Part shown: positions 1 through 64,000 of the stretch, piece after piece
How the letters are laid out: the number at the start of each line of letters is the position of its first letter
Position numbering within the stretch: the stretch's first letter is position 1
Assembly (NCBI GenBank): GCA_028694155.1
Contig: JAQUTY010000008.1
Span: forward strand, 14,609 to 78,608
Length of the DNA: 64,000 nucleotides
Direction of reading: 5' to 3'
Origin: Eubacteriales bacterium
GTDB lineage: Bacteria > Bacillota > Clostridia > Christensenellales > CAG-138
Notes under the pieces: generated by a model
Databases searched by the model: none
What the model saw: the letters and a program-made list of their open reading frames with translations, nothing else
Told to the model about the DNA's origin: nothing
Position numbers and translations under genes: made by a program

Positions 1-1364
1 AGACCCGTCTGTGTTTCGGCTGCGGTGAATGCCCACGCATCATCAATCAAATACGGAATGGAATAGGTTCCGCTGGTCAGATTGCCGGAATCCTTGTTCA
101 GTGCTACAAACACGCCTGTGTGAGTTCCAAGGCTGGTGACCTGAACGTTGAAGGATGCACTTGCGTCCTCGGCAGTCAGATCCAGTGTGCCAAAATCGAT
201 AGATGCAGGAATTACATAGGTGTAAGGCTGCTCGATAATCTCGGTTACGGTGATGACAAAGGTTACGTTTGCCGACACGGTGTAGTTGTATACGCCTGCT
301 TCTGCGACCAACGCATTGGTGCCATCTGTAATGCTGATTAGCTCATAGTTCGCATCGGGAGTAATCGTAATTGTTACCTCGGTGCCATCTTCAACTGAGC
401 CACCATTGATTATGGGGGTGTCACCGTCCACAACAGATACTGTGTAACCGGTTCCGTCGTTCCATGCAACCGTAAAGTTGTTCACGGGAATGGCTTCAAA
501 GGTTACTGCGATTGTTGCGTCCGCTGTCAGCGCAAAGCTGGTGCCTGTGATGGCGGTTCCGTTGACTGTGATGGAAGCGACCTGATAACCCTCTGCCGGT
601 GTGGCGTTGACATAAACTGTCGTGCCCTCAACCACTTGGGAGCCGCTTGCAATGGCGTTGGTTCCGTCTGTAACGGTGAAAGTACCATTTGTTGCTGCGC
701 TATAGGTCACGGTGAAGGTTGTCTCCTCAATCGTTACGGCTGCAATGACGTTGGCATTGACGGTATCGTCTCCGGCAGGAGTGGGGGTGGGAGTGCTTGT
801 GGGGGAGGTGCCTTCCAGCTTGAGAATGTAGAGATCATCCGCCTGTGTGCCAGTATAGAAAGCGAAGTAGTCGTTTCCTGTTGTGTTGTTCAAGCTCAGA
901 TTACGGGTTATATCCGTTGTGGATGTAAATTGGAAGGTGCCGTCGACCGCTGTGTCATTATCTGTCAACGTCATGGTCATTCCGGTTTCGGTAAGAGTTC
1001 CGCTGTTGCCGCTTGTCCATGCCACATAGGTGCCAAGGTCGCTCTTGAGCAGCCAGTTTACACCCGATGCCTCAAGCGTCCACACCGCTGCAGCTGCAGG
1101 GTCGGTGATGTCTGCAATGGCGGATAAGCCTGAATCAACCGCCGTGAAACGCTTTGTTGTCGCCGTTCCCAAATCAGAGGTTGCGTAGTACAGATTTCCC
1201 GTTGAACGCTTTGCCAGCAGCATAATCTTGTCGCCGCTTGCAAGTTCGCTAAGTGAGGTGACCTGCTTATATGTGCCGGTCGCCGCATTGGAGGTAATCG
1301 CCATTGCGGGAAGCAAAGCAATAATCATTGCCAATGCCAAGAGTAAAGCCAGTTTCTTTTTCAT
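1..1364 (-). CDS. Large secreted/surface protein, N-terminal part (runs off window start)
   Basis: ATG at 1364 after AAGGAG; signal peptide MKKKLALLLALAMIIALLPAMA; PT-rich linker (GTSPTSTPTPTP) and Thr/Val-rich beta-repeat-like segments. Absent from the ORF track, presumably because the stop lies outside the window; only part of the frame was translated by hand. Confidence 0.75.
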   Translation of the reverse strand, partial: MKKKLALLLALAMIIALLPAMAITSNAATGTYKQVTSLSELASGDKIMLLAKRSTGNLYYATSDLGTATTKRFTAVDSGLSAIADITDPAAAAVWTLEASGVNWLLKSDLGTYVAWTSGNSGTLTETGMTMTLTDNDTAVDGTFQFTSTTDITRNLSLNNTTGNDYFAFYTGTQADDLYILKLEGTSPTSTPTPTPAGDDTVNANVIAAVTIEETTFTVTYSAATNGTFTVTDGTNAIASGSQVVEGTTVYVNATPAEGYQVASITVNGTAITGTSFALTADATIAVTFEAIPVNNFTVAWNDGTGYTVSVVDGDTPIINGGSVEDGTEVTITITPDANYELISITDGTNALVAEAGVYNYTVSANVTFVITVTEIIEQPYTYVIPASIDFGTLDLTAEDASASFNVQVTSLGTHTGVFVALNKDSGNLTSGTYSIPYLIDDAWAFTAAETQTG

Positions 1365-1421
1365 TGTGTTCTCCTTTTTTGTGTTCCTTATTTTCTACCG
1401 ACACAACAGTCGGCTTGAACC

Positions 1422-1967
1422 CTATTTATTGAAAGCCCAGCAGATGAGGGAATAAAGCGAAGAGGGCAGAGCGTCCATCACAACGCCGTTGAGCATGTAA
1501 TAGCTGTGATCGTTATAATACCAAGTGTTTTCCAGATGGACTAAAAAGCGCAGAATCGCTGATGCGTCCGCCGCTGTAACGGCATTGTTCCTGTCGGCAG
1601 GGTCGTCACTTGCCGTCCAAACGCCATCGACCTCGTGGCCTATGACCCAGTTTCCATAAGCGTCCTCACGAGTGTTGCTAAAGTTGCAATCACCCAGCGC
1701 AAAATTGCGGCCTGCATCTTCCCAGTTCTCAAGATGCACCAGCAGTCTTAAAATAGAGGCGGCATCGGCTGCGGTCAGCCCATCGTCCAAGTTCACATTG
1801 CCCATCAGCTTTTTCTCCTGCAGCGGCACTGGAATGACCACGGTTGCATTGACGGTGGAGGTCTGAGTGTCCTCACCGCCGTCCTCGGGTTCCTCGGTTG
1901 CAAATGTAGACAACGAAAAACTCAGAGCAAGAAGAGCGATTAGTAAAAATGAAACAATTTTTTTCAT
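1422..1967 (-). CDS. Secreted protein with dockerin-like (duplicated EF-hand) domain
   Basis: Signal peptide; two repeats GNVNLDDGLTAADAASILR and GDCN...VTAADASAILR. Confidence 0.75.
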   Translation of the reverse strand: MKKIVSFLLIALLALSFSLSTFATEEPEDGGEDTQTSTVNATVVIPVPLQEKKLMGNVNLDDGLTAADAASILRLLVHLENWEDAGRNFALGDCNFSNTREDAYGNWVIGHEVDGVWTASDDPADRNNAVTAADASAILRFLVHLENTWYYNDHSYYMLNGVVMDALPSSLYSLICWAFNK

Positions 1968-1976
1968 GTTATCCTC

Positions 1977-2525
1977 CTATCCCTTGGCGACAAGCGTGAA
2001 CTGCATACTGCTGCTGTTGGGATACAGTGCTTTTGTGTTAATATCATAGAAGTAGGTCAACAAACGAGCGTCATACTCGCCAACCTCCAATGGCTTGTTG
2101 AGGGTGATGCTGCCCAGCGTTTCGCCCGAAGCAACATACTCGCCTTTAGGAGTGCGGTACAGCTCAAAAATGTTTGTAATGTTGCCTGCATCATCAAAGG
2201 ACAACAGCTCGATAACAAAGGACATATAGCAGGCGTTCCCCTCAGGATTTACAAGAGCGACTCGCACATCAGTCTTGCCGGCGGCGACGTTCATCTTTGA
2301 GAACCCTGCAACCTGAAAGCTGGGAACAGACTGGGACATATCATAAGCATCATCGGGAATGACCACATCGGGAGTTGCGGTAGCGTTTGCATCGGGGCGA
2401 AGGTAACGATCATCGGGTGCGGCGGTGCGAACAAAGTCGGCAACGGAGTCCTTGTCGCTTTGACAGGAACAGCCCACAGTCAACACCATTAAAAGAGCCA
2501 AAAGCCCGACCAATAATTTTTTCAC
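1977..2525 (-). CDS. Hypothetical lipoprotein
   Basis: GTG start (VKKLLVGLL...), lipobox-like LTVGC. Confidence 0.7.
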   Translation of the reverse strand: MKKLLVGLLALLMVLTVGCSCQSDKDSVADFVRTAAPDDRYLRPDANATATPDVVIPDDAYDMSQSVPSFQVAGFSKMNVAAGKTDVRVALVNPEGNACYMSFVIELLSFDDAGNITNIFELYRTPKGEYVASGETLGSITLNKPLEVGEYDARLLTYFYDINTKALYPNSSSMQFTLVAKG

Positions 2526-2641
2526 AATAATACCCCGTGCAACGAATAATATATATGTTACCATTTGACAAAGAAAAAGTCAACTTAAACAAGACCAATA
2601 TTACAAACAATAGACGATTGAGCGATTTTTCAATAAAGTGC

Positions 2642-2670
2642 TTGCAATTTTTCGTTTGACATGTTACAAT
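2642..2670 (+). promoter_or_regulatory. Sigma-A promoter of tRNA-Leu
   Basis: TTGCAA-17 bp-TACAAT with extended TG, just upstream of the tRNA. Confidence 0.7.
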
Positions 2671-2679
2671 ACACTCTGC

Positions 2680-2766
2680 GCCGAAGTGATGGAATTGGCA
2701 GACGTGACGGACTCAAAATCCGTTGGTAGCGATACCGTGTGGGTTCGAGTCCCACCTTCGGCACCA
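2680..2766 (+). tRNA. tRNA-Leu (CAA)
   Basis: Acceptor GCCGAAG/CTTCGGC, anticodon arm ACGGA-CTCAAAA-TCCGT, long variable arm, GGTTCGAGTCC T-arm, encoded CCA. Confidence 0.96.
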
Positions 2767-2771
2767 ACAAG

Positions 2772-2808
2772 AAAACCACTTTTGTCTACCATGACAAAGG
2801 TGGTTTTT
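2772..2808 (+). terminator. Rho-independent terminator after tRNA
   Basis: AAAACCACTTTTGTC-loop-GACAAAGGTGGTTTT followed by T-rich tract. Confidence 0.75.
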
Positions 2809-2928
2809 GTTTTTCTCTTGTGCGATATTTAATCATAAAATATAATAACAGAGAGCAAAACGGAATACGAAGATTATTTATATTTTGCGTGTAACGCAAA
2901 ATGACTAAAGACTAATGGTGAAAGGTGA

Positions 2929-3297
2929 ATGACTATGGGTAACGATAGCGAATTGACACGATATTCAATAGATTTGGCTGTAAATATGGTTGAATATTAT
3001 AAGTGGCTCGTAAGTGAGAAAAAAGAATTTGTCATGTCAAAACAGATATTACGAAGTGGAACAAGTATTGGTGCAAATATTCATGAAGCATATTATGCGG
3101 TTAGCAAACCTGACTTTATTGCTAAAATGCAAATTGCTTTAAAAGAAGCATCGGAAACGGAATATTGGTTAATTGTTCTCGAGAAAACAGGATATTTTGA
3201 TGAGAGGTTCGATATAATTAAAAATCAATGTCAGTCATTGAAACGGATGTTGATTGCAACATTGAATACGAGTAAGGGGAATAAAAATGGAAATTGA
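2929..3297 (+). CDS. Four-helix-bundle protein (23S rRNA-IVS/bAvd-like family)
   Basis: Motifs QILRSGTSIGANIHEA and FIAKMQIALKEASETEYWL. Confidence 0.9.
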   Translation: MTMGNDSELTRYSIDLAVNMVEYYKWLVSEKKEFVMSKQILRSGTSIGANIHEAYYAVSKPDFIAKMQIALKEASETEYWLIVLEKTGYFDERFDIIKNQCQSLKRMLIATLNTSKGNKNGN

Positions 3298-3715
3298 GCG
3301 ATTTACAGGTGACATAGCAACATTAGAAATTTTGATGAAAGAATATAAGGATGCAATTGAAGAAGAACGGCTTAATGCCATACAGTATGCCCGTCTGCAA
3401 AAGGCTGTAAATAATAGTGAAATTGTTTTCTTTGTTGCGATGGATGAAAATCTACCTGTTGCTATGTGTTCAATCAGCAGAACCTTTTCTACCTTTAATT
3501 GTGCATTTAGCGGAGTGTTTGAGGACTTTTATATTTCTCCCCAATATAGAAAAAGCGGAATAGCAAGGATGTTGACAGATTATGTTTTTAGCTACTGCAA
3601 GTCCCAAGAAATCAATACTCTTTGGGTAGGATGTGCAGATTGTGACATAACGATGTACCAACATCTTGGGTTTGATATTCCCTTAGGCAATCTACTAACA
3701 TGGTCAGCAGAATAG
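3287..3715 (+). CDS. GNAT family acetyltransferase
   Basis: Acetyl-CoA motif FYISPQYRKSGIA; YQHLGF. Confidence 0.85.
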   Translation: MEIERFTGDIATLEILMKEYKDAIEEERLNAIQYARLQKAVNNSEIVFFVAMDENLPVAMCSISRTFSTFNCAFSGVFEDFYISPQYRKSGIARMLTDYVFSYCKSQEINTLWVGCADCDITMYQHLGFDIPLGNLLTWSAE

Positions 3716-3955
3716 TTCTTCACTATTCACCATTCGTCATTAGCCAATCTCCGCTTTAGCGGAGATTATGAGCATAACCCGCATACACAGTCGTTGGGCT
3801 GCGCACCTTTTTGGACGTTTCTGTCATATAATTAAAGAAGTCTTCGGGCTTCTTTTTCCTTTGGAATGATGTTGCCTGCGGACGTTATGCCTGATGCATT
3901 TTTGCATCTTGCTGCTTGTTTCTTGTTACATGGCTCAAGGAAGAAAATGCTACAC

Positions 3956-5101
3956 TTATAATAGCTTTAGCAGGAGCATGAATCCTGTTAGGATTATCAA
4001 AAAAGCAAAATTGAACGCTGAAAACAGTGCTATATAATGCTTCTTTTGATTGGGATAATGCCTTGTGTACTCTCTAAATGTAATCAAGCTGGCAAGCGAA
4101 GCGATTAACGTTCCCGTTCCGCCGATGTTCACTCCAACCAGCAAATCCGCATAATTGGTTGTGAATTGGGACAGCAGAATGGCCGAGGGAACATTGCTGA
4201 TTGCCTGACACGAAAGAATACTGAACAAAAGCGTACTTTTTTCCATCAGCCCTGATAAAAGGCGGTGTACCGATTCTATTCTGGACATATTCCCAGCAAA
4301 GATGAAGAAGAAAACGAAGGTGAACAGCAAGGGGTAATCTATTGTCATCAGTGCTTTTCTGTCCAGAAAAAGAAGTGAAACAGGAATTACTACCAAACCA
4401 ATCCAAAAGGGGATTCCTCTAAATACGATGGCAATAGCCAGCGCAAACAACGCCAAGTAAATCGCGGTTCGTCTGGGATTGAGCGAAACCTTTTGCTCAG
4501 GCAGAATTAGCGATTCGGGTTTTATAAACACGATACAGCATACTGTTATCAGAATAACAGAAAGGACAAAGGGAGGAGCCATTATCCCCATAAATTCCCA
4601 TGTCGGTATCCCAAATTTTGAATATAGATACAGGTTCTGGGGATTGCCAAACGGAGTCAACATTCCGCCCAAGTTCGCAGAAATATTCTGCATGATGAGC
4701 GTCACAGCCATATACTTTTCCTTGCCGGTTGTGGACAGCACAAAAAGCCCCAAAGGCAAGAACGTGAGCAACGCCATATCGTTGGCAATTAACATGGAAC
4801 CAATGAATGTAATATAGGCAAGTGCCAATACGCACATGCGTGCATTCCTAAAGAGCATGACAATTTTCCGTGCAAGAATGTAGAAAAAATTGATGTTTTT
4901 CAGTGCCCCAACTATTGCCAACACGCAAAACAGGCATGTTAGGGTCTTTACATCGAAGTAAGACAAGTATTCCTTGTCAGGCGGAACAAAGAATGCGGTA
5001 ATAAGTGCCGCAATGATTGCCACCAAAAGGATGACATTTTTCCTCAAAAAGTTCAGGATTGTCGCAAATAACGGCAAGGACTTCTTTTCCGATTCCTCCA
5101 T
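3956..5101 (-). CDS. SLC13/ArsB/NhaD-type anion (citrate-like) permease
   Basis: Hydrophobic; ANLGGMLTPFGNPQN and SNVP motifs. Confidence 0.85.
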   Translation of the reverse strand: MEESEKKSLPLFATILNFLRKNVILLVAIIAALITAFFVPPDKEYLSYFDVKTLTCLFCVLAIVGALKNINFFYILARKIVMLFRNARMCVLALAYITFIGSMLIANDMALLTFLPLGLFVLSTTGKEKYMAVTLIMQNISANLGGMLTPFGNPQNLYLYSKFGIPTWEFMGIMAPPFVLSVILITVCCIVFIKPESLILPEQKVSLNPRRTAIYLALFALAIAIVFRGIPFWIGLVVIPVSLLFLDRKALMTIDYPLLFTFVFFFIFAGNMSRIESVHRLLSGLMEKSTLLFSILSCQAISNVPSAILLSQFTTNYADLLVGVNIGGTGTLIASLASLITFREYTRHYPNQKKHYIALFSAFNFAFLIILTGFMLLLKLL

Positions 5102-5295
5102 CAGATATTCACACCATCCTAAATCTCAACAACATAATTTGCAGTCCTTATCTACAAATAAATATTCGTCGCTGATAAAGCAGCTCACAAACAATAATCC
5201 AATAAAACCATCTTGTCAAGCGCAAAAATTATCGCCGTATACCCCAAAATTACGACAACCCCTTTGCCTGTTATGACAAGGGGCTGCTGATTGTG

Positions 5296-6192
5296 TTATT
5301 TTGCTTTGCAGTTGCACTTAACCCTTACATCGCTGTCGCCCAAGAAGAAAAGAGCAAGTGCGCCCGGCCCGACATGCGCTCCGGTCACAGGCTCATAGCA
5401 AACCGTCAAAATCTCCTTTGGAGGCTTCACTTTGCTCAATAGCTCGGCGAGCTTTTGGGCGTCCTGCGGACAATCCGCATGTGCAATGCCGATCATCTGA
5501 CTGCACGGGTCGGTGGCGAATGCCTCGTACTTAGCTGCAAGCATCTCTATGGCACGTTTTCTGCCGATAACCTTGGAAAAGGCAACAATCCTGCCCAGAA
5601 CATCGCCCTTGAGAAGCGGCTTGATGTTCAATACTGTTCCTGCCACCGCCGTGATATTGGATATTCTGCCGCTTTTTTTGAGGTGCATCAAATCGTCCAC
5701 CATAAACACTTGGCACATGCAATGACGCATCGACAGCAGCAAATCCGCATTCTCGTCCAGTCCCATACCATCGGTTCGGTTTTGAATTGCCCTAAGAACA
5801 AGCAGACCCTCGCCCAGCGAAGCACCGTATGTATCTACCAAACGAATGTTGCGCTCCGGAAACTGTTCCTTTAGCTCCGCTGCGGCAAATTCTGCCGAGG
5901 AATAGGATCCGCTTATGCCTGACGACATTCCAACATACAGAATATCCTGTCCTTGCGAAAGCAGGGGGTAAAAAAACTCGACATATCGTTGGGGATTTAT
6001 CTGCGACGTAGTTACCGCAACACCCTTTCTGATGGAATTATAGTACTCTGCTCCGTCAAACTCCGAAATGTCAATGCAGCAGCGCTCCTCACCCTCTACA
6101 TAATATGAAAAAGGAACAACGGGAACGGCGTGGGGTTCGAGCATACTATATGGTAAATTTGCGGACGTATCCGTTACGATTGCATAACTCAA
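5296..6192 (-). CDS. DegV family fatty-acid-binding protein
   Basis: IVTDTSANL, TTSQIN, SSGISGS, LKKSGRI, HVGPG motifs. Confidence 0.93.
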   Translation of the reverse strand: MSYAIVTDTSANLPYSMLEPHAVPVVPFSYYVEGEERCCIDISEFDGAEYYNSIRKGVAVTTSQINPQRYVEFFYPLLSQGQDILYVGMSSGISGSYSSAEFAAAELKEQFPERNIRLVDTYGASLGEGLLVLRAIQNRTDGMGLDENADLLLSMRHCMCQVFMVDDLMHLKKSGRISNITAVAGTVLNIKPLLKGDVLGRIVAFSKVIGRKRAIEMLAAKYEAFATDPCSQMIGIAHADCPQDAQKLAELLSKVKPPKEILTVCYEPVTGAHVGPGALALFFLGDSDVRVKCNCKAK

Positions 6193-6333
6193 AGTTTTTC
6201 TCCTTATTTATCTAATGATTTATATTAGATTATCACGACTTAATTATTATGTCAAGCCGTGTACACTCCATATTCCCTTGCATATGACCGTAGATTGTGC
6301 TATTATAGAAAAAAATCACAGGAAGTACACATT

Positions 6334-6939
6334 ATGTTATACGATAACGCATTGGTTGCAGGAAAATTGAGACGGTGGGAGAAGTATCTCAACAGCTTTC
6401 AGCTTCCCCAATGGGAAGAAATACCTGATTTTGGTCTGTACATGGAGCAGGTCATCCAGTTGCTAAAGCAATATCTGGACTACCTTCCGCCCGAATTGAA
6501 GGAGGAGCAGTTCATCACGGCTGCCACGATTAACAACTATGTGCGAATCAAGGTTATGCCTGAGCCGCTGAAGAAGCGGTACCATCGGGTGCATATTGCC
6601 TACCTCATAATTATTCTTACGCTTAAACAAAGTCTGAACATCGCTTTGATACAAAAGATAATTCCCATGGATATTTCTGGAGAGGAGGTCGAGCAAATAT
6701 ATCGCGCATATGTGCGACAGCACAGGATTGCGGCTCGTTTCTTCACCGAGCAGGTTCGTCTTGCAGGTGCTGCAATCCTAAATCACGAGCGCACATCAGA
6801 ATTTGTAGTCGAGCAAACGAGCGATTTAATCACCAGCTCGGCAATTATCGGAGGATTTGCAAGAGTGCTGTCTGAAAAGCTGCTTCTGCTGGAGGGGAAA
6901 ACACTCGAAAACGGCGGCAGCATCGAGCCTCGTTCCTAA
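6334..6939 (+). CDS. DUF1836 family protein (putative regulator, commonly next to DegV)
   Basis: LPQWEEIPDFGLYMEQV and ITAATINNYVR motifs; divergent from degV. Confidence 0.8.
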   Translation: MLYDNALVAGKLRRWEKYLNSFQLPQWEEIPDFGLYMEQVIQLLKQYLDYLPPELKEEQFITAATINNYVRIKVMPEPLKKRYHRVHIAYLIIILTLKQSLNIALIQKIIPMDISGEEVEQIYRAYVRQHRIAARFFTEQVRLAGAAILNHERTSEFVVEQTSDLITSSAIIGGFARVLSEKLLLLEGKTLENGGSIEPRS

Positions 6940-6975
6940 CGCTGTAAAGAAAAGAATAAATGCTCATAACGATGC

Positions 6976-7039
6976 TTGACAACAAGGGGGAACGGCTGTA
7001 TACTGAAACAGTTGAATTTTCAACAGTTGCAATTTCAAC
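6976..7039 (+). promoter_or_regulatory. Sigma-A promoter plus tandem palindromic MarR-type operators
   Basis: TTGACA(6976)-17-TATACT(6999); palindromes GTTGAATTTTCAAC (7011-7024) and GTTGCAATTTCAAC (7026-7039) just before the marR RBS. Confidence 0.75.
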
Positions 7040-7052
7040 CTAAGGAGCAGGT

Positions 7053-7481
7053 ATGGACGTTACTTTGATAAATCTATTGGCAAAGTATGCCAAGGAATAC
7101 GGACATGCAAAAATTCGCCAAGCAGGAGTGACCGACACCGAGCATACAATTTGTACCTTTTTGTATTTTCACAGCGGTACATGTCAGGATATGCTTGCAA
7201 ACACGCTGATGCTCGACAAGACCACCGTGGCAAAGGCTCTTTTCTCGCTTGAGACACGGGGGCTGATTCTGCGATTGCAAGATCCCAACAACAGGCGAAA
7301 AAACATATTATCCATCACCCCAGACGGAAAAGCTGCTATCGGTCAGACAATAGGCATATACGATGAGTGGCTTGCTCGGATTATGGAGGTTCTTTCGCCA
7401 AAGGAGCAACAAGACTTTGAGCAATACTGTGACCGCCTGCTGGCAGAAGCTAAAAAAATCAATGAGGAGAAACAATCATGA
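7053..7481 (+). CDS. MarR family transcriptional regulator
   Basis: wHTH LDKTTVAKALFSLETRGLI...DPNNRR. Confidence 0.9.
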   Translation: MDVTLINLLAKYAKEYGHAKIRQAGVTDTEHTICTFLYFHSGTCQDMLANTLMLDKTTVAKALFSLETRGLILRLQDPNNRRKNILSITPDGKAAIGQTIGIYDEWLARIMEVLSPKEQQDFEQYCDRLLAEAKKINEEKQS

Positions 7482-8398
7482 GTTCATTTAAGAATCTTCG
7501 TATGGTGGATAATTTTTATCAAACATCGGCATTCTTCCCCATGCCGACCGTGCTTATTTCAACGCTTGCGGACGATGGAAGCACGACCATTGGGGCATAT
7601 TCGCTTTGCTTTCCGTACTACATAGCGGGGAAAAGCTACTATGCGATGCTGCTGGAGTGCCGCAACAGCTCCAACACAGCGCAAAATATACTCAAGCGTG
7701 GCGTATGCGCTCTCAACTTTTTAGATGACTCAAAAGATGATTTCCGTGAAACCGTCCGCCTTGGATTTCCGGGCGAAACGAGTGCCCAGAAGATGAAGGA
7801 CTGCAAGTTCGAGCTGGAAGTGGGGCAGAGCGAGGGCAAGCGTCCGCTGGTCATATCAAAAGCATTTCAGGTCATGGAGTGCAGTTGGGACGATTCACTT
7901 GAGAATGCGTTTGAGGATCGCACCCGTGTGGGTCAGCTTGACGGCATCGAACCGCCCTACCGCAGCTTCAACGGCATAACGAGCAAATTCGGATGTCATT
8001 TCATTCTTAAAATTGACAAGATGCTGATGAAGGAGCGTTTCTACAACGCCATCGTCAACGGCGTAAAAGCATCGGCGTTTCCCCATGTTCCCGTTGACTA
8101 TGGCTATCGTGACAGCACAAATTTCTGGTACACAAAATTCACTCGACCGATTGCAATGAAGATACCTGCCGCAAAAGAAGCGGATTTGACAGGCGTAGTA
8201 TACGCCGCCAATCGTATTGACGACAAGGTCAAATTTACCGAGGACGCATGTAAGATGATGACAAAGGTTCCCAGAGTGTTTTTGAAGGTCGCCCTTCAGG
8301 GTTGTGTAAACTGGGCTAGGGTGAACGGCGTCACGCTAATCACGCCCGAACACATGAAAATTATCAATGATAAACGTTCAAAGGAAAAGAGCAGATGA
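7478..8398 (+). CDS. Flavin reductase-like protein with C-terminal PCP_red-like domain
   Basis: PMPTVLIST...SNTAQNI split-barrel motifs; C-terminus FTEDACKMMTKVPRVFLK...ITPEHM. Confidence 0.65.
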   Translation: MSSFKNLRMVDNFYQTSAFFPMPTVLISTLADDGSTTIGAYSLCFPYYIAGKSYYAMLLECRNSSNTAQNILKRGVCALNFLDDSKDDFRETVRLGFPGETSAQKMKDCKFELEVGQSEGKRPLVISKAFQVMECSWDDSLENAFEDRTRVGQLDGIEPPYRSFNGITSKFGCHFILKIDKMLMKERFYNAIVNGVKASAFPHVPVDYGYRDSTNFWYTKFTRPIAMKIPAAKEADLTGVVYAANRIDDKVKFTEDACKMMTKVPRVFLKVALQGCVNWARVNGVTLITPEHMKIINDKRSKEKSR

Positions 8399-9738
8399 AG
8401 ATTTGCGTATTAAACGGTTCGCCAAAGGGCAAGTACAGCATCACGCTGCAAACGGTGCTGTATCTTGCTCAGAAGTTCCCAACCTGCAGCTTTGAATTTA
8501 TCAATGTTGGTCAGCGGATAAAGTCGTATGAAAGAGATATGAGTGAAGCCCTTGATGCAATCAGTCGGGCAGAGCTGCTCCTTTTTTGCTACCCCGTCTA
8601 CACCTTCATCGCACCCTATCAGCTCCATAGATTTATCGAGCTGCTCAAGGAGGCAAACATCGACCTTGGCGGTAAATATGCCGCACAAATCAGCACCTCA
8701 AAGCATTTTTACGATGTGACTGCGCACCAGTACATTCGGGAGAACTGCCACGACCTGCAACTGCGCTATCTGGGGGGACTGTCTGCGGATATGGACGATT
8801 TGTTAAGCCCCAAAGGTCGTGCGGATGCAGAAGCATTTTGGAAACACACCCTGTTCTGCGCCCAAAATGGCGTGTTTGATGCGCTGACTCCAAAGATGCA
8901 AGCCCTGCCTGTGTCGTATGAACCATTGGGCATGGAGGTTGACAAGAGGGGCGGCTTCGATACCGTTATTGTGACAAACCGTGAGCCGAACGATGACACT
9001 CTTGCGGCTATGATTTCGGACTTCGATGCCGTGTATCCGTTCAAAACACGGATTGTCAATATTGCAAAATACCCATTTAAGGGCGGTTGCTTGGGCTGCT
9101 TTGGCTGCGCTGCCGATGGCAGGTGCGTCTATAAGGACGGATTCGACAAGTTTTTGCGAGAGGAGATTCAAACGGCAAGTGCCATCGTGTATGCCTTCTC
9201 CGTCAAGGACCACTCGATGGGTGCGTCCTTCAAACAATACGATGACAGGCAATTTTGCAACGGGCATCGCACCGTGACGATGGGTATGCCCATGGGGTAT
9301 CTCATCTGCGGCGATTATTCAAATGAAAGCAATTTGCGCTTGATTATCGAGGGCAGATGTCAGGTGGGACAGAACTTCCTTGCAGGCTGCGCAACGGACG
9401 GGGAAGGGGTGCGCAAGCTGGCGAAAAACCTCAGCTATGCGTTGGAGAACAAGTATGTGCCGCCACAGAATTTCTTGGGTGTGGGCGGCATGAAAATCTT
9501 TCGAGACTTGATTTATCTGATGCGTGGCTTGATGAAGGCAGATCATAAGTTCTACAAAAAGCACGGCATCTATGATTTTCCGCACAAGAAGCTCGGCACT
9601 ATTATAAAAATGAAACTGCTGGGAGCTCTTGTCACAAACCCCAAGATAAAAGCCAAGATGGGCAACAAAATGAACGAGGGCATGATTGCCCCCTATCAAA
9701 AAGTAATTGAAAAGGCGAAACTAAATGATTTCAAATAA
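8395..9738 (+). CDS. Two-domain flavodoxin / NAD(P)H-dependent FMN reductase family protein with Cys cluster
   Basis: LNGSPKG start; CLGCFGC...C iron-sulfur flavoprotein motif. Confidence 0.8.
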   Translation: MKICVLNGSPKGKYSITLQTVLYLAQKFPTCSFEFINVGQRIKSYERDMSEALDAISRAELLLFCYPVYTFIAPYQLHRFIELLKEANIDLGGKYAAQISTSKHFYDVTAHQYIRENCHDLQLRYLGGLSADMDDLLSPKGRADAEAFWKHTLFCAQNGVFDALTPKMQALPVSYEPLGMEVDKRGGFDTVIVTNREPNDDTLAAMISDFDAVYPFKTRIVNIAKYPFKGGCLGCFGCAADGRCVYKDGFDKFLREEIQTASAIVYAFSVKDHSMGASFKQYDDRQFCNGHRTVTMGMPMGYLICGDYSNESNLRLIIEGRCQVGQNFLAGCATDGEGVRKLAKNLSYALENKYVPPQNFLGVGGMKIFRDLIYLMRGLMKADHKFYKKHGIYDFPHKKLGTIIKMKLLGALVTNPKIKAKMGNKMNEGMIAPYQKVIEKAKLNDFK

Positions 9739-11122
9739 ACAAACCGACCTGATGGGCAATGCGCCCGTGGCAAAGGCAATACTCAAAATGTCTATTCCCG
9801 TTGTGTGCGGAATGATGGTGCAGGTGCTGTATAACCTTGTGGACACCTATTTTATAGGCAAGCTGAATGATTCTAACCAGCTTGCTGCCGCAAACATTAC
9901 CGCACCAATTTTTATGCTGATGATGGCAATAGCAACCATCGTAAGCACGGGTGCGGCATCGTACATCTCACGATGCCTTGGCATGAAGGACGGCAAATCT
10001 GCCGGCAGAACCCTATCGACAGGCGTTGCAATATCTGTGGGACTTGCGCTGCTTGTAATGACCTTAGGGCTGATATTTCTAAAGCCCTTTATCGTGCTGC
10101 TGGGCGCAACGGAAAGCATCTATCCCTACGCATTTCAATATGCGTCCATCATGTTTATAGGCACGTTGCCTGTCATGCTGAGTTATACAGGGGGACAGCT
10201 TGTACGCAGCGAGGGGGCAGTTATGCCCTCCATCATCGGAATGTTTATTGGCACGCTTATCAATGTTGTGCTTGACCCGATATTCATTTTTGCACTGGAC
10301 ATGGGCATTCAAGGAGCTGCAATCGCCACCGTTTTGGGCAATGTGGGAGCAGTGGCGTTTTATATTCGATACTATCTGTCAAAAAAGTCGCTCGTCAGAT
10401 TCAGCATCAAGGATATATGTGCTCAAAAGCGAATTTGGAAGGAGACCTTTGCAATCGGTATTCCTGCGGCGCTGAGCCAATTTCTGATGAGTATTGCTCT
10501 GATTATCTGCAATAATCTAGCCAAGCCCTACGGAGAGGATGCAATCGCCGGAATGGGGGTCGCCGCCAAACTCATGTACATAGGAACCTTCATCTTTATG
10601 GGATTTGCGGCAGGTTGTCAGCCGCTGATAGGCTACAACTACGGCGGAAACAACATTCATCGTGTCAAATCCATCATAAAAACAGGTGCGCTGATGACGG
10701 GGGCTATCGGCATTGCGCTCACGTTGCTGTTTGGCATCTTCACCCGTGGATTAGTCTCTATATTCACGCCCTTGCAGCCTGTAATTTCGGCAGGTGTTAC
10801 CGTTCTTGGAATCTACAAGTGGTCGTTTTTGGTGCTTGGGCCGCAAATGCTTGCGTCCACCACAATTCAGGCATTTGGAAAAGGAACGGCATCGCTGCTT
10901 CTTTCCATCGCAAGACAGGGGCTATTCTATATTCCGCTTCTGCTCTTGCTCAACAGTGCCTTCTCATTCCAAGGTTTGTTGTGGGCGCAGCCGGCAGCAG
11001 ACGCAATCACACTTGCGCTAGGCACGATTCTGCTATTAGTTATTCTCAAAAAAGCTCTGCACACAGCGGATTCTCAGCCTGTAATTGTAACCGATATGGC
11101 AACTGAAGCCGAGCCCAATTAA
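9725..11122 (+). CDS. MATE family efflux transporter (MepA-like)
   Basis: LYNLVDTYFIG, NVVLDPIFIF, GIQGAAIAT, IGYNYG motifs. Confidence 0.93.
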   Translation: MISNKQTDLMGNAPVAKAILKMSIPVVCGMMVQVLYNLVDTYFIGKLNDSNQLAAANITAPIFMLMMAIATIVSTGAASYISRCLGMKDGKSAGRTLSTGVAISVGLALLVMTLGLIFLKPFIVLLGATESIYPYAFQYASIMFIGTLPVMLSYTGGQLVRSEGAVMPSIIGMFIGTLINVVLDPIFIFALDMGIQGAAIATVLGNVGAVAFYIRYYLSKKSLVRFSIKDICAQKRIWKETFAIGIPAALSQFLMSIALIICNNLAKPYGEDAIAGMGVAAKLMYIGTFIFMGFAAGCQPLIGYNYGGNNIHRVKSIIKTGALMTGAIGIALTLLFGIFTRGLVSIFTPLQPVISAGVTVLGIYKWSFLVLGPQMLASTTIQAFGKGTASLLLSIARQGLFYIPLLLLLNSAFSFQGLLWAQPAADAITLALGTILLLVILKKALHTADSQPVIVTDMATEAEPN

Positions 11123-11145
11123 TACCAAACCTTTTTTGACATACT

Positions 11146-11173
11146 AAAAGGGCAGCCGTTTGGCTGCCCTTTG
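11146..11173. terminator. Bidirectional terminator between convergent genes
   Basis: AAAGGGCAGCC-GTTT-GGCTGCCCTTT. Confidence 0.8.
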
Positions 11174-11177
11174 TTGT

Positions 11178-12035
11178 TTACTTTCTGACAAGAGGAATCC
11201 ATATTTGGCTATAATATTTTTCGTCCTGAGTGCCGTCTTTATAATCGCTGGGGCAAGAATAGAACTCAACGTTATAGCCGCCGCCGAGTTGGTAGTCCTT
11301 GCAGTTTGGCAGCCACTCGGAAAATATCTTTGAATTCACATTCTGCAAGGCCTTTGGCATGGGCCCTACACAGGGAAATATCGCCCAAGTGTGCTTTGGT
11401 ATCTCAAAGACCTTGAATTGCTCAGGCAATTTTCTGTCCTCCCGATAATCGTCTGCAATGAGGTATTCAAACTCCTTGTTCGATTCGTTCGATTCAATAC
11501 ACACACCGTACATTCCGCTGATGTACTTGCCGTATCCGCGCTGATAATGCTGCGTCCAAAACTCAGGTATCTCGTGATAGGACGATTCCATGTTGAACAT
11601 CTTTGACGACCCAATCACCTTAAATGCTTCCTTTTCCACAATCTTGTAGTCCATAATAAATCCACCTTCCAAAATAATTTTGAGTTGTAACGGCGCAAAC
11701 GTCTTAATCGCTTGCCCATCTTTTCTGACTGCAGAAGGAGTCGAGCCGTGAAAGCGAGTGAATGCTTTGGTAAAGCTGTCGGGAGAATCGTATCCGTACT
11801 TCATTGCAATATCAATGATTCGTTCATCGGTTGTCAGCACATCTCGTCCTGCTGCAGACAGCCTTCGATTGCGAATATACTCTCCCACCGTGAAATCGCA
11901 CAGCAAGCTGAACGCTTTTTGAAAGTAGAACGGCGAAATCAGAGCTTGCGAGGCGACATCTTCAATCCTAAGGTCGCTCTCCAAATTATCCTCAATGTAG
12001 TTGATAGCCCTACCTATGCTTTCAATCCAGTTCAA
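11178..12035 (-). CDS. AraC family regulator with GyrI-like effector domain
   Basis: N-terminal AraC HTH (YGYDSPDSFTKAFTRFHG), C-terminal GyrI-like domain (IWIPL). Confidence 0.92.
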   Translation of the reverse strand: MNWIESIGRAINYIEDNLESDLRIEDVASQALISPFYFQKAFSLLCDFTVGEYIRNRRLSAAGRDVLTTDERIIDIAMKYGYDSPDSFTKAFTRFHGSTPSAVRKDGQAIKTFAPLQLKIILEGGFIMDYKIVEKEAFKVIGSSKMFNMESSYHEIPEFWTQHYQRGYGKYISGMYGVCIESNESNKEFEYLIADDYREDRKLPEQFKVFEIPKHTWAIFPCVGPMPKALQNVNSKIFSEWLPNCKDYQLGGGYNVEFYSCPSDYKDGTQDEKYYSQIWIPLVRK

Positions 12036-12315
12036 AGCTTCTCTCCTTGTTGCATGTGTATTGTAGCAAAAGACCCAGACTCATTCCCGATATTTTGTGC
12101 TAAGTTTTGTCCGCTTTACCACCTGTCGCCATGACAGCGACACTGTCTTTACGCTGTATTTTATCATGCCGCATTTAGTCGAGTCAACGCATATGATAAG
12201 TTATCCGCATAAAGGGCAACGCCCCACAGACAATAATCCGTGAGGCGTTGCGGGGGGGGGGATGGAAATCGCAATGTGAAAACACTGCGTAGTTCCTTTG
12301 ATTTACCCTTGCAGG

Positions 12316-13722
12316 TTATTTACCAAACTCCGATTCGAGCTGTGCAAGGGCGGTAGCTGCATCAACGCTGTTGACAAGGAAGTTGTTCATCATGTTCTTC
12401 AACTCTGACCACAGACCTGCAGATGTGTAGTTTTCGGTCACAAAGCCCGGCAGAATGAAATAGGATTCTGCTTCCTCAGTTGCGACCAAGGATGCAAAGT
12501 TGTTGTTCTCAACGCACCAGTTGTAGAAGTCTGCACTCTCGGCAACAGACTTGCGAATGGGCATGTAGCCGCTTCCACAGGCTGTCTTGAGGTTAGCTTC
12601 GTAGGAAGTCATGTACTTGATGAACAGCCAAGATGCCAAGATTTGATCTTCTGTTGCGTTCTGGTTGAGTATCTCAATGACGTGACCCTCTTGGAAAACG
12701 TAGCCGTTGCTTGCGTCATACTGAGGGATGGGTGCTGCTGCCCACTCCAAGCCGTCAACCGCCTTCTGATTGATCCAGCTCGACTCGGTGCTGACACCGA
12801 TGTACATGGGGACGATTTCGTTGGCGAACGGGCCGGAGAAGAAGTTGTCCTCGCCTGCCAGTCTCCAAATGCCCTCTGCGATGCAATCACTCCACAGCTT
12901 CATAACTTCGTTGCAGGTATCCTTGTAGTTGAACAGCAATACTTCGCCGTCTGCATTAACAAACTCTGCACCGCGCTGCTGAATCATGGTTGCAAATGCG
13001 CTGCCGGGATTGTCCCAACCAAACGCAGGCGAGCCAGTTTGTGCGGTAATCGCTCTGCAAACTTCAATCATCTCGTCCCATGTTGTGGGAGCTTCCAGAT
13101 TATACTGCTCAAAGACCTTGGTGTTGTAATACAGAACCTCTGCCTTCATGTGCAGCGGGAGACTGTACATACCCTCTACCGCATAGCTGCTGCCCTGCGC
13201 AAGGAAGGTCTCATAGAAGTCGTCAATGTCGTCAAGTCCCACTACGGGATCGTTGATGTAATCTGTCAGGTCCTGTACGCACTCTGCCTGAAGATATCCA
13301 GCGGTGAAGCTAGGTGCAGACAGCGTTACATTGGGTGCGGTGTTGGACATGATTGCACCAACTACTGCAGCATCCAAATCTTTTGCGGAGCCCTGTGCAT
13401 AAGCGTTGACCGTGATTCCTTTTTCTGCGCCAATGCCGCTGTTGAAATCGGCAATGAGCTGGTCAAGTATTGCCAGATGGGTTGCATTGGAGATGCAATG
13501 CCAGAATGTAATCTCAACAGGTCCACTCAGCTCGGTTTTTACCGTGCTGACAGGTTCTTGGGGAGCGTCGGTTACTTCTGCTTGGGGTTCCTGTGTGTTG
13601 GGGGTATCCACCTTGGGTGCCTCCGTCGTCTCTGCATCGGGCTGCGGCTCGGTCTTTCCGCCACAGGCGACCAACGCAAACACCATACAAAGTGCCATTA
13701 CTAAACAAACCAGTTTTTTCAT
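12316..13722 (-). CDS. ABC transporter substrate-binding lipoprotein (CUT1, UgpB-like)
   Basis: Lipobox LVAC; ITFWH, LYYN, PTTWDE, WLFIKYM, GYMPIRKS motifs. Confidence 0.9.
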   Translation of the reverse strand: MKKLVCLVMALCMVFALVACGGKTEPQPDAETTEAPKVDTPNTQEPQAEVTDAPQEPVSTVKTELSGPVEITFWHCISNATHLAILDQLIADFNSGIGAEKGITVNAYAQGSAKDLDAAVVGAIMSNTAPNVTLSAPSFTAGYLQAECVQDLTDYINDPVVGLDDIDDFYETFLAQGSSYAVEGMYSLPLHMKAEVLYYNTKVFEQYNLEAPTTWDEMIEVCRAITAQTGSPAFGWDNPGSAFATMIQQRGAEFVNADGEVLLFNYKDTCNEVMKLWSDCIAEGIWRLAGEDNFFSGPFANEIVPMYIGVSTESSWINQKAVDGLEWAAAPIPQYDASNGYVFQEGHVIEILNQNATEDQILASWLFIKYMTSYEANLKTACGSGYMPIRKSVAESADFYNWCVENNNFASLVATEEAESYFILPGFVTENYTSAGLWSELKNMMNNFLVNSVDAATALAQLESEFGK

Positions 13723-13778
13723 GTGTGCCTCCTCATAATTATCTCTTTATGTATCTTCAGCCTTTCGGCAGTGAAGCC

Positions 13779-15056
13779 CTAGTCCAGCAGCTGTGATATT
13801 GGTGTGCCATCACAATTTGGCATGTCAAAGCCCAGCAGCCTTGCCATTGTCGGTGCCTGATCGACAATGTTTCCGCTTTCAAGTGTAATCCTCTTGCTTG
13901 AATATGGGTTGCGCACTATAAAAGCAGGTTTCTCGCCCTTTTCGGGAAAATGTCCGTGTCCTGCGACACTTGTTCGGTAGTCGGTATTATCTACGGGCGT
14001 TTCAAGCGGAACTGTCCAGCGTGGTGAAAATGCGGTATGCCCGTCAGTCTCCACCAATAAATCGAAGTCTCCGTCCAAATGATACCTTTGCTGGGCCTGT
14101 TCTCTTGTAAGAATTTCAGCTATACCTAATCTCTCCTTGTTGTCAAGCAATAGCTGCATGATGCTTTTTGCAGAGCAGGATTGGGACGCATTCACATGTA
14201 TATAGGAGGTAAGTGATGCAGAGTGCGCATAAGCGTCCCAGTCCTGTAAGCTGCCATCGTCATTAAGTCTAATCAAGCCCGAATCGACAAAAAATCTGTT
14301 CAGCGATATTACCCTGTCAATATCCAACTGTCCATGATCACCCGTAATACAGATTATCGTATCGTCCAAAGTGCCAGCATCCTTCATGGCATCGAGCAAT
14401 CTTGCCATTCCGTCATCTAAAAACTTATAGGCAGGCGCAAGCTGATCCGAGAAAACTCCGTAGGCATGGCGAATGTGATCCATCAACACAACATGGATAA
14501 GGGTAATATCGGGTTTATACTTTCTAAGAAGGTATTCCGCCGACAAAAAGCAGAAGGAGTCGGATTCTTCATAATGCTCCTTGCCCCAGCAGGATTCAAC
14601 AAAAGGAGCAACCTCATCGAACAGACCCTCTGTGGAATTGTCCTTGATGGTCTGCTGCTGAGATTTATTGCGCTCATGCACCCATGCTCTACCCAATACC
14701 CAGTCCAAATCCATTCCGATTGTCAAAGGCCAAAAGACCGAAGCACAGGTATAGCCGTACTGCTTTGCTATCTGCGGAAAAATTGGAACCTTGACCAAAT
14801 CTGCTTTTTCCAGCCATGGAGAGAAAGCCTGTCCGGGCAGAAAATAATCGTTGCTAATGATGCCGTGCTTGTCCGGATAGCAGCCCGTGCCGATGGATAC
14901 ATGCACGGGGTGAGTCAGAGTGGGACAGATTGGCAACACGTTTTTTACTATTGACGCCTCTCCGATAATACTGCCAAACGCAGGCAACTCCTTCATTATT
15001 TCGATATCCTTGCTTATCATGGCATCAATGGATATAAGTAATAATTTTTTAGGCAT
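13779..15056 (-). CDS. Alkaline-phosphatase-superfamily nucleotide pyrophosphatase/phosphodiesterase
   Basis: LISID, PTLTHPVH..IGTG (Thr nucleophile), D..RH, GDHG, GHGH motifs. Confidence 0.88.
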   Translation of the reverse strand: MPKKLLLISIDAMISKDIEIMKELPAFGSIIGEASIVKNVLPICPTLTHPVHVSIGTGCYPDKHGIISNDYFLPGQAFSPWLEKADLVKVPIFPQIAKQYGYTCASVFWPLTIGMDLDWVLGRAWVHERNKSQQQTIKDNSTEGLFDEVAPFVESCWGKEHYEESDSFCFLSAEYLLRKYKPDITLIHVVLMDHIRHAYGVFSDQLAPAYKFLDDGMARLLDAMKDAGTLDDTIICITGDHGQLDIDRVISLNRFFVDSGLIRLNDDGSLQDWDAYAHSASLTSYIHVNASQSCSAKSIMQLLLDNKERLGIAEILTREQAQQRYHLDGDFDLLVETDGHTAFSPRWTVPLETPVDNTDYRTSVAGHGHFPEKGEKPAFIVRNPYSSKRITLESGNIVDQAPTMARLLGFDMPNCDGTPISQLLD

Positions 15057-15948
15057 ATAAACCTCCTTCAATCAGAGCAATGAGACGGTGCGTCCAATCG
15101 TTTCCGTCAACATTGACCTCGGGAATGACGGTTGCACAGTTTCTTAAAAAGTGCAGCTCGTCTCTGCCGTGCTCCTGTCCCCAAAGGGTATGCTTGTCAA
15201 ACACATAGCTTGGAAACTCCAGTTTTGCAGGCGGGCAAGCCTCACCTTCGGTCATGCTGTGCTCTTTTAGGCACAAGCCCGTACCATTTTTCAGGCAGCA
15301 CAGATAACGGATAGCGTGGGTGAAATACATTGGGTGGATTCCGCTGTCCTTGTAATTTTCGCTTCTCATTCTGTTGAGCGTTTCCACCAGAATTGCTGCA
15401 TTGGGCTCAAATGCCAGCTTGCACTTTGCAAAGTTTAGCAAGCACTCCCATATGCCCTGATAGTATTGGCTTCCCTTGTTGGCTATTGCATATGCAGTCA
15501 AGGCTGCCTGCTCGGCATCACCGTCAATCAATCGTGCATACAACTGCTCCACGTTAGCCTGAGCATTGCTGCTTTGGAATATCGTTCGTATAAGTTGCGC
15601 CAAGATGCAGGAGCCTCGCTCCTTGTTGCAGCCGCAAAGGTCAATAATTGCTTCATAGTACAATGCTTTTTGGGCGTCTGCATCGTTGTTGCTGCCAATA
15701 TGCTGCTGATATTTGTCGTATGTGCGGACGCTTGCCATTGGGTCGCCCAAGCCGATGTCCTCTACGCTTATGACCATCAAGCGACTCCACATATATTCAA
15801 ACAACTCCCCATTGGACAGAGCAAGCTCGTTAGCACATGCAAGCGCTCTGGGTATGTCGGCACGACGGACAAATTTTTGCAGCCCAGAAATAACCACGTC
15901 ACACGCAAATCCATTTATTGTTTTTATGTCGGAATAAATTATATCCAT
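15049..15948 (-). CDS. Protein resembling a stand-alone RarA/MgsA C-terminal domain, function unknown
   Basis: ISGLQKFVRR and ISVEDIGLGDP motifs, C-terminal DKHT; no Walker A. Confidence 0.6.
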   Translation of the reverse strand: MDIIYSDIKTINGFACDVVISGLQKFVRRADIPRALACANELALSNGELFEYMWSRLMVISVEDIGLGDPMASVRTYDKYQQHIGSNNDADAQKALYYEAIIDLCGCNKERGSCILAQLIRTIFQSSNAQANVEQLYARLIDGDAEQAALTAYAIANKGSQYYQGIWECLLNFAKCKLAFEPNAAILVETLNRMRSENYKDSGIHPMYFTHAIRYLCCLKNGTGLCLKEHSMTEGEACPPAKLEFPSYVFDKHTLWGQEHGRDELHFLRNCATVIPEVNVDGNDWTHRLIALIEGGLYA

Positions 15949-17228
15949 TTACTATCCTCGCAAAGCTCCTTTATACATTCTCCATCGCAATCACTCATAG
16001 GTATTCCCATCAGTTTTGCAAGCGTAGGTGCCTGATCAATGATGCGCCCTCGTTGCAGCTCGATTCTTCTTGAAGCGAAGGGATTATACAGAATGAAGCA
16101 GGGCTGCGGCCCCACGGTAGGCAGATGCCCGTGCGTTGCAACGCTGTACCGATAGTCCTCATCGCCCGTGCGCCCCACAAGCGGCGCATTGTAATCGGAC
16201 GAAAACGCCGTATGCCCATCTGTCTCAACAACGAACGAAAAGCCTCCGCGCAGGTGATATTCGTTCTCCGCCTGCTCTGCGGTAAACACCCGTGAGATGC
16301 CCAGAGCCGCACTGTTCCTATCGAGCAGCGAATAAACTCTCTCTGCCACGCTTGAATCAGACAGATATATCTGAGCAGAAAGCGCACAGGTATGCGCATA
16401 CGCCTGCCAAGTGTCCAACTCACCATTGTCCTTGAGGCAGAGAAGCCCATTATCTTTAAAGAATCGATTGAGCGACACTACACGCTCAACGGGCAGATGA
16501 CCGTGGTCGCTGGTTATGTTGACGATGGTCTTGTCAAGCAAGCCCTCCTGCTCAAGCGTATCCCAAAGAACCTTTAGCTCTATATCCAAGAATTGATAGG
16601 CTTGCTCGATGTGTTCACCGTACACGCCCTTTTGATGTCTCATGTGATCCACCAAAATCAGGTGTACATACATGACGTCGGGCTTATGCTCTTTGTACAG
16701 ATACGCTGCTGCACGGCAGCTAAATCTGTCAGATGCTTCAAAATGCGGCAGCTCATCCCAGCACTTCCCGGTAAACGGCTCCACCTCATCGACCAAGCCC
16801 TCCGTGGATGATGCTCGCATTGCCTCGCCCTTTTGCTCCAAAGGCACACGAATCCCTGCCCTGTGCAGCACATAAGTCATATCCGCACCTACGGTCAGCG
16901 GCCAGCAAACCGAAGCGGTGGTATAGCCCATGGACTTACATAAATCAGGCAAGGTTGCAACCTTCAAATCCGAAGCCTTGTCATACCAAGGGGCATGCAA
17001 GTTGCCGGGAATAAAGCGTTCGTTACTGATTACTCCGTGTCTGTCGGGGTAACAGCCGGTTATGATGCTCGAATGAATCGAATGGGTCAGGGTAGGATAA
17101 GTGGAGGTCATTTCCCAAACCACGGAAGAGCGTCCCAATATATCGCCCAGCGTATCGAGCTTGGCAATAATCCTAAGGTCGTCCTCAATCATGGAGTCTA
17201 TGGAAATAACTAATAACCGTCTATCCAT
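15939..17228 (-). CDS. Second nucleotide pyrophosphatase/phosphodiesterase paralog
   Basis: ISID, YPTLTHSIH..ITG, SDHG, THGH; clearly paralogous to 13779-15056. Confidence 0.88.
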   Translation of the reverse strand: MDRRLLVISIDSMIEDDLRIIAKLDTLGDILGRSSVVWEMTSTYPTLTHSIHSSIITGCYPDRHGVISNERFIPGNLHAPWYDKASDLKVATLPDLCKSMGYTTASVCWPLTVGADMTYVLHRAGIRVPLEQKGEAMRASSTEGLVDEVEPFTGKCWDELPHFEASDRFSCRAAAYLYKEHKPDVMYVHLILVDHMRHQKGVYGEHIEQAYQFLDIELKVLWDTLEQEGLLDKTIVNITSDHGHLPVERVVSLNRFFKDNGLLCLKDNGELDTWQAYAHTCALSAQIYLSDSSVAERVYSLLDRNSAALGISRVFTAEQAENEYHLRGGFSFVVETDGHTAFSSDYNAPLVGRTGDEDYRYSVATHGHLPTVGPQPCFILYNPFASRRIELQRGRIIDQAPTLAKLMGIPMSDCDGECIKELCEDSKWI

Positions 17229-17231
17229 GGC

Positions 17232-18077
17232 TTATCCCTTAATTCCGCCCTTGGCGACACCCGACACAATCTTTTTGCGGAAGATAATGTAGAATATGAC
17301 CATCGGTAAAAGCACAATAGTAGTACCGGCCATCTGAAGATGCACTTCAGAGCTTACCGAGTAATTAAACTGCATCAAGCCGATGGACAGAACTCTGTGC
17401 GCATCGGTGTTTGTAACCATCAGCGGCCAAACAAAGGAATTCCAATAGCTTATAAAGGATAGAATGGCTATTGTGGATACGGCGTTCTTGCTCATGGGAA
17501 CCATGACCTTCCAAAGGTATCCCCATGTACCGCACCCATCTACCTTTGCTGCCCTAAATAGGCTGGAAGGAACCTGCATGAAGTATTCCCTCAGCATGAA
17601 GATGTAAAAGCCATTGGCAAGGGTAGGAATGATGATGCCTCTAAACGAGTCTATCCACCCCAACTTTGTAACCGTAACGTAATTTTGAATTATCAGCAGC
17701 TCGGAGGGAATCATCATGGTTGCCAAATACAGCATGAAGATGATCTTCTTTCCGGGAAAGCTGAATATTGTAAATGCGTAAGCCGACAGAATGGAGATCA
17801 ATACCAACAGCGTTGTTCCCACTACTGCAATAATCAGGGTGTTGCGGAAATAGAGCAGCCATGGAGCAACTCCCCATGCCTGAACATAGTTGCCCCATTG
17901 TGCATTTGCAGGCAACAGGGTAGGAGGTATGGATATCGACTCCGCACCCGTTTTAAGTGACGTGGACAGCATCCACAAAAAGGGAACGAACACAAAGAGT
18001 GCGCCAATGATTAGCAGCAAATACTTGACCGCCTTGAGCATTCTGTCTAGCATTTTGAATTTCTCAAAAGAGCCCAT
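17232..18077 (-). CDS. Carbohydrate ABC transporter permease (MalG/UgpE-like)
   Basis: PFLWMLSTSLK, EAA-like loop AAKVDG, WNSFVWP. Confidence 0.9.
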   Translation of the reverse strand: MGSFEKFKMLDRMLKAVKYLLLIIGALFVFVPFLWMLSTSLKTGAESISIPPTLLPANAQWGNYVQAWGVAPWLLYFRNTLIIAVVGTTLLVLISILSAYAFTIFSFPGKKIIFMLYLATMMIPSELLIIQNYVTVTKLGWIDSFRGIIIPTLANGFYIFMLREYFMQVPSSLFRAAKVDGCGTWGYLWKVMVPMSKNAVSTIAILSFISYWNSFVWPLMVTNTDAHRVLSIGLMQFNYSVSSEVHLQMAGTTIVLLPMVIFYIIFRKKIVSGVAKGGIKG

Positions 18078-18091
18078 TCTCGCACCCCTCT

Positions 18092-19045
18092 CTAAACATA
18101 ATAAACGAAACGCTTTGAAATAATCTTCTGAATTGCGGTCAATCCGATGACAATAATCAGGAAGATCAGTGCGGCAGCGGCGGCATAATGCACCTGTCCC
18201 TTTGTGAAGAACATATTATATATGTAGAATATCACGGTGATCGCCGAGTTGCCCGGTCCTGCGGCATCGCTGCCATAGAGGGCGACAATCTCGCTGTATG
18301 TCTTAAATGCGTGGATGACCGAAATCATTGTGACCATCCATATCGTAGGCGACAAAAGCGGCATGGTAATCTTGCTGAACACACGCAGACGTCCTGTGCC
18401 ATCGACCTTTGCGGCTTGGTAATATTGCTTGTCAATCTTCTGCAACCCTGCCAAGAAAAGAATGACCTTCAATGCAAGTCCGTTCCAGATGGTGAACAGC
18501 GTAACGGACAGCACCACATATTTAGGGTCGGTGAGCCAATGAACGGCGTCCGCACCGAATATCTTGATAAATAGATTGATGTAGCCGTAGTCGGAATGGA
18601 AAAGCCACTTGAATACGATTCCCACCGCATAAATAGAAGTTACATAGGGCAGGAAATAGGCGCATTGGAAAAAGCCTTTGCCCTTTGTCAGCGAATTGAT
18701 AAGTATTGCAATGAGCAAAGCCAGTCCCACTGTTATGGGTACTCCGATAAACACTATAAAGCAGGTGTTCTTTAGCGCAAGCTGATAAACCGGATCGGCA
18801 AGCACATGTTTAATCGAGCTTAGCCCAAAGCCCGTTCCGGTACTTGTTATGTAGACGTACCTTTCAAAGAAGCCCATGCGGAGAATCTTTATCAACGGGT
18901 AGAACAGAAAAGCCACCAAAACGATGACGGCAGGAAGCAAATAAAGATATGCCTTGGGACTGCGTACGGAGATTTGACCGTTCTCAATGACGACCTTTGA
19001 CCGTTTCCCCTTGATGCTTCTTTTTTGCTTTAACTTAGACAGCAT
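18092..19045 (-). CDS. Carbohydrate ABC transporter permease (MalF/UgpA-like)
   Basis: FLAGLQKID...AAKVDG, ITMPLLSP motifs. Confidence 0.9.
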   Translation of the reverse strand: MLSKLKQKRSIKGKRSKVVIENGQISVRSPKAYLYLLPAVIVLVAFLFYPLIKILRMGFFERYVYITSTGTGFGLSSIKHVLADPVYQLALKNTCFIVFIGVPITVGLALLIAILINSLTKGKGFFQCAYFLPYVTSIYAVGIVFKWLFHSDYGYINLFIKIFGADAVHWLTDPKYVVLSVTLFTIWNGLALKVILFLAGLQKIDKQYYQAAKVDGTGRLRVFSKITMPLLSPTIWMVTMISVIHAFKTYSEIVALYGSDAAGPGNSAITVIFYIYNMFFTKGQVHYAAAAALIFLIIVIGLTAIQKIISKRFVYYV

Positions 19046-19842
19046 ATATCTCACCACCATTATCAACTCGGTTGCCCGTTTGTGGATCGAAGAGATAAAC
19101 AGTATTGGCTGTGAGTGTGAGCTCAAGCTCATCATCTATATGCAGCGGAAGAAAACCATCCAAAATAGCACGAGCCTTGTTGCCGAAAATATCGAAGTTG
19201 ACCAGCTGTTCACGACCTCTGATCTCCAAGTTCTTTACGGTGACCCTTACGCCCTTGCCCTGCTTCCAAGACTCGGGTCTGATGCCCATAATGAGCTCTC
19301 CGTTTAGGGATTCCTTGACACGGTATCTCAATCCGTTGCCCATAGGCACGATGCCGTCCTCCGCCTGAACCGTAAAGAAATCAATAGGCGGATTGCCCAA
19401 AAATGCGGCAACAAACTTATTTTCGGGATTGCAATACATTTCATATGGAGAACAGACCTGCTGAACGACGCCCTTTTTCATCAGCACTATCTGATCGGTG
19501 ATGCTCATTGCTTCTTCCTGATCGTGGGTGACAAAAACGGTAGTAACGCCCGTTCTTATCTGTATCCCACGAATCTCCTCACGCAGCTCCAGTCGCAGTC
19601 TTGCGTCCAGATTGGATAGAGGTTCGTCCAGCAAAAGAACCTTGGGAGACTTTATAAGCGCACGGGCAATAGCCACACGCTGCTGCTGTCCGCCAGAAAG
19701 CTGTGAGGGTCTGCGCTTGAGCAAGTCCTCAATTTGAACAAAGCGCGCCATCTCTGCCGCCTTTTGACAGGCAATCTTGCGCTTGATTTTTGCGTTTCTA
19801 AGGGGAAAAATAATGTTTTGCTCTACGGTCATGTGAGGATAG
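19035..19842 (-). pseudogene. 3' part of ABC ATPase (MalK/UgpC/MsmX-like) interrupted by the prophage
   Basis: YPHMTVEQN, LSGGQQQRVA signature, LLLDEPLSNLD Walker B; lacks Walker A, which lies at 49834-50092. Confidence 0.95.
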
Positions 19843-19848
19843 TGTAGC

Positions 19849-19892
19849 GGCGCACGAACCGTGTCAATTTTGGCGCACGAATCGTGTCAATT
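19849..19892 (+). repeat. Left-end tandem transposase-binding repeats
   Basis: GGCGCACGAACCGTGTCAATTT T followed by GGCGCACGAATCGTGTCAATTTT (22-bp period). Confidence 0.85.
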
Positions 19893-19923
19893 TTGAAGCG
19901 CGATTTAACTGCATAAATATAAC

Positions 19924-19955
19924 AAAAGCGGCGAGGGGTTAATCTCGCCGCTTTT
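19924..19955. terminator. Terminator at end of phage late operon
   Basis: AAAAGCGGCGAG-loop-CTCGCCGCTTTT. Confidence 0.8.
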
Positions 19956-19976
19956 GTGTGGGGAAGAGCTCTAAAT

Positions 19977-20351
19977 TTACTTAGGAATAGTAAGTGCGTC
20001 GTAGCCGCCGTTGGCTGCTAAAGCGACGATAAACGCATTAAAAGCGCACAGTATAATCGTCGACCAGTTGAATCCTGCTGTGAATATGGTGGCAGCTATA
20101 AGGATAATAAGTGCGATGATGTACGAGAATATGCGGGTCGGAATGCGGCGTATAAACGGTACCTCTTTTAGAACTTGCGTAATAATCAGCGTAAGCATCA
20201 GCGCACCGGCATAGGTTGCGAGCTGCGCCCATGTGGTAAAAAAAGCATCCTCCAAGACAGGGGCTGATGCCTCTTCCGTGGTAGCCAGTGCCGCTGCCGG
20301 CATTGCAAGAATCAGCAGCAGCGTGAGCAGAATAATCAGTATTTTCTTCAT
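19977..20351 (-). CDS. Putative holin
   Basis: Small multi-TM protein after endolysin; ITQVLKE...IPT, AANGGYD motifs typical of Clostridial phage holins. Confidence 0.7.
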   Translation of the reverse strand: MKKILIILLTLLLILAMPAAALATTEEASAPVLEDAFFTTWAQLATYAGALMLTLIITQVLKEVPFIRRIPTRIFSYIIALIILIAATIFTAGFNWSTIILCAFNAFIVALAANGGYDALTIPK

Positions 20352-20386
20352 ATTATATCTCCTTTTTCTAGGCGATGGTCGCCACC

Positions 20387-21385
20387 CTATTTGCAAATCG
20401 GCTTTTCTAATTTCACCACACATCGCAGAATGTAGGCCGCATCGGAGGCGGTAATCTGACCGTCACCGTCAGCGTCTGCCTGTGCAAGGGTTAGAGCGTT
20501 TTCCAGCTTCACGATTGAGCGCAGTATCTTTGCAGCATCGGCAGCGGTTAGCTTGCCGTCACCGTCTGCATCGCCCATGAGCGCACCAGTGGGAGCAACA
20601 AGCGCAGTAATGGCGGTTGCGATTGCGCTCCACGTCATGAATCCGACAATGCCGTCCTCTTGGATATGCGCCGTGCGTTGGAATTTTGCCACTGCCGCTG
20701 CCGTGTCCTCGCCGTAAATGCTATCAACGCCGCACTTGCCGATGTAGTAGCTGAGCGCGGACAGGCTTGTCTGCACCCATTTTACATCCGAGCCACGGAG
20801 CAAAGGATTTTGGATGGACAGCTCACGGTAGTAGCCGTCAGGCTCGGTCGTGGGGGGAGGCTCGGCGGGCAAATCCTTGAATGCTTTGGGACGCCCGAAG
20901 GCATTCCAGCGTGAGGACAGTCGATTTTTTACAACGCCTACGTCCCGCCCTTGCGATTCTATGACGTTGCCATTGCCGATATATGCGCCGACATGGTAAA
21001 TCTCGCTCACGTCAAAGCCGTCACCGTCTTTATCAGTCCAGTAAAATATCAGGTCGCCCTCGCGCAGCTCTTGCTTGGCGATGGGATTGCAGATGCCGTA
21101 TAGCCCTCGGCTTGACAGGTCGGAGCTGACTACACCGAGCTTATTAAGGCAATAGTAAATCAGACCGCTGCAATCATAGGCTCGTATCGGATTCACGCCA
21201 GCAGCAACACGTTTATTGTATAAGGCAATAGCCCTTGCTGCATTCTGCGTGCTGGTTTCGTGTTTCTTTATCCATGCCACGGGGTCGGACATGGCGGATA
21301 GGTTTTCCCCATCGCCGCCCCAGACGTAAATTCCTTTTCCAACCTGCTCTTCCAAAAGATCGATAAATTCTGTTATCTTACTCAT
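20387..21385 (-). CDS. Endolysin: NlpC/P60 + peptidoglycan-binding + dockerin-like domain
   Basis: YVWGG, YDCSGL, HVGAY (NlpC/P60); GSDVKWVQ...YGEDTAAAVAKFQ...DGIVG (PG_binding_1); GDADGDGKLTAADAAKILR duplicated. Confidence 0.9.
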   Translation of the reverse strand: MSKITEFIDLLEEQVGKGIYVWGGDGENLSAMSDPVAWIKKHETSTQNAARAIALYNKRVAAGVNPIRAYDCSGLIYYCLNKLGVVSSDLSSRGLYGICNPIAKQELREGDLIFYWTDKDGDGFDVSEIYHVGAYIGNGNVIESQGRDVGVVKNRLSSRWNAFGRPKAFKDLPAEPPPTTEPDGYYRELSIQNPLLRGSDVKWVQTSLSALSYYIGKCGVDSIYGEDTAAAVAKFQRTAHIQEDGIVGFMTWSAIATAITALVAPTGALMGDADGDGKLTAADAAKILRSIVKLENALTLAQADADGDGQITASDAAYILRCVVKLEKPICK

Positions 21386-21483
21386 TGTGTTTCCTTCCTA
21401 ATTCTTGAAAAATCGCTGCACAAATATCATCGGAACGATACACGAGTGTCACCTGAGCGACTCACTAGCAGCAAAAAGTTGTT

Positions 21484-23301
21484 TCATTTTAAGCGCACCC
21501 ATAGCCTTTCTCTGCTGATACGTGAGGTACCTATTGGATTTGCGCTGTCGTAGACTACCGTAAAATATCTCGCGGATTGATACTGAGCTATGCCAACTTC
21601 GACTGTATTTTTCGGCAGCCCAATTAGGGAGTTTCCGTTGAAGAGATGCCACGATATTTCGTGGCTTCGTTTTTCTCGGGCGCATCCGAACAGACGAAGT
21701 GTCGATGCATTATACCTCAGTTTCACAAGCGGAAGTAGATATGTGCACAAGTCAATATCCTTATATCCTGCGGATATATCTGAAGCAGTGATTGGTATTT
21801 CCTCTTGGATATACCCGTCATTAGGCATCCACACTGGAACAGCGGGATGAGTAATTGTTTCACTGCTCCACGTCTGCGTTGTTCCAGCAATCTGCCCGTA
21901 TCCCCATCTATCTGCATAACCCCATCTGCCACCCTTGCCACGGGCAGATGCTTTGCGGTAAAGCTTCAATTTTAGGTCGTCGCCCTCGGTGTATGCTGAT
22001 ATTCCTTGAAGATGGACTCGTATGATGGCAGTGGGAGAACCTTTTGGGTGTTTAATCTTTTCAAGCGATACGGAGCAGGCGGCTGTCGAACCGAGCTTTG
22101 TAACCGATATTATGTCGTCGGAAGGGATAAACTCATTGTTTACTTCATAAATCGTACCGGAGCAAGATAGAATCTTGTCCCCATCTTGGAAAGTGATCCC
22201 CGTCGCTCCCGCGATGCTTGAGCGTGGGATATTTCCATAAATAGAGATGTTTTGGTCTGCGCTATAGTCCCTTGCCGCGTAGAAAAGCCGAGGGCAGTTC
22301 ACAACCGCTGCAGTCAGCTCGTCGCCGTTGGAGCTATCCTCTAATAATCCCGCGTCATCGCCGTTGACTATGATCTTAGTGATTATGTTTTTTTCTCCAA
22401 GTTGAAGCTGTGCTGTGGTTGACACAACAGGGCAGTAATCAGCATCGTCAAGAGGCGTTCCTACTACCCACATTTTCCCCGTTGTCTGGTCAATGATATA
22501 GTCGTCTGTAGCAACAGACAGTTTTGAAGGAACGGTGTTACCTTTAAGATGCTGGTACGCAATTACACATTCAGCTGTTGCAGATATTTGCCCATCGTAA
22601 GCTTCTGGACTTTCTTCCGCGAACCAAATATTTGCACCACGCCCAGCCGGACCGGTGCTGCCGGTATCGCCTTTGTCGCCCTTTACACCCTGCTGCCCTT
22701 GAATACCTTGCAGTCCTCGGAGGGTTACGCCCTGCCTTGCAATTGAGGTTTCCGAGGCCGTTGCTGATACTACAAGGGCTAGATAGCCGTCCGAACCGAC
22801 GAGGATGTCGGCGGGCAGCATCTCGGACGGATCTAAATCGTTCTCTTGATTAGCAAGAGTAGTACCTCCTGATGCCCCAATGGGTACATGAAGAATATGC
22901 CAACGGGTCGAGGTAGCCGCAAACGCCGACAGCACTTGTTCAAGCACTGTAGGGGTGTATGGGATAGGATCGCTTCCCGATATCGGCGCACCCGGTTCAA
23001 CCTTGATTCGGCACACTTTAGAGGCCATTACCCTGCTGCCGATTGCTCCGGTGACGCCTATAAGTACGTCGCCAGCCTGCCGCAGGACTTGATATGGGAC
23101 TATGCATCTGTCCGATGTAAGAGCTATGCGCATCGGCTCCTCTGCTGCGTAGGAGAATGTTGCCATTTTAGCAGCACTCGTCCAGTCTGCGTCAAAGGTG
23201 AAAGCGCATTCCACATATTCTACATTTCCTGCGCTTAAAGCCCCGCACGAGTCGGTGCGGACAATATCGTGCTTCGTTACATTAAAGGATAAGGTTATCA
23301 T
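21484..23301 (-). CDS. Tail fibre / receptor-binding protein (BppU-like N-terminus, short collagen-like repeat)
   Basis: N-terminal FTFDADW...CIVP; GLQGIQGQQGVKGDKGDTG repeat; position after baseplate genes. Confidence 0.7.
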   Translation of the reverse strand: MITLSFNVTKHDIVRTDSCGALSAGNVEYVECAFTFDADWTSAAKMATFSYAAEEPMRIALTSDRCIVPYQVLRQAGDVLIGVTGAIGSRVMASKVCRIKVEPGAPISGSDPIPYTPTVLEQVLSAFAATSTRWHILHVPIGASGGTTLANQENDLDPSEMLPADILVGSDGYLALVVSATASETSIARQGVTLRGLQGIQGQQGVKGDKGDTGSTGPAGRGANIWFAEESPEAYDGQISATAECVIAYQHLKGNTVPSKLSVATDDYIIDQTTGKMWVVGTPLDDADYCPVVSTTAQLQLGEKNIITKIIVNGDDAGLLEDSSNGDELTAAVVNCPRLFYAARDYSADQNISIYGNIPRSSIAGATGITFQDGDKILSCSGTIYEVNNEFIPSDDIISVTKLGSTAACSVSLEKIKHPKGSPTAIIRVHLQGISAYTEGDDLKLKLYRKASARGKGGRWGYADRWGYGQIAGTTQTWSSETITHPAVPVWMPNDGYIQEEIPITASDISAGYKDIDLCTYLLPLVKLRYNASTLRLFGCAREKRSHEISWHLFNGNSLIGLPKNTVEVGIAQYQSARYFTVVYDSANPIGTSRISRERLWVRLK

Positions 23302-23963
23302 TGTGAGCCTCCTCTTATTAGCGTACCGTCTGCTCCTACGCTAAGTATTTCAGTGGCAGAGCGTAGCCCGCCACGCTGCTGTACATATACCTCTCCACTC
23401 TTGATCCCATCGTTGGGATGGTGGTAGTAAAGGCTGCTCACCTGCTGTTCTATAAGCAGATAAGGGGCGAAGTCGCCATCCTTGCCGATGGTATTACAGT
23501 AGGTTCCATGCTCACGCTGCGCCTGCAGTGCTAAGCCGTGGTTGGATGTGAGCATAGCCTGTACGATAGGCAGCACGTCAAGCTCTACCCACCGATTTCC
23601 GCCGTCAGGCTCGCCGTCATCATCTGTATCCGCTAAGATGCGCTGCACGGGCTGGGTAGTATCAATTAACCCTGCATGGCGGGCATATGAAAGCTTGACG
23701 ATGTCGTATGCCTGCGTTACCCGGCACGGACGGATTGGAAGATCATATCTATACGCCCCGGTATCCTCGGTGATATACAGCTTGAGCTTGGCAGCCGTGA
23801 CAGTGCCACGGATACCGGATAGGTCTGCAAACTGCAGAAAAACGTGATGACGATAGTAGGTGTAACTGTAGCCCAAATAGAGACGCTCTCGCCCATATCC
23901 TGTCGAGTTGACATACTGCTCGGTTACATAGGTGGATGCGGTGCAGGGAATAATCGTTAGCAT
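23298..23963 (-). CDS. DNRLRE/CBM-like tail-associated protein
   Basis: TYV...YG...LYLG...FLQF.DLS...VTAAKLKLY pattern; ...WVELDV...PYL. Confidence 0.55.
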   Translation of the reverse strand: MLTIIPCTASTYVTEQYVNSTGYGRERLYLGYSYTYYRHHVFLQFADLSGIRGTVTAAKLKLYITEDTGAYRYDLPIRPCRVTQAYDIVKLSYARHAGLIDTTQPVQRILADTDDDGEPDGGNRWVELDVLPIVQAMLTSNHGLALQAQREHGTYCNTIGKDGDFAPYLLIEQQVSSLYYHHPNDGIKSGEVYVQQRGGLRSATEILSVGADGTLIRGGSQ

Positions 23964-23965
23964 GA

Positions 23966-24517
23966 CTATTCCTCCTGTAGCTTGATGTAAATATCGCCTA
24001 TGCCAAGGCTGGCGACATCGGGATCGCCGTAGCCAGCCGAGATATGTGACATAGACACTTTAAGCTGCCGTCTGTCTATAGTAGCCGTGATATCGCTGCC
24101 GGATACGGTGAACTGGTACAGTGGAAGCTCATATATGCTTGCCGTTTGAGTGAGGGTCGGAGCAGATGGCGTTGCCGCCGTTTCTGCTCCCGATATGACC
24201 TCTAAAGCTATGGTGCGCGCTTGGACATTAAGCCGAACCACAATGATATCGATACGCGTCATGCCACTGGCGGCAGCGGTGAGAGTGACGGACTTAGTCG
24301 CCGTTGAAATGCCACTGTAGCCCTGTATGAATACTGCTCCTGCGCCCAGGGTGCAGGTGCGGCCTGTACGGGTAAGCCCAAAGGCTGTGCCATAGCCCGA
24401 TACGATGCCGTCGCCGACTATAAGCTGCATGACTTTGGCGTACTCAGTAGCGGTATACTCATAGGTGGCGTCATCGCCATTCGCGTAGTCGAACATTCCG
24501 AAAAAATCCATGTTCAT
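23966..24517 (-). CDS. Upper baseplate / tail structural protein
   Basis: GAVFIQGY, RIDIIVVRL, YELPL..., DRR motifs of Firmicute siphovirus baseplate proteins. Confidence 0.7.
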   Translation of the reverse strand: MNMDFFGMFDYANGDDATYEYTATEYAKVMQLIVGDGIVSGYGTAFGLTRTGRTCTLGAGAVFIQGYSGISTATKSVTLTAAASGMTRIDIIVVRLNVQARTIALEVISGAETAATPSAPTLTQTASIYELPLYQFTVSGSDITATIDRRQLKVSMSHISAGYGDPDVASLGIGDIYIKLQEE

Positions 24518-24535
24518 GTGTTTGCCTCCTTACAG

Positions 24536-25621
24536 TTATCGTTTGATTAGTGATTTTGTGACACGATTCGTGCGCCGAATCGAGTCAGTAAAAGTGGACT
24601 TTGCGTAGCCAAATTCAAGCTCAATCCTGCGTCCGTCTTCATCGTAGACCTCTGTAGCCGCCGTGATCCGCATATCGATATCTTGCTCATGCAGGATACC
24701 CTGCAGAGTGACTATATCGCCTACATCAAAGGCGTTGCCAAAGGACTCTTGAAGATGGGGGGCGAGTACGGCCTCGATTACGAGCCTGTCTCCGTAGTCG
24801 GCCAAGGCGGTTTTGCCAACGCTTGGCAGGTCCGTTTCCTCGTTCTTGTCTCCCGCTTCGGCGTAGCATTCCCAGCGATCAAAGCCTGTGCTATCTCCCA
24901 AAGTCTCAATAATGCGACTTGCGCCCGAACCTGCGCCGGCTATCAGCGCAAGATTGGGCAACCGCTGGTCCTCTATCATAAACTCGGAAAAGGAGTCCAG
25001 CTCCAGTGATAGTATCAGCGGATGCTGCGATGTTGTGGAGCGGTCAACACCGTGATAGATCTGCCAGTGTATGACTCCGTCTATGATGGTTGCACGCCAT
25101 CCGGCATTACCGTCTGTGGCATGATCCTCCAGCAGCTCCGCCGCCGTTTCATATCGTCCTTCGAGTGTTGCAGTCTCGGCGTCAGAGGGGACGGTGTAAA
25201 CGTCCAGAATGCCGTTTATTGCCCTTTCGGAAGCTGTTGGTGCGATAATCTGCGCCGTGATGATTGCCGCCATTATAGCCTCGTGAGTGGCGTCTTCGAG
25301 CTTTTGAAACTCCTGCCCAGCGGGAGGATATACCAACCGTTGGGATGCAAGTCCCTTTAACTCCACGCCCTTAACGGTTATAGTCGTCTGATGATCACGA
25401 AGCTCTCGAACCACCGAGATTATAAGCCCCGCACGGGTAGGCGAGTACCATATGATATTAGCCGCATATACCCGTGAAAGATTGGGACTGTCGGGCGGCA
25501 TGACAAGCTCAAAAGAGCCTATACCGCTGTACAGGCATTCAAAGTCGAGCGATATAAAATCGTCGACCAGTCCTATCCACTTGATCTCGGTAGAGGTGTA
25601 ATTGTATAGGTAAATATTCAT
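24536..25621 (-). CDS. Siphovirus tail hub protein (Tal/Gp37-like)
   Basis: GSFEL, AGAGSGASR, FDVGDIVT, ELEFG motifs; follows Dit. Confidence 0.75.
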   Translation of the reverse strand: MNIYLYNYTSTEIKWIGLVDDFISLDFECLYSGIGSFELVMPPDSPNLSRVYAANIIWYSPTRAGLIISVVRELRDHQTTITVKGVELKGLASQRLVYPPAGQEFQKLEDATHEAIMAAIITAQIIAPTASERAINGILDVYTVPSDAETATLEGRYETAAELLEDHATDGNAGWRATIIDGVIHWQIYHGVDRSTTSQHPLILSLELDSFSEFMIEDQRLPNLALIAGAGSGASRIIETLGDSTGFDRWECYAEAGDKNEETDLPSVGKTALADYGDRLVIEAVLAPHLQESFGNAFDVGDIVTLQGILHEQDIDMRITAATEVYDEDGRRIELEFGYAKSTFTDSIRRTNRVTKSLIKR

Positions 25622-25622
25622 G

Positions 25623-26474
25623 CTACACCCCCGTGTACCAGCTGCGCCAATAGACTGCAACATCGGCAGTCGTCACATCATCCGATGTGAAAATCAAGCG
25701 GTTGCGCCCCGGCTTTAGCATAAAAAATGTGCTGGCAGGATCGATCTGATCAAAGGCGTCTGTTAGTACTCCTGCAGCATCCGTTAGCTGCACTGCCTTA
25801 TCGCCGTACCCCGTGCGGATGGTTAGCATCGATCCCGTAGATACGGTGATAGGGACGGATATAAGCTCGCCGGACGACTGATTAGTGATGATCGGATTTA
25901 CCGTTCCGCCACGGATTTCAATGCGAACGGGCGAGGGATAGTCACCATCAATGGTTATGTTGGCGACTGCTCCCGTGGTGCCGTACTTGGCGGGCAGCCG
26001 CATAGGGAAGCGCAGACCGCCCGATATATCGGATAGGTAGGCTACCCGTTCATCTAAATCCCGCCATAAGGGATTAGGAGCAGTAAGCTCCAGCTTATAG
26101 AGCCGAAGCGTTCCTTCGCTCTCGCGCTCTTCAAGTGGAGAGGATACATAGGCGGGGATGCTTACTGTCAACGAATTGTTGGCGTAGATAAGCGTTCCAA
26201 TGCCCGCAAGAGGGCTAAAAATGCGGCTAAGCTGACGGCGCAAGGCGTACAGCTCAGCCGCCGTTTGAGCATGAACATATAGCTCTATGGGTATCTCCCG
26301 TGCGCCCATGATGGAGCGCACATAGCTTTGCCCGTGCTGACCAAAACCCGATGTAGCTATAGGCTCTATATCTGCCTCGGTAAGCCCGCCAATGCTCTGT
26401 AGAAATACGCCCTGCGAGCTGTGTGACGCCACAACGCGGTCGCCGAGGGCTGAAATGAATTGAATCTGTTGCAT
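25623..26474 (-). CDS. Distal tail protein (Dit)
   Basis: GQHG...REI, LTAPNPLW, FFMLKPGRN; follows tape measure. Confidence 0.8.
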   Translation of the reverse strand: MQQIQFISALGDRVVASHSSQGVFLQSIGGLTEADIEPIATSGFGQHGQSYVRSIMGAREIPIELYVHAQTAAELYALRRQLSRIFSPLAGIGTLIYANNSLTVSIPAYVSSPLEERESEGTLRLYKLELTAPNPLWRDLDERVAYLSDISGGLRFPMRLPAKYGTTGAVANITIDGDYPSPVRIEIRGGTVNPIITNQSSGELISVPITVSTGSMLTIRTGYGDKAVQLTDAAGVLTDAFDQIDPASTFFMLKPGRNRLIFTSDDVTTADVAVYWRSWYTGV

Positions 26475-29400
26475 CTAAAACACCCCCGCTAAATCACGGT
26501 CGAGCCGCTTTATCTGCCGCCGCTGCTCGGCAGCCGACATCTTATGTCCGTCGAAGCTCACATGCTGCTCTACGTGGGCGGTCCTGCTGCTTGTGCTTAC
26601 CGTCCTGTTGTTATTGTTGATAATCTTACTTACACTGCTCGGTATACCGCCTCCGCGCATAGGTGCTGTTGCTCCGAGATTGCTCATGGGCGCAGCAAGC
26701 TTGGTTGCTGCCAGCTTGCCGGTAGATGCCAGCGCATCCAGCTTATCCATCGCCCCTTGAATTACCCCGACGATATAATACCTGCCGCCCGCACGTCCTA
26801 CTTTAGACGGGGACTGAATTTGCAATGTGCTTGTAAATCCCTCGTTCACGGCATTTGCGGCATCGATGCCAGACTGCCGCAACGCTGCTTCCTTGCCCTT
26901 TACGCCTGTGATAACTCCGTCGCCAAATGCTCCGCCCGATTCTGTGCCTTGCTCTCTGAGCTGCTGCGCCGCATTATACGCCTCAGCGTTCTCGGTAAGA
27001 TACTTCCACCGAGCCTGTTGTGCCGCAGCGTTCGCCTTGTCATTGGCTATATCGATATAGTTTGTAGTCCCCAGTGTGCGGCTTTCCCGCATCTCGGCCT
27101 CGAAAGACTCACGCTGAGCAGCCGTTGCTTTTACGAGGTCCTTGACGAGCTGCCCTGTAGACTGAATCCCTTGATTGTAAAGATACTCAATGGTTTCCGG
27201 CGAGAGTCCCTTTGTTGTGAGGGTTGCCAAGTTATCGAGCCATTCTCGCATGGAGTCGTTGTTAGGTGTCAAATTGGACAGTGCTTTTTTAAGCCCCGGT
27301 CCTGCTTTTTTGATGCGTTCAAAACCGTTGATGATACTGTCAGAAAAGTCGTTTACCGTCTCCACAGTGTCCTCGGCCGCTTCGCCCACGCCGATTATTC
27401 CCTTGCTGCCGTCCTCGCTCGATGTGATAATGTCGCTCATCGCATTTCTGTAGACCTTTTCAGTTGCCTTAGTTTTCTGAGCTAAAGCGTCCTGTGACTC
27501 GCTGAGAATTTCCTCACTACCATATATTTGTGATAGGGCGGCGGCATATTCTGTGCTGTACCCCTCAACATTTTGAAATATGAATTTCTGAAAATAGTCT
27601 AATGTAGCCTGCTCAGTATAGCCCCACGCATTGCTAAATTCTTGAATAACCTCGTTGTTTTCCGCAAACATCTCGGCAATGACTGCCTCTGCGCCGTCCG
27701 TTTTAATCCTGTTCTGCAGCTTTATTACGTTCTCTACCCCGTATTGTCCGGTAAAATCAATTTGGGCATATTTTTCCAAGGCATCAGCCATTCTTGCTGC
27801 AAATTGCTCGTACTCTATGCCTTCCTGCGCTAACGTTTCAGACAAAGACGCTTTAGCCACCTCTAAATCGACCTCAAGATTTGTTACGGCTTGGATATCC
27901 GTCTGAAGCGCAGCGTACATGGTTTGCTGCTTGATTAGCTTTTGCCACTCTTCAACCTGAGTAGACAACGCCGCTGCGCCTCCTTCGAGCAGCCCCGTTT
28001 GTTCGTTAATCTTTAGATTTACATCGGGGAGCAACTCTTGGAGCTTGGCTACTATGGAGTTGTATGCGGATTGCTGGTCGGCAGTCTTTACACCCTCTTT
28101 TTCCATCTGCTTTAGGGTTTTTATGTAGTTGCCCGCTATTTTTGCAGTCGCATCTATCTCGTGCAGCGTTTTTTCCTGTGCCTCGGCAGCCGCTTTGACG
28201 GATTCTTTATAGTCGTCCGTCGCATCTTTCAGCTCTTCTCTAGCCTTTTTTGCTTGCTTTTCAGTCTCGGTAAGCTCCTTTTCACTCTTAGCGAGAGTGG
28301 CCACTACGGCGATTAGTCCCGCAACAGCTCCAATTACCAGTCCCCATACGCCAAGAACTGCATTTGCAGATGCTCCGAGGGCCACCATTGCTGCCTTAAT
28401 TGCGCTTATAGCCTTGATAATCTTGCTTGCCATAAGCAAGGCAGGTCCGACTGCGGCTATGATAAGCCCGATTGTTACAATGGTTTTCTTTTGGCTGTCG
28501 TCCAAGCCGTCCAGCTTTTCGGCAAGGCCGGATATAGCACTTGCTACCGCCTCTATTATGGGTGCGACAGCGTCGCCAAATTCGATTGCCGAGTTTTTAA
28601 TGAGATTAAGTGCTACCTGTAAGCGATTTCCGGCGGTGTCCGCAACTGTGTTGTAGGCATCATCAAGCGCGCCCGTATTAGTCCTCATCTCAGCCAGCGA
28701 CTGAGTCATTACTGCTGCACCCTTTTCGCCCGTCAAGGTGAGTATTGCATTGAGGGCTTCTACCGAGCCGAAGAGCTGCGCCATAGCGTCGGTATTCCCT
28801 CCGCACTTTTGTTCGACATCTTTTAGAAATGCCACCCAGCCCTTTGCCTTAAGGGCAGATGCCGAGAAGTCTATGCCCAGTTCCTTCGCCTTTTCAGCGG
28901 CTTCAGATGTAGGTTTGATTACGTTTGCCAAGGCTGCCTTAGTGCCGGTGATTGCCGTTTCGGTCTTTATGCCGGCGGCTGTCAGTGCGGCTATAGACGA
29001 GAGAAGCTCATCTACCGACATGCCCGCAGCGGATGCCGTAGGCGCAACATTACCTATAGACCCGGCAAGCTCATCAAAGGTGGTTTTGCCAAGATTTTGA
29101 GTAATCAAAAACTTATTTGCCAGGATCTCGGCATCTGAGTACGCCATGTTGTAGGCGTTCATTGCCGATGTGAGTCCGTCAACTGCCGTAGCAGCGTCGG
29201 TAAATCCGCCCTTGGACGCACGAGCGGCTACATCAACAAACGTAAGCGCATTGGCTGCGTCTACGCCCGCCGAGATGGCGTCATATTGAGCCTGTGCAAG
29301 CGTTGTTGCCGCCATGCCGTACTTATTGGATATATCAAGGATGCCGTCCGCTAAATTCTGCCGATTAGCATCGCCCGTGAGCGTATAGACAGCAGCCATG

Positions 29401-29756
29401 CTGTTTTCAAAATCTATCGAAAATTTCGCGATAGCCGTTCCTGCGGCTATTATCGGTGCGGTAATGTAGGCGGATAGCCCCTTGCCGACCTTCTGCATCT
29501 TGTCGGCGGACCTGCTGAGCTTATCGCCCGTCTTGTCGGCATTATCGCCCAAGTCCTTTACCTTTTGAGACGCCTCTTTAGCGGAGCTGCCGACCTTATC
29601 CTCTCCGGATGCCGCCGCCTCTGAGCCTTTCTCAATGTCGGTCAGTGACTCTTCTAAGTGCTCTACCGTGACTACAAGGTCTTTTATCTCGGCTTGCGCC
29701 TTTTTTACGTCAATTTCAACGCCCGATTCGACGCTGCCAAGATTGATTCCGGCCAT
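26475..29756 (-). CDS. Tape measure protein (TP901 family)
   Basis: 1093 aa Ala-rich; ITAPIIAAG, QNLGKTTFDELA, LFGSVEA, IQSPSK motifs. Confidence 0.92.
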   Translation of the reverse strand: MAGINLGSVESGVEIDVKKAQAEIKDLVVTVEHLEESLTDIEKGSEAAASGEDKVGSSAKEASQKVKDLGDNADKTGDKLSRSADKMQKVGKGLSAYITAPIIAAGTAIAKFSIDFENSMAAVYTLTGDANRQNLADGILDISNKYGMAATTLAQAQYDAISAGVDAANALTFVDVAARASKGGFTDAATAVDGLTSAMNAYNMAYSDAEILANKFLITQNLGKTTFDELAGSIGNVAPTASAAGMSVDELLSSIAALTAAGIKTETAITGTKAALANVIKPTSEAAEKAKELGIDFSASALKAKGWVAFLKDVEQKCGGNTDAMAQLFGSVEALNAILTLTGEKGAAVMTQSLAEMRTNTGALDDAYNTVADTAGNRLQVALNLIKNSAIEFGDAVAPIIEAVASAISGLAEKLDGLDDSQKKTIVTIGLIIAAVGPALLMASKIIKAISAIKAAMVALGASANAVLGVWGLVIGAVAGLIAVVATLAKSEKELTETEKQAKKAREELKDATDDYKESVKAAAEAQEKTLHEIDATAKIAGNYIKTLKQMEKEGVKTADQQSAYNSIVAKLQELLPDVNLKINEQTGLLEGGAAALSTQVEEWQKLIKQQTMYAALQTDIQAVTNLEVDLEVAKASLSETLAQEGIEYEQFAARMADALEKYAQIDFTGQYGVENVIKLQNRIKTDGAEAVIAEMFAENNEVIQEFSNAWGYTEQATLDYFQKFIFQNVEGYSTEYAAALSQIYGSEEILSESQDALAQKTKATEKVYRNAMSDIITSSEDGSKGIIGVGEAAEDTVETVNDFSDSIINGFERIKKAGPGLKKALSNLTPNNDSMREWLDNLATLTTKGLSPETIEYLYNQGIQSTGQLVKDLVKATAAQRESFEAEMRESRTLGTTNYIDIANDKANAAAQQARWKYLTENAEAYNAAQQLREQGTESGGAFGDGVITGVKGKEAALRQSGIDAANAVNEGFTSTLQIQSPSKVGRAGGRYYIVGVIQGAMDKLDALASTGKLAATKLAAPMSNLGATAPMRGGGIPSSVSKIINNNNRTVSTSSRTAHVEQHVSFDGHKMSAAEQRRQIKRLDRDLAGVF

Positions 29757-29760
29757 GCGA

Positions 29761-30033
29761 TTAGCTCCTTTCCTTCATCATGCGGATGCGAGAGCGAAAA
29801 GCACCCTCATCCAGCTCAGTTTGATTTAATCTTTCACATTTCTTGAGGTAATCCCGTCCACTCTCGGTCTCCTGCAGCTCGCCAATGATGGATGCTCTAA
29901 GCATTCCTTGAAACATCTGTACAGGGAGTCGGAGTGCCCTATAAAAATCGAGTCCGCTGAATGCGCAGACCCGATGGATAGCGGGGAGTATTTCTTCCTT
30001 CCCGTCGCCCTCGCCCGGAAGGGACGGGATCAT
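29761..30033 (-). CDS. Tail assembly chaperone, frameshift extension (T-like)
   Basis: In -1 frame relative to upstream chaperone, directly before the TMP gene. Confidence 0.75.
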   Translation of the reverse strand: MIPSLPGEGDGKEEILPAIHRVCAFSGLDFYRALRLPVQMFQGMLRASIIGELQETESGRDYLKKCERLNQTELDEGAFRSRIRMMKERS

Positions 30034-30356
30034 GAGTTTGGGTCAGACAATAGCTCATTAATCCAGCTAGTATAAGCCTGCACCAATGCGGTCTTTTGGG
30101 CTATATTAAGCTCCGATTGCACCCACTCTGCAGGAATACTGCTCAGTGAATCATTGCTGTTCAATATGCGGATTACTATCTCGTTGAGAGCCTCTATGAT
30201 CTCCTGTGGATCGCTCTTTGCAGTGACGCCACGAAAGCGCATAAGCTCTATCTGAGCATCCTTGCTGGGCTGCATGAGGTTGAGCGTCCGCCCATCGGGC
30301 AGCAGCACGGGCATGGTGTTTTTTGCGAAAAGTCCAAGGTCTAAAATCTGTTGCAT
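30030..30356 (-). CDS. Tail assembly chaperone (G-like)
   Basis: Between major tail protein and TMP; ends at slippery heptamer CCCAAAC. Confidence 0.75.
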   Translation of the reverse strand: MQQILDLGLFAKNTMPVLLPDGRTLNLMQPSKDAQIELMRFRGVTAKSDPQEIIEALNEIVIRILNSNDSLSSIPAEWVQSELNIAQKTALVQAYTSWINELLSDPNS

Positions 30357-30407
30357 ATTCTTCCTCCTATATGTCGTTGGAGGGGCTTGCGCCCCTCCGT
30401 TTGTTCC

Positions 30408-30962
30408 TTATACGGCAGTGCCGTATTCCTCTTCGAGGATTACAAGTGTGCCGTCAGAGTCGTGTGCCGCTGCTTTTAGCTCGGCATCGATTACGGTTGC
30501 GTCATCCGGCTTGAAAGCCAAAGAAAAGCCATTCTGAGCCGTAGCAACGAGCGTCACTCGGAATTTATTCCCGTCCGTCTTCGTATGCACGAAGCGGAAC
30601 AGGTGCTGCGTAAGCTCGATAGCTCCGGCCTTTCCCAGTGTCAGAGTGCGCTTGTGCGTAGTCTCATCGTCTACATATGTGCCGGATGCCGACAGCAGCT
30701 CAAGTGTCTGTAGGTCCCACGTCATAAGCCCGGACTTGAAGGTTACATCCTCCTTTACAAGGAAGGTTTTTATAACCTTACGAAGGTCGTCAAAAACCTC
30801 CTTCAGCTCCGGCTTGTACTCAAGAGTTGCGCCGGACTTTATGTAGCCCGTTCGATTGGTTGCAATCTCGATGTCGGCGTGTGTGGGAATCGTTCCCGTA
30901 AATGCCATGTGATACAGCTCGCCAGAACCTAAGCGAATCTCATCAACAGTTTCATTGTTCAT
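30408..30962 (-). CDS. Major tail tube protein
   Basis: LGSGELY, GYIKSGATLEY, FSLAF...TVIDAE; position. Confidence 0.75.
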   Translation of the reverse strand: MNNETVDEIRLGSGELYHMAFTGTIPTHADIEIATNRTGYIKSGATLEYKPELKEVFDDLRKVIKTFLVKEDVTFKSGLMTWDLQTLELLSASGTYVDDETTHKRTLTLGKAGAIELTQHLFRFVHTKTDGNKFRVTLVATAQNGFSLAFKPDDATVIDAELKAAAHDSDGTLVILEEEYGTAV

Positions 30963-30965
30963 GTG

Positions 30966-31325
30966 TTACTCCTTTCCCGTTAGGGTGAAATATAGTAGTG
31001 TGTGGTGCATTTGGCGGACTTCATCATAGAGCTGCCCGCCGCCCGTAAGTATGGACTTTGTGATATTTCCAATGGGTCGATCGCCAAAGGTGAGCAAAAG
31101 TCGTTTTAGTGCCGCCTCGGTTCTTCGGCAGTCGCCGAGATTAGTGCATATGACGGTGAGCTGCAGCCTTGCCGTTTGTACGCTTTCCGAGGCTGAGAGC
31201 GTGTAGTACTCGTAGACTATGCATGGTCCTGTGAGCGTCGAACGGACTGGATATAGGAACCCTTGACCGAAGATATCGGTCAGCTCCTCATCCTGCGCAA
31301 GCAGGGCGATTATCCCTTCAAGCAT
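30966..31325 (-). CDS. Tail terminator protein
   Basis: Size and position in neck module; PCIVY, RLQLTV. Confidence 0.6.
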   Translation of the reverse strand: MLEGIIALLAQDEELTDIFGQGFLYPVRSTLTGPCIVYEYYTLSASESVQTARLQLTVICTNLGDCRRTEAALKRLLLTFGDRPIGNITKSILTGGGQLYDEVRQMHHTLLYFTLTGKE

Positions 31326-31765
31326 TGCTGTATCACCTCATCCATCTTAGCCTTCAGCTCCGGCATACGCTCATCTACAGCGTCTCGCAAAAACGGCTGG
31401 GGCTTTTGCCCCCAAGTCCAGTGTTCTACACCTTTATCATCGGTATATCCCCAGCCGCCTTGGCGACCTTTGCCATTCTCAGCGTATATGCCCGTACCTT
31501 CGTGGACGTAGGGGGCGTACCCGCCCTCTACATTCGCAACGACTCTGCCTATGACTCGCCCGTCCTCAAGCTTTACCTCGGTTTGAATGCTTTTCTTCAA
31601 ATCGCCGCCCGGATCCGGGCCGACCGGACATTTATCCTTAGCGGTCTGCTCAATCATGAAGCAGCACTCGCGTACCGCCTTTTTGGCGGCTTCGATGAGC
31701 AGCTCGTCCGCTAGCTTATTGAGGCTCGGAGTCAACGTGTCCTTTATCGTCACCTTGATTCTCAT
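31310..31765 (-). CDS. HK97-gp10 family tail completion protein
   Basis: AK..CPV..G.LKKSI, YAPYVHEGT, QPFLRDA motifs. Confidence 0.85.
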   Translation of the reverse strand: MRIKVTIKDTLTPSLNKLADELLIEAAKKAVRECCFMIEQTAKDKCPVGPDPGGDLKKSIQTEVKLEDGRVIGRVVANVEGGYAPYVHEGTGIYAENGKGRQGGWGYTDDKGVEHWTWGQKPQPFLRDAVDERMPELKAKMDEVIQQCLKG

Positions 31766-32070
31766 GGTGCATCCTCAACCAAGCTGAGATCCAGCACCGT
31801 GCGGGGAGCTGTCGCCGGGATATAGTCCACCTTGTAGCGACGGCCGGCTTGGACAAGGATATCGCCTCGCTGGATATCCGCTTCATCTGTGATGCCAGTG
31901 TGGGTGCTGTTCACTGATATAACGCTGCTCATGGTCTGCGGCGAACCGCTGCGGGTGGAAATGGCAACAAGAATCGTCCTCAATGGCTGATGCTCCATTC
32001 TCGTATCGCCGTATGCATCTCGGGTCGGTACAGCTCTGTGCTGCTCCGCCAGCTTCATGTGTTGTATCAT
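31762..32070 (-). CDS. Head closure / head-tail adaptor
   Basis: DAYG, GD.L...GRRYKV; position; start codon uncertain. Confidence 0.6.
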   Translation of the reverse strand: MIQHMKLAEQHRAVPTRDAYGDTRMEHQPLRTILVAISTRSGSPQTMSSVISVNSTHTGITDEADIQRGDILVQAGRRYKVDYIPATAPRTVLDLSLVEDAP

Positions 32071-32369
32071 ATGGCTCTGCACCTCCTGTATCGCTGCAGC
32101 TGCTTTACAATGGCGGCGGGATAGCCGTCTATATAGCTGTCGGATACTCCCGAAAAGCTCTGTCCGCCGTTGGACTCGGTCCCTCTGCGGTCATACGCTA
32201 TACACGCCATCTTCACAATGAGCTGTTCCGCCGAAGCGGGTACGGCGGATTGCCCGGTGTAGTCCAAGAACTCTGTCTCCGCCTCGGCAAGCAGCATTTC
32301 CAGCAGCTCAACAGATGCGGCATCCGCCCGAGGCGAAAGCCGCACCCTCATATCTTCTGCCCTTGCCAT
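32067..32369 (-). CDS. Head-tail connector (SPP1 gp15-like)
   Basis: AYDRRGTE...S.SY...L.RYR motif. Confidence 0.75.
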   Translation of the reverse strand: MARAEDMRVRLSPRADAASVELLEMLLAEAETEFLDYTGQSAVPASAEQLIVKMACIAYDRRGTESNGGQSFSGVSDSYIDGYPAAIVKQLQRYRRCRAI

Positions 32370-32373
32370 ATCC

Positions 32374-33468
32374 TTATGCCATCGGGACGCTTACGCCGTA
32401 GCCGACTGCTTTTACCTTCGAATCGCTGTCCAGCTCGACTACCTCGATAACAGCACCTGCTGCGGCGGTTATCTTAGTAGTGCCGCTGGTAAGTGAGGTG
32501 TATGCTGCCGCCGTACCGTCATCTCCATATGCTGCTCGGACAGAGGGATTGACACGGTACTTGAGCGTACCCGTGCTGCCCGTGACGGTCGCTACCGTCT
32601 TGCCGGAGTCCGATGCTCCTGTGGCGGCTGCACAGGCAACTGTCAGCACGGACGGCATATAGACGGCTCTGACTGCCGCTGCTCTCAGCACCTTGTGACC
32701 GAAGCACATACGCCCCTTGACTGCGCTTGCACCGATGTATTGGCTGTCGCCGTCAAGCGATACCACTTTGGGAGGCACTGAAAAAGCGTGGACTCGTGTC
32801 GCAAATCGGGGATGACCGAGGATAAAAGCGAGGTTCGCTGTATCGTCGTTCATCTCGAATACATTGTAGCCTGCTATCCTTCCGATTGCGCCGGTCTGCT
32901 GCACCGCATCTCCAAGATCGCTTGCCTTAGTAAACATCGGGCTTTTCAGCAGCAGTGCGTACCCATCGGGGGTGGCAAGCAAAAAACGCTTGCCGTCGTT
33001 GGGAATATTAGCCTTGATGTGCGCCTTGCGCTGATCTACAAGTGCATCGTAGATTGTGTCCTTGGTTTGCGAGCCGATACCTATTGCAGTACCCTGCGAC
33101 AGCAGGCAGCTTGCGCCACGGCTGTCCAGTGCCGACTGCAGGGCATATGCGCCGCTGTCCAGTCTCTCTGCGACTATACCGTCCGGCACTACCTCGGCGT
33201 CATATCCATCAATAATCTCATTGATAGCTACATCCTCGGTAATCGGAAGCGAAACATACTGTGTCGTTCCCGTGCCGGGTGCTATGCCCGTCGCCTTATT
33301 GTAATTGCCCGCAGTCACTTCCGTGTCTCTCACGGGGATCTTGACGACTCCCGCCTTGGGGTCGCCCTCGTAGTCATTGTTAAAGACTACGCCGTCTTTC
33401 AGCGCCATCTCCTTGCGAAGCTTTGCAAGGACAAGGCCGCTGTAGGATTCTCTTGCTTCATGAGCCAT
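32374..33468 (-). CDS. Major capsid protein with C-terminal Ig-like extension
   Basis: NNDYEG, VKIP, IGRIAGYNV, VKGRMCFGHKVLR; follows scaffold gene. Confidence 0.8.
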   Translation of the reverse strand: MAHEARESYSGLVLAKLRKEMALKDGVVFNNDYEGDPKAGVVKIPVRDTEVTAGNYNKATGIAPGTGTTQYVSLPITEDVAINEIIDGYDAEVVPDGIVAERLDSGAYALQSALDSRGASCLLSQGTAIGIGSQTKDTIYDALVDQRKAHIKANIPNDGKRFLLATPDGYALLLKSPMFTKASDLGDAVQQTGAIGRIAGYNVFEMNDDTANLAFILGHPRFATRVHAFSVPPKVVSLDGDSQYIGASAVKGRMCFGHKVLRAAAVRAVYMPSVLTVACAAATGASDSGKTVATVTGSTGTLKYRVNPSVRAAYGDDGTAAAYTSLTSGTTKITAAAGAVIEVVELDSDSKVKAVGYGVSVPMA

Positions 33469-33482
33469 ATCGTATTACCTCC

Positions 33483-34046
33483 TTAGATGGTCAAGCCCGG
33501 ATTGCGGGCTAAAAATGCGGACGTTACGCCGTCCTGCGCTGCGGCAGCATTGCCTGCCTTTGGGGTGGTCGTCCCTGCCAAGCGAGCCTCGACAGCTGCG
33601 TTTACGGCGGCGTTGAAAGTCTCCGCAAAGGCCGTGGTCTGTGCCTTGGTCGCCGTGGCGTCTGCGCCGATGAGCATCTCGGCAAATGTCGTTGGAATGT
33701 TCTTGGCGGCAAGTGCTTCGGTAGCTGCCGCCTTGAGCTGCGCCTTGGTCTGTGCCTGCTCAAGCTCCTGTAGCCTCGCCTTGGCTGCTGCCAGCTCTTC
33801 AACATTGCGCTGCTCTGCGGTCAGCCCTTCCTGCCTCGCCTTTTCGGCTGTTTCCTTTGTCCATCTTTCACGCTCGGCGGCAAGCGTCGCCTCATATTCC
33901 GCCTTGTACTTATCGTCCTTGATGAGTTCATCAAAAGACGGCTTCTGTTCCGCCACATTCGTAGCGTTGTTTTCCGCTGCTGCTCCTTCTGCCGCAGCTC
34001 TGTCGCCCGATGAGGGCGACAGCAGGGGAAATGGGTACTTAATCAT
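33483..34046 (-). CDS. Capsid scaffolding protein (DUF4355-like)
   Basis: Ala/Glu/Lys-rich coiled coil; FNAAVNAAVEARL...TPK. Confidence 0.75.
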   Translation of the reverse strand: MIKYPFPLLSPSSGDRAAAEGAAAENNATNVAEQKPSFDELIKDDKYKAEYEATLAAERERWTKETAEKARQEGLTAEQRNVEELAAAKARLQELEQAQTKAQLKAAATEALAAKNIPTTFAEMLIGADATATKAQTTAFAETFNAAVNAAVEARLAGTTTPKAGNAAAAQDGVTSAFLARNPGLTI

Positions 34047-34173
34047 GTGTAACCTCCTTAATGGTCGTTTAGTTGTGCATTGTTTCAATTCACGCCCTAA
34101 TGGGCGACTTTTGAGCAATCAAAAAACACCCCCGAAGGGGTGGATGGGATTCGGTTGGATTCAGTGTATTGGT

Positions 34174-34416
34174 TTAAAATAAAGCCGATAAATCTATTTC
34201 AGACTCCAAATACACAGCATCAACCTCGTAATCATTGGACACTTTAATATTCTTCCCGTTAAACGTATACATTTGAAATTCCGAGCCATCAACATCTACC
34301 AGCTTGGAACATATGACGATATTTTCAAGCCCATTTTCAATCCTTGCGCATAGTTCGAGAAACTTAGAGCCACTAGCTTTTTTAGCGTATGTGATGTCGT
34401 ACACTTTATTCATCAT
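34174..34416 (-). CDS. Putative immunity protein for the MuF toxin
   Basis: 80 aa, AT-rich, overlaps toxin stop; LVDVDGS...NDYEVDAV. Confidence 0.6.
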   Translation of the reverse strand: MMNKVYDITYAKKASGSKFLELCARIENGLENIVICSKLVDVDGSEFQMYTFNGKNIKVSNDYEVDAVYLESEIDLSALF

Positions 34417-35638
34417 TAAGTCCCAGCTCCTTATTAACGTTCTCGTTGGTTTTGCTCGCCGTTAGTAGTATGTCCGCAATTGCTTCGGCTCGTGACATTC
34501 TCTTTCGGCTCATTTTTGAGTCCACTAACTGTTCAAATGATAGCATCGGTCGGGTTGACTCTAGCTGCATCCTGAGTTCTTGGTCTTCCATCATGTCACG
34601 TGCCTTTGTCCTTAGCTCATTTCGCATTTCAAAGGCTTGCTTCGCTTGCTCCGCTGCGGGTAAATCTCGGTTAATGAGTGAAGGTATCTTTGCTACCTCT
34701 CCTACATAATACTCTCTGACCTCTTTATTGGTCATCTTAATTATATCATCTTTTGAAGCCTTTGCAAGTCCTTTTTCTTGATTTTCTGCGGGTTTCGGGG
34801 CTATATCACTCGATTTAGGAGCATTCTCACCACCGTAATACTGCTTAATCCGCTTGTCGTCGTTGAGGACGGGCGAGTAGCAGCAGCGGCAGCGGGGATG
34901 AACGGGAACACGAGGAGCATCATTTATTGGGTAGATGCCGCCGTTTTTGTAGGCTATATCAATGCACTCCCCACAAGCAATGCCTCCGGCGTCCAGCACC
35001 TGCACATATTCAAGCCCGCCCTCACGGTAGGACTGCATAGAGGCGTTGGCGTGTGCTGCGGATACCTCCGTCCTTACAAGGCGGTCGGCTACACTGTAGT
35101 CAACGTTATAATCACGAACGAGCTGCTTCTTTAGCTCGGACGGGCTTTTGCCCTGCACTATAATGTCTCCGATGTGCTTCTCAAGGTCATGGGCCAGTTT
35201 GTTGGTATTCTGCCAAATGCGTTTGCTGTAGTCCTCGCCGGACCAAGGGGTCTTTAGATAGGCGTCAATTAGATTCTGTGAAACGTGATTCCAATCGCCC
35301 TTGCCAAGCAGCTCTTCCATTGTCATGCCGAACGTGGACTTATAAGCCGCTCTGACCGCCTCATCCACGTATCGCTGCTGGGTAGTCATTATCACCTGCG
35401 CTCCGGCACGGGCATCTTTAATAATGCTCTGATACCTGCTGTATCGGTAAAGCTGTGTGCGTGTTAGGCTGTCTGCGCCCTTGTCCTGAATCTGCGCATA
35501 TAGCGCATCCACATCCTTGAGGAGCTTGTCCCGCTGCTCTACATACAGCTTTTGTATGAGCTTGGACTTTTCGGTGGCGTAGAGCTGCGCCCGTGCCTCA
35601 ATTCTTCTTACCCGCCTGTCCCAGTAGGTTTCCTCCAC
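34406..35638 (-). CDS. Minor head protein (MuF/SPP1 gp7) with C-terminal Ntox28-like toxin domain
   Basis: MuF motifs RLVRTE and P.HPRCRC; extra ~105-aa helical tail TNKEVREYY...EQAKQAFEMRNELRTKARDMM...SKTNENVNKELG. Confidence 0.75.
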   Translation of the reverse strand: MEETYWDRRVRRIEARAQLYATEKSKLIQKLYVEQRDKLLKDVDALYAQIQDKGADSLTRTQLYRYSRYQSIIKDARAGAQVIMTTQQRYVDEAVRAAYKSTFGMTMEELLGKGDWNHVSQNLIDAYLKTPWSGEDYSKRIWQNTNKLAHDLEKHIGDIIVQGKSPSELKKQLVRDYNVDYSVADRLVRTEVSAAHANASMQSYREGGLEYVQVLDAGGIACGECIDIAYKNGGIYPINDAPRVPVHPRCRCCYSPVLNDDKRIKQYYGGENAPKSSDIAPKPAENQEKGLAKASKDDIIKMTNKEVREYYVGEVAKIPSLINRDLPAAEQAKQAFEMRNELRTKARDMMEDQELRMQLESTRPMLSFEQLVDSKMSRKRMSRAEAIADILLTASKTNENVNKELGLNDE

Positions 35639-35639
35639 G

Positions 35640-36965
35640 TCACATCACCATCCCGGCTGCGGGTTCGGGCAGGGTGTAGCCCTCCTCGGCTTCCGCTTCG
35701 AGCCGTTCCTTTTCAGCGGCATAATCGACGTCTATGGGCAGCAGCCCTACCTGTGTCTCTCTTGACAGCAGATGCCCGATTTTGCCAAGATTATCCGCTA
35801 TCTCGGAGAAGTTGGCGGGTAAGTTTCTCTTGAAGCTCATGCTAATGCTCGTGTAGTCATAGGCCTGTCCTGTGAGAACTCTTAGAATGTTGCAAATCAG
35901 CTCTATGCGCCTTTGCAAGCCTTTTCTAAAGGCTCGCTCTTTCTTGCTTGTAGCGGTTTCAAGCCCCATGAGCTTATACTGCATGGCTACCCCCGAAGCG
36001 TTGCCGGCGAACTCCTCATCCGTCATAGCTGGGCATTTTGCGAACTTATGGATGTCCTTATCGAGCCGAGTTTTGAGTGCTTCGACGAACTCCGCCGACT
36101 GGTTCTTGGTGAGCCATGCGGCGTCCCCGTCGGTTGGGAGCAGGAGTACCTTGTTGCGTCTTAGTGCGCTCAGATCCTCCTCCTCGGTTCCCTCCATGCC
36201 TTTGAGGGCTAGGTATGCATCCGCAAAAGCCGAGTAGTCGTTGAGGGTATCGCTTTCCGCCTTATCATAGGCGTCTATAAGCGATATTACCTGCTCGAAG
36301 TCGCCTGTTGTAGCACTGTTATTAAAGTACGGGGAAATCGGCACCAAGCCAAAGGCATGAGGTATCGATTCACTCTCAACCCATAGTCCGCTGCTGGTTC
36401 GGCGGTATCGCCGTATATCCGCTGCGCTGTATACCTCCGCATATTCGGTAGTCTCGGAGGTGAGGATGTCTGCATCCACATAGTAGCGGATAGCGTATAG
36501 AAGCTCCTCCTCGATGCTCGTATCATATATGAGCATCATCTGCCGAGGGTCTATGCGCTTGTATCGGATTTTGCCATCGGTATCAATATACATCAGCTCT
36601 ATTCCAAGCCCGAAGATTGAGGCGTCCGTAGCCAGCTCGGCATTGGTTGCTCCTTCATCGTTGTAAGCGTTGATGCCGTTTAGAAGCTCCAACAGCTTAC
36701 TGTCGTCCTCGCCGGCTGAGTAGCTTACCTGCTCACCCATGAAGTAGCCCACATATATATCCGTGATGTAGCTGGCATACGGATGGGCGATGCGGTTGTG
36801 ATATAGCCCTGTATCCGATTCCAGGCTGCGCCTGTTTATCTTGTTCTTTACCATATAATAGTCCAGCAGCTTATCCATGCGTCTCACGTCGTAAGCCTTA
36901 TGCTGGGTGATATACTTGTCCATGCGTCCTACCGTCATGGGGATCTCCTTATCTAATCTGTACAT
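35640..36965 (-). CDS. Portal protein (SPP1 gp6-like)
   Basis: FEQVISLIDAYD, FAGNASGVAMQYK, FKRNLPAN motifs. Confidence 0.9.
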   Translation of the reverse strand: MYRLDKEIPMTVGRMDKYITQHKAYDVRRMDKLLDYYMVKNKINRRSLESDTGLYHNRIAHPYASYITDIYVGYFMGEQVSYSAGEDDSKLLELLNGINAYNDEGATNAELATDASIFGLGIELMYIDTDGKIRYKRIDPRQMMLIYDTSIEEELLYAIRYYVDADILTSETTEYAEVYSAADIRRYRRTSSGLWVESESIPHAFGLVPISPYFNNSATTGDFEQVISLIDAYDKAESDTLNDYSAFADAYLALKGMEGTEEEDLSALRRNKVLLLPTDGDAAWLTKNQSAEFVEALKTRLDKDIHKFAKCPAMTDEEFAGNASGVAMQYKLMGLETATSKKERAFRKGLQRRIELICNILRVLTGQAYDYTSISMSFKRNLPANFSEIADNLGKIGHLLSRETQVGLLPIDVDYAAEKERLEAEAEEGYTLPEPAAGMVM

Positions 36966-36974
36966 AGCTCCTCC

Positions 36975-38420
36975 TTAGAATCCAAGTGCGCTTTTACTAA
37001 TAGAACGTGCACGGCGATTGCCGGTCTGCATCTTTTCCGCAAGCCCTGTTGTAGCATCTGCGGCGTCATCGTGTTTGTTCTTGCCGCTGGCTTGATATGT
37101 CAGCATCGCCCGTGCGTAGTCCTTCCACCTGCTCATCCAGTCGGCTGGATAGATAATGTTCGCCATGACGAATGTTGAGTTGCTTAGTATCCTTGCCTGT
37201 TTGTTGGCTGTCTGGGAGAACCAGGCGACATACGTCCTGCGGGTTCTGTACTTATCCCAAAGCATACGTTCAACATTCCTTGCAAAGCCACGCCCGCCGT
37301 TGTTGGATTCGATATGCGCCGTCGCAACGTGCGTACTGTAGAGCTGATTCGCTACAAGTGGCTCGGTTACTTCCATAGGGGCGTCGGTGTACACTATATC
37401 CAGCACATACGCCCGTCCGTCGAGGATTCCGGCGGATATGCTGCACAAATAGTCACTGCCCGTGTCGGCAGTATCCGTATACGATATGATGCGCTCGAAC
37501 TTATCGGGCAGCTTATCATATGTCGATAGCTGCGTGTATAGCCGCCCCTGTATATCTACCGGCTCCTGCTGGTAGTTGGCTGCGGCTATGGCACTGCTTG
37601 TAAGCCCGCATATCTGCTGATAGCGTTCACGGCTCAAAAGCTCGGCACAGAGCATAGTGTCCGTGCCTTCATCATATGCAGGACGCATGAAGATGTACCA
37701 CTCGGCGGCGTCCTCGCTGTCGAGCAGCCGTCCGCATAGGTCTTTAGTGGACCAACGGGTCATGTTGACTATCTGCAGGCCACCCTCCTCGACGCGGGAG
37801 AGGAAGGTGTCGGTGTACCAGCTCCATTGGTCGTCAAGCACACGGTCGTTAAAGGCTTCCATGTCGTTCTTGATTGGGTCGTCAATAATCCCCATGCTGC
37901 AGCCCACGCCGGTTATGGTACCGCCGAAGCCCGCCGCCAAATAGCTGAAAAACTGACCTTCAAGGCTCCATATTTGTGTGCTGGCGTCACCGTACTTAAC
38001 TTTGGTGGCGGGGAAAATATCCGAGAAGATTGTCCACTTGGGGTCGAGCTTGGTCGCCGTGATATCGTCCCTTACTCCCTTGGCAAAGCGGCTTGCCAAT
38101 GTCTCGTTATACGAGACAGAGATAATGCGAGTTTCGTTGTTGCGTCCAAAGGCCCACTCGCAGAACATGGTTAGTATATAGCTCTTGCCATGTCGGGGCG
38201 GGATGTTTATCATGAGCTTCTTGTAGGGCGTCCCGTCCGCTTTTAATAGCTTGCCCTCATACAGAGCCTGCAGTGTAGTCGCCAGCTCGTTAAGATGGCG
38301 ACGGCTATCTTTATAAAACTTGGGATTACGCAGCTTGCAGTACTCCCAAAATGACTGTCGTGCTTTTAAGTATCGGGGGTCCGTCACCCCATCCGGGGCA
38401 ATCAGATCATTCAATTTCAC
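36975..38420 (-). CDS. Terminase large subunit
   Basis: PPRHGKS Walker A variant, IIDDPIK Walker B, YQQEP, HDDAADA nuclease motif. Confidence 0.93.
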   Translation of the reverse strand: MKLNDLIAPDGVTDPRYLKARQSFWEYCKLRNPKFYKDSRRHLNELATTLQALYEGKLLKADGTPYKKLMINIPPRHGKSYILTMFCEWAFGRNNETRIISVSYNETLASRFAKGVRDDITATKLDPKWTIFSDIFPATKVKYGDASTQIWSLEGQFFSYLAAGFGGTITGVGCSMGIIDDPIKNDMEAFNDRVLDDQWSWYTDTFLSRVEEGGLQIVNMTRWSTKDLCGRLLDSEDAAEWYIFMRPAYDEGTDTMLCAELLSRERYQQICGLTSSAIAAANYQQEPVDIQGRLYTQLSTYDKLPDKFERIISYTDTADTGSDYLCSISAGILDGRAYVLDIVYTDAPMEVTEPLVANQLYSTHVATAHIESNNGGRGFARNVERMLWDKYRTRRTYVAWFSQTANKQARILSNSTFVMANIIYPADWMSRWKDYARAMLTYQASGKNKHDDAADATTGLAEKMQTGNRRARSISKSALGF

Positions 38421-38580
38421 CGGTATTGCCTCCTGCTTTTCTAAAGTAGCGTTATTTGCCCGTTATCTTGCGTTATTTTGCGTTATGAGCGTATTAGTCG
38501 GGGAACTGGGCTATTCCTGCCCAAAAGCGGAAATAGCCCGTTTCAATCCCCTTTTCACTTACGGGGGATTGCTCCCCCTC

Positions 38581-39200
38581 TCATTGGGTTTTTAGTTGTT
38601 GTCTTGCCTTGCGGCAATAGTAGGCATCGATGTCGATTCCTATGTACCGGCGACGCTCCTGCGCAGCGGCAATACACGTTGCTCCCGACCCGCAGAAGGG
38701 GTCGAGGACTATGTCTCCCTCGCTTGTGGTTGCGGTGATAAGGCGGCGCATCAGCTCGATAGGCTTCTGCGTCGGATGTATCATCTGCGTGGACGGCAGC
38801 TTGGCGACACGCTGTACGTCAGTAGGCCGTGCTGCGGAGCAAATTGTGCCTTAGTGTTTCCCATGCCGTGACTGGCCTTGTCCCATACTATGCATGAGCG
38901 CACAGTGAGATCGGCCCACTCGATTGCTGCTTTCCAGTCGCCCAGCACATCCCATCTTGTGAAGCAGAGAAGTCCGCCATCCTCTTTGAGGATGCGGGCA
39001 GCCTCATGCAGCCACCATATATAGGGATGCTTGTCGCCAGCCACCTGCTGATTGTGCAGTGCTTGATTTTTAGACTTGTAGCTGATTCCATATGGCGGAT
39101 CCGTCAGTATAAGGTCTATGCTCTCCGCTGAGAGCATCGGGAGTAGCTTCATGCAATCCGCATGATAGATGTGGTTCGATGTTACTTCGGGCTTGATGTT
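38581..39200 (-). pseudogene. Beta-class N4/N6 DNA methyltransferase, split by frameshift/deletion
   Basis: TDPPY in one frame; HPTQKP and LDPFCGSG in another; junction near 38830; start uncertain. Confidence 0.8.
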
Positions 39201-39400
39201 TACCTTCTTTCCTTGTATTTGGGTTATATTATCGGCACACCGCCGTAACAAGCTTGCTGCCCCTTGTACGGGGCAGCTCTAGGAGGAGGAAGCGGCGACT
39301 GAGTCGCCGAGCGAAGCTGTGGGGGTAGGCTCCGCCATTTGGACGGGAACCCGTCCAAGGTTGAAAACTTTAATATAATCGCCGTTGCGCCTTGCCGAGA

Positions 39401-39931
39401 TTACTCAATCGACAGCTTGCTTAGGCTGCTTGGTATGAGGGGATAGTGTACACGCGCCTCCAGCTCTCCCAGCCGGATGGTTGCGGTCACTCGATGCTGC
39501 CTCGTATCTATCTTAATTACGTCTACCCCTTCGGGGATAGTGGACTCCAGCACTACAGCACCGTCTTGCTTGCTCCACGTGAGTGTCATAGGGTGCGAGG
39601 CTCCGTCAACCGTCATTTGCCGGATTACCTCTATCTGCTGTGCGGGTATCGGCTTAGGCATCTCGGTAGCCGTTTTTCCCAGCAGCCGAATTACGCTCCC
39701 AATATCCATTATCTTATGATATATGGCTGCTGTCAGCTCCTCGACTTGGATAAGTACGTAGGACGGTATCATCAGCCGCTCTCGCCTGTGCCACACGCCG
39801 CCTTGGCGATACAGAAGATGCTCGATCGGGACGCAGGTGTCCGTTACTCCATTGATTTTTGACACGTTTCGTGCAACGGTCTCCTCCTCACTGGGGATAA
39901 CATATAGGGCATACCAGCTATCTGTCGTCAT
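39401..39931 (-). CDS. NusG-paralog transcription antiterminator (LoaP/UpxY-like)
   Basis: WYALYV...EE, LMIPSYVLI, VIRLLG...PIP NGN domain; KOW-like C-terminus KIDTRQHRVT. Confidence 0.8.
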   Translation of the reverse strand: MTTDSWYALYVIPSEEETVARNVSKINGVTDTCVPIEHLLYRQGGVWHRRERLMIPSYVLIQVEELTAAIYHKIMDIGSVIRLLGKTATEMPKPIPAQQIEVIRQMTVDGASHPMTLTWSKQDGAVVLESTIPEGVDVIKIDTRQHRVTATIRLGELEARVHYPLIPSSLSKLSIE

Positions 39932-40487
39932 CTTTGTCAGCCTCCTCTGTAGCCGCTGCTGACACGATTTCCTCCAGCTTACCCAATAGGGTCTTATCGT
40001 CCTGTATGGCCTCACGGATGCGCTTAAGGATAAGTGCCTCGACATCCTTACACGCTTGTTTGCGGGCGGAGCGCATACGCTCCTTATATACCGCACTGCG
40101 CTGGAGCTGTACCACGAGCTTGCCGGCCTTTTCAAGCGGCATCTCGTCAAACTCTTCCTCTGCGGTGGCGATACGCTTGACAAGTCCATCTATCATGAGC
40201 GAGGTCGCCAGCTCGGAGGCAGCAATGTCTTGATTTTCACGGGCTATCGACAATAGTGCCGTGGTCTGTTCCCGTGCCTCTCGGAGCCGCTGAGCCGCCG
40301 AGTTCTGTCGAAGGGCGTACCTTCCGATGCTGCTCTTGCTGATAATCCAGCCGTGCTTTACCATTGCATCTGATATCTCTTGATAGCTCAGAAGGACATT
40401 GGCAAGGCTCTCATCCAAGAATGCTCTCGCCTCTTCCGGCAGCTCATCTATACGGCTCTTTATGCGGTTTTTTACCCGCGCCGCCAT
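39918..40487 (-). CDS. DUF3486 / Mu gp27-like protein (putative small terminase)
   Basis: SRIDELP...ISKSSIGRY motif. Confidence 0.8.
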   Translation of the reverse strand: MAARVKNRIKSRIDELPEEARAFLDESLANVLLSYQEISDAMVKHGWIISKSSIGRYALRQNSAAQRLREAREQTTALLSIARENQDIAASELATSLMIDGLVKRIATAEEEFDEMPLEKAGKLVVQLQRSAVYKERMRSARKQACKDVEALILKRIREAIQDDKTLLGKLEEIVSAAATEEADKDDDR

Positions 40488-40780
40488 CAGATAGTAACGC
40501 CGGGGTCGTCGGCGATGGACCCTTCCAAAAGGTCGATGCCCTTGGCAGTCAGCTGGACCACGCAGTTGACTCCATGGATTTCATCGTCACCTACATCGGT
40601 GACTCGGATATATCCCTTGTCGCCGAGGTAGTACAGATGCGGGGCGATATCCGTGGTCACGGATATGAGAGCCATCGCCAATGACTTTTGGCTGATCGGC
40701 CTGCCGTCGCTCTTGCCGAGGGCGCGAATAATGCATCCGCGTATCTCTCTATTCTTTATTGCTGTTATGTCGTTTGCCAT
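40487..40780 (-). CDS. Mu gp26-like winged-helix protein
   Basis: IRGCIIRAL...YLGDKGYI...LTAKGIDLLEG...DPGV. Confidence 0.65.
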   Translation of the reverse strand: MANDITAIKNREIRGCIIRALGKSDGRPISQKSLAMALISVTTDIAPHLYYLGDKGYIRVTDVGDDEIHGVNCVVQLTAKGIDLLEGSIADDPGVTI

Positions 40781-40784
40781 TCTC

Positions 40785-41039
40785 TTACTCCTTCGGCGGC
40801 AGCCGGTCAATGATTTTGTCAAGTTTTTGTTCTACGGTAGTCATGCTGCGGATGAAGTCCTCACGAGTGGTATACACAAAGGGGAGCTGCTCAAATTTCT
40901 TTTCAAGGTTCCCGATGCGCTGGTCCTGCGTCGCAAGCTGCTTGTCCTTGGTCTTTCTGTCCTGTTTCCAGAGCCATCCCAGCAAGCCGATTAAAATTCC
41001 TATCGCACCTTGTATCACCCATGTAATCCAGTCGTTCAT
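40785..41039 (-). CDS. Small membrane-anchored coiled-coil protein (Mu gp25-like position)
   Basis: N-terminal TM, LPFVYTTREDFIR...KLD. Confidence 0.6.
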   Translation of the reverse strand: MNDWITWVIQGAIGILIGLLGWLWKQDRKTKDKQLATQDQRIGNLEKKFEQLPFVYTTREDFIRSMTTVEQKLDKIIDRLPPKE

Positions 41040-41138
41040 ATGTCCTCCGTAAATCAAAAATCCGCTGTGGTTAATCCACAGCGGTATTGTATAGGGTCGT
41101 TGCCATTATTGGGAATGTTAAGGAATTAATTTAGTTTC

Positions 41139-41474
41139 TTAATTAACTGCCGCATCGAATAGACTAATCTGTGTTGCCGGGACGGCGGCTTCTCGCTTAA
41201 TACGCTTGATGATTTCATACACTTGCACGATTGATAGATCGTATCGGTGGGCTAGTATTCGTGGCTCAATGCCCTGCCTAAAATCGTGCCACAGCTGTTT
41301 GTCCCTAGTCAGTTTAATCAATCCGTCCAACTTGGGGATATACTGATAATCTCCTCCGTAGTTGGCGACCAGCTGCAGGGTGTTTTCGTACCCTATCAGT
41401 TCGGCAAAGCGTCTGTACTGCTCAGGCAGTTCTGACAGCTCGACGTCATGTACCCACGATGGTATATCTATCAC
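41139..41474 (-). CDS. Mor/C family transcription activator
   Basis: YGG..YIPK, RD..L..DF, LAHRYDLS..QVYEII. Confidence 0.88.
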   Translation of the reverse strand: MIDIPSWVHDVELSELPEQYRRFAELIGYENTLQLVANYGGDYQYIPKLDGLIKLTRDKQLWHDFRQGIEPRILAHRYDLSIVQVYEIIKRIKREAAVPATQISLFDAAVN

Positions 41475-41893
41475 ATCGGCACCTCCTTTCGTTCGCCACG
41501 CCCTCCGCGCTTCATAGCCTTTAGGGCCTCGATAACCTTTCTGATGGTCTGCCTGCTCATCCAACTCATTACGTCTACCCCGAATCTTGCCTTGCAGAAG
41601 GAGGCGAGGCGGTCATCCGTCCACCCAAGCTCTGCGGCAAGCTGACGCATGAGATAGATTTCACCGTCCGTGGGGCGGAAGCGGTCGTTGGGGTCGCTCG
41701 GTTCGCCTGCCATTTCCTTGAGGCGGTTGATTACCTCGATTGCCTGCCGCATGGTGAGCTGTTTAACACTGCTCCTTCCGGTCGTCCCTTCGATTAGGGC
41801 GTGGACATCGTCATTGTCCATGCTGAGCTGGCGGGCAAGCGTGAAGATGCAGGCTATCTGTCCCTTTGATATATACTGCTTAATCTGTGCCAT
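41471..41893 (-). CDS. gemA: GemA (Mu gp16) family protein
   Basis: IFTLARQLSM...GRSSVKQLT...VIEALKAM. Confidence 0.8.
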   Translation of the reverse strand: MAQIKQYISKGQIACIFTLARQLSMDNDDVHALIEGTTGRSSVKQLTMRQAIEVINRLKEMAGEPSDPNDRFRPTDGEIYLMRQLAAELGWTDDRLASFCKARFGVDVMSWMSRQTIRKVIEALKAMKRGGRGERKEVPM

Positions 41894-42401
41894 TGGGAAG
41901 CTCCTCCTTTCGAGTCTCGTACCAAAATTCATCGTCCACTTGTACTCCTATCCCCAGCTTAACTATGTCGTCAATCGGGTGTGCCCTAACGGCGTCCTTG
42001 TTAATCTTGGGCGGAGGATTGATTACGCACTCATCCCAACCGACAGCCTTGAGCATCCTTATTATATCCGCCTGTCGCTCCGTGCCGGTTGGGAGCTTTA
42101 TCTTTGTGCTTTTACGGTAGCCCATCGAGCCGAATACCAATGCCTTAGTCTTTCGCTTGTCGAAGTCTGCGCGATTGGCTTCGCCATAGTCGCGGAGCTG
42201 GCGGGCAAGATACTCTATCCTTACTTTCGGCTCTGCCACGGCGTCTGCCGCTGTTAGCTTGATCTCGTCAATCTGAGCCTGCATCCGTGTTTCAACGTCC
42301 GTAATTGCTCGCTCACACTCTGCTATCTCACAGAGCGCGAGGTCTACTTCATCCCAGTCCTTGAGCTGCGGAAGCAGCTCCCTCGGTTTTACTCTTGCCA
42401 T
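41880..42401 (-). CDS. gam: Mu Gam-like host-nuclease inhibitor
   Basis: KTKALVFGSMGYRKS, INKDA, DEFWYE motifs. Confidence 0.85.
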   Translation of the reverse strand: MARVKPRELLPQLKDWDEVDLALCEIAECERAITDVETRMQAQIDEIKLTAADAVAEPKVRIEYLARQLRDYGEANRADFDKRKTKALVFGSMGYRKSTKIKLPTGTERQADIIRMLKAVGWDECVINPPPKINKDAVRAHPIDDIVKLGIGVQVDDEFWYETRKEELPNGTD

Positions 42402-42679
42402 ATTCGTTCCTCCGATTGTGAATACTTTTTGTTGTAGTTCCATATTACTTCGTTAAACATTTCTGCGGTGGCGTACTGTTCCAAGGTTATCTCGCCAAAG
42501 TTGCTGTAGCTATTCACCACTTCCGTGATCACTCTGAGTAAGGTTTCGGAGAATTTCATAGGATCAAATCCTTTACTGTTGCGCACTTTGGCCCATTCCT
42601 TTTGCACGTTTGCTACTAAACACTGGCGCGAATCCATCGGTATTACACAGTAACATTTTTTAATCTTTGGTTGTTCCAT
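42389..42679 (-). CDS. Hypothetical phage early protein
   Basis: Closely packed ORF between the B ATPase and gam. Confidence 0.6.
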   Translation of the reverse strand: MEQPKIKKCYCVIPMDSRQCLVANVQKEWAKVRNSKGFDPMKFSETLLRVITEVVNSYSNFGEITLEQYATAEMFNEVIWNYNKKYSQSEERIWQE

Positions 42680-42690
42680 GTTCGAATCTC

Positions 42691-43668
42691 CTAGTACATC
42701 ATCTTATATTTCTTGGCAGCAGTCACCATATCGGCGGTTATCTGCCCGCCCGCTGCCGTCTTTAGGCACAGGTCGAGGGTTTCGCACATCGTCCCCAGTC
42801 CACCGTGAGCCGTATCCCCGGCAAGTTGTGATAGCATTTGGGAAGCATCTGTAGTACAATTATATTGGCGCAGGATAGCGAGGGCTTCGGAAGCGGAAAC
42901 ACCCTTGAGTTGCAGCTCGTATTTCCGCCGATATAACTGTGCGAGGTTTCCTCGTCCTGTGCCTCTTGTTAGTATTTTCTCCAACTCCGGGGTGCCTGTG
43001 ATTATAATCGGAGTGCCTGTGTTATCCCATATCTTGCGTAGATACTCGTATTTTTCCACGTCCCATTTTTTAAGGCACTCGGCCTCGTCCACCAGTATCA
43101 CAAGCTCCTTGCGCCACTGCAGCGAACTTAATAGCTGGGTATACCGCTCGTATCCGTTGCCGCTAACCGATACGCCTATTGCCCGCGCAATGGTATTGAT
43201 CAGATCGGTCACGCGCATGTTGCTGGTTGCCTCGATGTAGATACATGACGGCATGTCCACCATGAGGCTCTTCAGCAGCGTGGTTTTGCCTGTGCCGGGT
43301 GCGCCCATGATTACGCCAATCTTGCGATTGTCTATAATGTAGTTGCACCATCCCCTCGCTGCCTTGTACTCTTCATGCTCCCACAGTTCTAAATTCTGCT
43401 TGTGTGAGCCGTTGGCTTGTGCTACTCCAATGGTGGGGTGTGCCGATACATATAGCATGAGCGAGTGCATTTGCTCATATCGTGCCGGTCTAATCCCTTG
43501 GTTGACAAATTGCGAGATAGTTGACCGGTGGACTCCCGTTGCCGTCGAGATGGTGGAAAACGGCACTCCCGCCGCCTGTAGCTTGCTTAGCTGTTCTCTG
43601 AGTTCATCGATATCCATGCCGTTCGATTCAGAGTATGGCTGGTTGATGTGTAAGGGTGTTACTTCCAT
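42691..43668 (-). CDS. MuB-like transposition AAA+ ATPase
   Basis: N-terminal HTH, GAPGTGKT Walker A, LVDEAE Walker B, LRKIWD. Confidence 0.92.
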   Translation of the reverse strand: MEVTPLHINQPYSESNGMDIDELREQLSKLQAAGVPFSTISTATGVHRSTISQFVNQGIRPARYEQMHSLMLYVSAHPTIGVAQANGSHKQNLELWEHEEYKAARGWCNYIIDNRKIGVIMGAPGTGKTTLLKSLMVDMPSCIYIEATSNMRVTDLINTIARAIGVSVSGNGYERYTQLLSSLQWRKELVILVDEAECLKKWDVEKYEYLRKIWDNTGTPIIITGTPELEKILTRGTGRGNLAQLYRRKYELQLKGVSASEALAILRQYNCTTDASQMLSQLAGDTAHGGLGTMCETLDLCLKTAAGGQITADMVTAAKKYKMMY

Positions 43669-43712
43669 GTTATGTCCTCCTAGTTATTTTTATTTTTGAC
43701 ACGTTTCGTGCA

Positions 43713-45812
43713 TCAAACTTGTATTCTTTTGGATGCTGCTTTGGATTGCTCATAGTCGCGAATCATTTTCGCCATCACCATGTCAGCCGACTTTTTATCG
43801 TCCATTGTTTGTCTTCTCTTACGGACCTTGATTTCGGCATTCTCGATTGCAGCTCGGCGGTACTCTGTTGAGGTGATGCCTCCTTGGTACGTTTCGTCTA
43901 AGGCTTCGCCTAACGGATCTCTGTACCGTAGCAGCGCAACGCTCTTCCTAGTCCGTTGGATCTCTTCACGTACCGCCTTTTTTGCAGCTCGTTGTCTGCC
44001 AATGTGTGCGGCCACTCGTTCCTTATCCTCGCCTACTAGAGCGAATGGAGTGTCGAGTGTCGCCGTGCAGATGTGCCGATTGCCGGAGATTACCGTTATT
44101 CCATCCATATCGTCCTTGTTGTAGCGGACGGTAACCTCCTTGCCTATATAATCCTGTAATCTCTCGTCCCAGTACACGCGGTTGTGCAGCCGTATTCCCA
44201 TATATCCAACCTTGCGCGAAACGATTTCAGTCTGCAGCAGTGCCATCATGTCATACGAGGGCATATCCTGTCGTGCTTTGGGCAACGACTTGTATATTTC
44301 TATTGGTGATTGCTCGTTGCCATATCGTTCGTAATGATACGCTGGGATTATTTGCTCATGCCATATTTGTGCGAACTGCTCGATAGTCAGCAACTCACCG
44401 TTAGCCGCCATTCTCTCCAGCTTCGCACGAGATAGGTCCTGTGGACGCTCCGAGGGTTTTCCGCCACACCATCCGGGCAGCTCGCGCATCCATCTGTCCT
44501 CGACGATTCCAAATAGTCTCTCTATGGTCTTCGCCCAAGCCTTGTAGGGTTGTGCATGGATTACACTGATTTGTAGTGCTGCCAATGCGCCTTGACTGCC
44601 CAGCTGCTCATCTATATGCCCAATGACTGCTTTGGGATCGAGACTTCCTTCCATCTTTTTGCTTCGATAATCCTTGCCATTATCGATATACAGCGTTCGA
44701 ACCATCCCTTGAATAATGCTATTCTGTTTCGGCATTATTGCATCTCGCAGGGTTTTGATAATCTCGGTGCTATTGGGGTTCTCTGATATGCGAGTACCCA
44801 CAAAGCAGCCGGACGCTGCGTCTGAGAAGGCTATAATCCACGGACGCATGATTGTGCCATCTGATCCAATTACAAAAATGTCGCACAGGTGATTATCGCC
44901 AAACCAGCAGGCATTGATCTCGGTCGGTTTTTTGCGCTGAATTTTGTGCATGTAGTTGGCTTCCCAGTAACGTGATCCTCGTTGAGCATATGCTATTGCC
45001 CCTTTAGGGAGAGAGGCTACATATCTGTTGATTGTGCATTTGTTGATCGGCAGTACGATCCCTTTTTTATCCGAAGATGAGCAAATCTCATATTGGTCGG
45101 CTGTTTGCCCAAATGCTAACTCCCGACTAGCCAAAGACGACGGATTATGCGCACAGCGTTCACAAGCCTTGTTCCCCAAAGTTGATTGTAACTTTATGAG
45201 CTTAGAAAAAATAGCGGATTGTGGAAGCTTGCTATCCCTGTAAAGTTCATCTCTTATATAGTCTTGTGCCATGAGGCACAGGGTTTTGGACTGTCCGGCT
45301 CCCTGCTTCCGCAGCGATTGCATCAGTCCTGCAATTCCTTCATCCTTATATGCGGAGATCCAGCGATACAGCGTTCTTGTCGTGATCCCATTGTGGGAGG
45401 CGATAGTCTCGGCTGCCGATACTGTGCTGCCGTGTTTAGCATCCAGCATTTCACGCTTATAGTCAAGGACGGCAAAGTATCGCCTATTAAGCTCTTTTAT
45501 TCCCTCATCTCCGTATCTCGCATGATAGGCTGCCATGTCGCACTCGCTCATCTGCTCAGCGTTAATGATATGCCGCATCTGTGCCTCCAGTGGCAGGCTC
45601 GGAACATACACCATGTACGCACGTCCGCCCTGTATATCACTGCCGGCTACCAACATTGCTGTCATTTTGCTTGTTTGACATAGCTCTCGCACCCTGCGCT
45701 CCGATACATCCATAAGCACGGCAGCCGTTGCTGTGCTGACGTATAACGGCGTACCCTCGCTGTGCGGGATGATGCCGTCTAATTGCTCATGTTGTTGGAC
45801 TGCGTATACCAT
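43713..45812 (-). CDS. MuA-like DDE transposase
   Basis: WFGDNH (D), YIDNGKDY (D), AKTIERLF (E); N-terminal HTHs; Mu-transposase C-terminal VRY domain. Confidence 0.95.
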   Translation of the reverse strand: MVYAVQQHEQLDGIIPHSEGTPLYVSTATAAVLMDVSERRVRELCQTSKMTAMLVAGSDIQGGRAYMVYVPSLPLEAQMRHIINAEQMSECDMAAYHARYGDEGIKELNRRYFAVLDYKREMLDAKHGSTVSAAETIASHNGITTRTLYRWISAYKDEGIAGLMQSLRKQGAGQSKTLCLMAQDYIRDELYRDSKLPQSAIFSKLIKLQSTLGNKACERCAHNPSSLASRELAFGQTADQYEICSSSDKKGIVLPINKCTINRYVASLPKGAIAYAQRGSRYWEANYMHKIQRKKPTEINACWFGDNHLCDIFVIGSDGTIMRPWIIAFSDAASGCFVGTRISENPNSTEIIKTLRDAIMPKQNSIIQGMVRTLYIDNGKDYRSKKMEGSLDPKAVIGHIDEQLGSQGALAALQISVIHAQPYKAWAKTIERLFGIVEDRWMRELPGWCGGKPSERPQDLSRAKLERMAANGELLTIEQFAQIWHEQIIPAYHYERYGNEQSPIEIYKSLPKARQDMPSYDMMALLQTEIVSRKVGYMGIRLHNRVYWDERLQDYIGKEVTVRYNKDDMDGITVISGNRHICTATLDTPFALVGEDKERVAAHIGRQRAAKKAVREEIQRTRKSVALLRYRDPLGEALDETYQGGITSTEYRRAAIENAEIKVRKRRQTMDDKKSADMVMAKMIRDYEQSKAASKRIQV

Positions 45813-45824
45813 ACATTCTCCTTG

Positions 45825-45887
45825 TGACCTGCCTCATCAGTGCGGGGTGGTCAACCCCTCGCATACGGGCTTGCGCCCGTTTCGGCT
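45825..45887 (-). ncRNA. Hammerhead ribozyme (type II, pseudoknotted), copy 2
   Basis: GCC-GAAA-CGGGC(GCAA)GCCCG-UA^-stem I with loop UGACC-CUGAUGA-GGC-A-GGUCA; complete catalytic core. Confidence 0.92.
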
Positions 45888-46089
45888 ATGCTGTCTCCGT
45901 CATGCGTGTCGCCGCCCTCAGTAGTCGCAGCAGTCTTTCGTTGTCCCTCTCCAACTTGCTGTTCAGATCCGACTGTTTGCCCGCCTCGTCGATGATGCGG
46001 AGCAGGTAGCTGTACTCATCGTATCTGAGCTTGCCGTTGTCATACAGCTCATACAGCTTTGCCCGTGCCTCAAAATGTTTGTGGCTCAT
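45886..46089 (-). CDS. Small hypothetical protein (67 aa) between the ribozymes
   Basis: RBS AAGGAGG; ATGA overlap with upstream ORF; MSHKHFEARAK...coiled coil; stop overlaps ribozyme 5' end. Confidence 0.65.
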   Translation of the reverse strand: MSHKHFEARAKLYELYDNGKLRYDEYSYLLRIIDEAGKQSDLNSKLERDNERLLRLLRAATRMTETA

Positions 46090-46274
46090 GTCGCCCTCCT
46101 TGTCCGGGCGCAGACGATAAGTGCATCCTCGCCCTTGGTAATGCCATACATTCCCACCCATGAGGGCGACTGTATCAGCCGTGCTGCCTCCGCTGGTGTG
46201 CATTCTCTAAGCTCGTATACCGCCATTCCCTTTAGCCGTCCCATCCGGCGCAGTCCGTGTCCTACCTTTAGCAT
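46086..46274 (-). CDS. Small hypothetical protein (62 aa) between the ribozymes
   Basis: RBS AGGAGG upstream of ATG; translationally coupled to the next ORF. Confidence 0.6.
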   Translation of the reverse strand: MLKVGHGLRRMGRLKGMAVYELRECTPAEAARLIQSPSWVGMYGITKGEDALIVCARTRRAT

Positions 46275-46304
46275 CTTTCATCCTCCTGTAATTAGTATGA
46301 TTGA

Positions 46305-46367
46305 TGACCTGCCTCATCAGTGCGGGGTGGTCAACCCCTCGCATACGGGCTTGCGCCCGTTTCGGCT
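46305..46367 (-). ncRNA. Hammerhead ribozyme (type II, pseudoknotted), copy 1
   Basis: 63-nt exact copy of 45825-45887. Confidence 0.92.
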
Positions 46368-46381
46368 TGTATGCCGCTTAT

Positions 46382-46621
46382 CTATGTGATCTGCTGCGCA
46401 GTCAGATCCCTAAATCCCAGCCCTTTTGAGTAGTCCCACTCGATAGTTCCATCCGGGTACATCCCAATGCCGTATGCCACGAGTGTCCAGCCCGATTGGG
46501 CGTTCTGCATTGTGGCGGATTGTTGTGTTGGTCGCTTGTCGATGCACATGTAAGTCCCGCCTCCGTGATTATTGTATCGCTCCCCATGCTTAGGGCAATA
46601 TGGTGTAATCTCGTTATTCAT
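46382..46621 (-). CDS. Hypothetical phage early protein (79 aa)
   Basis: RBS GAGGAGG, ATGA coupling to upstream gene; SGWTL...DGTIEWDYS. Confidence 0.65.
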   Translation of the reverse strand: MNNEITPYCPKHGERYNNHGGGTYMCIDKRPTQQSATMQNAQSGWTLVAYGIGMYPDGTIEWDYSKGLGFRDLTAQQIT

Positions 46622-47388
46622 CGCTCGTCCTCCTCGCTTCCGCTACAAGGGGTCATTATTTCAGTGACCCCTTGCATCTTGCGTTTTAACCGTGCGAGGA
46701 GCCCTTTTTTGGTTGGCGTCTCCAATCTGCCGTCTGCAAGCCGATCTATGGCGGCAATCAGCATATCGACTTTGGCGCACAGTGAGTTAAAGTTATCAGT
46801 TTCAGCCGCAGACTCTTGATTCGACGCGCATCCTTTTACTCCACTTTGCGCCATGCCGCCCTCGCCTGTTTTTATCCACTTTTCGTTCACATGAAAAATG
46901 GAACAAAAAGCGTGTATTAGTTGATCAGAAGGAACAACTTTGCCGGCTTCAATCCTCGACATATAGGATGGAGTAATGCACAATGCAGCGGCTACGTCTT
47001 GTTGTTTTAATCCCTTCTCTTTTGTGAATTCCTTAATACGTTCACCAATGGAAGCTGTATTGCTGGTGTCCTCCATGCGACCGATGTCTGAGAGGTGTTC
47101 CTGCCAGATGGCTTTTATCTGCTCCTCGGTTTTGCCGATATATACTCCATTTTTCTCCTCCCACAAAATATCCCCGGTTTGGTTTTGTCTGATCGGAGGC
47201 GGCATGATCCATGACTCATTCGTTGCGACATCGGTCATTAGCATTGATCCCAATGGATCAATGTCACGACAACAAAAATTCTTAAATTCTGTGGCTTTAT
47301 ATACTTTTCCGACTTCGATTTTTGCGGCAAAGCGAAAAATGTAGTTGATTTGCTTCTCGTATGTTTTAAGAACCGGTATTATTATCAT
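46618..47388 (-). CDS. XRE-HTH-containing early protein
   Basis: Internal HTH SIGERIK...PSYMSRIEAG...WIKTGEG. Confidence 0.75.
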   Translation of the reverse strand: MIIIPVLKTYEKQINYIFRFAAKIEVGKVYKATEFKNFCCRDIDPLGSMLMTDVATNESWIMPPPIRQNQTGDILWEEKNGVYIGKTEEQIKAIWQEHLSDIGRMEDTSNTASIGERIKEFTKEKGLKQQDVAAALCITPSYMSRIEAGKVVPSDQLIHAFCSIFHVNEKWIKTGEGGMAQSGVKGCASNQESAAETDNFNSLCAKVDMLIAAIDRLADGRLETPTKKGLLARLKRKMQGVTEIMTPCSGSEEDER

Positions 47389-47609
47389 GCTACCTCCTTG
47401 CCAATGAACATCGCTCGAAGCTGTATAACCCCAACACCTAAAATTGGAGCCATTTTATCGACAATATACGGTTTGGGGCGGTTTGACTTACCGCTGATGA
47501 TTGCTGTTAATGTCATTGGACTGATCCCCACCTCTTCAGCAAACTCTCGTTTCGTTCTGCCGGTTAGGTAGATTAAATCCTCTAACCATTTACGCTTTTC
47601 AGATTTCAT
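47385..47609 (-). CDS. Cro/Ner-like small HTH regulator
   Basis: 74 aa HTH (EFAEEVGISPMTLTAIISG); first gene of early operon. Confidence 0.8.
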   Translation of the reverse strand: MKSEKRKWLEDLIYLTGRTKREFAEEVGISPMTLTAIISGKSNRPKPYIVDKMAPILGVGVIQLRAMFIGKEVA

Positions 47610-47691
47610 GAAAATTCCTCCTTTTCTTTTCTCTCTGAGTGTGATACACTTATTTCAAAACAAAAGCATTAAAACAATACTTTATACAGGT

Positions 47692-47732
47692 ATTATAGTA
47701 TTGAAATAAAACTTTGTCAAGCGGAAGTTTTA
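47692..47732 (-). promoter_or_regulatory. Early promoter with overlapping operator
   Basis: Perfect TTGACA(47720-47715)-17-TATAAT(47697-47692); inverted repeat TAAAACTT-N10-AAGTTTTA (47707-47732) spans the -35. Confidence 0.8.
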
Positions 47733-47777
47733 ATTAATTTCGAAATATCACTAATTAAGTAATTTGGTGGAGGAGAT

Positions 47778-48293
47778 ATGGCACTGGGAGAAAGAATAAA
47801 ACAAATACGAAAAGAACAAGGGCATACGCAGCTAGCCTTTGCACAACTTCTAGGAGTCTCAAAACCTCATATTTCGAATGTAGAGAGTGGTACAGCAAAT
47901 CCATCTGAGAGCTTAATTAAATCGATCTGCTTTACGTTTGGCATCTCGGAGCTATGGCTGAAAACAGGCGAGGGTCAACGTGACTATTCAATCGTCGACC
48001 AGTATTCTAACTTGTCTCGTCAACAAGCTGACGACATGAATAAGGGGAGTGCAGCGCAATACAAATGGGGCTGGATTGCATCCAGTTTAATGAGCCGATT
48101 CCCATCATTGACAGAACAGAACGCATTAGCGGAATGCCTGGTCAGCAAAACCGCCGCCGATTTTTCTCCTATTTTGGACCATCTAATATTTTTGTGGTAT
48201 AGCGGAGATGACAAGGTTAAAGCGCGAATTGAGACCCGGCTGAACGATCTCCTCGTTGATGCTATTGCTTATTATGAATCTAGGAAACACTAA
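47778..48293 (+). CDS. Prophage repressor (XRE HTH)
   Basis: LGERIKQIRK...HISNVESG...WLKTGEG; divergent from early operon. Confidence 0.85.
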   Translation: MALGERIKQIRKEQGHTQLAFAQLLGVSKPHISNVESGTANPSESLIKSICFTFGISELWLKTGEGQRDYSIVDQYSNLSRQQADDMNKGSAAQYKWGWIASSLMSRFPSLTEQNALAECLVSKTAADFSPILDHLIFLWYSGDDKVKARIETRLNDLLVDAIAYYESRKH

Positions 48294-48318
48294 TTGTGAT
48301 GTTAGGAGGACTACAACG

Positions 48319-49233
48319 ATGAAAATAACCTCGGACGAGATCTATGTGCTTTACGCACGCAACAATCACAGACCGGATTCTCCTCCGCAAAGATACTTGC
48401 TGTACCGGCTTACTAGGGATTGGGAAAAAGTGCAATCAGAGCTGATCGAGCATGGCTATATGAAGTATGGTTCGTTGAAAGATAGAATAGAATCGTATCA
48501 TGCCAATGAACTAAAAAAAGCTCTGAGGGAAGCTGGCATTGTCCCGCTGAAAGACAAGCAGGATATAGCGAAACAGTTAATGGAATGCTACGATGAATCC
48601 ACATTAGAAAATCGGTTTTCCGCACCGATTCTAAAACGCACAGCAAAGGGAGACAAGGCATTAGCATCGCAGGAAGAGTATATTTTCAATATGCAGGATG
48701 GTTATTACCGTGTAGGCGATGCCGATCTCGCTGTTGCACGCAAGCAGAATCCCAAGGCTCTACCTTATGATATTATCTTCGATGTCCTTGTATCTAACAC
48801 CAAATTTTTCATAAATAAAGCTAGAACAGTAGATATCAGTAATTCATCTGGAACTTACACAGAATTAAAACTGTGTTTTCATAGCATATTCAAATTGTGC
48901 AACAAAACGGGAGCTTACGATGCAGCTCTGTCGATGTCTGTTCAGATATTCAAAATTGAGTTGTCCGGATTGTCCTTATCAAAAATCTCTTTCATTAGGT
49001 TTTCGCTCATTTCAAAGCAAGATATAGATGCTGTCCTTTCCTGCCTACAGGCAAAAAACTGGTGTATTGAGGATTACATTCACCTGTATAGTAAAGAGAA
49101 TCCTAAATTTCCACGCTCCTCATGCTTATTCCTTCCATCAGAAGAAAGTTCGATTATTTTTGATGTCTTATCCGGCGAGAATTGGGATGATCGGCTAAAG
49201 CGGACACGCTACGGAATATACTTTGACCAATAA
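48319..49233 (+). CDS. Hypothetical protein probably co-transcribed with the repressor (lysogeny accessory gene)
   Basis: RBS AGGAGG; AT-rich; possible SAP-like segment ELKKALREAG. Confidence 0.65.
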   Translation: MKITSDEIYVLYARNNHRPDSPPQRYLLYRLTRDWEKVQSELIEHGYMKYGSLKDRIESYHANELKKALREAGIVPLKDKQDIAKQLMECYDESTLENRFSAPILKRTAKGDKALASQEEYIFNMQDGYYRVGDADLAVARKQNPKALPYDIIFDVLVSNTKFFINKARTVDISNSSGTYTELKLCFHSIFKLCNKTGAYDAALSMSVQIFKIELSGLSLSKISFIRFSLISKQDIDAVLSCLQAKNWCIEDYIHLYSKENPKFPRSSCLFLPSEESSIIFDVLSGENWDDRLKRTRYGIYFDQ

Positions 49234-49631
49234 GCTAAAATAGGATGGATGTTTTCCCGACTTGTATCTATGGCGATTCCCCGCCTATTCTGCATATTTC
49301 CTTAATTCTGCATATTTATGCTGCATATTTTTGTCTCTCAATTTTCGATGCAATATATAATAGGAAGAAATTGCCTAAAAAGACTTCCGACCCCCAAAAG
49401 CGCAATTTTGCCCCATATTAGGCGGTTTCTTCTCTTTTTTACCCCTTCCGACCCCCTTCCGACCCCCCTTGCGATTTTGGAACAAAAAAAGGGCTATGTT
49501 TTACCCTGTGATAACACGGATAACGCCCATATTTAGGGCAAATAACAAGTTTTGGCATTTCCTTTTTGCAAATCGTTATAGATTAGAAAAAACTGTGTTT
49601 TTGCCCGTATTTGCCCCTTTTTTCTATATGC

Positions 49632-49833
49632 TTGTGACACGGATCGTGCATCAACAATTATGTCGGTTTTGCCCCGCTTGTCGCTCAAAGTTTCACAGTC
49701 GATGAACCTCTCAAACCCCCTATTTTAGCCGTTTTATATCCCATCAAAGCCCCGATAAATATACCATAAACCGACGAATCCCACGTCAAATCCCGACCCG
49801 TTCTAATTGGTGACATGAGTGTGCGTGTTTACA
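49632..49833 (-). repeat. Right-end transposase-binding sites
   Basis: Minus strand TGTAAACACGCACACTCATGTCA at the terminus and TGCACGATCCGTGTCAC near 49634-49650 resemble the left-end repeats. Confidence 0.7.
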
Positions 49834-50092
49834 GATAGAGAGCATAGTTTTGGAAAACCAACCCGATTCCTCGCTTTTCGGCAGGGGTGTCCGTAACATC
49901 GTCGTCACCAAAATAAATCCTGCCGGATGTGGGCTGCTCTAATCCGGAGATTAAATACAGCAGGGTCGACTTGCCGCAGCCACTTGGCCCCAAAAGCCCT
50001 GTGAGCTTTCCGTCGGCAATAGTCAAATTTACATCGTCTACCGCCAAGGTTCCTGAAAAGTCTTTTACCAGATGTTCCAGTCGCAGTTGCAT
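49834..50092 (-). pseudogene. 5' part of ABC ATPase interrupted by the prophage
   Basis: Walker A GPSGCGKST, ...LVFQNYALY then runs into phage DNA and stops. Confidence 0.95.
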
Positions 50093-50184
50093 AGTTGGTT
50101 ATCCTCCTAGACACAAGCTTGCTCTTGCATATCAAGTTTAACCTTGATATAATATCAAAGCAAATTATCAATATTTATTGATTG

Positions 50185-50199
50185 ATAAGTTGAACTTAT
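50185..50199. promoter_or_regulatory. LysR-type binding palindrome
   Basis: ATAAGTTGAACTTAT (T-N11-A) between the divergent ABC operon and lysR. Confidence 0.65.
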
Positions 50200-50221
50200 A
50201 GTATTGCATTGGAGGTAAGTC

Positions 50222-51112
50222 GTGCTTGATTTTCGTATTCTGACCTTTCTGGATCTGTGCAAAACACATAATTATACCCGTACAGCGGAGAATCTCTTCA
50301 TCACTCAGCCTGCCGTGTCCCAGCACATAAAGTATTTGGAAACCGAATACGGTGCCAAGCTTTTTTACTACAGAGATCGCACGCTGACGCTTACAGAGGC
50401 AGGTAAAACCTTGAAAAGATGCGCAACCGTGATGTACGCCAACTGCCGATCCATCAAGGATAAGCTGGCGGATTGCACGGTGACAAAGCGGCAGCTGCGC
50501 TTTGCCGCAACGCTAACCATCGGAGAGTTTGTTTTGCCCCCGTATATAAACAGGTATCTGCTTTCAAACAGCGGTGCATCCGTCTCGATGCTGGTGGAAA
50601 ACACTTCCGTAATTCTCAACCTGTTGCGAGAGAATGCAATAGATTTTGCGGTGGTTGAAGGATATTTTCCGCAGGACGAGTTCCGTTCAAGGCTCATGCA
50701 GCGTGAACGCTATATAGCCGTGTGCAGCCCCTCTTATCCACTCAAGCGTGAAGTATCACGCATAGCGGACTTAATCAACGAATCGCTTGTCGTAAGGGAG
50801 GAGGGCTCCGGAACAAGGGAGATAGTCGAGCGTGTGCTTGAGGAGCAGAACCTGCATTTTTCGGACTTTCCTTTGATAAACGAGGTGGGAAATATGAATG
50901 CAATCAAGTATCTTGTAGCCAATAATCGTGGAATATCCTTCATGTATGAGTCGGCGGCAAGGGCGGAAATTGATTCGGGCGTGTTGAGAGAGATTCATCT
51001 TCTGGACTTTAATTTCTATCGTGAATTTAACTTCATCATGCTCAAAGGCAGCCTATTTTCCGATGATTTCGAGTCCATCTTCTTCAATGACATTTTAGCA
51101 GGCGGTCGATGA
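50222..51112 (+). CDS. LysR family regulator (CysL/YeiE-like)
   Basis: TAENLFITQPAVSQHIKYLE HTH; TIGEF, REEGSGTRE motifs. Confidence 0.9.
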   Translation: MLDFRILTFLDLCKTHNYTRTAENLFITQPAVSQHIKYLETEYGAKLFYYRDRTLTLTEAGKTLKRCATVMYANCRSIKDKLADCTVTKRQLRFAATLTIGEFVLPPYINRYLLSNSGASVSMLVENTSVILNLLRENAIDFAVVEGYFPQDEFRSRLMQRERYIAVCSPSYPLKREVSRIADLINESLVVREEGSGTREIVERVLEEQNLHFSDFPLINEVGNMNAIKYLVANNRGISFMYESAARAEIDSGVLREIHLLDFNFYREFNFIMLKGSLFSDDFESIFFNDILAGGR

Positions 51113-51740
51113 CAGACTTGGAAAAAGAAGTGATGAATGACCTGCTGCAGGAACACATAAGCATTGCGTCAGCCTCGGCAACGTTGTGGAATACTCCAAC
51201 GCTCATCAACCCTGCTTCCGTGGCGGCAGCAAGCGGCTTTTGCGAGTCGTCAAACATATAGCAGTCCTGTGCGCTCACACCCAGCATTTGGACAATATCG
51301 GTATATGTTTTGGGGTCGCTCTTGGAGATGCCTGCTTCCGTAGCGGCTATAAGGCTTATAAAACAATCCTTCAGCCCCAACCTGTGCAGCGCACTTTGAG
51401 CAAGGACACGCCGATTTGCCGTGAGCAGAACCAGCGCAAGCCCATTGCGATGCAGGGCGTTGACAAATTCGCAAGCCCCATCGAAAGCCGATATGCTCTC
51501 CGCATATTCTTGCTCAAGCAAGTTGATGATTATATCCTGCAATTCTTCGCTTGTTTTATCGACAAGATATTTCTGCTGAATATAGTTTACGGTGGGTTTG
51601 TAGCCGTTATCTGCAAAATACTGATCGAGTGGCTCATCCGTCTCTATTTCCATGGACGACAAACAGCGTGCAAAAACCCGACCGCACGCTCCCAATGAGT
51701 CCAATATTGTTCCATCAAGATCAAAAATAGCTGCTTTCAT
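51084..51740 (-). CDS. HAD family phosphatase
   Basis: IFDLDGTILDS motif I; K; FDDS motif IV. Confidence 0.88.
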   Translation of the reverse strand: MKAAIFDLDGTILDSLGACGRVFARCLSSMEIETDEPLDQYFADNGYKPTVNYIQQKYLVDKTSEELQDIIINLLEQEYAESISAFDGACEFVNALHRNGLALVLLTANRRVLAQSALHRLGLKDCFISLIAATEAGISKSDPKTYTDIVQMLGVSAQDCYMFDDSQKPLAAATEAGLMSVGVFHNVAEADAMLMCSCSRSFITSFSKSVIDRLLKCH

Positions 51741-51800
51741 AAAATCTCCTGCTCTCAAGCCTAGCATTTACAAGCACGTCTGTCAATCACAAGTTCAATT

Positions 51801-51815
51801 ATAAGTTGTTCTTAT
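51801..51815. promoter_or_regulatory. Second LysR-type palindrome
   Basis: ATAAGTTGTTCTTAT between divergent HAD and YeiH-like genes; near-identical to 50185-50199. Confidence 0.65.
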
Positions 51816-51893
51816 GGAGTTAGAATTACATATAATTTGAATTTATCCAATTTATTATGTAGAATGCTCTAGTATCGATGAAGGGGGTTATGT

Positions 51894-52892
51894 ATGCGTA
51901 ATTGGATATCATGTGCGTTGGGTATATTGCTTAGTGTCGTTGTGGCGGTCGCCGCAGTGCTGCTGTGCAGTATTATTCCCTCAAATCTGATAGGTGCCAG
52001 TGCCTTGGCGCTGCTCATTGGAATACTGGTTCGAGTAATCTTTCCAAAGATTGAGCAGTTGCGAGTGGGAACCAAGATTGTATCCGGGCAGGTACTAAAA
52101 TTGGCGATAATCCTGATGGGCGCAAAGTTTTGTCTGCAGGACGTTTGGAACATTAGCGGCGATTCTCTGCTGGTTATAGCACTTAGCATTGCTCTTACCT
52201 TCGGACTTGGCTTGCTTTTAGGACGAGTGTTCAAAATAGAAAACAAATTGGTTTCGCTTGTTTCGACCGGTACGGCAATTTGCGGTGCGTCCGCCATTTC
52301 AGCGGTGTCGCCGGTAATCGATGCGGACAGCAACGACATAGCTTATGCAATATGTATAGTCTTTTTGATGGATATTATCCGTATGCTCCTGTACCCATTG
52401 CTGGGCGCATGGCTGTCGATGTCAAACGCTGCGTTCGGACTTTTCTCAGGAGTTGCCGTCAATGATACCGCTTCGGTCGTGGCAATAGGCTACGCATTCT
52501 CCGAGGTAGCAGGAGACTATGCGGTGATAGTGAAGCTGACTCGCACCCTGTTCATCATCCCTGTTGTGCTGATTTACAGCTTTATAAGCCTGCGTGGAAG
52601 AAAAGTGGAGCAGCAGACGAAAAAAAAGACTTCTTTACTGCGCCTCTTCCCGTGGTTTACGATAATTTTTCTTGCAATGGTTATTCTGCGGAGCGTGGGT
52701 GTTATCGGGCAACAGCTCGGCAGCACTTGCTCGACAATAAGTAAATACGCCATGACAATGGCATTGGGCGCAGTCGGACTGAACACCAATATAAAGGGCT
52801 TTAAGAGAATCGGTCTGAATCCGCTGTTCTTTGGCATAACCCTGTCCATTCTGATGGCGTTCATCTCCTTTGTGCTTGTAAATATACTTTAG
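51894..52892 (+). CDS. YeiH family putative sulfate/sulfite exporter
   Basis: GTAICGASAI, NDTASVVA, VKLTRT, FPWF motifs. Confidence 0.88.
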   Translation: MRNWISCALGILLSVVVAVAAVLLCSIIPSNLIGASALALLIGILVRVIFPKIEQLRVGTKIVSGQVLKLAIILMGAKFCLQDVWNISGDSLLVIALSIALTFGLGLLLGRVFKIENKLVSLVSTGTAICGASAISAVSPVIDADSNDIAYAICIVFLMDIIRMLLYPLLGAWLSMSNAAFGLFSGVAVNDTASVVAIGYAFSEVAGDYAVIVKLTRTLFIIPVVLIYSFISLRGRKVEQQTKKKTSLLRLFPWFTIIFLAMVILRSVGVIGQQLGSTCSTISKYAMTMALGAVGLNTNIKGFKRIGLNPLFFGITLSILMAFISFVLVNIL

Positions 52893-53041
52893 GAATTCAA
52901 AATATCCGTTGGCAGTCACAATTTGATGGTTGTGGGAATGCCGATGATCACGTTAAGGCAGGAGCGTTTCGGTGCTTGCGCAACTCAAAACATATTGGTG
53001 CAATCAGGTATGTATAGTTGTGGAGGTGCGTATAAACGGTT

Positions 53042-53299
53042 TTGTGTATATGTGCTGGCTTTGACTTTACAACAGTTTGGACGATGGCGGGCGATGCCCA
53101 ATACCCCTACGCCGAGCTGCTTTTAGGCTCCTCCATGCCTACACCCACGCATACACCCACGCACACACCAAAGCCCACTCCGTTTTATCAGCTGGGCTTA
53201 ATCTTGGGCGATGCTAACCGCAACAGAGAGGTTGACGCCTCGGATGCGGCACACATTTTACGCTGGATAGTCAAAATCATCCCCGAACTTGTACCGTAA
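53042..53299 (+). pseudogene. Remnant C-terminus of a surface protein (PT linker plus half a dockerin-like domain)
   Basis: AGFDFTTVW...YP, PTPTHTPT linker, single GDANRNREVDASDAAHILR; no signal peptide or clear start. Confidence 0.55.
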
Positions 53300-53454
53300 G
53301 TTGTGTCCGCTTACGGCTATCGCAACTTTGGTAACTTTCGCTGTCGCATCCTCGCCACGCTCAACAAGAGAGAGCCATTTGCTCGCTCGCAAATGGCTCC
53401 CTCCGTTTCTCATTTTCAGGTTCTACCCCAACTATTGACATAGAACCACTTTAT

Positions 53455-54879
53455 TTAGTGACCGACGTAAGCATACGTTTCGGGATAGTAAACGGCAATA
53501 TCCATTGCTTCCTGCGTCCATGCGCTGACTTGGTCTGTCCAAGCCGCATCGCCAAGCTCCGCACGAGCCGCCGCTGTTATGGCGTCCTTGTTTGCCGCAA
53601 GATCCATGCTGCCCGCGGTTTCTAAGGACAGAACCTTTACTATGTAGAACGCGCCGTCAACTTCAATTATGGTGCTGTTCGTGCCAACAGGCATGGCTGC
53701 CGCAGCTCCCCAAACCTCGCTTGCAAATGCCGAATCGGAAGCGAGCGTGTACAACAGGGTGCCCTTTTCCTGCATCTGTGTGTCCGCTTCTGCCGTGGAG
53801 TATTCATTCATCACGCTGACAAAATCCTCTCCAGCCTGCAGCTTGGCATATGCCTCCTGAGCAGCAGTCTTTGCGTCCTTTATGTAGAGCGCGTAGGTAG
53901 CATCAACCGCCGCCTTCAGCGTTGCATACTCCGCCTCGATTGCTGCCAGTCTGTCGGGATTGGAGCCGGTCAGAGCGAGTTTGCCGTACTCTGCCTCAAG
54001 TGCGGTCATAGAAGTCTTGTTGGCAGTATAGCTGTCCTCCAGCGTTCCCTCGGGCTTGATCTCGATAAGCTGCACGCAAACAAAGCCATCGGGCGTGAAG
54101 AGCGCAGGAACGGCGGAAGGATCTGTGTAATAGGCGTTCGCCTGTGTGCGATATGCCAGCGCATCTTCCTCAAAGGAGGAACGCTGTGCTTCCAAAGTAG
54201 TGTTGTACCAGTCGGCAACATCGCTGTCGGCTACTTCATATGCGTCAATAAATACTTTTTCAACCTTTGCATTTATTGCGTCCTCCGTGCAATAGTCACG
54301 ATACAGCTCCAGGTAATCGCCAAAGGTGCAGCCCACGTTTGCCATTACGTCCGTTTCGATGGCTTCCATAACCTGTTGTTCAAGCTCGGCATCGGTCAAT
54401 TCCTCGGTTGCAGATGACAAAATATCCTCTCTGTATGCGTCAATGAGGTCGGTTTCATGGGTGTTGACCGCAGCGTCAACCTCTGCAAGCTCGTCCTCGC
54501 TCAACTCTATTCCCTGCAGGCCTGCCTGCCAAATCAATGCGTTGCTGCTGACAATCTCCTGCAAAGCAATATCCAGCGTGGAGGCGATATCCTCATCTGT
54601 GGTGGGTTCGCTCATGCCATACTGGGTCAAATAGTAAACATAATCGTCATACATATCTTCAACGTCGCCTGCGGTAAAAGCAAGGTCGCCAAGAGTGAGT
54701 GCTATAGCGTCTCTGTCGCCTGCACTTGCAACGCTGCTAGGATCGAACGTTGCGGGGTCGTTGGTCGCTTGACCGCTACCCTCATTGCTGGATTGTTTTC
54801 CGTCGTCCAGACAGGCAACAGACATGGTGCCAAGTGCCAGCACAAGAACGAGTGCAAGTATGATCTTAAACTTATTCAT
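53455..54879 (-). CDS. PrsA/SurA-like foldase lipoprotein (peptidyl-prolyl isomerase)
   Basis: Lipobox SVAC; acidic; GEDFVSVMNEYS...GAFYIVKV parvulin-like; downstream of mfd. Confidence 0.7.
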   Translation of the reverse strand: MNKFKIILALVLVLALGTMSVACLDDGKQSSNEGSGQATNDPATFDPSSVASAGDRDAIALTLGDLAFTAGDVEDMYDDYVYYLTQYGMSEPTTDEDIASTLDIALQEIVSSNALIWQAGLQGIELSEDELAEVDAAVNTHETDLIDAYREDILSSATEELTDAELEQQVMEAIETDVMANVGCTFGDYLELYRDYCTEDAINAKVEKVFIDAYEVADSDVADWYNTTLEAQRSSFEEDALAYRTQANAYYTDPSAVPALFTPDGFVCVQLIEIKPEGTLEDSYTANKTSMTALEAEYGKLALTGSNPDRLAAIEAEYATLKAAVDATYALYIKDAKTAAQEAYAKLQAGEDFVSVMNEYSTAEADTQMQEKGTLLYTLASDSAFASEVWGAAAAMPVGTNSTIIEVDGAFYIVKVLSLETAGSMDLAANKDAITAAARAELGDAAWTDQVSAWTQEAMDIAVYYPETYAYVGH

Positions 54880-54919
54880 ATTATCTCCTTTGTTGTCCCG
54901 ATCGTGGGACGCTTTGTAA

Positions 54920-57900
54920 TTATACATCAACCTTTGTAAAGTTGCAATGCCACAAACGGGTGAGGAATTGTGGAAGTTTTATGACAAAATCGCCAATTTG
55001 GGCGTTTTTCTTTAAGATTTCTATTTTTACGCTCTCGGCAGCGGTCAGATGAGCTCCCTCGTGCTCGGAAAGCAGGGCGAGCAGTCTTGCACCGTCAGGC
55101 GATGCGGTTGGTGCATATTGCAGCGTCACCTTTCCGTCACGCACGGTCACAAGCTCTATTCCTGCCTTCGAAGCAAGAGCCTTAATCAGCGATAGCTGCA
55201 TCAGATTCATTATTGGCGTTGGCAAATCGCCGTAACGATCAAAGAACTCATCGAGCAAATCGTCATATGCCTCCTGGTCGGATATTTGTGCGATTCTGCG
55301 GTACATATTGAGCCGCAACAGCTCCGATGGGACGAAATCACGAGGCACAAACGCATCAACAGGCACGTCCAAGGTGGTGTCTATCTCAGGCTCGATAGGC
55401 TCACCTTTGGCTTGACTCACCGCCTGCTTCATCAGCTTGCAATAATAGTCGTAGCCAATGTCTGCAATATGTCCGTGCTGCTCCGCACCAAGCAAAGTGC
55501 CTGCGCCCCTTATTTCCAAGTCACGCATAGCAAGGCGGAAGCCTGCACCAAATTGGGTGAACTCTCGGATTGCCATAAGACGCTTGTGCGCTGTTTCGGT
55601 CATAATCTTTGCCTGTCGAACCGTAAAATAGGCATAAGCCATGCGGTTGGAGCGTCCCACTCTGCCACGCAACTGATAGAGCTGGGCAAGTCCAAACTTG
55701 TCGGCATCCAAAACGATGAGCGTGTTTGCGTTGGGAAAATCTACGCCGCTTTCGATGATGGTGCTGCAAATGAGAATGTCCGTTTCGTGGCGCATGAACC
55801 GTTCCATTGCCGATTCAAGCTGTCGTTCGGGCATCTGCCCGTTGGCAATGTCTATGCTTGCGTTGGGTATCAGCTCGCTGAGCCACTTGTGAGTGCTCTC
55901 CATTCCAAGAACGTTGTTGGACACAACAAATGCCTGCCCACCACGCGCCAGCTCCCTTGACAACGCCTCTTGGCAGAGCGCATCGGAGAACTCCATCACA
56001 AAGGTCTGCACAGGATAGCGATTTTCGGGCGGCGTATCGATGGTGGATATGTCCAAAATGCCGGTCATGCTGAGGTTGAGCGTGCGTGGAATTGGTGTTG
56101 CAGTCAGAGTCAGAACATCTACCTCCGACCTAAGAGCCTTGATTTTCTCCTTATGGTTGACGCCGAAGCGGTGTTCCTCATCAATTATGAGCAGACCGAG
56201 GTTAAAAAAATTTACGTCCTTTGCAAGCAGGGCGTGCGTTCCCACAACTATGTCCAATTCGCCAGTCGACAACTGCTTTTTAATTTGCTGACGCTCCTTT
56301 GGGGACTGAAAGCGTGACAGGGTTTTCATCTTTATGGGGAAATCATGGAAGCGCGATTCGAGTGTGGAGTAATGCTGCTGGGCAAGTATGGTCGTTGGCA
56401 CAAGAAATGCGACCTGCTTGCTGTCCTGAACCGCCTTAAAAGCAGCTCTTAGGGCAACCTCCGTCTTGCCGTACCCAACGTCTCCGCACAGCAGTCTGTC
56501 CATGGGACGGTTTTTCTCCATGTCCGCCTTGATATCTATGATGCTTTGTAGCTGGTCGGGCGTTTCCTCATAGGGGAAGCGTTCCTCCAGCTTGCGCTGC
56601 CATTCGTTATCCTTTGAAAAGGCAAAGCCCTTCAGCCTTGACCGCTTCTCATACAGCTCCGCCAAATCGACTGCCAGCTTCTTTGCCCCTGCCTTGGCAC
56701 GGCTCACTCGTCCCTGCCAATCGTTTCCGCCCATTTTTGACAGTTGTGGTTGATAATCCTCGCCGCCGCCGACATATTTCTGTATTCTGTCGAGCTGGTC
56801 GGTGGGAATGTACAGCTTGTCATCGCCACGATACGCAAACAAGAGATAGTCCCGTGTCACGTTCTGCACCGTGAGCTGCTCAACTCCCACAAAGCGTCCT
56901 ATGCCGTGCGCCTCATGCACAACAAAATCTCCCACGGACAGGTCGGAGAACTTCAAAACATTCTTCTTCCGTGGTGCCATAATGCGCTGCTGCTTGCTGA
57001 ACAGCTCGTTTGCGGTAAGTACCGTCAGATGCAGCTCACTGAAGCAATAGCCTCTGGGGAGCTTCTCACTAAGTAATAATATCTCGCCATGAATAGGCGG
57101 CCTACCAAGAGCGTCCGCCACAGCGCAAGGCACATCGGCGTTTTGAAGCTGGGCATACAGATTATCACGGGAGTCGCCGCAGTAGAGCAGCACCGCCTCC
57201 TTGTTCTGCTTTTGTCGCCTAAGCTCCTTAAAAAGCGTGTCCATGTCGCCCATGTATAGGGGGGCAGGCTGAACGGAGAACTGCACCTGACTGCTGTGAT
57301 GCAACAGATTGCAGGTTCGAAACAGCGTGTAAAATGCTGCGCTGTACTTGGTGTCAATTTTGCTTATAAGCTGCGATGAGGGCGTGCAGAGCTTTGCCTG
57401 TATGCCAAGTCCCTCGCCACGCTGTAACATTGCCGACACCGATTCGCAGAACAATGCCTCGTGCGTTTTACTCTCGTCCAAAATTCGCTGAGGCTCGTTC
57501 AAAAGCAGCATCGTTCCTTGGGGCAGATAATCGAATAGGGTAGTCTGCTCCTCAAATAGCAATGGCAGCAGGACATCAGCACTCACGCAGGGCAGACCCT
57601 GCTCCCATGCCTCAAGCTGGGAGGAAAAGCCTGTCGCATTTGAAAGCGTGTTGCAGCAAGCCAAAATACGATCCTTTTGTTGAGGTGTCTCATATGCAGG
57701 CGGCAGCACACAGGCAGTCTCCTGCTGCCTAGAACGCTGCGACTGAACATTGAACAGACGGATTTGATCGACCTGATCGCCAAAGAACTCGATTCGATAC
57801 GGGTCGGTGCTTTGCGGCGGAAACACGTCAATTATATCGCCACGGAGGGCGCATTGCCCTTGACTTTCAAGCAGCGGAACCCGTTCGTAACCTGCCTCGA

Positions 57901-58357
57901 TTAGCGAGGCAATGAGGTCACGGGGAGACAGCTCATCACCCACACAGATGCAGCGTTGCAGCTTCAAAAACTCCCCTTTGGGCGCAAGCAGCTCCGTTAC
58001 GGCGGCGGCACAGGTGACCACGCAGCTCTGAACACCCAGCGCAAGCCGAGACAACACCGCAAGACGCTGCGATCTGCGCTCGAAAGACACCGCCTGCACA
58101 TGAACCAGCGGCATTTCACGAGGCAAAAACAGAAGTGCGTCACAGTAGGCACTAACCTCGGCGTGCAGCTTGACCGCATCAAGCTCGCTTGCGGTGATGT
58201 AAAGCACGGTCTTGTCCAAATACAGTGCGGATATGACCTGCGCCCGATGGTTCTCCGGCGAGCCGAAAACCGCCACCGTTCCTTCGCCATTTATAAGCGA
58301 GGTTCGGAGGTGGTCATATGCCGGATCCTTTGATAAAAACTTTTGTAATTCAATCAT
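54920..58357 (-). CDS. mfd: Transcription-repair coupling factor
   Basis: CarD-like VVHEAHGIG, GDVGYGKTE, DEEH, TATPIPRT, QLRGRVGR, RDLEIRGAG. Confidence 0.98.
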   Translation of the reverse strand: MIELQKFLSKDPAYDHLRTSLINGEGTVAVFGSPENHRAQVISALYLDKTVLYITASELDAVKLHAEVSAYCDALLFLPREMPLVHVQAVSFERRSQRLAVLSRLALGVQSCVVTCAAAVTELLAPKGEFLKLQRCICVGDELSPRDLIASLIEAGYERVPLLESQGQCALRGDIIDVFPPQSTDPYRIEFFGDQVDQIRLFNVQSQRSRQQETACVLPPAYETPQQKDRILACCNTLSNATGFSSQLEAWEQGLPCVSADVLLPLLFEEQTTLFDYLPQGTMLLLNEPQRILDESKTHEALFCESVSAMLQRGEGLGIQAKLCTPSSQLISKIDTKYSAAFYTLFRTCNLLHHSSQVQFSVQPAPLYMGDMDTLFKELRRQKQNKEAVLLYCGDSRDNLYAQLQNADVPCAVADALGRPPIHGEILLLSEKLPRGYCFSELHLTVLTANELFSKQQRIMAPRKKNVLKFSDLSVGDFVVHEAHGIGRFVGVEQLTVQNVTRDYLLFAYRGDDKLYIPTDQLDRIQKYVGGGEDYQPQLSKMGGNDWQGRVSRAKAGAKKLAVDLAELYEKRSRLKGFAFSKDNEWQRKLEERFPYEETPDQLQSIIDIKADMEKNRPMDRLLCGDVGYGKTEVALRAAFKAVQDSKQVAFLVPTTILAQQHYSTLESRFHDFPIKMKTLSRFQSPKERQQIKKQLSTGELDIVVGTHALLAKDVNFFNLGLLIIDEEHRFGVNHKEKIKALRSEVDVLTLTATPIPRTLNLSMTGILDISTIDTPPENRYPVQTFVMEFSDALCQEALSRELARGGQAFVVSNNVLGMESTHKWLSELIPNASIDIANGQMPERQLESAMERFMRHETDILICSTIIESGVDFPNANTLIVLDADKFGLAQLYQLRGRVGRSNRMAYAYFTVRQAKIMTETAHKRLMAIREFTQFGAGFRLAMRDLEIRGAGTLLGAEQHGHIADIGYDYYCKLMKQAVSQAKGEPIEPEIDTTLDVPVDAFVPRDFVPSELLRLNMYRRIAQISDQEAYDDLLDEFFDRYGDLPTPIMNLMQLSLIKALASKAGIELVTVRDGKVTLQYAPTASPDGARLLALLSEHEGAHLTAAESVKIEILKKNAQIGDFVIKLPQFLTRLWHCNFTKVDV

Positions 58358-58914
58358 TTATGGTTGTATTTAGCCTGTGCTTCCGACAGCTTTCCCCCAA
58401 CTGCCAGAATCGCTGCATCGGCGGCACATTCAAATGCGACATCGAGCAGCTTAAATTCTTCTTTGGAGGGCTTTTTGAGAACAAAGTCACGCAAAACAAG
58501 CGTTTTGTCCTGCCCCACTCCAATGCGTATGCGTGGAAAATTCTCGCTGTGGACACATTGTATGATGGAACGCATACCGTTGTGTGTGCCTGCGGACCCG
58601 TGCTCACGGATTCGCAACGTGCCAAGCTGCAAATCAATATCGTCATAAATGACGATGAGATTTTCGGGGGGCAGCTTGTAGTAGTGCATCGCCTGCTCAA
58701 CAGCGTTTCCACTCAGGTTCATATAGGTCTGCGGCTTAAAAAGGACGACCCTCTCGCCTGCGATGTTCCCCTCGCCGTACAAGGCGGAAAAGCCCTTCTG
58801 CTTAATTTTTATCCCCGTTTTTTGGCAAAGAATATCCATCGCCATAAAGCCTGCATTGTGGCGACTCTTTTTATATGTAAGTCCCGGATTACCAAGACCG
58901 ACTATCAGATACAT
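58354..58914 (-). CDS. pth: Peptidyl-tRNA hydrolase
   Basis: IVGLGNPG, RHNAGF, KPQTYMNLSG, GSAGTHNG. Confidence 0.98.
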   Translation of the reverse strand: MYLIVGLGNPGLTYKKSRHNAGFMAMDILCQKTGIKIKQKGFSALYGEGNIAGERVVLFKPQTYMNLSGNAVEQAMHYYKLPPENLIVIYDDIDLQLGTLRIREHGSAGTHNGMRSIIQCVHSENFPRIRIGVGQDKTLVLRDFVLKKPSKEEFKLLDVAFECAADAAILAVGGKLSEAQAKYNHK

Positions 58915-58949
58915 AAGGTTGCCTCCCAAAGTATGATTATACCATGCTT

Positions 58950-59585
58950 TTATACTGAGGCGCAATCTTTCTTTCTGTCAAGCCAGCATTTGACAAACTC
59001 AGCAACCGCAGGCGCAAGCTCCTTGATGCTCCAGCTTGTAGTATTTATGATAAGGTCATAGCCTGCACGGTCGCCCCACTTGCTTCCAAGAATCATCTCA
59101 CGGACGGATATACGGTTCTTGTCGATGCGCAAAATACGCTGCTCAATGCTCTTTTGGGTGAGCTTTTCGTCTGCGTCCGAACGCTCCATGCAACGCTTAA
59201 CCTTTGCAGCCATATCTGCACAAACGAAGATGCGAAAAGGCTTGTATTGGGCAAGAATAACATCGGCGTCCCTGCCCACAATTATGCAGTCCTTGCCTGC
59301 TTTTGCAATGTCCTCAATGACCAGCTTCTGTTCGCCAAGCAAGGTAGATTGAGAGGCAAGCGGCGTAATATTGGCAATGAAGGTGCGCCCAAAGGTGAGT
59401 GGAATTGCCTGCCATGCGCTGTTGTCGAGCGTGTTTTCAACATAGCTCTCGCTCATGTTGCGCTTTGAGGCTATCGCTGTAATAATCTCGTTGTCGTAAT
59501 AATCGTAGCCCAGCACGTCCGAAAGACGCTTGCCCAATTCCCTTCCTCCGCTGCCAAATTCCCTGCTGATGGTGATAATGTTCAT
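58950..59585 (-). CDS. Cytidylate kinase-like family protein
   Basis: IITISREFGSGG, CIIVGR, YDLIINT. Confidence 0.85.
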   Translation of the reverse strand: MNIITISREFGSGGRELGKRLSDVLGYDYYDNEIITAIASKRNMSESYVENTLDNSAWQAIPLTFGRTFIANITPLASQSTLLGEQKLVIEDIAKAGKDCIIVGRDADVILAQYKPFRIFVCADMAAKVKRCMERSDADEKLTQKSIEQRILRIDKNRISVREMILGSKWGDRAGYDLIINTTSWSIKELAPAVAEFVKCWLDRKKDCASV

Positions 59586-59709
59586 TCGAGAGCCTCCCTT
59601 CTTCTTTATATATATTATACTACACCGCCACGATGTTTTCAACAATAAAGTGAAGCATAAAATGAACGTTCATAGGCTATAAATTACTGCGAACAAGTCA
59701 TTATTGTGA

Positions 59710-60936
59710 CTATTCTTCGCTCATTTTTGTGTCAACAGATTGTGAGAGCTTGGTGATTAGGCAGATAAACGTGATAAGCAGCAGAAGCACTCCCGAAAGA
59801 ATCATTAGCAGCTGCATCGAAACGATGTCGGCAAGCGGGCCGAACACAACCATACCAATGGGTAAAAAGCCGCTGAATATAGCACCGAAAAAGCCGAACA
59901 TTCTGCCCAGCATTTGAGGGTCTGAACGCTCTTGAATAAGTGTGGTGGTGGCGGTTTGCACAAAGGTAAGCGCAATTCCGTAGAGCAGCATCAGACCAAG
60001 GTAGATATAAAAGTTGTTGACGGCACCCATTCCGATAGCAAGCGCACCGAATACCGCCATTCCCACCAAGAGAGTTTTCATTCGGTTTTTGAAGCCGCCC
60101 CACGCACCAACGATGATGCCCCCTGCGGTCATTCCTGCAAAGCCCACCAGCTCCACGACGGTGAGATACCAATACTCGTTGCCGTAGGTGCGGCTGACAA
60201 AGAGCGAGGCAAGAAAGCCGGCAGGGACGCACAGAAAGATGAACGCTCCGAACAGGGCAAATAGCTTCCATAAAAAGCCGTCCCCTATGGCATACCTGAT
60301 GCCCGAAACGAGGTCGGCAAACACAGAGGGCTTCTCCTGCTGCTGATTTGGCTGCTTTGGCACCACAAGACAGACCAAAATCCCAATTCCCACAGCGGCG
60401 GTGGCAACGTCTATAAACAGCGTTAAGTTAAGGGTGCTTATTGTCAGCAGCGCACCTGCTGCGGCAGGAGCAGCAAATTGGACAATGGATTGAATGGTGG
60501 AGTTTATGCCGTTGACACGCATCAGTTGCTCTTGCGGAACGAGCTGGGGAAGCAACGCACCAACAGCAGGAGTCTGGATACCTGCACCCACCGAGCGCAT
60601 TGCCGACACAACTAAAATGGCGGTCAACAGAACGGTGTCGGACTTGACATAGGGCAGCGCAAGCGCAAGTGCGAGTGTTGTCACAGCTATGGAAGCGTCC
60701 GAGATGATGATGAGCAGCTTGCGTGAATACCTGTCAGCCCACACACCTGCAAAGAACGAGACGAGAAACTGGGGCAAATAGGCGCATACGGTCAGCATGG
60801 ACACCCAAAACCCCGATGAGGTTTTGAGTGCCACAAACCAGATCATGGCAAACTGCACAAGTGACGAGCCAAACAGGGAAACGGCTTGCCCGCCAAGGAA
60901 CAGGGCAGTTCGTTTTTTCCAAGAATGTATAGTCAT
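59710..60936 (-). CDS. MFS transporter (MefA-like efflux family)
   Basis: GQAVSLFGSSLVQFA, GVWADRYSRK, GPLAD motifs. Confidence 0.88.
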   Translation of the reverse strand: MTIHSWKKRTALFLGGQAVSLFGSSLVQFAMIWFVALKTSSGFWVSMLTVCAYLPQFLVSFFAGVWADRYSRKLLIIISDASIAVTTLALALALPYVKSDTVLLTAILVVSAMRSVGAGIQTPAVGALLPQLVPQEQLMRVNGINSTIQSIVQFAAPAAAGALLTISTLNLTLFIDVATAAVGIGILVCLVVPKQPNQQQEKPSVFADLVSGIRYAIGDGFLWKLFALFGAFIFLCVPAGFLASLFVSRTYGNEYWYLTVVELVGFAGMTAGGIIVGAWGGFKNRMKTLLVGMAVFGALAIGMGAVNNFYIYLGLMLLYGIALTFVQTATTTLIQERSDPQMLGRMFGFFGAIFSGFLPIGMVVFGPLADIVSMQLLMILSGVLLLLITFICLITKLSQSVDTKMSEE

Positions 60937-60937
60937 T

Positions 60938-61807
60938 TTACTTGATGGGCATAAGCTCAATGTAGCCACGTTCGCCACGAGGCTCGAGCTGTATGCGTGG
61001 GTTTTGGTCGTCCCATTCAAAGCCGATTGACGAGGGGTTATACTTTTTAATTGCTTCCCAAACGGCGTTGATGGCCTCGCAATAGTCCTCCTCCTTGAAG
61101 GGCTCGCCTTGGAACATCAGATACTTGCACTTTGGCAGGTCTATTACATCAAAGCCTTCGGGGATAGGCCCATCGTAATTTGAAGCGACCTCCACGCCCT
61201 GAACGTACTTTGAGGTTCCCACAGCAATGAGCTTGTCGGGCAGCCACAGGCATACGGGTTCGCCGCTGATGGATTTCATGCTCACCAGCAGCCCCCAAAC
61301 ATCGCAGCCGACCTCCTCACAGTAAGCGAAGTATTCATCAGCTTTGATGCCACGCTTGATGATGACCTTGCGGTCGGGTTTCTCGATAACTTGGATAAAT
61401 ACGCTCTTGATTTCGTTCATAATTGTTTCCCTTCTCATGTTGGATGATTTTATTCCGTAAGGAGTGAACAGGTACAGAGGAACCGGACGCTGGGAATACT
61501 CACCGGGATTGCACCCGAACTCCCTATAAAACGCTCGCTGATAACCGTCAACGCTGGAGAAGCCCGAATCTAAGGCAACATCGATAATCTTGACCTTCTC
61601 ATCACGGAGACGCAGCGCAGACTTTGACAGCCGCAACCGCCGAACGTATTCGGACGGAGTCATGTTGAGCCATTGGCAAAACAGGCGATAGGAATACCAC
61701 GGTGAATACCATGATGCCCCAGATAAATCCGCTAGGGTGACATTTTGCTGAAGATGAGCTTCTATATAGTCCTGCATTCGTTGAACCGCATCAATCTGTT
61801 CTTGCAT
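60938..61807 (-). CDS. AraC family regulator with effector domain
   Basis: AraC HTH (GFSSVDGYQRAFYREFG); YCEEVGCDVWG C-terminal domain. Confidence 0.9.
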   Translation of the reverse strand: MQEQIDAVQRMQDYIEAHLQQNVTLADLSGASWYSPWYSYRLFCQWLNMTPSEYVRRLRLSKSALRLRDEKVKIIDVALDSGFSSVDGYQRAFYREFGCNPGEYSQRPVPLYLFTPYGIKSSNMRRETIMNEIKSVFIQVIEKPDRKVIIKRGIKADEYFAYCEEVGCDVWGLLVSMKSISGEPVCLWLPDKLIAVGTSKYVQGVEVASNYDGPIPEGFDVIDLPKCKYLMFQGEPFKEEDYCEAINAVWEAIKKYNPSSIGFEWDDQNPRIQLEPRGERGYIELMPIK

Positions 61808-61979
61808 ATAAGTTCCCTCCTTCCATGAGCATATTAACAAAAAATCCAAGTATACTCTCGACCTTTTTTGCTATTATGAATCAATCGCACAACAATGTCC
61901 AGCCCCAATTAGCCGTGTTGACAAAAAAGAATCGCTGTGATAACCTATACTCATAAATAGAAGGAGGGATATAAGAATA

Positions 61980-62348
61980 ATGAAGAAAACAACAAAGGTA
62001 TTGGCACTTACACTGGTAGTGGTTATGGCACTGGCAATTATCGCTTGCGGCGGCAAGTCGAGCGACCTGTCTGGAAAATGGACGCTTTCCAAGCTCGAAG
62101 TTGGCGGTGAGGATTACATGTCAATGCTGTCTCTGTTCGGCATGGAAGCCGATTCGATGTATCTTGAGCTGAACAGCGATGGCACCTGCACCTTTGCAGC
62201 TCTGGAGCAGACTGCTGAGGGCACTTGGGAGGAGACGTCCGGTGGCGTAAAGATCACGGTTGACGGCGATGACCAGGAGTTCAAACTGTCCGGTGGCGAG
62301 TTGTCCATTGAAGAAGACGGAACGGTCATGGCGTTCAAAAAGAACTAA
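61980..62348 (+). CDS. Small lipocalin-like lipoprotein
   Basis: Lipobox IIAC; LSGKW...ELNSDGT...GTW. Confidence 0.7.
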   Translation: MKKTTKVLALTLVVVMALAIIACGGKSSDLSGKWTLSKLEVGGEDYMSMLSLFGMEADSMYLELNSDGTCTFAALEQTAEGTWEETSGGVKITVDGDDQEFKLSGGELSIEEDGTVMAFKKN

Positions 62349-62365
62349 TAGTATTCACAAACATG

Positions 62366-62430
62366 AAGGGACGGGAAACCGTCCCTTTTTATGTGTCATA
62401 ACAAGGGCTGCGCTTTTGGCGCAGCCCTTG
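62366..62430. terminator. Two terminator hairpins between convergent genes
   Basis: AAGGGACGG-GAAA-CCGTCCCTTTT and CAAGGGCTGCGC-TTTTG-GCGCAGCCCTTG. Confidence 0.8.
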
Positions 62431-62444
62431 TGGTTGGGTTTTGA

Positions 62445-64000
62445 TTAGTTGTACAGTGAAGCCTCAAGTCTTACTATCCAGCGCAGAATCCTTGAAGCAT
62501 CGGCAGCGGTCAGCTCGTCCGTTTGGACTACGTTGCCAGCCTTTAGCCCAAGCCCTTCGAGCGTCTGCAGCTTTACAATGTGACGGAGAATGGCCGCAGC
62601 GTCCGCTGAATCAACGCTGAAGTTGAGGTTGCTGTCGCCCATCGAGTAGACTGTGAGCCGTGCAATGCCCGTGTCAATTACCTCAACATAGTTTCTGGGA
62701 TTGATTACCTCGGTATCCATATGAATCGGATACTCTTTATTGGTACCATAATTTTCGATTACAGTCTCCGGCTCTGCCCAGCTAAAGCCCTCGGGCAGAG
62801 AAATTCCCGACAGCTTGCCGTTTGTCGTTACATCGGTCACTTCAAGCGGATTGTTCTCAAGGTCGCGTGGCAGAATGATGACCGTTGCTGAACCATGGGG
62901 GTTATCGGAGTACAACTTCTCACTTTCGGGCGCAACGTATTGCACCTGACCGCCGGTGTTATGCACATCAAGCACTGTATCAGGATTGACCCAGCTCCAG
63001 CCCTCGGGCAAAGCACCAAGCTCGCCTAGCTTCTGACCATAGACGCCACGCGCAACGAACTCTGGGGCGGGCAAAATCTCGATGCTGTCAATAGCGATGA
63101 CAAAGCTTTCGCTCCTGATATATCCGTTTTGCGCTCCTCCTGTGTAGGCAGAAATACAATATTCATAGTCGTACTTATCGTTCATGGTTATTTCAATGGT
63201 CTCAAAGCCTGAAGTTTTGGGCAGTTGAATCTCAGAGCCATCGCCTTGCCAAACAAGATAGACATTGTCGCTCGCACTTTCGAACTTATAGGTAATCTTC
63301 AGCGTGTCGCCAAGTTCAACTTTTGTGTTGCCATAGAACTCACTTCGTACCCGCGTCTGCGTTTCCACACGAGTCTCCTTTTGGGTTCTGTCATCGTTGA
63401 GACGAATGTAATATCCATCGGGCAGCGTCTTTAGTCTTGGCACGGCACAGAGCCTTCCGTCAACCTCCGCAGTACCCCACTGATACAGGTTGGAGTTGTA
63501 AAACTCAATTTCCTTGCCTTGTGCATTCAAAGCCTCTTCAAGATATATCTTGGGTTCAATATTGAACCTAAAGACAACGTCCGAAACAATCGCAATGCTA
63601 GTGGAGCCGTTGGGGAAAGATGTCTCGACAAGGGTATACCCATCGGGCAGATAGTACGCCACTTCATCAAGGTATACATATTGCCCACAGCCAACCGTTC
63701 GCGTCAAAATCGTCTCGCCTGTGGTATCGTTCAACACCGTATAGGTAAAGGTTGGCAGTTCAGACATACCCCGAACGTTCTTGACGGCCGACTGTGATGG
63801 TTCGACAGCATTCGAGGAACGTCGTACATAAATTATAACACTACCTCCCGCACTAACTTCAAAGTAAGCGGTATGCCACTGTCCGGGCTCGTTTGAGAGA
63901 TATTTGCCTGAATAATTGCTACCATCTGCTGTATAGCTATTGAGGTATACAGTCTCGTTCTCGTCCGCAAAATAATCAAGAGCCATATATTTGGGCGCAG
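62445..64000 (-). CDS. Large surface protein, C-terminal part, with dockerin-like domain
   Basis: LPEGWSW/LPEGFSW repeats; GDSNLNFSVDSADAAAILR and DELTAADASRILR; frame appears open beyond the window. Confidence 0.8.
   Translation of the reverse strand, partial: APKYMALDYFADENETVYLNSYTADGSNYSGKYLSNEPGQWHTAYFEVSAGGSVIIYVRRSSNAVEPSQSAVKNVRGMSELPTFTYTVLNDTTGETILTRTVGCGQYVYLDEVAYYLPDGYTLVETSFPNGSTSIAIVSDVVFRFNIEPKIYLEEALNAQGKEIEFYNSNLYQWGTAEVDGRLCAVPRLKTLPDGYYIRLNDDRTQKETRVETQTRVRSEFYGNTKVELGDTLKITYKFESASDNVYLVWQGDGSEIQLPKTSGFETIEITMNDKYDYEYCISAYTGGAQNGYIRSESFVIAIDSIEILPAPEFVARGVYGQKLGELGALPEGWSWVNPDTVLDVHNTGGQVQYVAPESEKLYSDNPHGSATVIILPRDLENNPLEVTDVTTNGKLSGISLPEGFSWAEPETVIENYGTNKEYPIHMDTEVINPRNYVEVIDTGIARLTVYSMGDSNLNFSVDSADAAAILRHIVKLQTLEGLGLKAGNVVQTDELTAADASRILRWIVRLEASLYN

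What the first reader, a model, noticed from the sequence alone, without database searches (positions are those of the whole stretch)
45810..45890. Ribozyme wedged between a stop codon and the transposase RBS: possible control of transposition
Seen: the upstream ORF's TAG (45888-45886) overlaps the ribozyme's first nucleotides. The pseudoknot strand GGUCA ends at 45825, one base before the AAGGAG RBS (45823-45818) of the transposase (ATG 45812). Established: in Bacillus the 5'-OH product of glmS ribozyme cleavage is degraded by RNase J1. Inference: terminating ribosomes could block stem II folding, linking upstream translation to cleavage. Cleavage could either destabilise the transposase mRNA or insulate it with a defined 5' hairpin, thereby setting transposase dose.
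Basis: partly seen in the sequence, partly recalled or inferred. Interest (0 to 1): 0.72.

Follow-up and report, generated by a model that had tools for sequence, protein, structure and literature searches.

The report
Self-cutting RNA before phage transposase gene
A small RNA motif predicted to cut itself sits between two genes of a jumping bacterial virus; it belongs to a known class, and the same tight fit recurs in front of many unrelated phage genes, so it most likely splits one long message into pieces rather than acting as a special switch for the transposase.

Summary
Observation confirmed. 45887-45825 (- strand) is a type II pseudoknot hammerhead (Rfam RF02276). The real upstream gene's TAG supplies the first stem II base, and the pseudoknot ends one base before the RBS of a MuA transposase in a Mu-like prophage. 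An identical copy lies 480 nt upstream. The wedge is not special to the transposase: in viral contigs, 47 of 65 such hammerheads with a called upstream ORF have the stop ending 0-3 nt from stem II (null 2%). Twister-sister ribozymes in neighbouring phage lineages are packed the same way. The hammerhead is kept upstream of MuA in 24 of 25 redundant loci at >=40% identity (three deep branches), including loci where no sense-strand gene ends at it. That argues against gating by terminating ribosomes. Best reading: a constitutive processing site that splits the early transcript and leaves protected ends, affecting the whole MuA-to-Mor block. Cleavage and its effect on transposase dose are untested. 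The link between ribozymes and Mu-like phages is published. I found the stop|ribozyme|RBS packing rule, the apparent homogenisation of the two copies and a transposase swap under the same ribozyme in none of the papers I could read.

The parts
47692..47720 (-). Promoter-like site, perfect sigma-70 consensus (12 of 12); predicted start of the early operon
   Evidence: activity not shown
47778..48293 (+). Divergent HTH repressor-like gene
47385..47609 (-). 74-aa HTH regulator (Cro/Ner-like position, my label)
46618..47388 (-). HTH regulator, up to 256 aa (start uncertain)
46382..46621 (-). 79-aa ORF of unknown function; its stop ends 16 nt before stem II of hammerhead 1
   Evidence: homologues in other Mu-like loci
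46305..46367 (-). Hammerhead 1 (type II, pseudoknot), identical to hammerhead 2; predicted cut after 46344
46086..46274 (-). 62-aa ORF with its own RBS, no family
   Evidence: 5 of 7 listed variant sites synonymous
45886..46089 (-). 67-aa ORF, no family; its TAG overlaps the first stem II base of hammerhead 2
   Evidence: 10 of 11 listed variant sites synonymous
45825..45887 (-). Hammerhead 2 (the finding); predicted cut after 45864, 51 nt before the MuA ATG
45818..45823 (-). Shine-Dalgarno AAGGAG of MuA
43713..45812 (-). MuA-like DDE transposase, 699 aa
   Evidence: phrog_310 E 3.9e-76; PF09299
42691..43668 (-). MuB-like AAA ATPase
   Evidence: phrog_296; PF13401
41880..42443 (-). Gam-like end-protection protein (start uncertain)
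   Evidence: PF07352
41471..41932 (-). GemA-like protein
   Evidence: PF06252
41139..41564 (-). Mor-like activator (start uncertain)
   Evidence: PF08765
41062..41084 (-). Terminator-like hairpin; predicted end of the early transcript
   Evidence: 13 such sites found against 10.4 expected by chance, so weak on its own

Best explanation
The element is a constitutive, probably co-transcriptional, mRNA processing site of a Mu-like prophage. One early transcript (about 47685 to 41055, inferred) is cut twice, into a ~1.3-kb regulator piece, a 480-nt piece with two small genes, and a ~4.8-kb MuA-MuB-Gam-GemA-Mor piece. In the type II arrangement each upstream piece ends in the stem III hairpin with a cyclic phosphate, and each downstream piece begins with a 5'-OH base already paired in stem I, locked by the pseudoknot, with the RBS directly behind. 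The pieces thus get defined, probably protected ends and separate lifetimes. Shown: structure, covariation, conservation, packing. Inferred: cleavage in vivo, transcript ends, protection from RNase J, and any effect on protein level. Transposase dose would be affected only as part of the whole downstream block.
For: Structure and covariation. Hammerhead upstream of MuA in 24 of 25 loci at >=40% identity, adjacent in 21; the hammerhead-bearing rows form one clade with 100% SH-aLRT support and three deep branches. Lineages at 33-38% have no such hammerhead in 0 of 85 eligible loci, but 26 of 36 hand-picked loci carry twister-sister or twister ribozymes in the same operon, before or after MuA. 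So cutting, not the RNA family or the exact gene, is what recurs. General packing: stop within 0..-3 nt in 47 of 65 cores against a 2% null; RBS within 5 nt of the pseudoknot in 30 of 56; stop within -8..+4 nt for 29 of 36 distinct twister-sister/twister hits (my count). Tandem prophage hammerheads cut long transcripts in vitro and in E. coli (PMC3088659), and three type II hammerheads near phage-like genes cut in vivo in Desulfovibrio (PMC8782182). Hammerhead insulators upstream of an RBS are used for expression in B. subtilis and C. glutamicum, both RNase J hosts, and ribosomes initiating at a strong SD block RNase J1 (PMC5737220 abstract).
Against: No RNA ends were seen; only contigs were available. 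The cleavage triplet is GUA, while 73 of 75 viral cores have GUC; GUA is inside the published consensus but its rate here is unknown. RNase J1 can start on a 5'-OH end. The insulator passages I saw do not compare active and inactive ribozymes. The loci are redundant (near-identical groups), and the tree is the quick one, midpoint-rooted. 10 of the 36 scanned loci had no ribozyme over the gathering score, and one more scan found only a sub-threshold twister in L240, so some of these phages may do without. The packing is tighter than that of ordinary gene pairs in the same loci (44 of 105 within 5 nt), which leaves room for coupling to translation.
Confidence: 0.55

Rival explanations
1. glmS-like limiter: the cut exposes a 5'-OH end that RNase J degrades, which keeps MuA/MuB low.
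For: Host encodes RNase J; glmS precedent; the ribozyme is adjacent to MuA in 21 of 25 loci; low transposase dose is plausible for a transposable phage (my inference).
Against: The first base of the 3' product is paired (75 of 75 cores, but my descriptor largely required this) and the pseudoknot stays on it; the RBS lies right behind; the same element precedes many non-transposase genes and, in other lineages, lies after MuA.
Confidence: 0.16
2. Translation-gated switch: ribosomes terminating on the upstream stop, or 30S subunits on the RBS, block folding, so cleavage reports translation.
For: Stops end within 3 nt of stem II in 47 of 65 cores and run into the ribozyme in only 2 of 68. A ribosome at that stop would cover stem II and the GAAA, and a 30S subunit would overlap the pseudoknot strand 13-17 nt before the ATG (footprints recalled). 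Tight packing also occurs in an Acidobacteria locus (L122).
Against: The offset varies among MuA orthologues (0, -1, -8) and between the two identical copies (0, -16); ribozymes stay intact where an opposite-strand gene lies upstream; the conserved A explains why stops cluster at -1 and 0; Bacillota are classed as runaway-transcription organisms; no consistent change in RBS opening energy on cleavage (lower in 7, higher in 4 of 11 sites; pseudoknot not modelled).
Confidence: 0.12
3. The main role is at the DNA level, or the element is neutral: the repeats act as recombination handles that let small-gene cassettes come and go and keep the copies alike.
For: 63-nt identity that ends at the ribozyme borders. 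In run X6 both copies collapse into one 63-nt contig at about twice the cassette depth (109 vs 54) with 2 letters different from the window, so both copies share the changes, while the cassette differs at 21 of 476. Upstream gene content varies between loci.
Against: Compensatory changes and an invariant catalytic core show selection on the RNA fold. Most multi-copy contigs have diverged copies: best pair identity 58-86% in 8 of 10. 21 of the 24 hammerhead-bearing loci show one copy in the DNA held.
Confidence: 0.1
4. The pair releases the 480-nt piece, which is ligated into a stable RNA circle coding for the two small proteins.
For: Two same-strand hammerheads give compatible ends; both ORFs lie wholly inside the piece.
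Against: Perreault et al. looked for circles from tandem prophage hammerheads and found none. RtcB was not found in the host genome, 90% complete. Most orthologues show one copy. The circle has stops in all three frames.
Confidence: 0.07

Closest known systems
Type II pseudoknot hammerhead ribozymes of prophages (Rfam RF02276; Perreault et al. 2011, PMC3088659)
   Same: Permutation, core, loop I-tail pseudoknot, and several copies flanking short gene blocks in a prophage, proposed there to cut long transcripts into gene-sized mRNAs.
   Different: Here the copies are fully identical, the triplet is GUA, and the site is tied to the MuA start in one clade. The passages I saw give no stop or RBS spacing.
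Self-cleaving ribozymes near Mu-like phage genes (as summarised in PMC10085705; primary papers not seen)
   Same: Mu-like early operon; different ribozyme classes in similar places; reason stated as unknown.
   Different: This locus adds a clade-level map: hammerhead in one MuA clade, twister-sister or twister in its neighbours, with the same packing.
glmS riboswitch-ribozyme (PMC3997798, PMC6765202)
   Same: Self-cleavage upstream of a gene leaves a 5'-OH end in an RNase J host.
   Different: Different fold; glmS needs GlcN6P; this element lies inside an operon and its product starts base-paired.
Synthetic hammerhead insulators (RiboJ, PlmJ; PMC10805106, PMC8942793)
   Same: Hammerhead directly upstream of an RBS gives a defined 5' end independent of upstream context.
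   Different: Natural, intercistronic, type II with pseudoknot; no added hairpin.
RNase III sites in the phage T7 early transcript (recalled, no call)
   Same: An early polycistronic RNA is cut into pieces with structured ends.
   Different: T7 uses a host protein; here the RNA would cut itself.

Membership tests
Hammerhead type II (RF02276) | Score above the Rfam gathering threshold over the full model | tested here: met
   41.5 and 40.6 bits against 37, model positions 1-66
Hammerhead type II (RF02276) | Core CUGANGA, GAAA and NUH | tested here: met
   CUGAUGA, GAAA, GUA; H17 = A, C or U in the published consensus
Hammerhead type II (RF02276) | Stems I and III closed, stem II open | tested here: met
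Hammerhead type II (RF02276) | Loop I-3' tail pseudoknot | tested here: met
   5 complementary bases; 3 of 5 pairs with double changes; native 4.6 vs shuffled 3.2 pairs in 75 cores
Hammerhead type II (RF02276) | Self-cleavage at the predicted site | not testable with these tools
   Only contigs, no raw RNA reads
Mu-like transposable prophage | MuA, MuB, Gam, GemA, Mor in one early operon, divergent repressor | tested here: met
Mu-like transposable prophage | Head, tail and lysis genes | tested here: met
   terminase, portal, major head, tape measure, endolysin
Mu-like transposable prophage | Transposon ends with target duplication | not tested
   ends not mapped
glmS-type regulatory ribozyme | glmS fold with metabolite cofactor, upstream of glmS | tested here: not met
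   No such Rfam family in the window; the downstream gene is MuA
glmS-type regulatory ribozyme | RNase J-dependent decay of the 3' product (works-like question) | not testable with these tools
   RNase J gene present; decay not measurable
Retrozyme or viroid-like circular RNA | Monomer released by tandem ribozymes and circularised; rod-like or multi-copy element | tested here: inconclusive
   Tandem pair present; only two copies found in the genome; coding cassette; RtcB not found; circles not testable

The most novel reading that the evidence does not exclude
Phage self-cleaving ribozymes of several classes are translation-sensitive punctuation. They fill the whole gap between a stop codon and the next RBS because ribosome traffic on either side sets how often they cut, and so sets the dose of the MuA-MuB block. 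In this phage the tandem copies also act as DNA repeats that recombination keeps identical, and the ribozyme-RBS unit stays in place while the transposase gene behind it is exchanged.
Probability: 0.15. Interest if true: 0.78.

Novelty: new member of a known kind. Interest (0 to 1): 0.45.

Why it matters
Why bacterial self-cleaving ribozymes cluster in Mu-like phages is stated to be unknown (PMC10085705, PMC6765202). This locus offers a compact test set: a 63-nt ribozyme, 51 nt from cut to ATG, natural variants with the stop at 0, -1, -8 or absent, two different transposases behind the same ribozyme and RBS, and neighbouring lineages that use another ribozyme class. One inactivating core change in a reporter would separate stabilisation, decay and translation gating. 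The packing rule (stop, ribozyme, RBS with almost no spacer) applies to many phages and is a lead in itself.

Tried and rejected
Single-protein locus search in viral contigs: 0 of 3 candidates confirmed. Exact window pattern in viral contigs: 0 matches. MuA search over 400 genomes of the class: 0 of 400 at E <= 1e-30. Other ribozymes: none in window 10000-52000 at E <= 1 beyond the two hammerheads and a weak MicX hit; twister-sister not found in the genome, but that search rang in no control either. RNA runs: X10 gave one 247-nt contig (45975-46221) inside the cassette and X12 one 217-nt contig (46729-46945); too little to show transcription, ends or levels. No joint skipping 480 nt was listed, but contigs break at the repeat, so deletion is neither shown nor excluded; depth figures cannot serve as copy numbers. 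Rolling-circle ORF: rejected, stops in all frames. RBS unmasking by cleavage: no consistent sign. Function of the two cassette proteins: no PHROG or Pfam family; Atlas hits were unnamed or under the bar. Assembly artefact: rejected, because independent runs X2 and X6 hold the cassette between two repeat junctions. General homogenisation of copies: not supported. Earlier scan notes: nothing returned. The primary 2015 ribozyme-discovery paper was not held.

Full report
Verdict. The element is a type II pseudoknot hammerhead in the early operon of a Mu-like prophage. Its tight fit between a stop codon and an RBS is a general trait of phage ribozymes, not a transposase-specific device. The most likely role is constitutive cutting of the early transcript; this is inferred, not shown.

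Observation. The - strand shows the TAG at 45888-45886, whose G starts stem II, the pseudoknot strand at 45829-45825, AAGGAG at 45823-45818 and ATG at 45812. Rfam finds Hammerhead_II at 45887-45823 (41.5 bits) and at 46367-46303 (40.6 bits; gathering score 37). The two copies are identical over 63 nt and 480 nt apart, and are the only two found in the genome. Predicted cuts fall after 46344 and 45864. On 12 hand-picked homologues the structure, pseudoknot included, has 96.3% paired cells and 14 of 20 pairs with double changes; no shuffle of 500 reached this (related sequences inflate such tests, but the slid controls drop to 27-46% paired).

Setting. Downstream lie MuA, MuB, Gam, GemA and Mor homologues, then terminase, portal, head, tail and lysis genes. 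A perfect sigma-70 consensus at 47720-47692 and a terminator-like hairpin at 41084-41062 suggest one transcript of about 6.6 kb, cut into about 1.3 kb, 480 nt and 4.8 kb. The second cut therefore heads the whole MuA-to-Mor block. The two ORFs between the ribozymes have no family. They appear to be real genes: of the variant sites listed (12 more were not shown), 10 of 11 in the 67-aa ORF and 5 of 7 in the 62-aa ORF are synonymous.

Conservation. An alignment of 58 of the 120 listed MuA homologues fetched 240 loci, which I scanned with my own descriptor, together with L003 and L007. Of 31 loci at >=40% identity, 25 had at least 300 nt upstream; 24 of these carry a type II hammerhead upstream of MuA and 21 directly before it. 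The window is one of the 25 and many are near-duplicates. The hammerhead-bearing rows form one clade (100% SH-aLRT) with three deep branches, and the one exception, L187, falls outside it (quick tree, midpoint root, L098 and L204 left out). Of 95 loci at 33-38%, 85 were eligible and none had such a hammerhead. I scanned 36 hand-picked loci from the 33-40% range against Rfam: 26 carry twister-sister (one also twister) ribozymes, upstream of MuA in 9 loci, adjacent to it in L097, and otherwise after MuA or further down. A laxer scan of the 10 negatives found one sub-threshold twister. Six loci under 30% identity have hammerheads 3-5 kb downstream of the MuA start. Named records in these sets are mostly Clostridia, several Christensenellales. 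Four of 150 other genomes of the host family had a hammerhead match, one of them before a MuA.

Is the wedge special? I analysed the 80 with full flanks; 68 held a validated hammerhead, 75 distinct cores in all. An upstream ORF was called for 65: the stop ends 0 to 3 nt from stem II in 47, against 2% at shifted positions. An RBS-like motif was found for 56, within 5 nt of the pseudoknot in 30 (crude ORF calling, one hammerhead subtype only). Twister-sister and twister hits show the stop within -8..+4 nt in 29 of 36 distinct cases (my count). Ordinary gene pairs in the same loci are also often tight (44 of 105 within 5 nt), though less uniformly. The A before stem II is present in 69 of 75 cores, which explains why stops cluster at -1 and 0. 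Among MuA orthologues the stop ends at 0, -1 or -8. In L008, L175 and L179 no substantial sense ORF ends near the ribozyme, and L008 has the start of an opposite-strand gene there (my reading of the sequence).

Natural variants. In DNA run X6 a contig follows the ribozyme tail, RBS and ATG and then leaves the window sequence at 45809. Read by hand, its loose end gives the first 11 residues of P0002, a MuA only 48% identical and the window's nearest neighbour in the tree. So two transposases stand behind the same ribozyme and RBS. In X6 both ribozyme copies form one 63-nt contig at depth 109 against 54 for the cassette, with 2 letters different from the window, and both flanking contigs stop aligning at the equivalent base (45854, 46334). 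I infer that both copies share the changes, that is, they were homogenised after the lineages split. This rests on contig tables of one run. It is not general: best pair identity was 58-86% in 8 of 10 multi-copy contigs, 98% in one and 100% only here.

Mechanism. After the cut, the upstream piece ends in the stem III hairpin with a cyclic phosphate, and the downstream piece starts with a paired 5'-OH base, keeps the pseudoknot and has its RBS just behind. The host has RNase J, which can start on a 5'-OH end as in glmS. On the other side, initiating ribosomes at a strong SD block RNase J1, and hammerhead insulators are in use in B. subtilis and C. glutamicum. I put 0.55 on processing with protected ends, 0.16 on decay, 0.12 on translation gating, 0.10 on a mainly DNA-level or neutral role and 0.07 on RNA circles. 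Gating is weakened by the variable offsets, by the loci without an upstream stop and by runaway transcription in Bacillota (a phylum-level assignment). It is not excluded, since ORFs ran into the ribozyme in only 2 of 68 cases.

Prior knowledge. Perreault et al. 2011 (passages) describe type II hammerheads, the pseudoknot and tandem copies flanking prophage genes; they showed cutting of long transcripts and found no circles. PMC10085705 (one passage) states that the strongest gene associations of bacterial hammerheads and twisters are with Mu-like phages, for unknown reasons. PMC6765202 (passages and section 13) calls the bacterial roles largely elusive. Also seen: PMC8782182, PMC13323073, PMC10805106, PMC8942793 and PMC3997798 (passages), PMC5737220 (abstract). 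Ten searches listed no paper on stop or RBS spacing of phage ribozymes, or on homogenised copies. I could not see the primary 2014-2015 discovery papers and read no supplements; the Perreault datasets and those papers may already hold these contexts. Ribosome footprints and the T7 comparison are recalled.

Score. New member of a known kind; interest 0.45. The class and the Mu association are known. The value lies in the packing rule, the class swap and the natural variants, which make an open question testable.

Noticed in passing
window 46367-46305 and 45887-45825; run X6: Both ribozyme copies appear to share the same two substitutions in a variant population whose cassette differs by about 4%, which points to homogenisation of the repeats.
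   Followed up: partly
window 45809; runs X6 and X2: A second MuA (start matches P0002, 48% identical) follows the same ribozyme, RBS and ATG; the junction lies just after the start codon. X2 shows a diverged contig at the same point.
   Followed up: partly
L015, L017, L023, L097, L209, L206 and others: Neighbouring Mu-like lineages carry twister-sister (or twister) ribozymes, often two per early operon, with the same stop-ribozyme-RBS packing; some have long insertions in their stems.
   Followed up: partly
L008 about 1500-1930: An opposite-strand gene lies directly upstream of an intact hammerhead and MuA; no sense ORF ends at the ribozyme.
   Followed up: partly
L037/L119, L270, L276-L279: Clusters of three or four diverged type II hammerheads among small phage ORFs.
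   Followed up: no
L004 and L005: Type II hammerheads between small ORFs in non-transposase contexts in two genomes of the host family.
   Followed up: no
window 39401-40189: ORF matching a transcription antiterminator family (phrog_6386) between the small terminase and a DNA methyltransferase gene.
   Followed up: no
window 38581-39251: The DNA methyltransferase appears in at least two ORFs (156 aa and 67 aa); possibly split.
   Followed up: no
window 49829-50092: Short ABC-transporter ATPase-like ORF (87 aa, my reading) beside the left prophage genes; may be a host gene cut by the insertion.
   Followed up: no
window 49286-49330 and 43694-43716/49632-49654: Three short direct repeats near the prophage end, and a 23-nt repeat shared between the MuA-MuB gap and the end region; candidate protein-binding sites.
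   Followed up: no

What the first reader, a model, noticed from the sequence alone, without database searches (positions are those of the whole stretch)
45825..46367. Twin identical hammerhead ribozymes bracket a two-gene cassette in the Mu-like early operon
Seen: an exact 63-bp direct repeat (45825-45887 and 46305-46367, 480 bp apart). On the transcribed minus strand it reads AGCC GAAA CGGGC GCAA GCCCG UA UGCGAGGGGU UGACC ACCCCGCA CUGAUGA GGC A GGUCA. This contains the full hammerhead core (CUGAUGA, GAAA, GUA cleavage triplet), stem III with a GCAA tetraloop, an open 3-bp stem II (type II topology) and a 5-bp pseudoknot (loop UGACC with 3' GGUCA). Established: hammerheads self-cleave leaving 5'-OH and 2',3'-cyclic phosphate ends; such motifs are known from bacterial and prophage intergenic DNA with largely unknown roles. 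Inference: cleavage after 46344 and after 45864 would cut the early transcript into a regulator piece, a 480-nt RNA carrying exactly the 62-aa and 67-aa ORFs, and the transposase/B mRNA. The 480-nt piece has ends suited to circularisation by self-ligation or an RtcB-type ligase. This would be ribozyme-based mRNA processing in a transposable phage.
Basis: partly seen in the sequence, partly recalled or inferred. Interest (0 to 1): 0.93.

Follow-up and report, generated by a model that had tools for sequence, protein, structure and literature searches.

The report
Twin hammerheads before prophage transposase
Two real, identical self-cutting hammerhead RNAs flank two small genes just before the transposase of a Mu-like prophage; this layout is already described, probably chops the early message rather than making an RNA circle, and also marks a joint where related phages swap genes.

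Summary
Observation confirmed. Two exact 63-nt copies lie 480 bp apart. Both pass Rfam RF02276, sit on the strand of a consensus early promoter, and flank two ORFs whose variants are mostly synonymous.

The kind is known. Hammerheads flanking short, variable gene blocks in prophages, with processing and circles proposed and circles not detected, are in Perreault 2011. The Mu-like association is in print, reason unknown. This scan found the same layout on other DNA.

In relatives the conserved feature is a ribozyme just before a gene's Shine-Dalgarno (48 of 59 vs 13% at random). Class, number and cargo vary. Best reading: mRNA cutting that gives MuA a fixed leader whatever lies upstream (inferred).

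A circle has no support: no RtcB found, partners often missing, upstream copy predicted to misfold.

Unusual here is the exact identity. Pairs in relatives match at 45-56 of 62. In one metagenome both copies share two changes, and flanks reassort across the ribozyme, so the copies probably recombine. Cleavage is untested.

The parts
47692..47720 (-). Perfect sigma-70 consensus promoter (TTGACA-17-TATAAT); likely early promoter driving the operon through both ribozymes into MuA
   Evidence: 12/12 match; no minus-strand terminator between 45600 and 48000. Function inferred.
47778..48293 (+). Divergent CI-like repressor, 171 aa
   Evidence: phrog_8/phrog_4, E 3e-14
47385..47609 (-). Cro/Ner-like HTH, 74 aa, first early gene
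   Evidence: phrog_8/phrog_3, E 7e-5
46618..47388 (-). 256-aa early protein with an internal XRE-type HTH
   Evidence: PF13560/PF01381, phrog_8
46382..46621 (-). 79-aa accessory ORF ending 15 nt before the upstream ribozyme
   Evidence: No family; 42-43% identical over 53 aa to an early-region ORF of another Mu-like clade (L018, L040, L229, L230, L237)
46305..46367 (-). Upstream type II hammerhead; predicted cut after 46344; flanks predicted to compete with the active fold
   Evidence: RF02276 40.6 bits; MFE -35.8 vs -26.5 kcal/mol when forced active, pseudoknot not modelled
46086..46274 (-). 62-aa orphan ORF with AGGAGG Shine-Dalgarno
   Evidence: 5 of 7 listed strain differences synonymous; one relative at 90%; no family
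45886..46089 (-). 67-aa orphan ORF; its stop codon overlaps the first two bases of the downstream ribozyme
   Evidence: 10 of 12 listed strain differences synonymous; one relative at 75%; no family
45825..45887 (-). Downstream type II hammerhead; predicted cut after 45864; followed at once by AAGGAG and the MuA start at 45812
   Evidence: RF02276 41.5 bits; the same slot holds a hammerhead in 20 of 20 loci of the closest MuA cluster
43713..45812 (-). MuA-like transposase, 699 aa
   Evidence: phrog_310 E 4e-76; PF09299
42691..43668 (-). MuB-like ATPase, followed by Gam, GemA-like (name recalled) and Mor-like genes
   Evidence: phrog_296 E 7e-44; phrog_491, phrog_286 (unknown function), phrog_532

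Best explanation
Both copies are type II hammerheads in the early transcript of a Clostridia-type Mu-like prophage. They cut the transcript at gene junctions. The downstream cut is probably the main one: it frees the MuA/MuB message from whatever accessory genes lie upstream and leaves it a fixed leader of about 50 nt, whose 5'-OH end sits in stem I plus the pseudoknot, directly before the Shine-Dalgarno. Each piece then has its own stability and translation (an insulator, like the engineered RiboJ; name recalled). The upstream copy does the same for the 62/67-aa block, probably more slowly. The exact twin arrangement is a by-product of DNA history: the ribozyme is the conserved island between unrelated genes, so crossovers and conversion between copies swap cargo and keep the copies identical. 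Shown: motif, structure, strand, position rule, variable cargo, reassorted flanks. Inferred: cleavage of these copies, fate of the pieces, the insulating benefit, and the recombination mechanism.
For: RF02276 above gathering. Among 15 distinct relatives, 96% of cells pair and 9 of 20 pairs show double changes. Promoter upstream on the same strand. All descriptor hits in L003-L242 lie on the MuA strand (both strands scanned). Of 59 non-redundant ribozymes, 48 have SD plus start within 30 nt downstream (13% of 1180 random placements) and 36 have an upstream stop within 15 nt (7%). The class changes at equivalent slots: type II hammerhead, type I hammerhead (L103) or twister sister (L092 and others), so cleavage rather than sequence is what is kept. 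The cargo before the pre-MuA ribozyme falls into 4 unrelated flank types while the ribozyme is one type; two upstream by two downstream types occur in all four combinations. Homology blocks start at the ribozyme's first base in L177 vs L003/L170/L174 and in L170 vs L176. In run X6 one 63-nt contig at depth 109 (cassette 54, upstream flank 64) serves both positions and differs from the window at 2 letters, and a different sequence follows the MuA start codon in a second element. Tandem prophage hammerheads cleave in vitro and in E. coli (PMC3088659), and three type II hammerheads near phage-like genes were detected cleaved in Desulfovibrio RNA (PMC8782182).
Against: No cleavage or RNA-end data for this locus; only contigs were available. 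A 5'-OH end can also trigger decay, as for glmS (PMC6765202), and the host has RNase J, so 'insulate' may really be 'destabilise'. In L103 the type I hammerhead would leave no protective 5' hairpin. Only 6 of 27 clusters at 32-40% MuA identity have a detected ribozyme within 500 nt upstream of MuA, so this slot is not essential. Closeness to SD and stop may partly reflect that any intergenic element in a compact phage lies between a stop and a start; my random control does not remove this. Mosaic breakpoints also occur away from ribozymes (-377, +258, +2404), and enrichment at ribozymes was not tested statistically. The related loci are kin, not independent samples.
Confidence: 0.55

Rival explanations
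1. The cut is a brake: it makes 5'-OH ends that RNase J attacks, lowering MuA/MuB message (glmS-like but constitutive) and limiting transposition.
For: glmS cleavage followed by RNase decay is the one understood bacterial case (PMC6765202). An RNase J family member is present (TIGR00649, 586 bits). Ribozymes sit before MuA and MuB in relatives.
Against: In type II hammerheads the new 5' end is paired in stem I (sequence), which should hinder a 5' exonuclease (recalled, not tested). Ribozymes also precede small accessory genes.
Confidence: 0.2
2. The elements are kept mainly as DNA homology joints for swapping accessory genes, like the PeSL cassettes of T4-type phages, and cleavage is tolerated rather than needed. 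Recombination between the twins could also release a 480-bp DNA mini-circle.
For: Reassorted flanks and breakpoints at the ribozyme edge. Shared changes in both copies in X6. PeSL precedent for shuffling and DNA mini-circles (PMC2839356 abstract).
Against: Catalytic core and structure are conserved with compensatory changes, and unrelated ribozyme classes fill the same slots. Homology alone would not select for either. Depth shows no clear loss of the cassette in X2 or X3.
Confidence: 0.15
3. One reading: both cuts release a 480-nt RNA that is closed into a circle by self-ligation or an RtcB-type ligase and acts as a stable two-gene message.
For: The ends are chemically compatible, and ligation would rebuild a whole ribozyme (sequence). 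One RNA run gave a single 247-nt contig, 45975-46221, inside the cassette only; this is one contig in one study and may be DNA.
Against: Circles were sought and not detected for other prophage arrays (PMC3088659). No RtcB in the 90%-complete genome. Only a 3-bp stem II holds the products together, and a closed circle would hold an active ribozyme again (inference). 12 of 20 closest loci have one hammerhead only. The upstream copy is predicted to misfold.
Confidence: 0.07

Closest known systems
Type II hammerhead ribozymes with loop I / 3'-tail pseudoknot (Rfam RF02276; Perreault et al. 2011, PMC3088659)
   Same: Core, open short stem II, pseudoknot, prophage context; both copies pass the gathering score.
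   Different: Nothing in kind. GUA triplet and a one-base bulge in stem I, where close relatives have GUC.
Clustered hammerheads flanking single genes or short gene blocks in prophages (Perreault 2011 Fig. 3; Clostridium scindens, Azorhizobium, Agrobacterium arrays)
   Same: Several ribozymes close together on one strand around short, non-constant gene blocks; processing and circles proposed there.
   Different: Here the two copies are letter-for-letter identical; none of the other pairs that I compared were. I saw no statement on identical copies or recombination in the passages read.
Self-cleaving ribozymes enriched near Mu-like phage genes (stated in PMC10085705; its sources are probably Roth 2014 and Weinberg 2015, which I did not read)
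   Same: Hammerhead and twister-sister ribozymes in Mu-like early operons, with classes interchangeable and the reason unknown.
   Different: This report adds slot-level detail (directly before the SD of MuA, MuB or other genes) for one Clostridial clade; supplements of the source papers may already show it.
PeSL cassettes of T4-type phages (Arbiol et al. 2010, PMC2839356)
   Same: Short repeated intergenic element between variable small genes that serves as a crossover point; DNA mini-circles possible.
   Different: PeSLs are promoter plus terminator; here the element is a ribozyme, and the window's copies show no promoter or terminator match.
Retrozymes and other hammerhead-bearing circular RNAs (PMC5680766, search listing only)
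   Same: Direct repeats holding a hammerhead around a short internal region.
   Different: Eukaryotic, non-coding, dispersed and known to form circles. This element is single-site, protein-coding and embedded in a phage operon, with no evidence of a circle.

Membership tests
Type II hammerhead (RF02276) | Conserved core C3 U4 G5 A6 N7 G8 A9, G12 A13 A14 A15, U16 H17 | tested here: met
   CUGAUGA, GAAA and GUA present; consensus as given in PMC3088659 methods
Type II hammerhead (RF02276) | Stems I and III closed by loops, stem II open | tested here: met
   MFE of the downstream copy. Double changes in stems I and III; stem II invariant, so no covariation evidence there
Type II hammerhead (RF02276) | Pseudoknot of 4 or more pairs between loop I and the 3' tail | tested here: met
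   Four pairs kept in 15 of 15 sequences, two with double changes (7 and 3 sequences); fifth pair unpaired in 7 of 15
Type II hammerhead (RF02276) | Score above the curated threshold | tested here: met
   41.5 and 40.6 bits vs 37
Type II hammerhead (RF02276) | Site-specific self-cleavage | not testable with these tools
   No raw RNA reads; upstream copy predicted to misfold
Clustered prophage hammerheads (Perreault 2011) | Several hammerheads close together flanking short gene blocks in a prophage | tested here: met
Clustered prophage hammerheads (Perreault 2011) | Flanked genes not constant | tested here: met
   Different cargo and spacings of 497-1550 nt in relatives; the window's two genes were found in none of the other loci held
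Mu-like transposable prophage | Divergent repressor, MuA, MuB, Gam, Mor-type activator and terminase in Mu order | tested here: met
   PHROGs hits. Prophage ends and target duplication were not examined.
Retrozyme / ribozyme-made circular RNA | Circular RNA accumulates | tested here: inconclusive
   Only contigs; no back-joint at the repeat in 4 runs, which contigs cannot show
Retrozyme / ribozyme-made circular RNA | Dispersed multicopy, non-coding element | tested here: not met
   Two copies at one site in the genome; interior is protein-coding
PeSL cassette | Strong promoter plus terminator stem-loop in each unit | tested here: not met
   No consensus promoter or terminator at either copy
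PeSL cassette | Recombination between units shuffles genes | tested here: inconclusive
   Reassorted flanks and shared changes; enrichment over other junctions not tested

The most novel reading that the evidence does not exclude
In Mu-like phages the ribozyme is a two-level plug socket. As DNA it is the short conserved homology through which accessory genes (sense or antisense) are swapped in front of core genes, with copies homogenised by conversion. As RNA it cuts the cargo off, so that MuA and MuB keep the same leader and output whatever was plugged in. That would answer the open question of why these phages carry so many interchangeable ribozymes.
Probability: 0.3. Interest if true: 0.65.

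Novelty: new member of a known kind. Interest (0 to 1): 0.3.

Why it matters
Why bacterial and phage genomes carry self-cleaving ribozymes near Mu-like genes is still open in print (PMC10085705, PMC6765202). This locus does not answer it and is one more example of a layout described in 2011. Its value is as a clean test case: identical ribozymes in two contexts, a clade of relatives with natural swaps of cargo and ribozyme class, and signs that the copies recombine. These allow a direct reporter test of insulator against brake, and they warn that a 'circle' seen by PCR here could be DNA or an artefact.

Tried and rejected
- Single-protein locus searches in viral contigs with MuA and the 67-aa ORF, and an exact 26-nt ribozyme pattern, found nothing; the tools may withhold near-identical records.
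- DNA search of 60 related genomes: no match outside the own genome.
- GenBank phages hold only distant MuA relatives (24-28%); they were not scanned for ribozymes.
- No function for the 62-aa or 67-aa proteins from PHROGs, Pfam, the Atlas or HMMER. The hits other than the protein itself are long, mostly multi-stretch proteins and were discarded as probable repeat matches. No fold or complex prediction was run.
- The longer 105-aa reading of the 67-aa ORF was rejected: 0 of 5 differences synonymous in the extension.
- Pop-out of the cassette: depth of cassette vs upstream flank was 54/64 in X6, about 50/53 in X2 and about 15/17 in X3; too noisy to claim.
- No further ribozyme in window 5000-50000 at E up to 1.
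- Low detection in distant MuA clusters (4 of 64) is not absence: the profiles came from the close clade, and Rfam was run on only 34 of 240 loci.
- An antisense promoter overlapping the ribozyme, seen in some relatives, is absent from the window's copies.
- Literature searches for ribozyme + transposable phage and for ribozyme + phage + recombination + mosaicism + hammerhead gave no paper that looked relevant by title and abstract start. Weinberg 2015 was not held and Roth 2014 was not requested; their supplements may bear on novelty.

Full report
Observation. The repeat is real: two exact 63-nt copies at 45825-45887 and 46305-46367, 480 bp apart, with nothing comparable in 40-52 kb. Both match Rfam RF02276 on the minus strand above the gathering score (41.5 and 40.6 bits vs 37). 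They are the only such matches in the 1.8-Mb, 90%-complete genome. I aligned 15 distinct relatives and named the structure myself from those sequences, which favours it over the slid controls. On that alignment 96% of cells pair and 9 of 20 pairs show double changes.

Context. The genes are those of a Mu-like prophage: a divergent CI-like repressor, a Cro-like HTH, a 256-aa HTH protein, a 79-aa ORF, ribozyme, 62-aa and 67-aa ORFs, ribozyme, MuA, MuB, Gam, a Mor-type activator and terminase. A 12/12 sigma-70 promoter at 47720-47692 points through the ribozymes, with no minus-strand terminator in between. MuA relatives with names are mostly Clostridia. The two bracketed ORFs look like real genes. 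Of the strain differences listed (40 shown of 106), 10 of 12 in the 67-aa frame and 5 of 7 in the 62-aa frame are synonymous. Each has one close relative and no family.

Relatives. An alignment of 46 MuA proteins fetched 240 loci. Rfam found a type II hammerhead in 14 of 15 close loci and twister-sister ribozymes in 16 of 19 more distant ones. Profiles built from these hits were run over all 240. In the closest MuA cluster 20 of 20 loci have a hammerhead about 80-90 nt before the MuA start; 8 have a second or third upstream and 12 do not (some with little upstream DNA). By cluster at 80% MuA identity, some ribozyme was found in 4 of 6 clusters at 40% or more identity to the window's MuA, 19 of 28 at 32-40%, and 4 of 64 below that, where the profiles are weak. 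Within 500 nt upstream of MuA the counts are 3 of 4, 6 of 27 and 0 of 17. The slot can hold a type II hammerhead, a type I hammerhead (L103) or a twister sister (L092). Of 59 non-redundant ribozymes, 48 have a Shine-Dalgarno and start within 30 nt downstream (13% of 1180 random placements) and 36 have a stop within 15 nt upstream (7%). Part of this follows from being intergenic in a compact genome. Spacing between paired hammerheads is 497-1550 nt with different cargo. What is conserved is a cut at a gene's front door, not a 480-nt unit.

What is unusual here. The 10 pairs compared in 8 related loci match at 45-56 of 62 bases. Pairs found among 80 pattern-fetched viral loci match at 44-57 of 63-78 (two of these contigs repeat earlier loci). 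None is identical. In run X6 a single 63-nt contig at depth 109 differs from the window at 2 letters, while the cassette contig (depth 54) differs at 21 of 476. Depth bookkeeping leaves no room for a second repeat contig in the bins checked. So both copies there carry the same two changes, which points to conversion or re-duplication between copies. This rests on one run and on contig depth; the letters were not shown. In the same run the window-type MuA has depth 15 and a different sequence follows the start codon at 45809, so a second element appears to share the ribozyme-cassette-ribozyme block. In the closest cluster the 120 nt upstream of the pre-MuA ribozyme fall into 4 types and the 120 nt downstream into 3. 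Two upstream by two downstream types occur in all four combinations (L005/L173, L176, L175, L177), which places crossovers in about 90 nt that are mostly ribozyme. Homology blocks begin at the ribozyme's first base in several pairs, but other breakpoints lie elsewhere and enrichment was not tested.

Mechanism. Most likely the ribozymes cut the early transcript at gene junctions, and the downstream cut gives the MuA/MuB message a fixed, structured 5'-OH leader independent of the upstream cargo (confidence 0.55; cleavage and benefit are inferred). The opposite sign, decay through RNase J as for glmS, cannot be excluded: the host has RNase J (PMC6765202). The upstream copy's flanks can pair with its stem II strand and core. 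Forcing the active fold costs about 9 kcal/mol there, against 2 for the downstream copy, with the pseudoknot not modelled. The 480-nt piece may therefore be a minor product. The circle is the weakest reading. No RtcB was found, partners are often missing, and only 3 bp would hold the ends together. The one RNA contig inside the cassette (247 nt, X10) is a weak hint at best.

What is known. Perreault et al. 2011 (PMC3088659; I saw the abstract, passages, the first of two parts of the Discussion and a supplement search) describe multiple hammerheads flanking individual genes or short blocks in prophages with non-constant genes. They propose processing into shorter mRNAs or spliced or circular products, did not detect the latter, and showed cleavage of three tandem arrangements in vitro. 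PMC10085705 (passages) says the strongest ribozyme-gene associations were for Mu-like phage genes and that the reason is unknown. PMC6765202 (passages) says that the class is interchangeable and the role unresolved. PMC8782182 (passages) detected cleavage of three type II hammerheads near phage-like genes in Desulfovibrio RNA. PMC2839356 (abstract) gives the PeSL precedent for shuffling at intergenic repeats. PMC13725137 and PMC5737381 (passages) added nothing specific. Searches showed no paper, by listing, that resolves the function or reports recombination at phage ribozymes; most subscription papers are not in the library. Earlier notes of this scan report the same layout in other Mu-like prophages; these are unchecked and not independent support.

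Verdict. A real, well-formed pair of type II hammerheads and a new member of a known kind. The exact identity and the reassorted flanks add a modest, testable point about recombination. Interest 0.3.

Noticed in passing
window 46878-47032 (-) and 47820-47954 (+); run X6 record 22: In a strain variant the HTH-coding part of the 256-aa early gene is replaced by an inverted copy of the window's CI HTH sequence, and the CI 5' region is replaced by other letters. A 20-nt inverted repeat (46859-46878 / 47955-47974) lies at one joint. This may be HTH swapping between the repressor and an early gene, which could change immunity specificity.
   Followed up: partly
L003:1928, L084:4416, L006:2495 (also L104:2507, L174:2475): Antisense accessory genes lie directly 5' of some ribozymes. 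In three loci a -35-like hexamer falls in the stem III loop read on the opposite strand, 17 nt from an extended -10. These are loose consensus matches; none was found at 6 ribozymes without an adjacent antisense gene, at L106 or in the window.
   Followed up: partly
L003:967, L005:434, L006:4045, L084:5905, L174:2475 and 3284, L176:300, L179:4: Many copies in relatives carry the core variant CCGAUGA (U4C), which PMC3088659 calls slower in vitro; possibly tuned, partial processing.
   Followed up: no
L003, L005, L170, L173, L175-L177 vs L004-type loci: In the closest cluster a twister sister precedes MuB where a 78-aa gene sits between MuA and MuB; loci without that gene, and the window, have none there. 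L006 and L084 have one without an extra gene.
   Followed up: partly
L103:5900-5947: The stop codon of the upstream gene is the UGA of a type I hammerhead's catalytic CUGA.
   Followed up: no
window 45975-46221: The only contig from RNA run X10 lies inside the cassette and is 100% identical; one study, may be DNA.
   Followed up: no
window 38581-39251 (-): Two adjacent ORFs (156 and 67 aa) look by eye like the halves of a frameshifted DNA methyltransferase gene (motifs recalled; ORFs).
   Followed up: no
L260, L261-L264, L290: Other viral contigs carry three or four non-identical type II hammerheads in a row, about 400-1300 nt apart; only 6 of the 80 pattern-fetched loci had a Mu early-gene hit within about 2.5 kb.
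   Followed up: no
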